From Eledone cirrhosa (lineage: Eukaryota), in contig OZ024759.1 in NCBI GenBank assembly GCA_964016885.1, positions 12,958,001-13,022,000 on the forward strand: a stretch of 64,000 nucleotides of DNA. The letters are read 5' to 3'. The first letter of the stretch is position 1; each line of letters starts with the position of its first letter. The position numbers and the translations under genes were made by a program. The notes beneath the pieces were generated by a model. It searched no databases. It was not told the DNA's origin and saw nothing but the letters and a program-made list of their open reading frames with translations. Positions 1 through 64,000 of the stretch are shown in pieces.

Positions 1-367
1 CACACCACATATACTATATATATACATACTACACATACATACTATATATACACACCACATATACTATATATATATATACATACTACACATACATACTACA
101 TATACACACCACACATACTATATATATACATATTACACATACTATATACACGCACCACACATACTATATATACACACCACATATACTATATATATACACA
201 TATACTATATATATACATACTACACATACTATATATATATACACCACATATACTATATATATATATATATACACACGCCACACATACTATATATATATAC
301 ACACCACACATACTATATATATATACACACCACACATACTATATATACACACCACACATACCACACA

Positions 368-417
<50 letters not shown>

Positions 418-560
418 CAAACATACTACATGTACACACATAACACACATACTATATATATATACACACCACACATACTATATATACACCACATCCTATA
501 TATACACCACATACTATATATACACACACCACACATGCTATATACACACCACATATACTA
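1..560. repeat. Complex microsatellite-derived array (CACACCACATATACTATATATA variants)
   Basis: Direct inspection. Confidence 0.9.
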
Positions 561-719
561 TAAGACTGTAGGAGAAATATCAGAAAGTGTGACATGTTAT
601 CAAAGGACGACAATCCAGAATAACTGTCCAGGAAAACTTAACTCAAGTCATAAGTAGTTACCTCCCCTGAAACTGACACTTGCCAACACCGACCCAACGT
701 GAACATTACCTGTTAACAG

Positions 720-2260
720 GCGTATTATCTTTTGTCATCTCTCGCATGAGCTGTGATTTCTTGGGGATCAATTATACTACATCTACCACCCACGCCTTTT
801 TCGGTCTTCCTCTTCTACCACTTCCTTCCACTGGGATCTCATGGAATTCCTTCACCCAGCGATCATTATCTATATACATCACAGTCCCATACCACCACAA
901 ACTTCTCTCTAGCACTCTACATCTGATTCCTCATATGCCCAGTTTTTCTGTCAGACCAGGTTTCCCTTAGTCTTCTACTGACATTAGCTTCCAATGGGAT
1001 TTCCTCACAATTCTTTATCAAACGATCGTTATCCTTATGCATCACATGTCCACACCAGCACCTTCTTCTCTCCTGCACTCTACATCTGATTCTTCTTATA
1101 CCCAGCTTTTCTCTCAGTCCATCCATACCTTTCTCTTTCATACACACCACCATTACACATCCAATATAGCATGCTGACTTTATTTCTCTCTAGTCTCACT
1201 ATATCCATACCAGTTACCACCCATGTCTTACTACCATACCACACTCTTCATACACACCACCATTACACATCCAATGTAGCATGCTGACTTTATTTCCCTC
1301 TAGTCTCACTATATCCATACCAGTTACCACCCATGTCTTACTACCATACCCCACTCTTCATACACACCACCATTACACATCTAATGTAGCATGCTGACTT
1401 TATTTCTCTCCAGTCTCACTATATCCATACCATTTACCACCCATGTCTCACTACCATACCACACTCTTCATACACATCTAATGTAGCATGCTGACTTTAT
1501 TTCTCTCTAGTCTCACTATATCCATACCAGTTACCACCCATGTCTTACTACCATACCACACTCTTCATACACACCACCATTACACATCTAATGTAGCATG
1601 CTGACTTTATTTCTCTCTAGTCTCACTATATCCATACCAGTTACCACCCATGTCACACTACCATACCACACTCTTCATACACACCACCATTACACATCTA
1701 ATGTAGCATGCTGACTTTATTTATCTCTAGTCTCACTATATCCATACCAGTTACCACCCATGTCACACTACCATACCCCACTCTTCATACACACCACCAT
1801 TACACATCTAATGTAGCATGCTGACTTTATTTCTCTCCAGTCTCACTATATCCATACCATTTACCACCCATGTCTCACTACCATACCACACTCTTCATAC
1901 ACATCTAATGTAGCATGCTGACTTTATTTCTCTCTAGTCTCACTATATCCATACCAGTTACCACCCATGTCTTACTACCATACCACACTCTTCATACACA
2001 CCACCATTACACATCTAATGTAGCATGCTGACTTTATTTCTCTCTAGTCTCACTATATCCATACCAGTTACCACCCATGTCACACTACCATACCCCACTC
2101 TTCATACACACCACCATTACACATCTAATGTAGCATGCTGACTTTATTTCTCTCTAGTCTCACTATATCCATACCAGTTACCACCCATGTCACACTACCA
2201 TGTCCTGTCTTTCATACACACCACCATTACACATCTAATGTAGCATGCTGGCTTTATTTC
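720..2260 (-). mobile_element. Decayed RTE LINE 3' fragment with a ~110-bp tandem array (about 10 copies, 1139-2260) derived from its ORF
   Basis: LREKLGIRRIRCRVQERRRCWCGHVMH motif; period 110 (tacacaccac at 1141, 1251, 1361), some shorter units. Confidence 0.85.
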
Positions 2261-2744
2261 TATATGTGTGTGTGAGTATATACATGTGTGTGTGTCTATA
2301 TACATATATATTTGTGTCTGTGTATATATATGTGTGTGTGTATGAGTGACTTATATATATAACCATTTTTCCATGATTTAATACAATGACTAAAGCAGAA
2401 CCATCCAATAGAAAGTTTGGGTGTGTCTGTGTGTGTATGTGTGTGTGTATGTATGTATGTATGTGTGTGTATATGTGTGTGTATGTGTATGAATATATAT
2501 ATGTGTGTGTGTGTTTGTGTAGAACCACCCAAAAGAAAGTCTGGGTGGGTGTGCGTGTGTGCATATGAGTGTGTGTGTGTATATATATGTGTGTGTGTGT
2601 TTAGATAGAAAGTTAATTAAGGAACCCAAAGTAACAGAAACAATGACAGTTTTGTATGGTTACATCTATGAATGTGTTGTCCATGGCAACAAGGTCACCA
2701 TAGCAACAAATTATTTACAGTTACACAAGATAATAATTATACAA

Positions 2745-2970
2745 TAATAATAATTGTTTCTACTTTAGGCACAAGGCCAGCAATTTGAAGGGGAGGGGGG
2801 AGTCAATTGAATCTCACCCAGTGTATAACTGGTACTTTATTCTTTATTTTATTGACCTCGTAAGAATGAAAGGCAAAGCTAAACTCGGTGGAATTTGAAA
2901 TCAGAACGTAAAGGGCGCTAGCTCTATGCCGCGAAGCATGTTGTCTGACTCTCTTCCGGTACTGCCAATA
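2745..2970 (-). mobile_element. Nin/Deu-domain SINE (family B), diverged
   Basis: Matches the family consensus seen at 53440-53623 (GCCTTTCATCCT..GGTCGATAAAATAAAGTACCAG core, (ATT)n tail). Confidence 0.8.
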
Positions 2971-3374
2971 GTTATAATGGCAAATACTTATCTGTTGTTG
3001 TTGGTGTCTTACAATAACATTTATTTATATTCAAATAGTTCTTTGTAGTGGTATATATAATATACACCTTGTAGTGGTATATATAATATACACCTATATG
3101 TATATATATATATATATATATGTGTGTATATATATATATACATACATATATATATAGAGAATTAGTATATTTACGAACATATGCGTACGTCTTTCATACA
3201 CATATATATATACATATATACACACATACAAATATATGTATACATATATATATACACAAACACACACATATATATACCTCCATATACACACAGACAGACA
3301 CACACATATATATCCATATACATAAATACTTATATTATAAATACTCTACATATACATGCACCCACCCACACATT

Positions 3375-3414
<40 letters not shown>

Positions 3415-3638
3415 TATATATATATATCAAGTAAGGATATTTTTGAAACAGCGAGTTGGTTTGAAATTATTAGAAATGTAAGCTATCGCCGTATTTTGAC
3501 TAAAGAAATTAAACAAATTATTTAGCCTGATAGTGGGGTTAAGAACCCTCGGAAAAATGGAAAAAGATGAGTATTGACGTCAATACTCATCTTTTTCCAT
3601 TTCTCCGAGGGTTCTTAACCCCACTATCAGGCTAAATA

Positions 3639-3678
<40 letters not shown>

Positions 3679-3793
3679 TCATCATTTTACGCCCGCTTTT
3701 CCCTGCTTGCATACTCACAAATATATATATATACATACACACATAGACACACACACACATATATTGACATACAGCGTTTCTTGGACATTTTAA

Positions 3794-4350
3794 CCCTTTA
3801 GCATTCACATTACTCTATATATACTATTGTATTTTCATGGTAAAGGCTTTACCTCCCATAATATCTCACATAACATTCACATTACTCTATATATACTATT
3901 GTATTTTCACAGTAAAGGCTTTACCTCCCATAATATCTCACATAACATTCACATTACTCTATATATACTATTGTATTTTCACAGTAAAGGCTTTACCTCC
4001 CATAATATCTCACATAACATTCACATTACTCTATATATATTATTGTATTTTCATGGTAAAGGCTTTACCTCCCATAATATCTCACATAACATTCACATTA
4101 CTCTATATATACTATTGTATTTTCACAGTAAAGGCTTTACCTCACATAATATCTCACATAACATTCACATTACTCTATATACACTATTGTATTTTCATGG
4201 TAAAGGCTTTACCTCACATAATATCGAATCTATGAGATTTTGAAAGTATTTTTTTTTAGAACAATACCTTAACATCAGTATGAGTGACCAGTTACAGCCA
4301 TTTCCAACAGAAAAAGGTAGAGGATTCTGGCCAGTTTGAACACTAAAGGG
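3794..4350 (+). mobile_element. piggyBac-type MITE, copy 1, with internal 72-bp tandem repeat (~6 copies)
   Basis: TTAA|CCCTTTAG...CTAAAGGG|TTAA (TTAA at 3790-3793 and 4351-4354). Confidence 0.88.
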
Positions 4351-4604
4351 TTAAGCCTGGTAGAGCCCATCTCCTCTCCAGGTAGATTTCTTCCAGGGAA
4401 AGATAGAACGTGGGAGGGAGGAAGTGAGAAAAAGATATAGAGGAAGAATCAACCCCAGTACTAGACTGGTACTTATATAAATATATATTTATGCATGTGT
4501 GTATAGCCCAGAATTCGACCAGATCAATACAGATCGAACCTTGAGCTGATCAAAAGCGAAACACATGTCACTACTCAGTAAATATAATGAAGACATAACA
4601 AATC

Positions 4605-4898
4605 GTCATCCCGCTGAGGTTAACTTTGCCTTTCATCCTTACGGGGTCGATAAAATAAAGTACCAGTTATGCACTGGGATAATTGCTGGCCTTGTGCCAA
4701 AAGTAGAAACAAGTCGGACGCCATGCTTTGCAGCAAAGAGTTACGGCCCTTTATGATCTGAGTTCAAATCCCGCTGAGGTTAACTTTGCCTTTCATCCTT
4801 ACGGGGTCGATAAAATAAAGTACCAGTAATACACTGGGAAAATTGCTGGCCTTGTGCCAAAAGTAGAAACAATTATTATTATTATTATTATTATTATT
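4605..4898 (+). mobile_element. Two tandem 5'-truncated Nin-domain SINE (family B) copies
   Basis: Duplicated CCCGCTGAGGTTAACTTTGCCTTTCATCCTTACGGGGTCGATAAAATAAAGTACCAG...GTAGAAACAA, ending in (ATT)n. Confidence 0.85.
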
Positions 4899-5318
4899 GC
4901 ACTCCATACTTAATGGAAACTATGCATCGGGTGCTCACTCTGGTGAACCTACAGTAACTGGATGTTACAATCCCTAAGTATAATAATAATGAAATTATTG
5001 TGTACAGTGCTCAGGTGCACTACAACTCATCAAAGGTGCATGTATAGTACATAGAATAATGTACAAATGTCAGGAAAATTAACAGTGTATGAGACATGAT
5101 ATAATAATAATAACAATAATGAAATATTGTGTACAGTGCCCAGGTGCACCACAACTCATCAAAAAAGTGCATGTACAGTACATAGGGCAATGCACAAACA
5201 TCAGTAAAATATATATATACCTTCGAGTGCTAAGCTGCATTCCGAATCTGCATTCGTTAGCTTAGCCGCAGCCAAAAGCTTTGTTAATGCTGTACTAAAA
5301 TTTATATATATATATATA

Positions 5319-5715
5319 TCATCATCATCATCATCACCGTTTTACATCCGTTCTTCCACACTAGCATGGTTTGTCCTGTTGTGGACAGTGTCCGGTCGGC
5401 TGACCTTGTCTTGCTCATATGATTCTGGCTTGATTTCTACAGCTGGATGCCATTCCTAACACCAACCTCATTTACAGTGAGTGCTGGGTTCTTTTTTTTT
5501 CCGTGGCGCCTACACGTCCACTTTACAGTGTGGGCTGGGTGCTTTTTTGCCGTGGCACCTCCACGACCACTTTGCAGTGGAATGATAGGGACCCCAGTCA
5601 TATCATCTCATTTCTACAGTGTCTTGCTCAAGGAAACAACACATCACCTGGTCCGAGAATTGAACTCACAACCTTTGATTGCAAGCCCAATGTTCTAACC
5701 ACTAAGCTATATGCC
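5319..5715 (-). mobile_element. tRNA-derived CORE-type SINE (family A) with RTE-like tail
   Basis: Same family as the full copy at 29249-29598; (CAT)n tail on the left. Confidence 0.8.
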
Positions 5716-5729
5716 ATACATATATATAA

Positions 5730-5835
5730 TCTATAATATAATAAAGGGAAAAGTGTGGGACAGCGTCCGTTTTATATTTTTTTATCCCGTTAATAAAATA
5801 AGTTTGATTACTTTGAATAAATAATGAATGTAATT
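5730..5835 (+). mobile_element. Helitron 5' fragment
   Basis: A|TCTATAATATAATAAAGGG start, homologous to the 5' end of the complete Helitron at 48507-49021. Confidence 0.7.
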
Positions 5836-6085
5836 TGGTTGGTTTTCGCTTTTCGCTTCTGTGTCTTTTATATCGGTAATTTAATTTATTCGGTCCTCAA
5901 TGTTACCATTGACTGACCAACAGTCAAAAATACAGATACAATATAGACACAAACACATATATATAGTTTATCAAAGTTCTTTCGTTGCACATCTGCAACA
6001 TCATCAGTGGTGCTATTGTTTCCTCCCGTTGCATTGTATTTTCTACGCCATCTTTATTTAGTCTGTTTATATATTTTCTCGTCAA

Positions 6086-6132
<47 letters not shown>

Positions 6133-6452
6133 GTTTAACACAGAAATGGCTTCTACAGGACTAGAAATGTTTCATTTGAAGGAAATCATCAGGATATATA
6201 TATATATATATGTATGTATACACACACACAAATATATATATATATACACACACATTTCCCCAACTAAACAATGGCTGTTTCTATGCTATATTTTCTGCCA
6301 ACATATCAGCCATATCAGACATTCCTGAAACCAAAGCCATAAGCCAGCTTTGGAAGAGAAGACAAACAGGAGAAACAAAAATATTTCAGAATTAAGATGT
6401 TGATAGTTTTCAACAAAGTCCACTGTGTTGCAAGAATTTGGGTCAGGTCACA

Positions 6453-6941
6453 GTATTTAAACCGGCTGATCTGGCCAAATTTCTCTCACTTCTTTCAGTT
6501 CAAACTGGCTGTAATTGGCTGCTCATACTGATGTTAAGGTATTGTTCTCAAAATAAATAATATCAAAATCTCATAGATTTGATAACATGTGAGGTAAAGC
6601 TTTTACCATGAAAATACAATAATATATATAGAGTAATGTAAATGTTATGTGAGATATTATGTGAGATAAAGCCTTCACCATGAAAATACAATAGTATATA
6701 TAGAGTAATGTAAATGTTATGTGAGATATTATGTGAGATAAAGCCTTCACCATGAAAATACAATAGTATATATAGAGTAATGTAAATGTTATGTGAGATA
6801 ATATGTGAAGTAAAGCCTTTACCATGAAAATACAATAGTAAATATAGAGTAATGTAAATGTTATGTAAGATATTTATGAGAAATAAAGCCTTTACTGTGA
6901 AAATACAATAGTAAATATAGAGTAATGTAATTGTTAAAGGG
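6453..6941 (-). mobile_element. piggyBac-type MITE, copy 2 (one end truncated), with 72-bp internal repeat
   Basis: AAAGGG|TTAA at 6936-6945; body is the reverse complement of copy 1. Confidence 0.82.
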
Positions 6942-7307
6942 TTAAAAATTCCTTCTTTTCTCTGTCCCACTAAACCCAGAGATCTTAAAAACTTTGATAG
7001 GGCTACTACTGCTCTTTCTTTTCTGACTAAAACAACAAAAATATAATCATGATAAATACCTTAAGCATTTGTTTTGGCTACAGCCTCAGGTTGACCAATG
7101 GCTTACAGGTAGAATTTAGCATGAAACTAATATATATCTTCATTGAATTTCACTGGCTGTTGTGTGTTTTTACTTTTCTCATACATTATATATATATATA
7201 TCAAGGCAGTGCTCCAGTATGGCCACAGTTTAATCATTGAAACCAGTAAAAGAATAACAACAAAACAAAAGAAAGAATCAAAATGTTATAATTGGTAAGT
7301 GACTTAC

Positions 7308-7397
7308 CTGAAGAGGGTCCTCAAGAACTCCACTGCAAATGGCACAGATCAATTCTTCATCAACATCCCCCTGAAATCTCACAACTTCGTAACCCAT
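7308..7397 (-). CDS. RNF41: First coding exon of E3 ubiquitin ligase RNF41/Nrdp1 (N-terminal half of RING domain); exon spans 7408->7308 including 11 nt of 5'UTR
   Basis: Translates to MGYEVVRFQGDVDEELICAICSGVLEDPLQ, very close to the recalled human N-terminus MGYDVTRFQGDVDEDLICPICSGVLEEPVQ. Canonical acceptor TTCCCTTTTTACCTTTCAG| (AG at 7410-7409) and donor CAG|GTAAGT (GT at 7307-7306), phase 0 after 90 coding nt. No downstream exon recognised in 1-7307, so the gene continues beyond the window start. Confidence 0.93.
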
Positions 7398-8543
7398 CTC
7401 TTCAAGGCCTGAAAGGTAAAAAGGGAACCACATTATTGTGAGGTAACCTATCTCTTTAAGACCTGAAAGGTAAAAAGGGAACCACATTATTGTGAGGCAA
7501 CCTATCTCTTTAAGGCCTGAAAGGTAAAAAGGGAACCACATTATTGTGAGGTAACCTATCTCTTCAAGGCCTGAAAGGTAAAAAGGGAACCACATTATTG
7601 TGAGGTAACCTATCTCTTTAAGGCCTGAAAGGTAAAAAGGGAACCACATTATTGTGAGGTAACCTATCTCTTTAAGACCTGAAAGGTAAAAAGGGAACCA
7701 CATTATTGTGAGGCAACCTATCTCTTTAAGGCCTGAAAGGTAAAAAGGGAACCACATTATTGTGAGGTAACCTATCTCTTTAAGGCCTGAAAGGTAAAAA
7801 GGGAACCACATTATTGTGAGGTAACCTATCTCTTTAAGGCCTGGAAGGTAAAAAGGGAACCACATTATTGTGAGGTAACCTATCTCTTTAAGGCCTGAAA
7901 GGTAAAAAGGGAACCACATTATTGTGAGGTAACCTATCTCTTCAAGGCCTGAAAGGTAAAAAGGGAACCACATTATTGTGAGGTAACCTATCTCTTTAAG
8001 GCCTGAAAGGTAAAAAGGGAACCACATTATTGTGAGGTAACCTATCTCTTTAAGGCCTGGAAGGTAAAAAGGGAACCACATTATTGTGAGGTAACCTATC
8101 TCTTTAAGGCCTGAAAGGTAAAAAGGGAACCACATTATTGTGAGGTAACCTATCTCTTTAAGGCCTGAAAGGTAAAAAGGGAACCACATTATTGTGAGGT
8201 AACCTATCTCTTTAAGGCCTGGAAGGTAAAAAGGGAACCACATTATTGTGAGGTAACCTATCTCTTTAAGGCCTGAAAGGTAAAAAGGGAACCACATTAT
8301 TGTGAGGTAACCTATCTCTTCAAGGCCTGAAAGGTAAAAAGGGAACCACATTATTGTGAGGTAACCTATCTCTTTAAGGCCTGAAAGGTAAAAAGGGAAC
8401 CACATTATTGTGAGGTAACCTATCTCTTTAAGGCCTGGAAGGTAAAAAGGGAACCACATTATTGTGAGGTAACCTATCTCTTCAAGGCCTGAAAGGTAAA
8501 AAGGGAACCACATTATTGTGAGGCAACCTATCTCTTTAAGGCC
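7391..8543 (-). repeat. 54-bp minisatellite (~21 copies) made of the RNF41 3' splice site region
   Basis: Minus-strand unit CTCACAATAATGTGGTTCCCTTTTTACCTTTCAG-GCCTTAAAGAGATAGGTTAC; CAG acceptors recur at 7409+54n up to 8489; gives the 411-aa ORF (MWFPFYLSGLKEIGYLTI)n fused in frame to RNF41. Confidence 0.97.
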
Positions 8544-8589
8544 AAGAAGAAGGAAGAAAGTCTAATAAAAAAGGTCTAAAGTCTGTCTC

Positions 8590-8950
8590 GAGGCCAGAGG
8601 ATCACCAGGCCAGTGTTTATCCTGGCTTTTGTGGCCTGAAGCGACTAAGAGTAGAAGATCCCACCCCCTAGACAGGACAGCAGTCCATCACAAAGTTAAA
8701 GAATGTCTGAAGCCAGGAGGTTCATCAGGCCAGTGTTTACCCCGGTTTCTGAGACATGAAGTTACTGAAAGTACTATGACTGCCCCCTGGACAGGACACT
8801 AGTCCATCGCAGAGATAAAGACTGTCGCAATCCACCAGAGGCTCATCTAGCCAGTGCTTATCCCTGTAGCATGAAGCGATTGAGGGTACAAGACTCCCTC
8901 CCTGGGTAGGACAACAGTCCATCTCAGGGTTAGGCCTATATTTGCCGGAT
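8590..8950. repeat. Three diverged tandem copies (~120-140 bp) of a SINE-tail-like sequence
   Basis: Repeated GCCAGTG(T/C)TTA(T/C)CC...GAAG...CCC(C)TGG...AGTCCATC segments. Confidence 0.6.
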
Positions 8951-9096
8951 AAGATCTAAAAAAAAAAAAGGCAGTTGCAGGGAAATAATTCAAAATATTT
9001 AGTGGCGCGCTAAAAGCTAAGACATTTCTTCTAAAACACTTCAGTGGCAAGTGAGTTCTAACTCACTGAGTAAACCAGCCTAGCCTCACCTTAACG

Positions 9097-9783
9097 AACC
9101 TATGGTAACCTACCCTATGGTAACCTACCCTACGTTAACCTACCCTATGGTAACCTAACCTGTTAACCTATCATATGGTAACCTACGCTATAGTAACCTA
9201 CTCTATGGTAACCTACCCTATAGTAACCTATTCTATGGTAACCTATCCTATGGTAACCAGCCCTATGGTAACCAGCCCTATAGTAACCTATCCTATGGTA
9301 ACCTACCCTATGTTAACCTACCCTATGGTAACCTACCCTACAGTAACCTATCGTATGGTCCCTATCCTATGGTATCCTACCTTATGGTAACCTAACCTAT
9401 GTTAACCTACCCTATGGTATCCTACCCTATGGTAACCTACTCTATAGTAACCTACCCTATAGTAACCTACTCTATGGTAACCTACCCTCTGGTAACCTAC
9501 CCTCTGGTAACCTATCCTATAGTAACCTACTCTATGGTAACCTATCCTATGGTAACCTATCCTATGGTAACCTATCCTATGGTAACCTACCCTATAGTAA
9601 CCTACCCTATAGTAACCTACTCTATGTTAACCTGCCCTATGGTAACCTACCCTATAGTAACCTATCGTATGGTCCCTATCCTATGGTATCCTACCCTATG
9701 GTAACCTACCCTATGGTATCCTACCCTATGGTAACCTGCCCTATGATAACCTACCCTATGTAACCTACCCTATAGTAACCTAC
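9097..9783. repeat. 15-bp minisatellite (CCTATGGTAACCTAC)n, roughly 45 degenerate copies
   Basis: Directly visible; produces the (MVTYP)n pseudo-ORFs. Confidence 0.95.
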
Positions 9784-10254
9784 CTGTGAGAAACAGCAAG
9801 TCATTGATATTATTATAATCTCTACATTAAATAGACTTAACAAATATGAGGTTCAGTAGGAAATAATTGTGGTGGGCTGCTAGAGTTATGGTAAGTGGTG
9901 TACAAGTGTTAGGCAGGCAGTTTCACTGTTTACCCCTCAGTGGTAAAAGTTCACATTTTATATTCGGTGAACAAGTCGACTTGATATACGGTAATTATTT
10001 TGATAGCACCCTGCCTGAAACTAGCCCTGGGTTTATGGTATAAAACTGTCCCCTTTATAAAAGGGTTCATATTTACATGAAAACCTCCCATCATAATTTT
10101 ATTTAATGTTAACTAATGTTCCAAATATCACCTTAATAAAGAAACTATTATATCCTGTCTTTGTGTTGGTTTGGCAACATTCTTGATGTGAAACCCTGTG
10201 TTGAAACACATACTGAGAGAGAGAGAGAGAGAGAGAGAGCACAGACTCACAGAC

Positions 10255-10690
10255 ATGGGTTTCTGCAAATTCTGCCCACAAGGCATTGGTCAACCTAAGG
10301 CTACAGTAGAAGACACTTGTCCAAGGTGTCACACTGTGCCATTGGTCAACCTGAGGCAACAGTAGAAGACACCTGTCCAAGATGTCACACTGTGTCATTG
10401 GTAAACCTGAGGCTACAATAGAAGACAATTGTCCAAGTTGCCACACTGTGCCATTGGTCAACCTAAGGCTACAGTAGAAGACACTTGTCCAAGATGTCAC
10501 ACTGTGTCATTGGTCAACCTGAGGCTACAATAGAAGACACCTGTCCAATTGGTCAACCTAAGGCTACAGTGGAAGACACTTGTCCAAGGTGCCACACTGT
10601 GCCATTGGTCAACCTGACACTACAATAGAAGACACTTGTCCCAGGTGTCACACTGTGCCATTGGTCAACTCCTTAACCACACAGCCACAC
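10255..10690 (-). mobile_element. Octopus OR-like SINE remnant with internal ~59-bp unit amplified ~7 times
   Basis: Repeated CATTGGTCAACCTGAGGCTACAGTAGAAGACACTTGTCCAAGGTGTCACACTGTG, ending in CTTAACCACACAGCCAC; family name from memory. Confidence 0.7.
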
Positions 10691-11156
10691 CTACACTGAC
10701 CTATATCTTTAATTTTTCTCATACTCAAACACATTCCTCCCCCCTCCTCTCACAGCCCCTCATCCCACCCCACCCCCACAATCAATATCTCCCATTACAA
10801 AGCTACATACCACAGCTGTAGTTAACTGAATAGCATTTGTAACCTTATCAATTTTTCACATAGATGAAAGCAAACAACAATAATAATGATAATAATGATA
10901 AAATAACTAAATAGATGAAAGCAAATAACAACAACAACAATAATAATAATGATAATAAAATAAGTAAATAGATGAAAAATCGATAAAAAAGTCCCAAATC
11001 AGTTGTTTCGTCAGTTAAAGTAGTAACCAGATGAAAACCTTTCTAGATGTCACACAACAATATTTTGGAAGTCTTATTAAACCAATAACTAACATTGAAA
11101 CTTCTGATTATGACAAAATATTGGAGGGTAGATTCTGATCATGTGTACACACACAT

Positions 11157-11210
<54 letters not shown>

Positions 11211-11214
11211 CATA

Positions 11215-11468
11215 TCATCATCATCATTTTACGTCTGCTTTTCCCTGCTTGCAAGGGTGGGACGGGAACTGATTCTGGCTTGATTTCTACAGCTGGATGC
11301 CCTTCCTAACACCAACCTCATTTACAGTGAGTGCTGGGTGCTTTTTTTTCCGTGGCGCCTACACGTCCACTTTGCAGTGGAATGATAGGGACCCCAGTCC
11401 CTATCATCTCATTTCTACAGCTGAGTAAACTGGAGCAATGTGAAATAAAGTGTCTTGCTCAAAGAAAC
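11215..11468 (-). mobile_element. SINE family A, 5'-truncated
   Basis: Matches 29249-29598 in reverse orientation. Confidence 0.82.
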
Positions 11469-11802
11469 ATATATATAAATATGTATGTATGTAAAAGGTA
11501 ACCAGAAATAACAACACAATCGGTACAGTATATGGAAGGGATATATTAGGTTAACGCTTGAAATACCAGGAAGAGGGTCTTAACATTTCGGACGCTAGTC
11601 CTTCATCAAAAGAAAGAATGAGAAATAAGATAGATTGAGGGGACGGGCAGGTTGGAATTGGAAAAAATGTCTCTAGATAAAAATAACAGGTCCATTCATG
11701 TTGACAGAGCACTCAGTCCACGGGACGAGTTTGGTAGAAGTAGTAACACAACAGTTAGTTCACCATACTGAGAACAATTGTTTCACCTTGCGGATCTCCA
11801 GT

Positions 11803-11841
11803 CCGAGCTGAAGATCCACAAGGTGAAACAAATGTTCTCGG
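11803..11841 (+). ncRNA. Minimal type I hammerhead ribozyme motif (Penelope-like remnant)
   Basis: CCGAG-CTGAAGA-TCCACAAGGT-GAAAC-AAAT-GTT-CTCGG: perfect 5-bp stem I, intact core, GUU cleavage triplet; an inverted partial copy lies at 11762-11801. Confidence 0.65.
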
Positions 11842-11949
11842 TATGGTGAATTAACTGCTGTGTTACTACTTCTATATATATATATATATATATGGACCTT
11901 TCCGATGGAATTACTTCATTCACACATATATATATTTATTTTATTTTAT

Positions 11950-12277
11950 TTATTTCATTTTACGTCCACTTTTCCCTGCTTGCAAGGGTGGGACGGGAAC
12001 TGATTCTGGCTTGATTTCTACAGCTGGATGCCCTTCCTAACACCAACCTCATTTACAGTGAGTGCTGGGTGCTTTTTTGCCGTGGCACCTCCACGACCAC
12101 TTTGCAGTGGAATGATAGGGACCCCAGTCCTATCATCTCATTTCTACAGCTGAGTAAACTGGAGCAATGTGAAATAAAGTGTCTTGCTCAAGGAAACAAC
12201 ACATCACCCGGTCTGAGAATTGAACTCACAACCTTTCGATTGCAAGGCCAATGCTCTAACCACTAAGCCATGTGCCC
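11950..12277 (-). mobile_element. SINE family A, near full length
   Basis: tRNA-like head (TGGCTTAGTGG A box, GAGTTCAATTC B box on minus strand), CORE-like middle, RTE-type tail. Confidence 0.85.
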
Positions 12278-12830
12278 CCATATATATATATATATATATA
12301 TATATGTCCGTCAATACTCATCTTTTTCCATTTCTCCGAGGGTTCTTAACCCCACTATCAGGCTACATAATTTCTTTAATTTCTTTAGTCAAAATACGGC
12401 GATAGCTTATATTTATAATTTTTATATATATATAGGAACAGAGTCAGGACCCCGACGGCTGAGCTCCGGCCGTTTCGACAGCTAGATCCGAACTAAGCCA
12501 GCAGTATTGGAATGGCGGCGAATCTAGCTAAACTTACCAGTATATAAACTTGTCCATATATGGGCAAGCAGTCAAAACAAAAAACAAAAAGCAGAAATAT
12601 CAAGGCAAATAATCCTAAAAATTTGCTGTTTTTCTTGTCTGTCATGGGGGAGGGGGAGAGGGGGAGTCAATGACCTGGGATGGCATGTACTTAGAGGCCT
12701 GAAGAACAAAGTGGGGAGAGTAAGAGGACAGTCTGACCTATGGGTGCCAAGCTAGTCAGGTGTTAAGAGAGAAATCTTTACAGCTATCTTTTATTTATAG
12801 TCCACCTGGTATTTTACCACACCTTCTTTG

Positions 12831-12895
<65 letters not shown>

Positions 12896-12975
12896 GATAA
12901 GCAGAACAAGCAAAATTCAACCAATTTTTTAAAATAAATTAAAAAATATAATTTAAATATTTACCTATTCTTTTG

Positions 12976-13060
12976 GCCCTTACCGATCGGTTTCGCTTTG
13001 TAAAACACCAGAAATCCAATGGATTTCCAATGGAAAATCAAAGTTCATTAGAGAAGCATT
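12976..13060 (-). ncRNA. Hammerhead-like motif with mutated core (CTAATGA), probably inactive
   Basis: Minus strand TTCT-CTAATGA-ACTTTG...CAAAGC-GAAAC-CGATCG-GTA-AGGG; palindromic stem III ACCGATCGGT. Confidence 0.5.
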
Positions 13061-13637
13061 TTCCTTTCCTAGGGCTAAAGACCCAGGAACGATAAAATAT
13101 ATTGTTATCTGCCAGCTAGCACAGATCCAAAAGGCCGAAAAATGACCCATACGTGAACAGCCCGAGGTGAAAGCGGGAAAAACATAGACATGTTGTCTAT
13201 CTTGTTACTAAAAATAGCAGCTAAATAGAAACAACAGATTTGTTCTCAACATAACGGAGTATAATAATAGAAGAAGTTAATATGCCATGGTTGAATTTTG
13301 CTTGTTCTGCTTATCTTAATATTATAGTTCTGGTATGTCAAATTAATACCATAGAACAACCTTAAATCATAGACAACCTATATATTTCTAGGGGTACTTA
13401 GTACCCACGGGCATATTAACTTCTTCTATTATATATATGTATATATAGTTGTTATATAGTAAGGTGTATTATTGGTTGTGTCATACGGTCCAATAACATT
13501 TTCATTAGCAATATTAAGTTCTCCACGCTTTTGTATATCTCCAATTCCATTTATGGGAACAGCTAGATGATGTAAAACGGAGTATTTGTATCAAAATAAA
13601 GATCCGAAGGCATGATATATATTTCCAATCATTTTAA

Positions 13638-13711
13638 TCACGACACATGTTTCAATAGGAGATAGATCGATCGTGTAGCCATGATCGATTATCACTGATC
13701 TCGTCAGGTGA
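13638..13711 (-). ncRNA. Type I hammerhead ribozyme in a Penelope-like 3' fragment
   Basis: Minus strand TCAC-CTGACGA-[stem II GATA/TATC, ATCGATC/GATCGAT]-GAAAC-ATGT-GTC-GTGA; GUC cleavage triplet (plus 13642-13644). About 40 nt upstream is the end of a frame reading EGLNSVSKHH*, resembling the GLN ending of PLE GIY-YIG ORFs. Confidence 0.78.
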
Positions 13712-13845
13712 AAATGAATTGTCTTCAAATCCTTGATATGAGGGAGAAAATTAATGATGTTTACTCACAGAGTTTAGTCCCTCATATATATATATATATA
13801 TATACGATATTAAACAAATGGAAACTATATTTATAAAACCATATT

Positions 13846-14043
13846 TATTTCATTATACATATTTCGGGGATACCATATTAAAAATATGGCATGCCTTCTT
13901 CAGATAAAATACAATATATAAACAGTTTTATAAATAATTTTGACGTACCATAAATATTGAGCAACCGTTATATATTGTATTTTATCTGAAGAAGGCATGC
14001 CATATTTTTAATATGGTATCCCCGAAATATGTATAATGAAATA
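13846..14043. ncRNA. Pair of inverted type I hammerhead ribozymes (+ 13978-14043; - 13846-13911)
   Basis: TATTTTAT-CTGAAGA-AGGCATGCCATATTTTTAATATGGTATCCCC-GAAAT-ATGT-ATA-ATGAAATA; 8-bp stem I, long stem II; copied on the opposite strand by a ~120-bp inverted duplication. Confidence 0.7.
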
Positions 14044-14170
14044 AATATGGTTTTATAAATATAGTTTCCATTTGTTTAATATCGTATATCTACTCCAAAA
14101 CTTGTCGAGTGCTTTATATCAGTTATAAAATATTTACTTGTTGTAACCCAACAATTTTAAATAAAACTTT

Positions 14171-14239
<69 letters not shown>

Positions 14240-15104
14240 AAGAATTTTCCTGCTATTAATTTTATCTCTCACTCTTTTAAGTTGTGAAATAGACTGGTTT
14301 ACGCACGTGGCTGCCGCAATCCAGCTCGCTACTATATATCACTCTATAATGGATACTGGCATTTAAAGTCTGTTAAGGGTTCTTGGCACTACCATTGTTA
14401 CTATCGCTTTCCTCTAGCCATGGGACATGGAGACATGAGCCGAATGCTACCATTCTATTATACATCGATGTGGGACTGCTATTTCTAATAACCATCTTTT
14501 CACTTAAATTGTGTGTAAGGCACGTTGGCTGAGAGCTTTTGACGGGAGAGAAAAGATTAGTTTTCTAGTCTCCCGCCACCATGTAAAGTTTGTAAATCGG
14601 TGGCTGGTCGAGGGACAGAGTCCTATCGGGTTCCAGTTGCTAATCACTTTACCGTGTCGGTTGTCACAAACAGTCATAGCCGCCATGGGCTGGGGTTTGG
14701 ATTCTGTTGATCGATTGGTTATTGATTAGGTGATACCCGCTGATGAAACCGCATAAGCCGATTATTCATTGTTGCATAATATATGCAGACAGAGGGTGCA
14801 GTGCACCTTACTACTGCATTAAGTGCGGCCGAAACTCGAGTCCGGGAACTATTATAGGCACCCGTTTTACGTGTGTTGTATTGAAGCGGATAACTATGTG
14901 TATACTCTGGGAATGTATCTTACATTGCTTATTGAGTACGCTGAGATACAACTGGTACTGGCATTGATAAATATGCTGGGTCCGTCAACTCCTTGAGTTC
15001 AAATCCCGCCGAGGTTAACTTTGCCTTTCATCCTTACGGGGTCGATAACATAAAGTACCAGTAATACACTGGGTAATTGCTGGCCTTGTGCCAAAAGTAG
15101 AAAC

Positions 15105-15140
<36 letters not shown>

Positions 15141-15619
15141 GCTGCCAACTCGTTTTCGAGTACGGCCACTACTTTATATCCATGTAGGAGAACCCCTACC
15201 GATGCGCTGAACGAGTGTGACTTTTTAGTCCAGCCTGCAACTTGAAAACTCTGGTACAAACACTACACTTGTGACAATTATTGACACATAGTGCTGGGCC
15301 CATGGTACCATGTGAGGACAAGTGCAGAGAGATCTCCAGATATAAAGCAATGCCTGTGCCGTGAAGCTTTTATAGTGAGCAAAGGCACTGCACAAAGCCA
15401 GTCCCACTCTCTTAACCAAGATGATATTTACCAAAAAGAAGAACAAGTCAACAACATTGGATACCATCAGGGTTGCAGGTGTTATATCAGAGTTTTCCTC
15501 TCCTAGAATTCTGCCTTGACAAAGGCTAAGGGGTCATCTCTCCCGGTGATTTTGGATGGCCATTGACTCTTAAGAGCTCCTTTGCCCTTTGACATACATA
15601 AATAAATATATATATATAT

Positions 15620-15776
15620 ATTTAAGACAACGCTACTTTTTTCCTAAAATAAGTCTCAAAAATCTACCATGGGTCCTGGAGGCTGAAGGTTGTTTATTAT
15701 TTGTTTTCAAATATTTGGTTGTCAAAATTAGGGTGCATCCTCGAGGACGAAACGTCTTCGGTGCCGGGAAATACGG
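15620..15776. mobile_element. Tc1/mariner (pogo/Tc2-like) non-autonomous element end
   Basis: Terminus GGGAAATACGG|TA (reverse TA|CCGTATTTCCCGG) typical of these MITEs; the other end is lost in (TA)n. Confidence 0.55.
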
Positions 15777-15779
15777 TAG

Positions 15780-15810
<31 letters not shown>

Positions 15811-16133
15811 TACATATATATATGATGGCTGCCCCCTCGTTATCGAGTATGGCCATTGCACGAGGAGAAAAAAAAAAAATAATAAATAAATAATAAAATA
15901 AAATAAAAAATATATATATATATATATATACACACACATACATACATACATACATACATACATACACACATATATATATACATACACACATACATTAATA
16001 ACAATAATAATAATAATAACGACAATAATAATAACGACAACAACAATAATAATATACATAATAATAATAACGACAACAACAATAATAATATACATATACA
16101 TATATATATACACACACGCATAAACATATCTAT

Positions 16134-16172
<39 letters not shown>

Positions 16173-16502
16173 CATCATCTTCGTTTAACGTCCATTTTCC
16201 ATGCTTACATACACATACATAAATTTATACACACACATAAATATATACATATATACATACACATATATATATATATATGCATACATATATACAAACATTT
16301 ACATACATATATAGAGGGGTAGATAGGGCCCCTGAGTCCAGTAAGACGACCTCTCTAGTGCTGGTGGCACGAATAAAAGCACCCAGTCCATGCTATAAAG
16401 TGGTGCTGTGTTAGGAAGGGCATCTAACCAGTATAATAAATGCAAAAAAAAACAAAAAACGTGTAACCCATGCTAGCGTGGAAGATGGACGTTAAACGAA
16501 GA

Positions 16503-16570
<68 letters not shown>

Positions 16571-17049
16571 ATAATAATAAATTTGAAGACTAAAATCCAA
16601 AGAGGGCTCGATAAGGATAAATGTATATCAAATATATAAGAACCGTAGAGTAAAAATTTATTAAAATAACAGATTAAAGTTTAAGCAAAGAATCGCTGCT
16701 TTCACCCTTAACGGGATCTTCTGAAAGCAGCGATTCTTTGCTTAAACTTTAATCTGTTATTTTAATATATATATATATATATATATATGTAAAAGGTAAA
16801 CAGAAATAACAACACAATCGGTACAGTATATGGAAGGTATATATTAGGTTAACGCGTGTTATAGCAGGAAGAGGGTCTTAACGTTTCAGACGCTAGTCCT
16901 TCATCGGAAGAAAGAATGAGAAATAAAATAGATTAAGGGAATGGGTGGGATGGAATTGGAAAAATGTCTTTAGATAAAAATAATAGGTCCATTCATCTTG
17001 ACATTATAAATATATAGTTAGAGATTTTATACATAACCTAATAGCTAAT

Positions 17050-19612
17050 GACTTTATAGTCAGGGCTAAACAAGCTTGACAACAGAGGACAACTTTGAGG
17101 AGAAGACTATGGAAGATGAAGGACTCCACAGCCAGCAACAAATTCAGAGACATGTTACGACAGTAAGGAAGAGCAAATAGAGACATACAATACAGAGGAG
17201 CAGTGGGAATTCCTGAAAGGTAACCTACTGAAGGCAACAAATGAAATCTGTGGCTTGAACAGGTCTCTAAGGAGGAGAGTGACTTGGACTTGGAGACAAT
17301 TAAGGCCAAAAAACAGGCATGAAAAGAATGGTAGGATGGGGGAAGTAGAGAACACTATCAGGAAGCTAGGAGAGAAACTAGGTGACAGGTGTACTTTGCA
17401 AGAAAGGAAGTAGAAGATAAAACATTTAAGCATGTTCTGCAACATGAGGACCAAAGGTGTGAGGTGTTCCGCATTGCGAGACAATGTATCAGGGAAAATT
17501 GTGATGTCATTGGAGAGAAGTGTGTCTGAGTACTTTCCCCCACTGAAGCTGAAAAAAAGGTAGCATGGAACTGTTACTATGTAAGTCTGCTGAATGAGGT
17601 GAATGCATGGGAAGAAGATAGTTGACCCAAGAGAGAGACTGGCTGTACAAGTCAGCAGTAGTATAGTAAATAAGGCAAGCAAAGATGTGAAGACATGCAA
17701 GACAGCTGGACCTTCGAGAATAGTTGCTGAGATGCTGAAAGCATCTGGGATGGTGGGACACACCAAAGTCACACATATTGTAAACCGAATAATACAAAAT
17801 GGTGTCATACAAAATGACTGGCATAGCAGCATCATCGTTAACTGCTACAAGGGCAAAGGAGATGCTCTAGACAGAGAAAACTATAGAGACATTAAGTTGG
17901 TCGACCAGGTCATGAAGGTCACCGAAAGAGTTATCGCACAGCTGATTAGGGACCGAGTTAACTTTGATGAAATGCAGTTTGGATTTGTGCCAAGTAAAAG
18001 TACCATGGATACTCTCTTCCTCATGAATCAACTACAGGAGAAGTAACTAGGTAAAAGTTAACCCCTCTGCTTAGCTTTTGTTCATTTGCAAAAAAGCCTT
18101 TGACAAAGTCCCCTGTTCCATTATCTAGTGGGCTCTTAGAAATCTAGGAATAGATGAGTGGCTTGTGAAAGTTGTACAAGCCATGTATAAAGAAACAGTT
18201 AGCAAGCATAGAATTAATAATGAATATAGTGAAGAATTTAGCGTACAAATAGGTGTTCACCAAGGCTCCACCCTTAGCTTTCTCCTGTTTAAGACTGGCT
18301 GCCTATGGGAACTTCTATATGCAGATGATCTAACTTTCATAGCTGAATCTATGGCAGAACTAGAGAAGAAATTCTAAACCTGGAAGCATGGCCTAGAATC
18401 AAAAGGTCTTAAAGTTAACATGTCAATGTATGTAGAAATGAAAATAGAGCACAGGTGCCCTCTGGGAAATGGCCATACTCAAAGTGTAAGAAAGGGGTAG
18501 GTAGAAATTCCATTCTACGCCCCAAATGCAAGCTATGGATAGAGAAAAGGTGTAGTGAGATCATAGGCAGGCTATCAAAGAACATAGGTTTTATACGAGG
18601 TTGATGCTCAGGTGCAGTAAGTAGCAAGGACCCACTGGAAACTAGCTCCTTCAATTGCCCAGATGGTTCTATAGAAATAGTAGACACTTTCCGTTACCTG
18701 GGTGATAAAACCAGCAGTGGAGAAGGGTGTTCTGAAAGTACAGTAGTCAGAGTAAGAATGGGATGGAAAAAGTTCAGAGAGTTGTTAGTTGTAAAAGGCT
18801 TCTCCCTAAAAATGAAAGGCAGATTGTATGATGCTTGTATACAAACAGCAATGTTACATGGTAGTGTGACTTGGGCATTGTGTGCAGATTGGAAAGAAAT
18901 GAAGCATGCATACTCTGATGGATGTGTAATAGTAGTATACACGAATGGCAAAACATAAGTGAACTAAGTGAGAAATTAGGCATAAGAGGGATCAGATGCA
19001 GTATACTAGAGAGGAACTTGCATTGGTAAGGTCATGTGATGCATATGAAGGACGACAGCTGTTTAAAAAAGTGCAGGGCAATCAAAATTGATGGAAGTTA
19101 CGGAATAGAAAGACCCAGGGCGAAGTGATGAAAGCTGACCTTGCACACTTGCACCTCTCAAAGACAATGACACAGGATCGAGATCTTTGGTGTTATGCAG
19201 TAATACAGAAGATTTACCTTCCCTTGTGAGCAGACTCAAACATATACCCAGTAGGCACCTCTCAACTAATATACCCCCACTCTTGCACTTCTGTCCCCAC
19301 CACCCTTACGCTGTAAAGTTATGTTGGTATCACAAAAACATCCAGCCCACACTGTAAAGTGGTCGTGTAGGTGTTACAACAAAAAGTGCCCAGCGCACAC
19401 TGTAAAGCGGTTGTGTAGGAGTCACAGCAAAAAGCACCAAGCACACACTGTAAATGTGTTTGGTGTTAGGAAGGGCATCCAACTGTAGAAACCTAGCCAG
19501 AAACAGTCCTATATGAGCAAGACATGGTTACCCAAACCAACTTGCCTCTAATGGAACAAAACCGTCTAACTCATGCTAGCGTGGAAAATAGACATTAAAT
19601 GATGATGATGAT
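17050..19612 (+). mobile_element. RTE-clade LINE, 5'-truncated, heavily decayed RT ORF plus 3'UTR ending in (GAT)n
   Basis: Fragments KGKGDALDRENYRDIKL, MQFGFVPSKSTMD, GVHQGS, WELLYADDL, AMLHGS; many stops and frameshifts. Confidence 0.92.
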
Positions 19613-19735
19613 ATATATACATATATGTTTATCCCAGGTTCTATTGATGATTTCTCCCGAATGAAACAGTTCTAGTCCTGTAGAAGCCATTTCAATATTA
19701 AATATATATATATATATATAAGTTTTAATATAGAT

Positions 19736-19837
19736 GAGATTCTACAGGACTAGAACTATTTCATTCTTTAGAAATCATCAGGAATCCTGATTCCTGATGA
19801 TTTCTAAAGAATGAAACAGTTCTAGTCTTGTAGAATC
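19736..19837. ncRNA. Inverted pair of minimal hammerhead motifs (+ 19789-19837 and its mirror); related copies at ~19637-19688 (+) and ~6148-6195 (-)
   Basis: GATTC-CTGATGA-TTTCTAAAGAAT-GAAACAG-TTCTAGTC-TTGT-A-GAATC; stem I GATTC/GAATC, GUA triplet. Confidence 0.62.
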
Positions 19838-19923
19838 TCATCTATATTAAAACTTTTATACTCTGCTATGTATTGAGTACCTTACTTACTGTGGTTACCT
19901 CCGATTCAACCCGGAATAACTTA

Positions 19924-19964
<41 letters not shown>

Positions 19965-20040
19965 TTGTTTCTACTTTTGGCACAAGGCCAGCAATTACCC
20001 AGTGTATATATAATGTATAATAAACAATACAATATAATTA

Positions 20041-20108
20041 CCTCATTACCAGAGGTTTCCCGAATAAGACGAATACAAGAAACGTCCGCATTCGTTCGTC
20101 AGACAAGG
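20041..20108 (-). ncRNA. Type I hammerhead ribozyme motif
   Basis: Minus strand CCTTGT-CTGACGA-ACGAAT..GACG..CGTC..ATTCGG-GAAAC-CTCTG-GTA-ATGAGG; 6-bp stem I with GU pairs. Confidence 0.68.
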
Positions 20109-20132
20109 ATATGTATGTATGTATGTATATAT

Positions 20133-21604
20133 ATCATCATCATCATCATCATCAACGTTTAACGTCCGTGTTCCACGCTTGCATGGGTTTGGACGGGGGT
20201 AGTCCCACTTGAGGCAAGAGTGATTGTCTTGCTCGCATAGGACTGTCTGGCAGGTTTTCTACAGTTGGATGCCCTTCCTAACACCAACCACATTTACAGT
20301 GTGGGTCTGGGAGGTTTTTACCGTGTTGCCTACACAGCCACATTACAGCGTGGACTGTGTGTTTTTTTTGTCGTGACACCTACACGATCTCATTTGTTTC
20401 GGCCTGGATGGTGTGGCACCAACACAACTTTACATAGAACGGGGTGGCGTGGATGGGGGGGTATTTTGTTAGAGATGCCTACTGGTTGTAGTAGGTTTTA
20501 CTATGTATTTAGGTAAGGCGGGTCTTCTCTATTACTGAGTACCGCCAAAGGTCTCGGTCCAGTGACATTGTCTTGAAGAGGTGTAAGTGTGTGAGGTCAG
20601 AGTTTATCAGCTCGTCCCAGGTTTTTCTAGGTCTGCCTATTCCGTGGCTACCGTCTATCTTTATTGCTCTGCACTTTGTTATACAGCTATCGACTTTCAT
20701 GCGCATCACGTGTCCATACCAACGTAGCCTTCTCTCGAGTAAACAACATCTGATCCCTCTTATTTCTAATTTTTTCCTTAGTTCGTTTATGCTTTGCCGT
20801 TCACGTATATTACTGTTACACATCCAGCGGAGCATGCAAGCTTCGTTCCTCTCTAGTCTGCGTATATCCTCTGCACACAATGCCCAGGTCTCACTGCCAT
20901 GCAGCATTGCTGTTCGTATGCAGGCATCGTACAACCTGCCTTTCATTTTTAGGGAGAACCCTTTAGCAGCTAATAGTGGTATAAGCTCTCTGAACTTTTT
21001 CCAACCAGTTCTGACTCTAGCTACTGTACTTTCAGAGCACCCTCCCCCACTGCTGATTTTATCACCCAGGTAACGGAAGCTGTCCACTATTTCTATAGAA
21101 CCCTCTGCGCAATTGAAAGAGCTAGTATTTAGTGGGCACTTGCTGCTACTTATTGCACCAGAGCACCGGCCACATGTAAAATCTATGTTCTTAGTTAGCT
21201 TACCTGTGATCCCACTACATCTTTTATGCACCCATACTTAGCATTTAGGACATAAAATGGAGTTTCTACCTACGCCTTTCCTACACACCAAGCACGACCA
21301 TTTCCCTGAAGGGACCGCCGCCTTATTTTCTTTCCTACAAACTAGAACTTTAGTCTTAGCCAGGTTAATTTTAAGGCCTTTTGATTCTAGGCCGTGCTTC
21401 CATGTTTGGAATTTCTTCTCTAGCTCGGCCATTGATTCAGCTATGAGTGTCAGGTCGTCTGCGTATAGGAGTTCCCATGGGCAGCCGGTCTTGAACTCCT
21501 CCGTTATAGCCTGAAGGGCAATAATAAATAGTAGGGGGCTGAGAACAGAGCCCTGATGGACACCAACTTTTACGCTAAACTCTTCACTATATTCGTTGTT
21601 AATT
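20133..21604 (-). mobile_element. RTE-clade LINE, younger 5'-truncated copy (RT C-terminal half, in-frame stop at 21240-21238)
   Basis: GVHQGSVLSPLLF, PWELLYADDL, VDSFRYLGD, MLHGSETW, RLRWYGHVMRM, GRPRKTW; (GAT)n tail. Confidence 0.95.
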
Positions 21605-21605
21605 C

Positions 21606-21643
<38 letters not shown>

Positions 21644-22109
21644 GGGCAGACATCTGTAACACTTCCTAACTATCACTGAAGATAGAGTTGCTTGTGTAGA
21701 GTATATAGAGTAGAGTGAAGTATATTTACAACAATGGCATAGTATATGAGAAGCATGGTGGCTTAATGGAGTGACAAGCCTGTGTATAGAACATAACAAT
21801 GGCCACACACTGTTGCATAATTCATTATAGAAAGAAACTAACCGAACCACACAAACACATTATAATACAGGAGGAAGGAAATAAGAGAAAATAAAAGCAG
21901 AAGCTAAATATATGAATACATTGAGATATTTGAACTCTAAATATACACATAGTGAAATAGATATTGCTTCAGTATTAGGAATGGATCCAAATGGTGGCGT
22001 TGTTAGGTGGACTGAGTTTGTTGTTATTTAACTGGGTTTGTTTTGTTGTTGTTTGTTTCTTTTGTTGGGGGGGGGGCACACAATGAAATACATAACTAAT
22101 AAATCTCAG

Positions 22110-24005
22110 TGGAGGGAAGCTGGAGTTGAGGTAGACCAAGGAAGACCTGGGAAGAGGTGGTGAGAGCTGAGGGAAGCTGGAGTAGAGGTAGACCAAGGAA
22201 GACCTGGGCAAAGGTGGTGAGAGCTGAGAGAAGCTGGAGTAGAGGTAGACCAGGGAACACCTGGGCAGAGGTGGTGAGAGCTGAGGGAAGCTGGAGTAGA
22301 GGTAGACCAAGGAACACCTGGGCAGAGGTGGTGAGAGCTGAGGGAAGCTGGAGTAGAGGTAGACCAAGGAACACCTGGGCAGAGGTGGTGAGAGCTGAGG
22401 GAAGCTGGAGTAGAGGTAGACCAAGGAACACCTGGGCAGAGGTGGTGAGAGCTGAGGGAAGCTGGAGTAGAGGTAGACCAAGGAACACCTGGGCAGAGGT
22501 GGTGAGAGCTGAGAGAAGCTGGAGTAGAGGTAGACCAAGGAACACCTGGGCAGAGGTGGTGAGAGCTGAGAGAAGCTGGAGTAGAGGTAGACCAAGGAAC
22601 ACCTGGGCAGAGGTGGTGAGAGCTGAGGGAAGCTGGAGTAGAGGTAGACCAAGGAACACCTGGGCAGAGGTGGTGAGAGCTGAGGGAAGCTGGAGTAGAG
22701 GTAGACCAAGGAACACCTGGGCAGAGGTGGTGAGAGCTGAGGGAAGCTGGAGTAGAGGTAGACCAAGGAACACCTGGGCAGAGGTGGTGAGAGCTGAGGG
22801 AAGCTGGAGTAGAGGTAGACCAAAGAAGACCTGGTAGAGGTTGTGAGAGCTGAGGGAAGCTGGAGTAGAAGTAGACCAAGGAAGACCTGGGAAGAGGTGG
22901 TGAGAGCTGAGAGAAGCTGGAGTAGAGGTAGACCAAGGAACACCTGGGCAGAGGTGGTGAGAGCTGAGGGAAGCTGGAGTAGAGGTAGACCAAGGAACAC
23001 CTGGGCAGAGGTGGTGAGAGCTGAGGGAAGCTGGAGTAGAGGTAGACCAAGGAACACCTGGGCAGAGGTGGTGAGAGCTGAGGGAAGCTGGAGTAGAGGT
23101 AGACCAAGGAAGACCTGGGTAGAGGTGGTGAGAGCTGAGGGAAGCTGGAGTAGAGGTAGACCAAGGAAGACCTGGGCAGATGTGGACCGAGCTGAGGGAA
23201 GCTGGAGTAGAGGTAGACCAAGGAAGACCTAGGCAGAGGTAGTGAGAGCTGAGAGCAGCGGGAGTAGAGGTAGACCAAGGAATACTTGGGTAGAGGTTAT
23301 GAGAGCTGAGGGAAGCTGGAGTAGAGGTAGACTAAAGAAGACCTGGTAGAGGTTGTGAGAGCTGAGGGAAGCTGGAGTAGAGGTAGACCAAGGAAGACCT
23401 GGGTAGAGGTTGTGAGAGCTGAGGGAAGTTGGAGTAGAGGTAGACCAAAGAAGACCTGGGTAGAGGTGGTGAGAGCTGAGAGAAGCTGGAGTAGAGGTAG
23501 ACCAAAGAAGACCTGGGCAGAGGTGGTGAGAGCTGAGGGAAGCTGGAGTAGAGGTAGACCAAGGAAGACCTGGGAAGAGGTGGTGAGAGCTGAGGGAAGC
23601 TGGAGTAGAGGTAGACGAAGGAAGACCTGGGCAGAGGTTGTGAGAGCTGAGGGAAGCTGGAGTAGAGGTAGACGAAGGAAGACCTGGGCAGAGGTTGTGA
23701 GAGCTGAGGGAAGCTGGAGTAGAGGTAGACCAAAGAAGACCTGGGCAGAGGTGGTGAGAGCTGAGGGAAGCTGGAGTAGAGGTAGACCAAGGAAGACCTG
23801 GGCAGAGGTGGTGAGAGCTGAGGGAAGCTGGAGTAGAGGTAGACCAAGGAAGACCTGGGCAGGGGCGGTGAGAGCTGACTTCAAATAGCTGACACTCACA
23901 GAAGAGATGATGAAGGAACATGGTAATTGGAGAGATGCTGTGCTGAAAAGGACTCATCCAACCCATGTAAGTGTGGAAAAACAGATGTAAAAACAATGAT
24001 GATGA
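22110..24005 (+). repeat. 57-bp minisatellite (~31 copies) derived from an RTE ORF end, followed by the RTE 3' terminus
   Basis: Unit encodes EVVRAEGSWSRGRPRNTWA (GRPRKTW motif); continues into the RTE tail and (GAT)n at ~24000. Confidence 0.93.
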
Positions 24006-24259
24006 TCATCATCATCATCATCATCAACAACAAGCATTTTTTAGGCTCTTTTCCCTGTCAAACCAGGGGTTAGCAATGCAGGGGACCACATGATAGGCTT
24101 TTCCAATATGACCCATTGTCTGCATTCTCCCATCACTAACCTCTGGCTTTTATTTCTTCCCCCATAATCTTTAGTCCCATGTCCTTCTTGGTCTTCCTCT
24201 TCCTCTACTTCCTTCCACATTCATTTCCATCACTTCTCTCACCCAGTCAGTTTCATCTT

Positions 24260-24700
24260 TCCTCAACACATGACCCAACTATCTCATTCCATTTCTTTTG
24301 TCACAGCATTCATCAATGGTACTATTTCTCTCACCCTGTCACACTGTCGTCCTTCTTCAACACATGACCCAACCATCTCATTCCATTTCTTTTGTCACAG
24401 CATTCATCAATGGTACTATTTCTCTCACCCTGTCACACTGTCGTCCTTCTTCAACACATGACCCAACCATCTCATTCCATTTCTTTTGTCACAGCATTCA
24501 TCAATGGTATTATTTCTCTCTCCCTGTCACACTGTTGTCCTTCTTCAACACATGACCCAACCATCTCATTCCATTTCTTTTGTCACAGCATTCATCAATG
24601 GTACTATTTCTGTCACACTGCCATCCTTCCTCAACACATGACCCAACCATCTCACTCTATTTCTCTTCACAACATTCATCACTGGCTCTATTCCTTTCAC
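24260..24700. repeat. 94-bp tandem repeat (~4.5 copies), LINE-derived
   Basis: caacacatgaccc recurs at 94-bp spacing; the flank reads as a GRGRPRR/GHVL-type LINE end on the minus strand. Confidence 0.8.
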
Positions 24701-24805
24701 CCAGTCACTTTCATCCTTCCTTCAAGAATACAACACAATGTAACACCTTTATCCACACCCTAACCACGAGACCACATGCCTTCACTATATATATATATAT
24801 ATATG

Positions 24806-25075
24806 GAGACACATGGCTTAGTGGTTAGAGCATTGGCCTTGCAACCGAAAGGTTGTGAGTTCAATTCTCAGACCGGGTGATGTGTTGTTTCTTTGAGCAA
24901 GACACTTTATTTCACATTGCTCCAGTTTACTCAGCTGTAGAAATGAGATGATAGGACTGGGGTCCCTATCATTCCACTGCAAAGTGGTTGTGGAGGTGCT
25001 ACCGCAAAAAAGCACCCAGCCCACACTGTAAAGTGGACATGTAGGCGCCATGGAAAAAAAGCACCCAGCACTCAC
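24806..25075 (+). mobile_element. SINE family A, 3'-truncated
   Basis: tRNA-like head identical in structure to 29249. Confidence 0.85.
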
Positions 25076-25289
25076 AGAAAAATGTATACACACTTTGATT
25101 ACCTGTATCTGCAATATTTATTAGAATGCTGTTGAAGTATGTGTGTGTGTGTGTGTGTGTGTGTTTATACAGTGTGTATCATCAACACCCACACAACCCA
25201 CAACCATCACCCACATCAACACCACCCACCATCAAATGCAACAAGAACAGCCAAGGTGATTTCTCTAAAACCACTCAACCAAAGAACCA

Positions 25290-25910
25290 CACCCCCTAGC
25301 AACAAACACCACACCTCTTGGCAACAAACATCACACCTCTTGGCAACAAACACCACATCCCCTGGCAACAAACACCCCACCCTCTGGCAACAAACGCCAC
25401 ACCCCCTGGCAACAAACACCACACCCCTTGGCAACAAACACCCCATCCCCTGGCAACAAACACCACACCCCCTGGCAACAAACACCCCACCCCCTGGCAA
25501 CAAACACCACACCCTCTGGCAACAAACACCCCACCCCCTGGCAACAAACACCACACCCCCTGGCAACAAACACCACAGCCCCTGGCAACAAACACCACAC
25601 CCCCTGGCAACAAACACCCCACCCACTGGCAACAAACACCCCACCCCCTGGCAACAAACACCACACCCCCTGGCAACAAACACCCCACCCACTGGCAACA
25701 AACACCACACCCTCTGGCAACAAACACCCCACCCACTGGCAACAAACACCACACCCCCTGGCAACAAACACCCCACCCACTGGCAACAAACACCACACCC
25801 CCTGGCAACAAACACCACACCCCCTGGCAACAAACACCACACCCCCTGGCAACAAACACCCCACCCACTGGCAACAAACACCACACCCTCTGGCAACAAA
25901 CACCCCACCA
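25290..25910. repeat. 22-bp minisatellite (TGGCAACAAACACCACACCCCC)n, ~28 copies
   Basis: Direct inspection. Confidence 0.95.
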
Positions 25911-26639
25911 TTTCTAAGAATACAGGTTCTGTTAGGTTGGCTTGTGAAATAAATGTTTGAAGCAGTAAACATTCCTGTATGATCCACAACAGGGTAGTCA
26001 TGTAACTAGTATGACTAATGACGTACTGATCGGTCAATCACCTCTCTACAATAGGCTCACTTGACATGCTAGACATAGCAACCAAATCTACCTTAATTTA
26101 TTTAACCATTTTCATTCTAACCTTGCCAAAATCCAGATGTGATTTTATTAAACAAAACCACTCATTCTAAAGGGGTTCTCTTTACTCCTTTTGATACCAA
26201 CCTGGCCAAAACTGGCCTTGATTCTATGAAATAAAACCACTCATTCTAAAGGGTTCCCATTTAAATTAAAACCTCGCAACATAATTTTAACTAAGACCCA
26301 TATTTTAAGTTAGTATCTAAGTAACAAAATAATCAATAAAGTTATTAAAACCCTGAAAATTCACCAATTAATTCCAATGGGCTCTATATCATCAAGAATA
26401 TAATCATAAAAGGATTAAAGGGTTTGGATCTATATTAAAATCTTCCAACATAATTTTATATAAAAACCATGTTAAGTTACCATCTTAATAATGAAATAAT
26501 TAATTAAAACAGGGTACATTTCATTAGAAATATGGTCCATGAAAGGTTTAAAGAAAGTTTCTGTTCTACTAAAAATTTTGTCAGCACTGAGATTGTCTTG
26601 GTTTCATATGACTTAGGTAACAGGATTGAGGGTCTCAGC

Positions 26640-28420
26640 TTTAAACCTTTCATTACCATATTTCTAATGAAAGGCATTGTATATGTCATTAACCCTTTCA
26701 TTACCATATTTCTAATGAAAGACACTGTCTATGTCATTAACCCTTTCATTACCATATTTCTAATGAAAGACACTGTATATGTCATTAACCCTTTTATTAC
26801 CATATTTCTAATGAAAGACACTGTATATGTCATTAACCCTTTTATTACTATATTTCTAATGAAAGACACTGTCTATGTCATTAACCCTTTCATTACCATA
26901 TTTCTAATGAAAGACACTGTCTATGTCATTAACCCTTTCATTACCATATTTCTAATGAAAGACACAGTATATGTCATTAACCCTTTCATTACCATATTTC
27001 TAATGAAAGTCACAGTCAAAGGTTTACAAATCATTTTGAAAATAATAAAAAATTTGGAGGGATTTAATAATATAACAAACTTTCCCATTATTATGTTTGT
27101 GTTTGGAATATAACTTAAATATTCTTACATAAAATTATCATTGCAAGTGTTTAGATAAATATAAACACATTAAAACAAACAGTTTTGTATCACAGAACCT
27201 AGGGTATTTGGAACTTAACTTAACAAAGGATGTTACATAAAATTATCATTGCAAGTTTTTAGATAAATATAAACACATTAAAACAAACAGTTTTGTATCA
27301 TAGAACCTAGGGTATTTGGAACTTAACTTAACAAAGGATGTTACATAAAATTATCATTGCAAGTTTTTAGATAAATATAAACACATTAAAACAAACAGTT
27401 TTGTATCACAGAACCTAGGGTATTTGGAACTTAACTTAACAGAGGATGTTACATAAAATTATCATTGCAAGTTTTTAGATAAATATAAACACATTAAAAC
27501 AAACAGTTTTGTATCACAGAACCTAGGGTATTTGGAACTTAACTTAACAAAGGATGTTACATATAATTATCATTGCTAGTTTTTAGATAAATATAAACAC
27601 ATTAAAACAAACAGTTTTGTATCACAGAACCTAGGGTATTTGGAACTTAACTTAACAAAGGATGTTACATAAAATTATCATTGCAAGTTTTTAGATAAAT
27701 ATAAACACATTAAAACAAACAGTTTTGTATCATAGAACCTAGGGTATTTGGAACTTAACTTAACAAAGGATGTTACATAAAATTATCATTGCAAGTTTTT
27801 AGATAAATATAAACACATTAAAACAAACAGTTTTGTATCATAGAACCTAGGGTATTTGGAACTTAACTTAACAAAGGATGTTACATAAAATTATCATTGC
27901 AAGTTTTTAGATAAATATAAACACATTAAAACAAACAGTTTTGTATCATAGAACCTAGGGTATTTGGAACTTAACTTAACAAAGGATGTTACATAAAATT
28001 ATCATTGCAAGTTTTTAGATAAATATAAACACATTAAAACAAACAGTTTTGTATCATAGAACCTAGGGTATTTGGAACTTAACTTAACAAAGGATGTTAC
28101 ATAAAATTATCATTGCAAGTTTTTAGATAAATATAAACACATTAAAACAAACAGTTTTGTATCATAGAACCTAGGGTATTTGGAACTTAACTTAACAAAG
28201 GATGTTACATAAAATTATCATTGCAAGTTTTTAGATAAATATAAACACATTAAAACAAACAGTTTTGTATCATAGAACCTAGGGTATTTGGAACTTAACT
28301 TAACAAAGGATGTTACATAAAATTATCATTGCAAGTTTTTAGATAAATATAAACACATTAAAACAAACAGTTTTGTATCATAGAACCATGTGTGGTTTCA
28401 GGTGGTTTAGTATAAAACAT
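26640..28420 (+). mobile_element. Probable piggyBac-type MITE remnant with a 48-bp array of its TTAA+terminus (26640-27015) and an internal 108-bp array (~12 copies, 27110-28387)
   Basis: Unit TTAACCCTTTCATTACCATATTTCTAATGAAAGACACTGTATATGTCA; the 108-bp period is clear (27181, 27721, 28261 are 540 apart); right end degenerate. Confidence 0.6.
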
Positions 28421-28549
28421 TGTTAGGAGGGACTGAGGAAAGATGATTGCTTTCCTCCTCTTTTTGTTGTTTGAATGTGTACCATGTCTTTATCTCCCTT
28501 AGATCCTGTTTAATATTGATTTAGCGACAGAAGATAATTATATTTAGTC

Positions 28550-28965
28550 TGGTGATGCGTAATAGTAACATATGTATACAGCAAAGTATAAACGAACTGA
28601 GAGAGAAACTAGGCATAAGAGGAATCAAATGGTGTGTGCAGGAGACGAGATTATGTTGGTATGGACATGTGATGCATATGAAGGATAGCAGCTGTATAAA
28701 AAGGTGTAGAGCACTGAAAGTCGATGGATGCTATGGAGTGGGGAGACCTAAGAAGACTTGGAATGAATGAGGTGATAAAATCTGACCATGCCCAGTTGTC
28801 CCTCTCGAAGGCAATGATGCAGGACCAAGATCTCTGGCGTCATGCAGTAATACAGAAGACCCGACTTCCCGTGGGCACAGGCCGAAGCTGAAGCACATAT
28901 ATACAGTATGCCACCCTCCCACATGTAGGTATCACAACAAAAAAGCATCCAGCCCACACCGGCAA
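28550..28965 (+). mobile_element. RTE LINE 3' fragment
   Basis: LREKLGIRGIKWCVQETRLCWYGHVMHM...GRPKKTW. Confidence 0.88.
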
Positions 28966-29248
28966 AAGTGCTGGGGAGATTGTTAGAGCCACAAAGCATG
29001 CCAAATCTACTGTTTCTAGAGTTGTAGCCAATTTAAAGAGAAGTCAGGATGTTCAGAGAGAGCCTCACAGTCCTATCAGTGACTAAAAACATACACCTCG
29101 CTTCTTAGCAGGACTTAAAATATCAATTGAGTCAAACCCATCAAAATCAATGGCAATGTTGGCTCAAGATCGAGGAACCAATATAATGACCATTTCTAGG
29201 GCTGTGGGACCTCCATATGAAATTGTACATGAGGAGACATGGAGGCAC

Positions 29249-29598
29249 ATGGAGGCACATGGCTTAGTGGTTAGAGCATTGGCCTTGCAATCGAAAGGTT
29301 GTGAGTTCAATTCTCAGACCGGGTGATGTGTTGTTTCCTTGAGCAAGACACTTTATTTCACATTGCTCCAGTTTACTCAGCTGTAGAAATGAGATGATAG
29401 GGACTGAGATCCATATCATTCAACTGCAAAGTGGTCGTGGAGGTGCCACGGCAAAAAAGCACCCAGCACTCACTGTAAATGAGGTTGGTGTTAGGAAGGG
29501 CATCCAGCTGTAGAAATCAAGCCAGAATCAGTTCCCGTCCCACCCTTGCAAGCAGGGAAAAAGCGGACGTAAAATGAAATGATGATGATGATGATGAT
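29249..29598 (+). mobile_element. Full-length SINE family A: tRNA(Ala)-like head, CORE-like domain, RTE-shared tail
   Basis: A box TGGCTTAGTGG, TGC anticodon loop, B box GAGTTCAATTC; CCTTGAGCAAGACACTT...CAGTTTACTCAGCTGTAGAAATG resembles the MIR CORE; (GAT)n tail; TSD-like GAGACA on both sides. Confidence 0.88.
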
Positions 29599-30039
29599 GA
29601 GACACCGTAACATCCTAACTACCCGCTCCAAAGCCATTTGAGCTGAAAGAAGTCCCAAACTTCTTAGTCATCTGAAACATTGTGGCAGAAACGTCTACAT
29701 CTTTATGGATGAAAAGAAAATAGTGGTAGATGGAAGTTGCAAACCATCAAAACTCATGAGTGATAGCGTACGACCCTTTCCAAGTTCCTTTAGCTATGCA
29801 TAGCAAGAATCCAGCTTCCATTATGGTCTTTGGAGCTGTTGCAAGTGATGGGAAGTTGATGCCTACTAATTTTATTGAAGCAGGTCTTAAAATCAACACA
29901 GCAGAGTATCTCAACCTCATAGAAGTGTTATTGCCTTGGATTAGGAAGCACTATGATGCAAGTTGAGTCAAGTTTCTACAGGACTCAACACCCTCAAAAA
30001 GAGTGCAAAAATTTTTGAAGAAGAAAATGCCCAGATTTG

Positions 30040-30043
<4 letters not shown>

Positions 30044-30071
<28 letters not shown>

Positions 30072-30410
30072 CCGTTTTACGTCCGTTCTTCCACGCTAGC
30101 ATGGGTTAGACGGGTTGTCCTGTTGTGGGCAGTGTCTGGTCGGCTGACCATGCCTTGCTCATACAGGAACTGATCTGGCTTGATTTCTACAGCTGGATGC
30201 CCTTCCTAACACCAACCTCATTTACAGTGAGTGCTGGGTGCTTTTTTTTTCGTGGTGCCTACACGTCCACTTTACAGTGTGGGCTGGGTGCTTTTTTTGC
30301 CGTGGCACCTCCACGATCACCTTGCGGTGGGGGGAGTGGGGGCATATTGTTTATATGCTTCAGCATGTACCCATGGGAGGTCGGGTACCCTGTATTACTG
30401 CGTGACGCCA
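30044..30410 (-). mobile_element. 5'-truncated RTE insertion with GAATC TSD
   Basis: GAATC at 30039-30043 and 30411-30415; removing the insert restores PDLNPCEFW. Confidence 0.85.
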
Positions 30411-30754
30411 GAATCCGTGTGAATTTTGGCAATGGGGTGCAGTTGAAGCAATACCCAACACAACATCTCACAACTGTGTGTCTTCACTGAAGGCCTTGAT
30501 CAAGCAAGCATTCAGTAAAATGAAAAAGGAAGAAATAGTTAAGGCATGCGCATCATTTCGTAATCTGATTGAACTGGTATAGAAAGCAAATGGTGGTCAC
30601 ATTGAACTGAAATAACTTGGCATAAACATAAAATTTACAGTGTTTGATTTTTCCGAGCTATACCAATCATAATAAAGATATTTAAATGGTCCCAATTTAC
30701 CTGTTACACTTTGTATACACACACCACATATACATATATATATATACACACACA

Positions 30755-31192
30755 CACCTCTCCAAGACAATGTCACTGGACTGAGATCTTTGGCGCTACA
30801 CAGTCATACAGAAGACCCGCCTTGCCTAAGTACAAAGCGAAACCTACAGTCAGTAGGTACCTCTAACAAAATACACCCCCCGTCCCACTACCCCCACCTC
30901 ATCCACACCACAACATCCAGTCCGAAACAAATGAGGTTGTGCAGGTGTCACGACAAAAAAAAACACACAGTCCACGCTGTAATGTGGCCGTGTAGGTAAC
31001 ACGGTAAAAACCTCCCAGTCCACACTGTAAACGTGGTTGGTGTTAGGAAGGGCATCCAGCCGTAGAAAACCTGCCGCCATATAGTCCTATACGAGTGAGA
31101 CACAGTCACCCGACCAATCTTGCCCCAAGTGGGACAATTCCTGTCTAACCCATGCTAGCGTGGAAGATAGACGTTAAACGATGATGATGATA
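30755..31192 (+). mobile_element. RTE 3' end fragment
   Basis: Near-identical to 46450-46903; (GAT)n tail. Confidence 0.85.
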
Positions 31193-31462
31193 TACATACA
31201 CACACCACATATACATATACATACACACACACACACCACATATACATATATATACACACACACACACACCACATATACATATATATACACACACCACATA
31301 TACATACGTATATATATACACACACACACACCACATATACATATATATACACACACACCACATATACATATATACACACACACACCACACACAGATATAT
31401 ATATATACACACACACATCACATACATATACACACACCACACAAATATACACTATATATACA

Positions 31463-32550
31463 CATCATCATCATCATTTTACGTCCGCTTTTCCCTGCTT
31501 GCAAGGGTTGGACGGGTCTTATTCAGCACAGCATCTCTCCACTCGTCACAGTCCTTCGTCATCTCCACTGTGAGTTTCAGCAATCTGAGGTCTGCTCTCA
31601 CCACCTCCGCCCATGTTTTTCGTGGTCTACCTCTACCACGTCTTCCTTCAACTGGCATTTCCTGGCACTTCTTCACCCATCGGTCATCCTCCATGCGCAT
31701 CACATGTCCATACCACCTCAGTCTCCTCTCTCGCACACTACATTCTATCCCTCTCAGACACAGTTTCTCTCTCAACACATCACATGTCCATACCACCTCA
31801 GTCTCCTCTCTCGCACACTACATTCTATCCCTCTCAGACACAGTTTCTCTCTCAACACATCACATGTCCATACCACCTCAGTCTCCTCTCTCGCACACTA
31901 CATTCTATCCCTCTCAGACACAGTTTCTCTCTCAACACATCACATGTCCATACCACCTCAGTCTCCTCTCTCGCACACTACATTCTATCCCTCTCAGACA
32001 CAGTTTCTCTCTCAACACATCACATGTCCATACCACCTCAGTCTCCTCTCTCGCACACTACATTCTATCCCTCTCAGACACAGTTTCTCTCTCAACACAT
32101 CACATGTCCATACCATCTCAGTCTCCTCTCTCGCACACTACATTCTATCCCTCTCAGACACAGTTTCTCTCTCAACACATCACATGTCCATACCACCTCA
32201 GTCTCCTCTCCCGTACACTACATTCTATCCCTCTCAGACACAGTTTCTCTCTCAACACATCACATGTCCATACCACTTCAGTCTCCTCTCCCGTACACTA
32301 CATTCTATCCCTCTCAGACACAGTTTCTCTCTCAACACATCACATGTCCATACCACTTCAGTCTCCTCTCCCGTACACTACATTCTATCCCTCTCAGACA
32401 CAGTTTCTCTCTCAACACATTTATGCTGGGTTGTTCACGCACATTTACACTGCACATCCAACGGAGCATGCTTACCTCATTTCTCTCCAGCCGTCGCATA
32501 TCCTCTGCAGTTGCTGCCCATGTCTCACTACCATGCAGCATCGCGCTACC
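31463..32550 (-). mobile_element. RTE 3' fragment with an internal 80-bp tandem array (~9 copies, 31700-32420)
   Basis: AMLHGSETW...RLRWYGHVMRMEDDRWVKKC...GRPRKTW; the unit covers LREKLCLRGIECSVRERRLRWYGHVM. Confidence 0.92.
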
Positions 32551-32979
32551 ATGAAATAGAAACCCCATCGCGCTACACACTAAATAGAAACCCCATGTTT
32601 CTGATATAAAGGAGGAGGAAGGAGTGTATGTTGGTGTTGACCTCTAAAAATGTCTGGGGTAAGCCAAAACCTCCATGAGTGATGGCGAGACTAAGTCACT
32701 GGAATAGCAAAGTACTCTCACTAGCATCACATTTGTCAGTAAGGCTGGGTGATGGCAAGACTAAGACACTGGAACAACTAAGTACTCTCACTAGCATAAA
32801 ATATGTCAGTATGGCTGGGTGATGGTGAGACTAAGACACTGGAACAACTAAGTACTCTCACTAGTATCACATTTGTCAGTATGGCTGGGTGGTAGTAAGA
32901 CTAAGACACTGGAATAGCCAAGCACTTTCACCAGGAGAGTCAAATGGGTGAGAGTGTGAGAGGGAGGGAGAGAGTGTGA

Positions 32980-33056
<77 letters not shown>

Positions 33057-34195
33057 TGAGGGAGAGGAGGAAAGTGTGAGAGGAAGGGAGAGAGTGTGAA
33101 AGAGAGTTGAGAGGGAGGGAGAGAGTGGGAGAGGGAGGGAGAGTGGGAGAGAGAGAGAGGAGGAGGAGAGTGTGTGAGGGAGAGGAGGAAAGTGAGGGGG
33201 AGAGGAGAGTGTGAGAGGGCAGAAGAGTGTGAGAGGTGGGAGAAAGTGGGAGAGAGTGTGAGGGGGTGGGAGAGAGTGTGAGAGGGAAGGAGAGAGTGTG
33301 AGAGGGAAGGAGAGAGTGTGAGGGGGTGGGAGAGAGTGGGAGAGAGTATGAGAGGGTGGGAGAGAGTATGAGAGGGTGGAAGAGAGTATGAGAGGGTGGG
33401 AGAGAGGTGGGAGAAAGGGGGAGAGAGACGTGGGAGAGAGAAGAGACGAGGAGAGGAGAGAGTGTGAAATAGGAGAGAGGGGTAGAGAAGGAAGAGTGAA
33501 AGTAGAGAAGTGAGAGAGAGGAGGAGAAAGAGGAAGTATTAATCCCCCTCCCGCTCCCTCTAATAATTGTTTTCAAAGTAAAGAAAAAAGAAAAGAAAAG
33601 AAAATGGAAAAGAAAGAAACAAACAAATAAAAATTAAAAAACTTTAAAAAATACCAAAATAATAAAAATAAACCAAGACCAACAATAAAACAGATTTAGT
33701 GAAATTGTGAAGTTTAGTTTTTTAGTTTAAAATTTAAATTCCATCCAAAATAAATTGAACATAGGAAAAATAAAAGTAAAAAGTGTATAAAAAATATAAG
33801 GTAAAGAAGATAAAAAAATATAGGGTTTAGGGAGAGAGAATGGAAAATATAGCCCTTCCCTTATTACAGCCAGTAAAGTACCCTATATTGACGGGGTATG
33901 GGAGGGGCGATAACTGAGTGAGGGAGGGGGAGAGGGGGAGATAGGGGGAAAGATGAAGAGAGGGGGAGAACTGAGTGAGGGAGGGGGAGAGACCTGAGTG
34001 AGGGAGAGAGAGAGTGAGTGAGAGAGAGCGAGAGAGGGAGTAGAGTGAGAGGGGGGGGGGGACTGAGAGAGACGGCAAGAGAGAACTGAGAGAGAGGGCA
34101 AGAGAGAGAGAGAGAGAGAAGAGATAGGAAAGAGAAATAAGCAACAACAGCGATAAAAACAATGTGTTTGATCAGCAAGCAAAGAGGAAGAGGGG

Positions 34196-34286
<91 letters not shown>

Positions 34287-34330
34287 GTGGATAGAGAGAG
34301 AGTAACAAAATTTAAAACTAGCAGGCTTAC

Positions 34331-34363
34331 TTTTCAAAAAGATCAACAACTACTGAGAGATTT
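34331..34363 (-). other. Candidate 33-nt exon (possibly an RNF41 5'UTR exon)
   Basis: Minus strand TTTTTTTTGTATTTTTTTTTACCTCTTTTCCAG|AAATCTCTCAGTAGTTGTTGATCTTTTTGAAAA|GTAAGC; splice signals only, no transcript evidence. Confidence 0.35.
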
Positions 34364-34422
34364 CTGGAAAAGAGGTAAAAAAAAATACAAAAAAAATAAT
34401 GAAAAATGAAAAGTAAAACATA

Positions 34423-34468
<46 letters not shown>

Positions 34469-34669
34469 TAATATCTTTATTGGCCACAAGGGCTGACATG
34501 TAGGGGGCAATACAAAGACAGGGACAGTAGGGGGTTACAATAAAAGTCCACAATGGCAGGACCTTTTTAACAATGAGAATATAAAATTAACTATGTAATA
34601 ATTAACTATGTAATAATAATAATAATATTTTCTTTATTAACCACAAGGGTTGACAAAGTATAACATTAA

Positions 34670-36385
34670 GGACAGTACAGGATGGTACAGGACGGTATAG
34701 GATGGTACAGGACGGTATAGGATGGTACAGGATAGTATAGGATGGTACAGGATAGTATAGGATGGTATAGGATGGTATAGGATGGTACAGGACGGTACAG
34801 GATGGTATAGGATGGTATAGGATGGTACAGGACGGTATAGGATGGTACAGGATAGTATAGGATGGTACAGGACGGTACAGGATGGTGTAGGATGGTATAG
34901 GATGGTACAGGACGGTATAGGATGGTACAGGACAGTACAAGATTGCAGGATAGTGCAGGACGGTACAGGATAGTGCAGGACGGTATAGGATGGTGCAGGA
35001 CAGTACAGGATGGGGCAGGACAGTACAGAATGGGGCAGGACGGTATAGGATGGTGCAGGACAGTACAGAATGGGGCAGGACGGTATAGGATGGTGCAGGA
35101 CAGTACAGGACAGTACAGGATTACAAGATAGTACAGGATGGTACAGGACAGTACAAGATTGCAGGATAGTGCAGGACAGTACAGAATGGGGCAGGACGGT
35201 ATAGGATGGTGCAGGACAGTACAGAATGGGGCAGGACGGTATAGGATGGTGCAGGACAGTACAGGATGGGGCAGGACAGTACAGAATGGGGCAGGACGGT
35301 ATAGGATGGTGCAGGACAGTACAGGATGGGGCAGGACAGTACAGAATGGGGCAGGACGGTATAGGATGGTGCAGGACAGTACAGGATGGGGCAGGACAGT
35401 ACAGAATGGGGCAGGACGGTATAGGATGGTGCAGGACAGTACAGAATGGGGCAGGACGGTATAGGATGGTGCAGGACAGTACAGGATGGGGCAGGACAGT
35501 ACAGAATGGGGCAGGACGGTATAGGATGGTGCAGGACAGTACAGGATGGGGCAGGACAGTACAGAATGGGGCAGGACGGTATAGGATGGTGCAGGACAGT
35601 ACAGAATGGGGCAGGACGGTATAGGATGGTGCAGGACAGTACAGGATGGGGCAGGACAGTACAGAATGGGGCAGGACGGTATAGGATGGTGCAGGACAGT
35701 ACAGGATGGGGCAGGACAGTACAGAATGGGGCAGGACGGTATAGGATGGTGCAGGACAGTACAGGACAGTACAGGATTACAAGATAGTACAGGATGGTAC
35801 AGGACAGTACAGGATGGGGCAGGACGGTATAGGATGGTGCAGGACAGTACAGGACAGTACAGGATTACAAGATAGTACAGGATGGTGCAGGACAGTACAG
35901 GATGGGGCAGGACAGTACAGAATGGGGCAGGACGGTATAGGATGGTGCAGGACAGTACAGGATGGGGCAGGACAGTACAGAATGGGGCAGGACGGTATAG
36001 GATGGTGCAGGACAGTACAGAATGGGGCAGGACGGTATAGGATGGTGCAGGACAGTACAGGACAGTACAGGATTACAAGATAGTACAGGATGGTACAGGA
36101 CAGTACAGGATGGGGCAGGACAGTACAGGATGGTATAGGATGGTACAGGATGGTGCAAGACAGTACAGGACAGTACAGGATTACAAGATAGTACAGGATG
36201 GTACAGGACAGTACAGGATGGGGCAGGACAGTACAGGATGGGGCAGGACAGTACAGGATGGGGCAGGACAGTACAGGATGGGGCAGGACAGTACAGGATG
36301 GGGCAGGACAGTACAGGATAGTGCAGGACAGTACAGGATTACAGGATGGTACAGGACAGTACAGGATGGTACAGGACGGTACAGA
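34670..36385. repeat. 10-bp-period satellite (AGGATGGTAC/AGGACAGTAC/AGGATGGGGC/AGAATGGGGC/AGGACGGTAT variants) with higher-order blocks
   Basis: Direct inspection; expanded from a short GGACAGTATAGGACGGTAC seed still unexpanded at ~36651-36670. Confidence 0.95.
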
Positions 36386-36958
36386 TGGGTATTTCTGCAT
36401 GTAAAAAACAAAACAAAGGATGTAACAAAACAGAAACACATAAAAAATTCCCAACAGGTGGGGGTGGTGGAGATCTCTGAGGGACACTCGTGGAGAAAGA
36501 CCACACAAAAAGCCACGGTTACCCTGACCGCTAGGGTAACTGTGGCTTTTTTTTTTGTGGGCTTTCTCCATGAGTGACTCTCGGAGATCTCTCCTCCCCC
36601 AAAATTGGGGAATTTTTAACCACAAGGGTTGACATAAAGTATAACATTAAGGACAGTATAGGACGGTACAAATGGGCATTTCTGCGTGAAAACAAATATA
36701 TACATATATATAAATATATAAATAAAAAACAAAAACAAAGGATGTAACAAATAAATGAAAACAAAGGAATAATTCACCAATGGGGTGGGGAAGACTTCTG
36801 AGGGTCACTCGTGGAGAAAGCCCACAAAAGCCACAGTTACCCTGACCGCTAGGGCAACTACCCTTTCCCAGTTTTCCTCCTACGATACCACAGGCACACG
36901 CTCAGGGCAGGTCCATTCACACGGGCCATTCTTGCCTCTCTCACCCACCTTTCAAATA
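36385..36958 (-). mobile_element. Possible Tx1/L1-like LINE 3' end, locally duplicated
   Basis: Minus strand FERWVREARMARVNG at the right end, followed by a UTR present in two copies; family assignment tentative. Confidence 0.45.
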
Positions 36959-36979
36959 TAACCACAACGTTAACAATAA

Positions 36980-37432
36980 TAATTGTTTCCACTTTTGGCA
37001 CAAGGCCAGCAATTACCCCAGTGTATTACTGGTACTTTATTTTAGATTCAATCAATCCCAGTGCGTTACTGGTACTTCGTTTTATTGACCCTGTAAGAAT
37101 GAAAAGCAAAGTAAACTTTGGTGGAATTTGAACTCAGAGCGTAAAGGGCCGTAACTCCATACAGCTAAGCATGTTGTCCGACGCTCTACCGATTCTGCCA
37201 ATCCACCACCCTACAATTATAATAATAATGATTTCTACTTTTGGCACAAGGCCAGCAATTTTGAGGGAGGAGAAAGTCGATTAAAGTGGTCCCCAGTGCA
37301 TTACTGGTACTTTATTTTATCAACCCTGTAAGGATGAAAGGTAAAGTTAATCTAGGCGGGATTTGAACTCAGAACGTAAAGGGCCATAACTAAAGACTGC
37401 AAAGCATGGTGTCTGACGCTCTACCGATTCTG
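36980..37432 (-). mobile_element. Two tandem Nin-domain SINEs (family B)
   Basis: Match the family consensus at 53440-53623. Confidence 0.85.
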
Positions 37433-37494
37433 TTATTACTCTAATAACAATAAAACAAAATAATTTAGAAAATAAATACTACTGTGAGTGTATA

Positions 37495-38260
37495 TCTAAA
37501 CTATAATAAAGTAAGGAGTGCAGGACTGCGATGGTTCATCATTTTTTATCCCATTAGTAAAATAAGTTGGATTACTTTGAATAAATAATTGTTGCTACTT
37601 TTGGCACAAGGCCAGCAATTACCCAGTGTATTACTGGTACTTTATTTTATCGACCCCGTAAGGATGAAAGGCAAAGTCAACCTCGGCGGGATTTGAACTC
37701 AGATCGTAAAGGGACGTAACTATGCTGGAAAGCATGGCGTCCGACCCTCTACCGATACTGCCAATTCACTGCCCTTTGAATAAATAATTGTTGCTACTTT
37801 AGGCACAAGGCCAGCAATTACCCAGTGTATTACTGGTACTTTATTTTATCGACCCCGTAAGAATGAAAGGCAAAGTCAACCTCGGCGGGATTTGAACTCA
37901 GATCGTAAAGGGACGTAACTATGCTGGAAAGCATGGCGTCCGACCCTCTACCGATACTGCCAATCCACCGCCATACCGCCCTTTGAATAAATAATTGTTT
38001 CTACTTTTGGCACAAGGCCAGCAATTATCCAGTACATTACTGGTACTTTATTTTATCGACCCCATAAGGATGAAAGGCAAAGTTAACCTCGGCGGGATTT
38101 GAACTCAGAATGGCAAGGGCCGTAACTCTATGCGTCAAAGCATGGCGTCCAACCCTCTACCGATACTGCCAATTCACCGCCCTTTGAATAAATAATGAAT
38201 GAATATTACATAATTTATCTACTAAATTTCGTGGCTGTTGATTAAATATATTTTATTATT
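37495..38260 (+). mobile_element. Helitron 5' fragment interrupted by three head-to-tail family B SINEs (minus strand, 37590-38181)
   Basis: A|TCTAAACTATAATAAAG start; the 15-bp target CTTTGAATAAATAAT occurs four times (37575, 37774, 37981, 38182). Confidence 0.85.
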
Positions 38261-38264
38261 TATT

Positions 38265-38920
38265 TTGGTGCTACAATAGAAAGCACCCAGTCCACACTGT
38301 AATGTGGTAGTGTTGGTGCTACAATAGAAAGCACCCAGTCCACACTGTAATGTGGTAGTGTTGGTGCTACAATAGAAAGCACCCAGTCCACACTGTAATG
38401 TGGTAGTGTTGGTGCTACAATAGAAAGCACCCAGTCCACACTGTAATGTGGTAGTGTTGGTGCTACAATAGAAAGCACCCAGTCCACACTGTAATGTGGT
38501 AGTGGTAGTGTTGGTGCTACAATAGAAAGCACCCAGTCCACACTGTAATGTGGTAATGTTGGTACTACAATAGAAAGCACCCAGTCCACACTGTAATGTG
38601 GTAATGTTGGTACTACAATAGAAAGCACCCAGTCCACACTGTAATGTGGTAATGTTGGTACTACAATAGAAAGCACCCAGTCCACACTGTAATGTGGTAG
38701 TGATGGTGCTACAATAGAAAGCACCCAGTCCACTCTGTAATGTGGTTGTGGTAGTGTTGGTGCCATCATGAAAAAGCACCCAGTCCACACAGCTATAGAA
38801 ACCAAGCTAGAAAGGGTTCTGTATGAACAAGACACGATCATCTGATCTCCTTTGTCTCACACCTGGACAACTTGTCTAACCCATGCTAGCATGGAAAACA
38901 GACGTTAGACAATGGCGATG
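38265..38920 (+). repeat. 48-bp minisatellite (~11 copies) from the RTE/SINE 3'UTR module, followed by the tail
   Basis: Core GCACCCAGTCCACACTGTAA. Confidence 0.9.
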
Positions 38921-39026
38921 GCTATTAGAGCGAGTCTGAGTTTGAATTTCAATGTTTCAAACTAAAATATATCACCGATACCAGTAAGAATACCAGGGTT
39001 GATATGATCAACTAAATCTCTTCCAG

Positions 39027-39920
39027 GTGGTGCTCCAGTATGGCCACAGTCTAACGACAGAAACCAGTAAAAGAATGTGGTGCCCCAGCATGGCCGCAGT
39101 CTAGTGACAAAAACCAGTAAAAGAATGTGGTGCCCCAGCATGGCCGCAGTCTAACGACAGAAACCAGTAAAAGAATGTGGTGCCCCAGCATGGCCACTGT
39201 CTAGTGACAAAAACCAGTAAAAGAATGTGGTGCCCCAGCATGGCCACTGTCTAGTGACAAAAACCAGTAAAAGAATGTGGAGCCCCAGCATGGCCACTGT
39301 CTAGTGACAAAAACCAGTAAAAGAATGTGGAGCCCCAGCATGGCCACTATCTAGTGACAAAAAGCAGTAAAAGAATGTGGTGCCCCAGCATGGCCGCAGT
39401 CTAACGACAGAAACCAGTAAAAGAATGTGGTGCCCCAGCATGGCCACTGTCTAGTGACAAAAACCAGTAAAAGAATGTGGTGCCCCAGCATGGCCACTGT
39501 CTAGTGACAAAAACCAGTAAAAGAATGTGGAGCCCCAGCATGGCCACTGTCTAGTGACAAAAACCAGTAAAAGAATGTGGAGCCCCAGCATGGCCACTAT
39601 CTAGTGACAAAAAGCAGTAAAAGAATGTGGTGCCCCAGCATGGCCGCAGTCTAACGACAAAAACCAGTAAAAGAATGTGGTGCCCCAGCATGGCCACTGT
39701 CTAGTGACAAAAACCAGTAAAAGAATGTGGTGCCCCAGCATGGCCACTGTCTAGTGACAAAAACCAGTAAAAGAATGTGGAGCCCCAGCATGGCCACTGT
39801 CTAGTGACAAAAACCAGTAAAAGAATGTGGAGCCCCAGCATGGCCACTATCTAGTGACAAAAAGCAGTAAAAGAATGTGGTGCCCCAGCATGGCCACTGT
39901 CTAGTGACAAAAAACAGAAC
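39027..39920 (+). repeat. 50-bp minisatellite (~18 copies) from a SINE 3' tail
   Basis: Unit GTGGTGCCCCAGCATGGCCACTGTCTAGTGACAAAAACCAGTAAAAGAAT; a single-copy relative lies at 7205-7255. Confidence 0.92.
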
Positions 39921-40328
39921 AATAAAAGATAGTTAAATATATTACAATAGTTCCACACACACACACTAACACACACACTAACAAACACACACACTAACAC
40001 ACACTAACAAACACACACAGTTTCCAACTTCAGATGAATGGAATTTCTTAAAGAGTACAAAAATAATATATATATAAATATATGTGTGTGTGTGCGTGTG
40101 TGTGTGTGTTAAATGTATTCATTGCCTTTGTTGTGGACAGTTAAATAGTGTTGTTGTTGTTGTTGTTGTTTAGTTTAGTTAATTAAACCATTGATTCAGT
40201 TTAGTGAAATATTTGGAACAGCTGGCTAGATTGTCAGATTAAATACAAAGAGGAAATACAACTTATAACATATACAGATATTTAACCTTAGATAACCTAT
40301 TGTTACTAACAGAGGAATCACTACTTAA

Positions 40329-42635
40329 CCCTTTACCATTTACATCACTCTATATATATACTATTATATTTTCATGGTAAAGGCTTTACCTCACATAACA
40401 TTTACATTACTCTATATATACTATTATATTTTCATGGTAAAGGCTTTACCTCACATAACATTTACATTACTCTATATATACTATTATATTTTCACAGTAA
40501 AGGCTTTACCTCACATAACATTTACATTACTCTATATATACTATTATATTTTCATGGTAAAGGCTTTACCTCACATAACATTTACATTACTCTATATATA
40601 CTATTATATTTTCATGGTAAAGGCTTTACCTCACATAACATTTACATTACTCTATATATACTATTATATTTTCATGGTAAAGGCTTTACCTCACATAACA
40701 TTTACATTACTCTATATATACTATTATATTTTCATGGTAAAGGCTTTACCTCACATAATATTTACATTACTCTATATATACTATTATATTTTCATGGTAA
40801 AGGCTTTACCTCACATAACATTTACATTACTCTATATATACTATTATATTTTCATGGTAAAGGCTTTACCTCACATAACATTTACATCACTCTATATATA
40901 CTATTATATTTTCATGGTAAAGGCTTTACCTCACATAACATTTACATTACTCTATATATACTATTATATTTTCATGGTAAAGGCTTTACCTCACATAACA
41001 TTTACATTACTCTATATATACTATTATATTTTCATGGTAAAGGCTTTACCTCACATAACATTTACATTACTCTATATATACTATTATATTTTCATGGTAA
41101 AGGCTTTACCTCACATAACATTTATATTACTCTATATATACTATTATATTTTCATGGTAAAGGCTTTACCTCACATAATATCTCACATAACATTTACATT
41201 ACTCTATATATACTATTGTATTTTCATGGTAAAGGCTTTACCCCACATATCTCACATAACATTTACATTACTCTATATATACTATTGTATTTTCATGGTA
41301 AAGGCTTTACCTCACATATCTCACATAACATTTACATTACTCTATATATACTATTGTATTTTCATGGTAAAGGCTTTACCTCACATATCTCACATAACAT
41401 TTACATTACTCTATATATACTATTGTATTTTCACAGTAAAGGCTTTACCTCACATAATATCTCACATAACATTTACATTACTCTATATATACTATTATAT
41501 TTTCATGGTAAAGGCTTTACCTCACATAACATTTACATTACTCTATATATACTATTATATTTTCATGGTAAAGGCTTTACCTCACATAACATTTACATTA
41601 CTCTATATATACTATTATATTTTCATGGTAAAAGCTTTACCTCACATAACATTTATATTACTCTATATATACTATTATATTTTCATGGTAAAGGCTTTAC
41701 CTCACATAATATCTCACATAACATTTACATTACTCTATATATACTATTATATTTTCATGGTAAAGGCTTTACCTCACATAATATCTCACATAACATTTAC
41801 ATTACTCTATATATACTATTATATTTTCATGGTAAAGGCTTTACCTCACATAATATCTCACATAACATTTACATTACTCTATATATACTATTGTATTTTC
41901 ATGGTAAAGGCTTTACCCCACATATCTCACATAACATTTACATTACTCTATATATACTATTGTATTTTCATGGTAAAGGCTTTACCTCACATATCTCACA
42001 TAACATTTACATTACTCTATATATACTATTGTATTTTCATGGTAAAGGCTTTACCTCACATATCTCACATAACATTTACATTACTCTATATATACTATTG
42101 TATTTTCACAGTAAAGGCTTTACCTCACATATCTCACATAACATTTACATTACGCTCTATTTACTATTGTATTTTCACAGTAAAGGCTTTACCTCACATA
42201 ATATCTCACATAACATTTACATTACTCTATATATACTATTGTATTTTCAGTGAAGGCTTTACCTCACATATCTCACATAACATTTACATTACTCTATATA
42301 TACTATTGTATTTTCACAGTAAAGGCTTTACCTCACATAATATCTCACATAACATTTACATTACTCTATATATACTATCGTATTTTCACAGTGAAGGCTT
42401 TACCTCACATAATATCTCACATAACATTTACATTACTCTATATATACTATTGTATTTTCACGGTAAATGCTTTACCTCATAATTATCTCACATAATAGCC
42501 AATCTATGAAATTTTAATATTATTTATTTTGAGAACAAAACCTTAACATCAGTATGAGTGGCTGGTTATGGCCAGTTTGAACAGAAAGAGGTGAGAGAAT
42601 TATGGCCGGATATGGCTGGTTTAAATGCTAAAGGG
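40329..42635 (+). mobile_element. piggyBac-type MITE, copy 3, inflated by a 60/69/72-bp internal array (~33 units)
   Basis: TTAA|CCCTTTACCATTTA ... TAAATGCTAAAGGG|TTAA. Confidence 0.9.
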
Positions 42636-42874
42636 TTAAAGGAGAGTTGGCTGTTATTTCTAGTAGAATAAATAACCACATGGATGGTCTCTTGTTGGCT
42701 AACAAGTTCCTATATTATTTACAAGAGTAAATAAACAGTCAGTGAATGTGTAAAGTTACTTATCCAAGACAGCCATTGATCTGTGTACCATATAGATTGA
42801 TTTAACTAGTACGCTAATCAATAATTGACGAGGAGAACAGACAACATGCTTATCAAATGTTTATTTTACTTACA

Positions 42875-43380
42875 CTGGTGCCACAAAACAAATGCACCCG
42901 GTACACTCTGTAAAGTGGTACTCCTGATGCTACACAATAATACACCCAGTAACGTGGTACTGCTGATGTCATGATAAAATACACCCAGTACACTCTGCAA
43001 AGAAGTAGTGTTGGTGTCATGATAAAACACACCCAGTTCACTCTGTAACGTGGTACTGCTGGTGTCATGATAAAATACACCCAGTACACTCTGTAAAGGG
43101 GTAGTTTTGGTGTCATGATAAAATACACCTAGTACACTCTGTAAAGAGGTACTGCTGATGTTATGATAAAACACACCCAGTACACTCTGTAAAGCGGTAG
43201 TGTTGGTGCCATGATAAAACACACCCAGTACACTCTGTAAAGAGGCACTGCTGGTGTCATGATAAAATACACCCAGTACACTCTGTAAAGGGGTAGTTTT
43301 GGTGTCATGAACAAATGTACCCAGTACACTCTGTAAAACAGTAGGGATGGTGCCATGATAACATATGGCCAGTACACTGC
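42875..43380 (+). repeat. Diverged 48-bp minisatellite from the RTE/SINE 3'UTR module
   Basis: Core CACCCAGTACACTCTGTAA, ~10 copies. Confidence 0.88.
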
Positions 43381-43479
43381 ATGATTTGAACATGACATGG
43401 TTCTAGGAGTCTAGTAACAAGCTTATATTTTTGCTGAGGACCTTTCCAGGTGTAAACCCAGAGTCAGTCATGTTTGAAG

Positions 43480-44045
43480 AGGGTCACCTCCAACTTATAA
43501 GATACACAACTAACCCTTGCTTTAGAGGTCACTTCCCCCTGCGTTAGGGGTTATTCCACCTCACAGAACCCCCTGCAAGGCTAACCCCTTGCTTTAGGAG
43601 TCACCTCTACCTCACAAAACCCCTGCAAGGCTAACCCCCTGCTTTAGGGGTCACCTCTACCTCACAGAACCCCCTGCAAGGCTAACCCCTGCTTCAGAGA
43701 TCACCTCCACCTCAAGGGTCCCCCTGCAAGGCTAACCCCCTGCTTTAGGGGTCACCTCCACCTCACAGAACCCCCTGCAAGGCTAACCCCTGCTCAGAGA
43801 TCACCTCCACCTCACAGAACCCCCTGCAAGGCTAACCCCTGCTCAGAGATCACCTCCACCTCAAGGGACCCCCTGCAAGGCTAACCCCTGCTTCAGAGGT
43901 CACTTCCACCTCAAGGGACCCCCTGGAAGGCTAACCCCCGCTTCAAAGGTCACTTCCACCTCAAGGGACCCCCCCTGCAAGGCTAAACCCTGCTTCAGAG
44001 GTCACCACCACCTCAAGGGACCCCCTGCAAGGCTAACCCATTCTT
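43480..44045. repeat. ~51-bp minisatellite (CCCCTGCAAGGCTAACCCCTGCTTCAGAGGTCACCTCCACCTC...)
   Basis: Direct inspection, ~10 copies; origin unknown. Confidence 0.85.
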
Positions 44046-45027
44046 TAGCAAGGGAACTGTACTTAAAATATATGTAGACAGTATGGCTAGAATGACTGTA
44101 GACTAGGAATGAAATAAAAAACTTCAGTGCAGTTTCTCTCTCTCTCTCTCATTCTCCATGTCTATCTCTCTCTCTTGCTCTGTGTTTCTCTCTCTATCTT
44201 TCTCTATATCTATCTCTATCTTTCTATCTCAGTGTGAGTCTCTCTCTCTCTGTCTCTCTTGCTCTGTGTCTATGTCTATCTCTATGTCTCTCACTCTCGC
44301 TCTGTCTCTTTCTCTCTCTCTCTCTCTCTTGCTCTGTTTCTCTCTCTCTTTCTTGCTCTGTTTCTCTCTCTCTCTCTGTCTATGTGTGTCTCCCGCTCTC
44401 TCTCTCTCTGTCTGTCTCTCTCTCTCTCTCTCTCCCTCTCTCTCACTCTGTGTCTGAGTCTCTCTCCCTCTCTGTGTCTCCCTCTCTCTCACTCTGTGTC
44501 TAAGTCTCTCTCCCTCTCTCTGTCTAAGTCTCCCTCTCTCTCACTCTGTGTCTAAGTCTCTCTCCTTCTCTCTCACTCTGTGTCTAAGTCTCTCTCCCTC
44601 TCTCACTCTGTGTTTAAGTCTCTCTCTCTCTGTCTCCCTCTCTCTGTCTAAGTCTCTCTCCCTCTCTCTCATCAACATGTCAACTGCTACAGTTACAACA
44701 AAACATCAGAGAACAACAAACTGTAAACCATTTACAAGAGAGACAAAGACAGAGAAATTCATTAGTTGCCAGACATCATACCCCCTCCTACTTCCTCACT
44801 CCCTCCTACTTCTCTCACTCTACCCCCTCCTACTTCCTCACTATCACCCACCCTCCTACTTCCTCACTCTCACCTCCCTCCTACTTCCTCACTCTCATCC
44901 CCCTCCTACTTCCTCACTCTCACCTCCCTCCTACTTCTCTCACCCAACCACACACCTACTTCCTCACCAAAACTACCACTGCCTGCTTCTACCAAACAAA
45001 ACCACCAATTTTAAAGGTTTTCTTTAA

Positions 45028-46988
45028 CCCTTTAGCATTTAAACCGGCCATATCCGGCCGGAATTCTCTCGCCCTCTTTCTGTTCAAACCAGCTGTAACA
45101 GGTTTCTCATACTGATATTAAGGTATTGTTCTCAAAATAAATAATATCAAAATCTCATAGATTCGGAATGTGAGATATTACGTGAGATAAAGCCTTTAGG
45201 GTGACAATACAATAGTATATATAGAGTAATGTAAATGTTATGTGAGATATTATGTGAGGTAAAGCCTTTACTGTGACAATACAATAGTATATATAGAGTA
45301 ATGTAAATGTTTTGTGAGATATTATGTAAGGTAAAGCCTTTAGGGTGAAAATACAATAGTATATATAGAGTAATGTAAATGTTTTGTGAGATATTATGTA
45401 AGGTAAAGCCTTTACTGTGAAAATACAATAGTATATATAGAGTAATGTAAATGTTTTGTGAGATATTATGTAAGGTAAAGCCTTTACTGTGAAAATACAA
45501 TAGTATATATAGAGTAATGTAAATGTTTTGTGAGATATTATGTAAGGTAAAGCCTTTACTGTGAAAATACAATAGTATATATAGAGTAATGTAAATGTTT
45601 TGTGAGATATTATGTAAGGTAAAGCCTTTACTGTGAAAATACAATAGTATATATAGAGTAATGTAAATGTTTTGTGAGATATTATGTAAGGTAAAGCCTT
45701 TACTGTGAAAATACAATAGTATATATAGAGTAATGTAAATGTTTTGTGAGATATTATGTAAGGTAAAGCCTTTACTGTGAAAATACAATAGTATATATAG
45801 AGTAATGTAAATGTTTTGTGAGATATTATGTAAGGTAAAGCCTTTACTGTGAAAATACAATAGTATATATAGAGTAATGTAAATGTTATGTGAGATATTA
45901 TGTGAGGTAAAGCCTTTAGGGTGACAATACAATAGTATATATAGAGCAATGTAAATGTTATGTGAGATATTATGTGAGGTAAAGCCTTTAGGGTGACAAT
46001 ACAATAGTATATATAGAGCAATGTAAATGTTATGTGAGATATTATGTGAGGTAAAGCCTTTAGGGTGACAATACAATAGTATATATAGAGTAATGTAAAT
46101 GTTATGTGAGATATTATGTGAGGTGAAGTCTTTACTGTGACAATACAATAGTATATATAGAGTAATGTAAATGTTATGCGAGATATTATGTGAGGTGAAG
46201 TCTTTACTGTGACAATACAATAGTATATATAGAGTAATGTAAATGTTATGTGAGATATTATGTGAGGTGAAGTCTTTACTGTGAAAATATAATAGTTTTG
46301 TTTACTCGAGAGAAGACTACGTTGGTATGGCCACGTGATACGCATGAAAGACGACAGCTGTATAAAAAAGTGCAGGGCGATAAAAATAAACAGTAGCCAC
46401 GGAGTAGGTAGACCCGGAAAAACCTGGGACGACTTGCTAAATTCCGACCTCACACACTTACACCTCTCCAAGACAATGTCACTGGACCGAGATCTTTGGC
46501 GCTACACAGTAATACAGAAGACCCGCCTTGCCTAAGTACAAAGCGAAACCTACAGTCAGTGGGCACCTCTAACAAAAATACACGCCCGCCCCATCTACAC
46601 CACCCCTTTCGATGTAAAGTTATGTTGGTACCACAACAACCAGGCCGAAATAAATGAGGTCGTGTAGGTGTCACAAAAAAAAAAAACACACAGTCCAAGC
46701 TGTAATGTGGCCGTGTAGGCAACACGGTAAAAACCTCCCAGCCCCACACTGTAAACGTGGTTGGTGCTAGGAAGGGCATCCAGCCGTAGAAAACCCGCCA
46801 GACAGTCCTATATGAGCAAGACAACCAATCTTGCCTCAAGTGGGAAAACTCCCGTCCAAACCCATGCAAGCATGGAAGATGGACGTTAAACGATGATGAT
46901 GATATAGAGTAATGTAAATGTTATGTGAGGTAAAGCCTTTACCATGAAAATATAACAGGAAATATAGAGTAATGTAAATGCTAAAGGG
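45028..46988 (-). mobile_element. piggyBac-type MITE, copy 4, with 72-bp array and a nested RTE 3' fragment (+, ~46298-46903)
   Basis: 14-bp TIR CCCTTTAGCATTTA at both ends, TTAA at 45024-45027 and 46989-46992. Confidence 0.9.
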
Positions 46989-46992
46989 TTAA

Positions 46993-47200
46993 TAATTGTT
47001 TCCAGTTTAGGCACAAGGCCAGCAATCTGATGGGGAGGGGAAAGTCGATTAAATCGACCTCAGTGCCTTACTTGTGCTTTATTTTGTCGAACCCGTAAGG
47101 ATAAAAGGCAAAGATTTGAACTTAGATCGTAAAGGACTGTACCTCTAAGCCACAAAGCAGGGTGATGATGCTCTACTGATACTGCTAATCCACTGCCAAT
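46993..47200 (-). mobile_element. Nin-domain SINE (family B), diverged
   Basis: Matches the family consensus. Confidence 0.75.
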
Positions 47201-47299
47201 TTTAGTAAATTCTGGACCAGAGATTCACCTACTGAGGCCCTAAGCTATATGAAATTTCAGGGAAGTAACGTTACTTGATAAAGTGCATAGCTCGGAGAT

Positions 47300-48435
47300 C
47301 AGAGAGTGACTCCAGGTAGAGTGGGTACTTCTCCAAATTGAGAGATCACAGATCTGATACTATGAACATTTCATTAGAATGTCTGAGGAAAGAATAGCTG
47401 GATAAATTTTACAGGCAAAACCAACTGGCAGGAGACACAGGGGTAGACCCTGAGCAAAGATGGTTGGATAACATCCATGAGCTTGGCTGGTCTGGCTTGG
47501 GGATCCAGCTGGATCAATTGGAGACAGTTGCTTCTGACAGGACCTGCTTGGATGGAGTGTTTGAGGACTCTGCCCCCATGACGTTCTCAGTAATAAGTGG
47601 GCGAAGAAGAAGAGACCCAGGGGTAGACCTCGAACAAGATGGTTGGATAACATCCACGAGCTTGGATAGTCTGGCTTAGGGATCCAGCTGCATCAGTTGG
47701 AGTTGGTTGTTTCGGGCAGGACCCACTGGAAGGAGTGTTTGGGGACTCTGCCAAGAATAAATGGGAGAAGAAGAGGCAGGACCCACTGGAAGGAGTGTTT
47801 GAGGACTCTGCCAAGAATAAATGGGAGAAGAAGAGGCAGGACCCACTGGAAGGAGTGTTTGGGGACTCTGCCAAGAATAAATGGGAGAAGAAGAGGCAGG
47901 ACCCACTGGAAGGAGTGTTTGGGGACTCTGCCAAGAATAAATGGGAGAAGAAGAGGCAGGACCCACTGGAAGTAGTGTTTGAGGACTCTGCCAAGAATAA
48001 ATGGGAGAAGAAGAGGCAGGACCCACTGGAAGGAGTGTTTGAGGACTCTGCCAAGAATAAATGGGAGAAGAAGAGGCAGGACCCACTGGAAGGAGTGTTT
48101 GGGGACTCTGCCAAGAATAAATGGGAGAAGAAGAGACAGGACCCACTGGAAGGAGTGTTTGGGGACTCTTCCAAGAATAAATGGGAGAAGAAGAGGCAGG
48201 ACCCACTGGAAGGAGTGTTTGGGGACTCTGCCAAGAATAAATGGGAGAAGAAGAGACCCAGAGGCAGACCGTGAGCAAGATGGCTGGATAACATCCATGA
48301 GCTTGGCTAGTCTGGCTTGGGGATCCAGCCGGATCATTTGGAGACAGTTGTTTCTGACAGGACCCACTGGAAAGAATGTTTGAGGATTCTTCCCCCATGA
48401 CCCTCTCAGAAATAAGTAGGCGAAGAAGAAGAATC
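47300..48435 (+). mobile_element. Second RTE-like LINE 3' end, duplicated, with a 60-bp array (~9 copies, 47715-48260)
   Basis: HFIRMSEERIAG*ILQAKPTGRRHRGRP*...WLDNI; (GAA)n tail. Confidence 0.78.
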
Positions 48436-48506
48436 CTGTCTCTAAAGAAATTCAAGTAAAAATAATTTCTTTAATAATCCCACATGACTATTATCTTTTA
48501 TATGAA

Positions 48507-49021
48507 CTAGCAGAAAAACCACCCTTCGGGTGGTTTTCTGCTAGCGTGTGTAGTGTGTATATTGATATTATACGCAGGTATATATACATGTAGATATGAT
48601 ACATCAAATAAAATCATAATTGACAATATACACAGAAATTGAACGAAGACTGTGTTACACTGTCTTATGTAATCAGTAACGTAATCCATGATACATTAAA
48701 AAAGACGATATTATATATAAACTGCATTAGGAGAAAATTAGTATGTTTATTTAAGTGATCGCCACCGGAAGTGTTGACATCACACACTCTCTCTTTCTAT
48801 ATATATGGTAGTTGAAGTGGTGGTGGTGGCAACAATATACCGGAAGTGCAACTTTGAAAAGAAGTCAATTTTAAATTATTTATTTTTACGAAATTTAGTA
48901 GATAAATTATGTAATATTCATTCATTATTTATTCAAAGAAATTCAACTTATTTTACAAACGGGATAAAAAATAAAAAAAACTGTACGCAGTCCCGCAGAC
49001 CTTCCTTTATTATAGTTTAGA
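48507..49021 (-). mobile_element. Complete non-autonomous Helitron (515 bp)
   Basis: Minus strand A|TCTAAACTATAATAAAGG ... hairpin CCACCCGAAGGGTGG ... CTAG|T; inserted between A and T with no TSD. Confidence 0.88.
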
Positions 49022-49119
49022 TGTTAATAATACATAATAAATATTTATTAACCACAAAGGGTTACATTGAGTAAAATATTTAAAACAGAACAGAACATAA
49101 AATGCTTGTATGGGTGTTG

Positions 49120-49152
<33 letters not shown>

Positions 49153-49824
49153 GATGGATGCGTGTGTGTGTTGATGTATGAGTGTGTGTGTGTGTTGTGT
49201 GTGTGTGTTGATGTATGTATGTGTGGGTGTGTGTGTGTGTGTGTTGATGTATGTGTGTGTGTGTGTGTTGATGTATGTATATGTGTGTGTGTATTTGGTG
49301 ATGATGATGATGTGTTGTTTAGAAAATGTCTGCAGCAGAAATGTTAAAAAACTAATTTATCTAAATAGTTTAGTTTATGGAAGACTGGAAGTCCATAGGG
49401 AATAAGGTAATTACTGGAAGTCCTTAGGGAATAAGGTAATTACAAATAGATGGATTTAGTTGTAATGTTTTCTACCATAGTACTATTATATATGGTAAGT
49501 AGGCAGTTACATAATTCCCTGATTAGAAGAGAGTGGTGGTGGTGGTGAGGTGATGATTGTCTTGGTGGTGGTGGCAGTGGTGTTGATCGGAATGGTGACA
49601 GGGGTGATGGTGGAGGTGATGTTGGTGGTAGTGGTGTTGGTGATGATTTTGATGGTAGGGGTGATGGTTGTATTTGTGGTGGTGATTGGAGTGGTGGCAG
49701 GGAGAGTGGTGGTGGTTGGAGTTGTGACAGGGGTGTTGGTAGTGGTGGGGATAATGGTGGTGGTGATTGTAGTGATGGTGGTAGTAGAGTGTGGTGTAGT
49801 TTTGTAGCAAGACATTGTTGAAAA

Positions 49825-51393
49825 GTACAAAACAACTGCATCACATTAAATATTGAAGTCTTTACTTTAAATCAGCAAATTTTCACAACAATCTGTCCAC
49901 CAATAAAGATACTATAAACATTTGAATTAACAAACCACATGAAATCTCATTAACAAAACAACACTATGACTACATCATATTAAATATTAAAGTCATTACT
50001 CTAATACTGTAAACTTTCACAACAATCTGCCCAGTACTAAAGATACTACAAACCAGGGGCATGCAACAGGCAGGTCACGGGCCACAATCCAGGCCGTGGG
50101 CCTCAATCCAGCGTGCGGGCCTCAATCCAGCCCACCAGACCAGTCAGAGTGGCCCGCGATGACTGTTTTCAATTTTTACCTTGCAGGCTTATTTAGAATT
50201 TTTTTTCGTAACCATAATACAATTTTCTGTTAGTTGACCTATACTAAAGGGTTTCACTGATAGGGTTATGTGTGTTAGAATTTCCCAGTTCCAGGTTATG
50301 GAAAGAAGTTGTGGTGAATCTTTGGAATAGTGCTTAATAAATATTAATGGCCCTAATAGTTGTTCCAATGTTCAAAAGTGGCCTGTCAATGGAATATGTT
50401 GCACACCCCTGCTATAAATATTTAGTACAAAACAACACTATGACTGCTTCACATTAAATATTAAAGTCTTTACTATAATACTGTAAAGTTTCACCACAAA
50501 CTGTCCCCTGGTAAAGATACTATAGACATTTAGTACAAAACAACACTATGACTACATCACATTAAATATTAAAGTCTTTACTATAATACTGTAAATTTTA
50601 ACCACAATCTGTCCACTGGTAAAGATACTATAAACATTTAGTACAAAGCAACACTATGACTGCTTCACATTAAATATTAAAGTCTTTACTATAATACTGT
50701 AAAGTTTCACCACAAACTGTCCACTGGTAAAGATACTATAAACATTTAGTACAAAGCAACACTATGACTGCTTCACATTAAATATTAAAGTCTTTACTAT
50801 AATACTGTAAAGTTTCACCACAAACTGTCCACTGGTAAAGATACTATAAACATTTAGTACAAAGCAACACTATGACTGCTTCACATTAAATATTAAAGTC
50901 TTTACTATAATACTGTAAAGTTTCACCACAAACTGTCCACTGGTAAAGATACTATAAACATTTAGTACAAAGCAACACTATGACTGCTTCACATTAAATA
51001 TTAAAGTCTTTACTATAATACTGTAAAGTTTCACCACAAACTGTCCACTGGTAAAGATACTATAAACATTTAGTACAAAGCAACACTATGACTGCTTCAC
51101 ATTAAATATTAAAGTCTTTACTATAATACTGTAAAGTTTCACCACAAACTGTCCACTGGTAAAGATACTATAAACATTTAGTACAAAGCAACACTATGAC
51201 TGCTTCACATTAAATATTAAAGTCTTTACTATAATACTGTAAAGTTTCACCACAATCTGTCCACTGGTAAAGATACTATAAACATTTAGTACAATACAAC
51301 ACTATGACTGCATCACATTAAATATTAAAGTCTTTACTATAATACTGTAAAGTTTCACCACAAACTGTCCACTGGTAAAGATACTATAAACAT
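49825..51393. repeat. ~118-bp minisatellite, interrupted by a hAT MITE
   Basis: Unit CACATTAAATATTAAAGTCTTTACTATAATACTGTAAAGTTTCACCACAAACTGTCCACTGGTAAAGATACTATAAACATTTAGTAC... Confidence 0.92.
50054..50411. mobile_element. hAT (Charlie-like) MITE
   Basis: TIRs CAGGGGCATGCAACA / TGTTGCACACCCCTG (13 of 15 match); degenerate 8-bp TSD CTACAAAC / CTATAAAT. Confidence 0.85.
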
Positions 51394-52429
51394 CTAAAGT
51401 AATAAATCTATTTCTAAATATTTTCAGTCGAATCATTACAGAATGTTTCGAATGACAAATATAAGAGATGATGATGATGATGGTGGTGATGGTAATGATG
51501 GTGATGGTGATGGTGATGATGGTGATGGTGATGATGGTGGTGGTGATGGTGGTGGTGGTGATGATGGTGATGGTGGTGGCGGTGGTGGTGATGGTGATGA
51601 TGGTAATGATGATGATGGTGGTGGTGGTGGTGGTGATGGTGATGATGGTGGTGGTGATGGTGGTGATGGTGGTGGAGGTGATGGTGATGATGGTGATGGT
51701 GGTGGTGATGGTGATGGTGGTGATGGTGATGATGGTGGTGATGGTGGTGGTGGTGATGGTGATGGTGGTGGTGATGACAATGATGATGGTGGTGGTGATG
51801 ACAATGATGATGGTGGTAGTGGTGGTGATGACGGTGGGACGGTGGTGGTGGTGATGGTGTTGACAATAATAATAACGATAAAGCCACCAAATTGTGTACA
51901 GTAAAAATCTTACAATACAAGTAGTCTCTCTCTCTCTCTCTCTTGCTCCCCCACTCTCTCTCTCTTGCTCCCCCCCACTCTCTCTATCTCTCTCTTGTTC
52001 CCCACACTCTCTATCTATCTCTTGCTCCCCTCACTCTCTCTATATATATATATATCTATCGCTACCCTCTCTCTCTACCTCTTGCTTGTCTTTCTTTAGC
52101 TCTCAGCTCTCTCCCTCTTTTTCTCCTTTCCCACCCTCTCTCTCCCCCAGTCTCTCTCACTCCCTTACACTCTGTCACTATCTCTCTTGCCCCCCCCCCC
52201 CCCCCCACACACACACACTCTCACTCTCTCACTATTTATCTAAATGTATTTAAACTATATTCTATATATTTACCACATCAGATCAATAAAGCAGGTTTGG
52301 ACAGCAGCCTTCACTCACTGAATTAACAAACCCTAATGAAATCACAAAGACACAACAACAGCAACACCACCACCAACTCCACCACCACCACCACCACCAT
52401 CACCATCATTTAACATCCATGCTAGTATG

Positions 52430-53220
52430 GAAATTTGGACACTTACTACCAAACAACAACAGCACCATGATGGTATATATACATCCATGCTTCGTTCAGC
52501 TCAAAACATGAGCTGGAGACAACAGAAGGCTTATCTGAACATGCGATGGTCTCCCTCGTATTTCTGATATTGTGTGAAAAAGGAGGTGAGATTTAAACAT
52601 GCGATGGTCTCCCTCGTATTTCTGATATTCTGTGAAAGAGGAGGTGAGATTTAAACATGCGATGGTCTCCCTCGTATTTCTGATATTGTGTGAAAGAGGA
52701 GGTGAGATTTAAACATGCGATGGTCTCCCTCGTATTTCTGATATTGTGTGAAAGAGGAGGTGAGATTTAAACATACGATGGTCTCCCTCGTATTTCTGAT
52801 ATTCTGTGAAAGAGGAGGTGAGATTTTAACATGTGATGGTCTCCCTCGTATTTCTGATATTGTGTGAAAGAGGAGGTGAGATTTAAACATGCGATGGTCT
52901 CCCTCGTATTTCTGATATTGTGTGAAAGAGGAGGTGAGATTTAAACATACGATGGTCTCCCTCGTATTTCTGATATCGTGTGAAAGAGGTGAGATTTTCA
53001 GGCCGGCCATTGCCATCACATCTCAACTGAAGTTGTGTCTACTTTAATACTTTGGTAACCAACATCTGTTAAAAGCCAAAGATGTCACAAGCTCTCCTCC
53101 TCTCCAGATGTCATAACCAGAGACTGTGGTAGGATCTATGTAATGTAATGAGTGACAGACCTACATGGAGATCTATTGTTGAGTCTATTTTGGCCGAGGT
53201 CATAGAATAATGATGATGGG
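52430..53220 (+). mobile_element. Old RTE/RTEX-like LINE 3' fragment with a 59-bp array (~8 copies, 52538-53000)
   Basis: SMLRSAQNMSW...GLPRISDI...GHCHH...MSDRPTWRSIV; (ATG)n tail. Confidence 0.72.
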
Positions 53221-53439
53221 TTGGACGAGTCATCACATACCAATTCAGCACTCAATTGGAGCAACTGACCTCACAGATGGGCCGATATACCCTAACCCTA
53301 ACCCTTACATACAAAGTTAAACCTACAGTCAGTAGGCACCTCTTAACCAAACATACACCCCAACCCACTACCCCTACTCCATCCTCCTACTCCCACCAAC
53401 ACCACCCTTTCTCTGTAAAGTTATGTTGGTACCACAGAA

Positions 53440-53623
53440 GGGCGGTGGATTGGCAGTATCGGTAGAGGGTCGGACGCCATGCTTTTCAGCATAGTTACGT
53501 CCCTTTACGATCTAAGTTCAAATCCCGCCGAGGTTGACTTTGCCTTTCATCCTTACGAGGTCGATAAAATAAAGTACCAGTAATGCACTGGATAATTGCT
53601 GGCCTTGTGCCTAAAGTAGAAAC
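53440..53623 (+). mobile_element. Young full-length Nin-domain SINE (family B) inserted in an RTE 3'UTR (53320-53868)
   Basis: A box TGGCAGTATCGG, B box GTTCAAATC; perfect 21-bp TSD AGTTATGTTGGTACCACAGAA (53419-53439, 53624-53644). Confidence 0.92.
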
Positions 53624-54113
53624 AGTTATGTTGGTACCACAGAACATCCAGTCCACACTGTAAAGTGATTGTGTAGGAGACACGGTAAAAAGGCTCCCCG
53701 TCCACACTGTAAATGTGGTTGGTGTTAGGAAGGGCATCCAGCCGTAGAAAACCTGCCAGACAGTCCTATACGAGCGAGACACGGTCACCCGACCAATCTT
53801 GCCTCAAGTGGGACAATTCCCGTCTAACCCATGCTAGCGTGGAGGATAGACGTTAAACGATGATGATATATATATATTTACACACACACATACATACGTA
53901 CGTATGTAGATGTAAGCCCCTTTGTGGGATCAACTGTTTTTGCATTTGATTGTGGATAACTTCCGATTGGGGTAGATTTGTTTATGTTCCAGTTAAAGTG
54001 ATAACCGGCTATTGGTTGCCTGTGTATATGTATATATATGTGTGTGTGTAAATATATATATATATATATATATAGAATTCACAGGAATCAAAGCTATGTT
54101 CAAAGCATTTATT

Positions 54114-54160
54114 CACTTACAATTGTTTCATCCAAACCTAGGCTTGGAGTCTTCAGAGCA
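54114..54160 (-). ncRNA. Minimal type I hammerhead ribozyme motif
   Basis: Minus strand TGCT-CTGAAGA-CTCCAAGCCTAGGTTTGGAT-GAAAC-AATT-GTA-AGTG; palindromic stem III ACAATTGT. Confidence 0.68.
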
Positions 54161-54642
54161 TCTTTCAATGTTTGTACACATAATTGACCTCCTATCCAAC
54201 ACAAGAGACATACAGATACATATATATATATATATACTGATGTACAGTGGAGTGGCATATATTATACTATACTATTTTTGTATAGTAATTCAAATTCAAA
54301 ATCAAAATCAAAATCAAAATTAAAATTAAAATTAAAATCAAAATTAAAATACATTCGGCAGATAACACAGATAATGCAAGAGGATAGTTTGATAGTCAGG
54401 TCTAGTAGGTAGTGTATGCGTTAGTTACACATGGAGCATGCAAGTGTGTCTCATTGTTATACTATTATTGTATGGCAGGGTGTTACACGTAATGCAAGCA
54501 CTTTAAGCGGGTGTTATTACATTGAGCTATTTATCTTACTGGTAATAAGGTAGTAATAAATTACTGACCTTCACTGTTTAGGGTTTAAAATATACATAAC
54601 TATAACAAGTTTTAATATATACATAACCATAAATAGTATCCC

Positions 54643-54675
<33 letters not shown>

Positions 54676-54685
<10 letters not shown>

Positions 54686-55055
54686 ATACTTGGGGAGGGT
54701 CATATTTGTGTAATATTGCCAGAATTAATAACAGAACACACTCACTGTTTGGTTGGTTTTCGCTTCTGTGTCTTTTATATCGGTTAATCTAATTTATTCG
54801 GACCTCAATGTTGCCATTGACTGACCAACGGTCAAAAATACAGATACAATATAGACACAAACACATATATATAGTCTATCAAAGTTCTTTCGTTGCACAC
54901 CTGCAACATCGTCAGTGGTGCTATTGTTTCCTCCCGTTGCATTGTATGTCTACGCCATCCTTATTTCTGGCAATATTACACAAATATGACCCTCCCCAAG
55001 TATAACAATATTTGTTTCGACACACGATTTCATATCAAAAACCTCGCAAAACTAT
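54676..55055 (-). mobile_element. Penelope-like remnant with inverted terminal fragment and hammerhead-like core (~54878-54918); second copy at 5836-6090
   Basis: Minus strand CTGACGA-T-GTTGCAGGTGTGCAAC-GAAAG; ~47-bp inverted repeat (about 54678-54725 vs 54965-55011); flanked by (TA)n. Confidence 0.6.
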
Positions 55056-55151
55056 ATATATATATATATATATAAACAAAACAGGTTGACATTATATGTA
55101 TACATAAACAAAATGGGTTAACATTATATATACATATAAACAAAGTAAGTT

Positions 55152-55228
<77 letters not shown>

Positions 55229-55290
55229 CAAAACAGGGAGGAGGTGGTGACTTTACATCTATACATAAGTATATATACGTGTGTGTGTGG

Positions 55291-55322
<32 letters not shown>

Positions 55323-55549
55323 CTTCCCATGTATCTTAGTATGTCACTCCAACAATGTAACTACACCATTATTCCTCAACAACAATGGTACAAGACAACA
55401 ATAGCAATTGTCTGGAACTACAACAACAACAACAGCAAGAATAAACATGTCTTCCTTCCTTTGTTGTTGTTTAACTACAACAACAAAGAAAACAGACAAC
55501 TAAAAGGGGGAAGAAAACAATACCCCATTTTCCCCACTGCACCACACCC

Positions 55550-56442
55550 CATCCAACATGGCAGTGAGACATGGTGTGGATATAGTGAAGCTGAAGAGAA
55601 ATAAAGTCAGCATGCTACATTAGATGTGTAATGGTGGTGTGTATGAAGAGTGGGGTATGGCAGTGAGACATGGGTGGTAACTGGTAAAGTCAGCATGCTA
55701 CATTAGATGTGTAATGGTGGTGTGTATGAAGAGTGGGGTATGGCAGTGAGACATGGGTGGTAACTGGTAAAGTCAGCATGCTACATTAGATGTGTAATGG
55801 TGGTGTGTATGAAGAGTGTGGTATGGCAGTGAGACATGGGTGGTAACTGGTAAAGTCAGCATGCTACATTAGATGTGTAATGGTGGTGTGTATGAAGAGT
55901 GTGGTATGGCAGTGAGACATGGGTGGTAACTGGTAAAGTCAGCATGCTACATTGGATGTGTAATGGTGGTGTGTATGAAAGAGAAAGGTATGGATGAACT
56001 GAGAGAAAAGCTAGGTATGAGAAGAATCAGATGTAGAGTGCAGGAGAGAAGAAGGTGCTGGTGTGGACATGTGATGCATAAGGATAACGATCGTTGGATG
56101 AAGAATTGTGAAGAAATCCCATTGGAAGGTAATGTCAGTAGAGAAAGACTAAGGGGAAACCTGGACTGACAGAAAAACTGGGCATATGAGGAATCAGATG
56201 TAGAGTGCTAGAGAGAAGAAGGTGCTGGTGTGGACATGTGATGCATAAGGATAATGATTGTTGATGCTGGTGGAAGGAAGCTGTAGTAGAGGAAGACCAA
56301 GAAAAACCTGGAGAGATGTGGTTAGAGCTGATCTCAAAGTGCTGGGCCTTACAGTGGGGCTGACAAAGGAAAAGAGATGGAGGGGTAGTGTGTTGGAAAG
56401 GACCCATCCAACTCATGTAGGCATGGAGAAGTGGACATAAAA
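55550..56442 (+). mobile_element. Decayed RTE 3' fragment with an 83-bp array (~5 copies), paralogous to 720-2260
   Basis: MVVCMKEKGMDELREKLGMRRIRCRVQERRRCWCGHVMHKDNDR is nearly identical to ORF 917..1153. Confidence 0.85.
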
Positions 56443-57250
56443 TGATGGTGATGGTGGCGATGATGATGATGATGATGATGATGACAATGGTGAAGAAGAT
56501 GATGATGATGATGCTGATGATGATAATGATGGTGGCAATGATGATGCTGATAGTCATGATAGCGATGATGGTGATGGTTGTGGCAGTGGTGATGATGGTG
56601 ATGGTGGTGATAGTGATGGTTGTGGCGGTGGTGATGATGGTGATGGTGATGGTGGTGATAGTGATGGTGGTGATAGTGATAGTTGTGGCGGTGGTGATGA
56701 TGGTGATGGTGATCATGGTGATGATCATGATGATGATGATGATGGTGGTGATAGTAATGGCTGTGGTGATGATGGTGATGATGATGGTGATGGTGGTGAT
56801 AGTGATGGTTGTGGTGATGATGATGATGATAGTGATGGTGGTGATAGTGATGGTTGTAGTGATGATGGTGATGATAGTGATGGTGATGGTGGTGATAGTG
56901 ATGGTTGTGGTGATGATGGTGGTGATGGTGATGATAGTGATGATGATGGTGATGGTGATGGTGGTGATAGTAATGGTTGTGATGGTGATGGTGATGGTGG
57001 TGGTGATGATGGTGATGATGATGATAGTGATGGTTGTGGTGATGTTGGTGATGATGATGGAGATGATGATAGTGATGATGGTGGTGATAGTGATGGTTGT
57101 GGTAATGATGGTGATGATGATGATGATAGTGATGGTTGTGGTAATGATGATGATGATGATGATAGTGATGGTTGTGATGGTGATGATGATGATGATGGTT
57201 GTGGTGATGATGGTAGTGATGGTGGTGGTGGTGATGATGATGATGGTGGT
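56442..57250. repeat. (GAT/GGT)n trinucleotide expansion from a LINE tail; similar blocks at 49530-49800, 51467-51860, 59470-59690
   Basis: Direct inspection. Confidence 0.95.
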
Positions 57251-58254
57251 ATATAACAGCAACAGAGAAACAATATGCCATGTGATGATATGAAACAGTG
57301 AATCAATAATTATTTCTAAGTCAGGTCCAAGAAAGACCAGAAAGTATCTCGTGAGTGTGTGGTGGGGAGGGGGGTGATTGGGGGGTGGAGGGGAGAACAG
57401 CTTCAGTCATTTATATTGACTCAGTACTTAACTGTTACTTATTTCATTACCCAGCCACACCACAAAGGAATGAAAGGCAGAGATGGTTTGAACTGAGAAC
57501 GAGAAGAAGGGACTAATGTAATAATGACAAGTAATGATTCTGGCAAAAAACTATCGCAGCAATGGAGACTTAAATTAATAATGAAGACATAAAAGTCAAC
57601 TTAAATATCAGAGTTAGTCGGCCATCAAATTGATTTGTGGTGGAGATTGGGGGGGGGGGGTATGGTGGTGGTGGTGGTGAAGGAGGGGTTGCATGGTGCA
57701 GTGGGGGGGGGGGGTAGAGAGGGAGGGATGTATGGTGGTGGTGGTGGTGGTGGTGAGGGAGGGGTTGTGTGGTGGTGGTGGTGAGGGAAGAGATGTATGG
57801 TATGGTGGTGAGGGAGGGAGGGATGTATGGGGTGGTGAGGGAGGGAGGGATGTATGGTGTGGTGGTGGGAGAGAGGGAGGGATGTATGGTGTTGTGGTGG
57901 TAGAGAGGGAGGGATATATGGTGTGGTGGTGGTGGAGAGGGAGGGAGGGATGTATGGTGGTGGTGGTGGTGGTGGTGGTGAGGTGTATTAGTGGCTGAGT
58001 ATTCCACCGATATGCGTGGTGTAGTCAATTTAAATATCAGAGTTGGTTGGTTATCAAATTGATTTGTAGTGGAGATAGAGAGGGAGGGTGTGTGGTGTGG
58101 TGGTGGAGATAGAGGGGGGGGATAGGGGTAGAGATGGAAGGGGTGGAGATAGAGGGGGAGGGGTGTGTGGTGTGGTGGTGGGTGGGATGTACTTGTGGCT
58201 GAGTATTCTACTGACAGGCATTGTCCCTAGATCTACCTCCCCAAACCCCACCCA

Positions 58255-59470
58255 CATGTAAAGTGGTCATGTAGGTGTCACAATAAAAAGCACCCAGTCC
58301 ACACTAAAGTGGTCATGTAGGTGTCACAATAAAAAGCACCCAGTCCACACTAAAGTGGTCATGGAGGTGTCAGGACAAAAAGCACCCAGTCCACACTGTA
58401 AATTGGTCATGTAGGTGTCATGACATAAAGCACCCAGCCCACACTGTAAAGTGTTGTGTAGGTGTCACGACATAAAGCACCCAGTACACACTGTAAAGTG
58501 GTCATGTAGGTGTCACAACAAAAAGTACCCAGTCCACACTAAAGTGGTCATGGAGGTGTCACAACAAAAAGCACCCAGTCCACACTAAAGTGGTCATGGA
58601 GGTGTCATGACATAAAGCACCCAGTCCACACTAAAGTGGTCATGGAGGTGTCACAACAAAAAGCACCCAGTCCACACTAAAGTGGTCATGGAGGTATCAC
58701 AACAAAAAGCACCCAGTCCACACTAAAGTGGTCATGGAGGTGTCACAACAAAAAGTACCCAGTCCACACTAAAGTGGTCATGGAGGTGTCACAACAAAAA
58801 GTACCCAGTCCACACTAAAGTGGTCATGGAGGTGTCACAACAAAAAGTACCCAGTCCACACTAAAGTGGTCATGGAGGTGTCACAACAAAAAGTACCCAG
58901 TCCACACTAAAGTGGTCATGGAGGTGCCACAACAAAAAGTACCCAGTCCACACTAAAGTGGTCATGGAGATGTCACAACAAAAAGTACCCAGTCCACACT
59001 AAAGTGGTCATGGAGGTGTCACAACAAAAAGTACCCAGTCCACACTAAAGTGGTCATGGAGGTGTCACAACAAAAAGTACCCAGTCCACACTAAAGTGGT
59101 CATGGAGGTGTCACAACATAAAACACCCAGTCCACACTAAAGTGGTCATGGAGGTGTCACAACATAAAACACCCAGTCCACACTAAAGTGGTCATGGAGG
59201 TGTCACAACATAAAACACCCAGTCCACACTAAAGTGGTCATGGAGGTGTCTCGACAAAGCACCCAGTCCACACTAAAGTGGTCATGGAGGTGTCACCACA
59301 AAAAGCACCCAGTCCACACTGTAAAGTGGTTGGCGTTAGGAAGGGCACCCAGCCATAGAAACCAAGCCAGAGACAGTTCTGTATAAGCAAGACACAATTA
59401 TCTGATCTGATTTGTCTCAAAATGAACAACTTGTCTAACCCATGCTAGCGTGGAAAAATAGACCTTGGAC
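58255..59470 (+). repeat. 46-bp minisatellite (~23 copies) within an RTE 3'UTR
   Basis: Unit AAAGTGGTCATGGAGGTGTCACAACAAAAAGTACCCAGTCCACACT, continuing into GTTAGGAAGGGCA...CATGCTAGCGTGGAAAA. Confidence 0.92.
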
Positions 59471-59904
59471 AATGATGGTGATGGTAGTGATGGTGATGGC
59501 TATGATGATAATGGTGATGTCGGTGATGATGATGATGATAGTGGTGGTGATGATGATGATGGCTATGATGATGGTGATGGTGGTGGTGATGATGATGATG
59601 GCTATGATGAGATGGTGATGATGGCTATAAAGATGAAGATGATGTCAATGATGATGATGGTGTTGATGGTGACGATGGTGGCAACGACAACAGAAGTTAA
59701 GGTGATGTGTAATATAATGATGACATTGAAACAGAACCCAGAGGGTTCCAATAACAACAATTTAACCACACAGCCACTGCCTTTCCACCAATTGGACTTC
59801 TGTCTGTTAACATAACATTAGATCAGAATAAGCTGTACAGGAAGTCACAGATTTGATACTGGAATGTAATGTCACTCTTACATCAATGAATAGCATACAC
59901 ACAC

Positions 59905-61160
59905 ATATACACCAAGTCTGGACACAGAGGAACCAAACTCCCAGTCATCGTGCCCGTCTCTCCCCAGCTCTCATATACACCAAGTCTGGACACAGAGAAA
60001 CCAAACTCCCACTGTCATCGCGCCCGTCTCTCCCCAGTTCTCATATACACCAGGTCTGGACACAGAGGAACCAAACTCCCACTGTCATCGCGCCCGTCTC
60101 TCCCCAACTTTCATGTACACCAGGTCTGGACACAGAGGAACCAAACTCCCAGTCATCGTGCCCGTCTCTCCCCAGCTCTCATATACACCAAGTCTGGACA
60201 CAGAGGAACCAAACTCCCAGTCATCGTGCCCGTCTCTCCCCAGCTCTCATATACACCAAGTCTGGACACAGAGGAACCAAACTCCCACTGTAATCGCGCC
60301 CGTCTCTCCCCAGCTCTCATATAGACCAGGTCTGGACACAGAGGAACCAAACTCCCAGTCATCGTGCCCGTCTCTCCCCAGCTCTCATATACACCAAGTC
60401 TGGACACAGAGGAACCAAACTCCCAGTCATCGTGCCCGTCTCTCCCCAGCTCTCATATACACCAAGTCTGGATACAGAGGAACCAAACTCCCACTGTCAT
60501 CGCGCCTGTCTCTCCCCAGCTCTCATGTACACCAAGTCTGGATACAGAGGAACCAAACTCCCACTGTCATCGCGCCTGTCTCTCCCCAGCTCTCATGTAC
60601 ACCAAGTCTGGATACAGAGGAACCAAACTCCCACTGTCATCACGCCTGCCTCTCCCCAGCTCTCATATACACCAGGTCTGGACACAGAGGAACCAAACTC
60701 CCACTGTCATCGCGCCTGTCTCTCCCCAGCTCTCATATACACCAGGTCTGGACACAGAGGAACCAAACTCCCACTGTCATCGCGCCTGTCTCTCCCCAGC
60801 TCTCATGTACACCAAGTCTGGATACAGAGGAACCAAACTCCCACTGTCATCACGCCTGCCTCTCCCCATCTCTCATATACACCAGGTCTGGACACAGAGG
60901 AACCAAACTCCCACTGTCATCACGCCCGTCTCTCCCCAGCTCTCATATACACCAGGTCTGGACACAGAGGAACCAAACTCCCACTGTCATCGCGCCTGTC
61001 TCTCCCCAGCTCTCATATACACCAGGTCTGGACACAGAGGAACCAAACTCCCACTGTCATCACCTCCATCTCTCCTGCTGTCCCTGTCTCATATACACCA
61101 GGTCCAAACACAGAGGAACCAAACTCCCACTGTCATCACCTCCATCTCTCCCACCCTCCC
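59905..61160. repeat. 68/70-bp minisatellite (~18 copies), origin unknown
   Basis: Unit ACACCAGGTCTGGACACAGAGGAACCAAACTCCCACTGTCATCGCGCCTGTCTCTCCCCAGCTCTCATAT. Confidence 0.93.
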
Positions 61161-61199
61161 CTATCTCTCATTATTATGAGCAAATAGGGTCCCACGTGC

Positions 61200-62455
61200 T
61201 GGCTGCCCCACAGCCCCGGCAGATAGAATAGAGAAGGTATTTCCCCAGAGGATGGTGAGGGAGATGTGCTTGAAGAGCCCATCCAGCTCGCGAGACTCAC
61301 ATCTGCGGCTAGCCAGCTCAGTGTCTATGGTGGTAAGTAGAGAGGTAGCCCTAGGGCCAAGGACACCAGAAGTGTCCACTGCTATGGGTAGCTAGCTCAG
61401 TGGGGGTGAGTAACGAGGTAGCCCTAGGGCCAAGGACACCAGAAGTGTCCACTACCACGAGTAGCCAGCTCAGCGCCTATGGTGATAAGTAGGAGGTAGC
61501 CCTAGAGCCAAGGACACCAGAAGTTTCTACTACCACGGGTAGCCAGCTCAGCGCCTATGGTGATAAGTAGGGAGGTAGCCCTAGGGCCAAGGACACTAGA
61601 AGTGTCCACTACCACGGGTAGCCAGCTCAGTGCCTATGGTGATAAGTAAGAGGTAGCCCTAGGGCCAAGGACACCAGAAGTTTCTACTACCACGAGTAGC
61701 CAGCTCAGCGCCTATGGTGATAAGTAGGGAGGTAGCCCTAGGGCCACGGACACTAGAAGTGTCCACTACCACGGGTAGCCAGCTCAGTGTCTATGGTGGT
61801 AAGTAGGGAGGTAGCCCTAGGGCCAAGGACACTAGAAGTGTCCACTACCACGGGTAGCCAGCTCAGTGCCTATGGTGATAAGTAAGAGGTAGCCCTAGGG
61901 CCAAGGACACCAGAAGTTTCTACTACCACGAGTAGCCAGCTCAGCGCCTATGGTGATAAGTAGGGAGGTAGCCCTAGGGCCAAGGACACTAGAAGTGTCC
62001 ACTACCACGGGTAGCCAGCTCAGTGTCTATGGTGGTAAGTAGGGAGGTAGCCCTAGGGCCAAGGACACTAGAAGTTTCTACTGCTACGGGTAGCCAGCTC
62101 AGTGTCTATGGTGATAAGTAGGGAGGTAGCCCTAGGGCCAAGGACACTAGAAGTTTCTACTGCTACGGGTAGCCAGCTCAGTGTCTATGGTGGTAAGTAG
62201 GGAGGTAGCCCTAGGGCCAAGGACACCAGAAGTCTCCACTGCTACGGGTAGCCAGCTCAGTGGCGGTAAGTAGAGAAGTAGCTCTAGGCCAAGGACACCA
62301 GAAGTCTTCACTACTACAGGTAGCCAGCTCAGTGTCTATGAGGGTAAGTAGGGAGGTAGCCCTAGGGCCAAGAACACCAGAAGTCTCCACTAGCCAGCTC
62401 AGTGGTGGTAACTAGGGAGGTAGCCCTAGGGCCAAGGACACCAGAAGTCTCCTCT
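61200..62455 (-). mobile_element. CRE-like non-LTR retrotransposon C-terminal (RLE) fragment amplified as a 78/79-bp array (~14 copies)
   Basis: Minus strand PIAVDTSGVLGPRATSLLTTIDTELASRRCESRELDGLFKHISLTILWGNTFSI resembles the recalled PxAVETxGxxG...LxQRISxAIxRGNA terminus of CRE-clade elements. Confidence 0.68.
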
Positions 62456-62519
62456 GTTCGATCCTCAACTGCAAGATAACTGATTGATCTATAGACTCAT
62501 TGGTTAATTTATTGATTGA

Positions 62520-63506
62520 TTTAAATATGTGTGTGCTTGTATGTGTGTGTATGTATGTATGTATGTGTATTTATGTGTGTATGTGTGTGTTTGTATATAT
62601 GTGTTTGTCAGTGTACTGTGTATATGTATGTCTGTGTGAATGTTTGTTAGTGTCTGTGTGTATATGTGTATGTCTATGTATATGTGTGTATATGTCTGTT
62701 AGTGTGTGTGTATATATGTGTATGCCTGTGTACTGTGTATATGTATGTATATGTCTGTTAGTGTGTGTATATGTGTATGCCTGTGTACTATGTATATGTG
62801 TGTATATGTCTGTTAGTGTGTGTGTATATATATGTATGCCTGTGTACTATGTATATGTGGGTATATGTCTGTTAGTGTGTGTGTGTGTGTGTGTGTATAT
62901 GTATGCCTGTGTACTATGTATATGTGTGTATATGTCTGTTAGTGTGTGTGTGTGTGTGTGTATATATGTATGCCTGTGTACTATGTATATGTGTGTATAT
63001 GTCTGTTAGTGTGTGTGTATATATATGTATGCCTGTGTACTATGTATATGTGGGTATATGTCTGTTAGTGTGTGTGTGTGTGTGTGTATATATGTATGCC
63101 TGTGTACTATGTATATGTGTGTATATGTCTGTTAGTGTGTGTGTGTGTATATATGTATGCCTGTGTACTATGTATATGTGTGTATATGTCTGTTAGTGTG
63201 TGTGTGTGTGTGTGTATATATGTATGCCTGTGTACTATGTATATGTGTGTATATGTCTGTTAGTGTGTGTGTGTGTGTATATATGTATGCCTGTGTACTA
63301 TGTATATGTGTGTATATGTCTGTTAGTGTGTGTGTATATATATGTATGCCTGTGTACTATGTATATGTGGGTATATGTCTGTTAGTGTGTGTGTGTATAT
63401 ATGTATGCCTGTGTACTATGTATATGTGGGTATATGTCTGTTAGTGTGTGTGTGTGTGTATATATGTATGCCTGTGTACTATGTATATGTGGGTATATGT
63501 CTGTTA

Positions 63507-63537
<31 letters not shown>

Positions 63538-63590
63538 TGCCTGTGTACTATGTATATGTGGGTATATGTCTGTTAGTGTGTGTGTGTATC
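62520..63590. repeat. ~60-69-bp minisatellite built from TG/TA microsatellite
   Basis: Unit TGTATGCCTGTGTACTATGTATATGTGTGTATATGTCTGTTAG(TG)n(TA)n. Confidence 0.92.
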
Positions 63591-63793
63591 TAAGAGAGAT
63601 CAGTTCAGTCCCAACCTATTAAAGAATCAGTTAAAGCAGTGTACTGAGGAGAGGGAGGGGACAGTGGTGGCGTGGGGGGTGGGGGTGGGGGGGTGGGGGG
63701 TCTTGGGATCATTCCAGCCCCTAGGGCACACACACTCCTATTTTTGGTTTCACCTGGCCAACAGAATAAAAAGGGAACAACTACAGACAGACA

Positions 63794-63869
<76 letters not shown>

Positions 63870-63910
63870 GTATGTATATATGTGTGTGTATATATATATG
63901 TATATGTGTG

Positions 63911-63971
<61 letters not shown>

Positions 63972-64000
63972 ATGTATATATATATATGTATATGTGTGTA

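Follow-up and report, generated by a model that had tools for sequence, protein, structure and literature searches.

A 54-bp minisatellite across the first coding acceptor of an octopod RNF41 gene repeats the 3′ splice site 21 times, and the observed transcript enters the copy beside the exon

In the stretch of octopod DNA analysed here (64,000 nucleotides, called the window), the boundary between an intron and the first coding exon of RNF41 is part of a 54-bp minisatellite in which the 3′ splice site occurs 21 times. The array is a real, probably young, acceptor-side example of the repeats known from amphioxus as mirages, and its host gene contains four such arrays. In the reading that best explains it, to which we give a probability of about 0.85, the array is a minisatellite of the intron/exon boundary, the messenger RNA uses the last copy and the other 20 acceptors are silent passengers of a neutral expansion. 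The first-pass annotation of this DNA had offered a choice between 20 silent decoys and a control of isoform choice tuned by copy number. The decoys are favoured: the sole spliced contig enters the exon-adjacent acceptor, and no contig of the same run lies on the repeat unit.

By profile and homologue comparisons, the host gene is a single-copy, intact octopod RNF41 (NRDP1). Six collinear coding exons were traced with a full-length relative protein on the minus strand of contig C20 of genome G000, and they combine an N-terminal RING exon and a C-terminal USP8_interact domain in one gene. The latter domain (PF08941) is matched at just two sites of the genome, both located on this strand of the contig about 140 kb downstream. 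The coding exons are open and nearly residue-for-residue equal to NRDP1 of Octopus bimaculoides, which is among the nearest named proteins with those of O. sinensis, Argonauta and Sepia; compared with RNF41/NRDP1 RING E3 ligases, the domains are the same and the protein has no visible difference. The gene spans more than 170 kb, with introns full of repeats. A consensus donor located one base past the stop codon (L015, near 1497, minus strand) suggests an extra exon in the 3′ UTR. The protein begins MGYEVV, and its start is encoded as follows:

7308..7408, minus strand: first coding exon of RNF41, with 11 nt of 5′ UTR, the ATG at 7397-7395 and residues 1–30, placed by the sequence and a spliced contig
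at 7307, minus strand: donor GTAAGT of the first coding exon

The array overlaps the beginning of this exon and extends into the preceding intron, with these elements:

7389..8543, minus strand: 54-bp minisatellite, 21.4 copies (TRF, 97% matches)
7409..7442, minus strand: authentic 3′ splice site, with a branch-like CTCAC (A at 7439), a pyrimidine tract and a CAG ending at 7409, used in the spliced contig
7463..8522, minus strand: 20 upstream acceptor copies, last intron base from 7463 to 8489, with ATA replacing ATG in the copy of the exon start; their use was not seen
7431..7433, minus strand: in-frame AUG of the exon-nearest unit, repeated every 54 nt and intronic in the observed mRNA
8543..8560, minus strand: unique 5′ flank of the array, linked to the unit by a DNA contig of run X2; a pyrimidine tract that closes with TG in place of AG stands right ahead of the first half-unit

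Each unit, arranged head-to-tail, is made up of 34 nt of intron end and 20 nt of exon start, and thus spans a boundary that the spliced contig confirms. The 21 acceptors follow each other on the minus strand at an exact spacing of 54 nt (last intron base 7409+54n), with CAG in 21 of 21 and a branch-like A 31 nt ahead of every junction, so that the complete acceptor per unit described in the first-pass annotation is there in all its parts. The 20-mer that includes both the branch-like motif and the AUG of the unit is present 21 times without mismatch, where 0.01 occurrences are expected. Only four of the 54 columns vary, three of them non-synonymously (K/E, Y/C, S/P), and the mean pairwise identity is 98%; six unit types are present in recurring runs along the array, a homogenisation that is a sign of tandem-repeat turnover. 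The sequence GAGATGG follows the last acceptor only, the copies reading GAGATAG, which bears out the statement that the authentic ATG stands after the last copy alone. One of the six frames is free of stops and runs into MGYEVV. It contains the unit AUG, which has an A at -3, and it stays in phase with RNF41, 54 being divisible by three, as had been noted earlier; the arithmetic derived from this, an exon of 101+54n nt and an extension of 12+18(n-1) amino acids, holds. At the far end of the array, the tract at 8543–8560 is strong and one letter short of a good acceptor, while the first half-unit behind it is exon-like; this arrangement may be due to chance, to a past deletion or to an older acceptor that is no longer functional.

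Evidence on the acceptor used comes from run X1, which bears the same species label, is not on record as RNA and has no recorded tissue, its splicing being evident from its contig. This contig of 1620 nt (depth 37.3) covers the first coding exon exactly. At one end it continues into the beginning of the next coding exon, which shows that it is spliced; the other end maps once in the window, at 34331–34353, which is the end of a small exon:

34331..34363, minus strand: 33-nt 5′ UTR exon, flanked by canonical AG and GT, spliced to 7408, with an in-frame stop and no ATG

The intron from 34331 to 7408 is 26,922 nt long, is of the GT-AG type and ends at the last acceptor. Since the 33-nt exon carries an in-frame stop and lacks an ATG, translation starts at 7397 in the observed form. 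As far as one contig of one run can tell, for the dominant form, the regular mRNA thus uses the exon-adjacent site. The annotation had named the sole use of this acceptor as what would refute its proposal, and in this one library the dominant form uses 7408 only; no second acceptor is seen in the contigs of the run. X1 has no contig on the array unit and its depth over 7414–7480 is 0, in a single run whose contigs show presence rather than absence. Since RNA is represented by one contig only, a filter can omit records and rare forms are lost when contigs are assembled, some minor use of the upstream acceptors, rare or tissue-specific, may take place.

The array can be accounted for by a short series of events. 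A 54-bp segment across the boundary would have been duplicated, and an early copy would have changed its ATG to ATA. Expansion and homogenisation, by slippage or unequal exchange, would have followed, as the recurring runs of unit types suggest. The 21 acceptors score equally with a rough matrix and are all alike on the intron side; the choice between them would therefore be positional. Exon definition would select the acceptor whose neighbours are a purine-rich exon body and, 101 nt downstream, the strong donor at 7307. GAAG-type sequences are splicing enhancers, and GAAG occurs three times in the 101 nt of the exon versus four times in the 1134 nt of the array. The copies and their AUGs would be removed with the intron, so that their frame would not be selected.

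The conserved features of the array can be explained by chance. The probability that four variable columns all miss the CAG is 0.79. When the unit is shuffled, a given frame stays open in 36% of cases. Among the 31 arrays of the window, which cover 38% of its DNA, 13 have a period divisible by three and 12 have a stop-free frame. Therefore no selection is needed; selection on the CAG was rejected, and so was the open frame as evidence of selection. The earlier remark that the CAG is kept despite other substitutions and that the frame is open remains correct as an observation, and loses its weight as support. What does count against the neutral reading is that the unit keeps its frame together with an AUG with A at -3, an open frame with a Met in most units being present in only three of the 31 arrays. 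Two further candidates were discarded. Folding of the RNA to hide the decoys has a z-score of -1.03, with 16 of 100 shuffles folding as well, and the best donor-like GT inside the unit, which might have delimited micro-exons, scores -1.3 with a rough matrix that gives the real donor 9.0.

Four of the 13 splice sites of RNF41 are spanned by arrays, two of them acceptors and two donors, with periods of 54, 67, 32 and 19 bp, of which one in four keeps the frame. The three further arrays have 9–29 copies, most of which keep AG or GT; their periods of 67, 32 and 19 bp would break the frame, and the gene is intact. They are:

one of the pair L011:902-1502 and L011:1812-2113: 67-bp array, 8.8 copies, copying the donor after residue 130 (exon of residues 31–130)
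L018:1591-2384 and L018:986-1525, minus strand: 32-bp acceptor array of 24.9 copies and 19-bp donor array of 28.6 copies, respectively, flanking the exon of residues 176–201

The exon of residues 176–201 consists of 80 nt between its two arrays, and TAG ends 24 of the 25 copies of the acceptor array. In the same L011 pair, a 35-bp array of 8.7 copies repeats the pyrimidine tract of the exon of residues 31–130 and stops about 11 nt before the AG. One 60/72-bp repeat family recurs in separate arrays (window 3802–4225, 6587–6936, 40337–42495 and 45168–46296; L016 and L018) and, unlike the locus-specific arrays, is scattered over many sites within the gene and around it.

The leading alternative, which draws on this number of boundary arrays, is that the array is just as silent, while its placement is not due to chance: splice sites would be favoured seeds or anchors, for example because the exon-adjacent copy cannot be lost. 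Besides the 54-bp array, three of 12 RNF41 sites are spanned, which exceeds the local background of 5–7% (binomial P 0.02–0.05) and counts against the neutral reading; placement purely by chance may be too simple. In the plausible splice sites of myosin and chaperonin genes, arrays of at least three copies are found at 0 of 174 and arrays of about two copies at 2 of 174 (Fisher P 0.0002 for three of 12 against 0 of 174). Rough matrices were used to predict the boundaries of these sites, which derive from 70 myosin matches (of 72) and 30 chaperonin matches (of 47); as 26 of the 200 edges offered no plausible site, 174 were kept. A further 30 kinase loci served only to train the codon model. However, this comparison is confounded, since the comparison genes are located in repeat-poor DNA: arrays cover 4% of the surroundings of 60 exons of myosin and chaperonin genes, and 46% around the exons of RNF41. 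The amphioxus mirages also cluster at boundaries. Against a favoured placement, none of the 24 boundaries of 12 predicted neighbouring exons in the same region is spanned, and pooling with 16 boundaries of exons, which are predicted only, none of them spanned, gives three of 28 (P 0.16–0.31). A bias towards splice sites is possible, and we regard this alternative as rather unlikely.

The region as a whole is rich in minisatellites. Array cover is 30% in the 200 kb next to RNF41, 25–72% in four samples at 11.5–13.3 Mb of contig C20 and at most 14% in 13 of 16 other samples of this contig. The arrays at 11.5–13.3 Mb, a stretch to which the window belongs, are built from unrelated local sequence, and some contain pieces that we take to resemble LINE or SINE fragments. 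The predicted neighbouring gene, on the plus strand at 12.63–12.70 Mb (L174–L180), is EF-hand-like and has about nine predicted exons, with one weak Pfam EF-hand hit below the cut-off; in all, two of 49 candidates have such weak hits, and a search for homologues, made for one exon, found none. At L190, two near-identical stretches of opposite orientation (7584–7663, minus strand, and 7892–7980, plus strand) each contain a 75-bp array of 3.4 copies that ends at an acceptor-like site; they are probably an inverted repeat rather than exons. Outside this region, two myosin exons (L039 and L103) have duplications of about two copies over predicted donors (24 bp, 2.4 copies, and 51 bp, 2.0 copies), which may be starting points for arrays of this type.

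Far less probable is the switch tuned by copy number that the first-pass annotation had put forward, taken here to mean that upstream acceptors are used in some tissues and yield Nrdp1 with 12+18(n-1) extra hydrophobic residues at its amino-terminus, or that they tune translation from the true start. The period divisible by three, the frame open into RNF41, the AUG and full acceptor in every unit, the equal scores of the 21 acceptors and the invisibility of rare forms in contigs are all compatible with it. However, no positive evidence was obtained: the sole spliced contig joins 7408, and the repeat peptide is found in 0 of 128 fetched homologues, 60 of the 66 with MGY starting there. The three non-synonymous columns out of four do not point to coding constraint, and the other boundary arrays of the gene have periods that would break the frame. 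A coding role of the repeat peptide was also rejected on its own account, as it has no Pfam match over the cut-off and a hydropathy maximum of 1.59 over 19 residues.

The array is also missing from a relative (X10), which differs by 15 letters in 132. The relative has an AG at the same acceptor position, preceded by 242 nt of unbroken contig, the first 30 nt of which are unlike the unit. From this comparison the array is likely to be young and lineage-specific, and an extension shared with this relative is lacking. The gene model of Sepia has IGIEE before the Met, which would fit the same 11-nt leader. Joining the two preceding alternatives, so that splice sites are preferred seeds (four in RNF41) and the in-frame array leaks, depending on tissue, into a ladder of Nrdp1 forms with 18-residue repeats that tracks copy number, gives a reading that we hold to be very improbable as well.

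Mis-assembly, which would have created the array or inflated its copy number, can practically be dismissed: short units of such similarity are known to cause it and DNA-like run X2 may be the sample behind the assembly, but the X2 depth agrees with the assembled k-mer counts to about 10% for five unit variants, both unique flanks are joined to the unit in X2 contigs, and the units carry ordered variants. The unique flanks have depths of 6.87 and 5.77 and the five unit contigs depths of 29, 97.5, 109.6, 61.9 and 23, while the k-mer counts of the assembly predict 31.6, 104.9, 113.8, 65.3 and about 25 (the last two contigs were paired with their variants by mismatch count). Expressed as copy numbers, depth gives 4.6, 15.4 and 17.3 versus 5, 16.6 and 18 from the assembly k-mers. 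The array is therefore real, and the X2 depths fit about 21 copies; as X2 is possibly the source sample, this match is a test of the assembly and does not bear on polymorphism. Listed for the species were one whole-genome sample and otherwise RAD-seq runs.

As a silent minisatellite, the array extends the mirage repeats to an octopod, with four of them in one gene, and makes octopod RNF41 a natural test bed for how the spliceosome chooses when about 20 sites are nearly identical. Gene finders may misread the open repeat frame as a 400-residue amino-terminus. The finding would gain in importance if the use of upstream acceptors scaled with copy number, or if splice sites, in a count over the genome that is matched for density, proved to be preferred starting points of repeat growth.

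The closest known relatives are the amphioxus mirages. In the globin genes and Adh3, the 3′ end of an intron and the 5′ portion of the following exon are tandemly duplicated in units of 10–72 bp, splice signals are kept, length is unstable and splicing is regular (PMC3087553); the mirages of troponin C and PGBD5 behave likewise, with splicing undisturbed (PMC3902484). The unit of the octopod array is made up as in BflGb6 and its copies keep the splice signals; as in amphioxus, both acceptor and donor boundaries are affected and a normal mRNA is made. BflGb6 has 3–6 copies of 81–100% identity, compared with 21 copies of 98% identity in the octopod array, which is in a mollusc and the exon part of which holds a start codon lost in the copies, with a unit size within the range of Adh3. 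No report of a mirage in a cephalopod was found in the literature searched, in which few subscription papers are covered. In humans, the 844ins68 allele of CBS duplicates an intron/exon junction, the distal copy being strongly favoured and the extra piece removed, and a 31-bp VNTR of the same gene, c.1444_1467+7(16_21), spans an exon/intron boundary in 16–21 copies (PMC2630376). The former amounts to one extra copy and the latter is on the donor side, while the octopod array has 21 copies on the acceptor side. The 37-bp VNTR in intron 7 of human F7 also spans a boundary, with 5–9 identical donors of which only the exon-adjacent one is used; in a study of 50 constructs, pseudo-sites work once the real donor is lost (PMC1557585). 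The F7 repeat is a donor-side counterpart tested in constructs; the octopod array is on the acceptor side.
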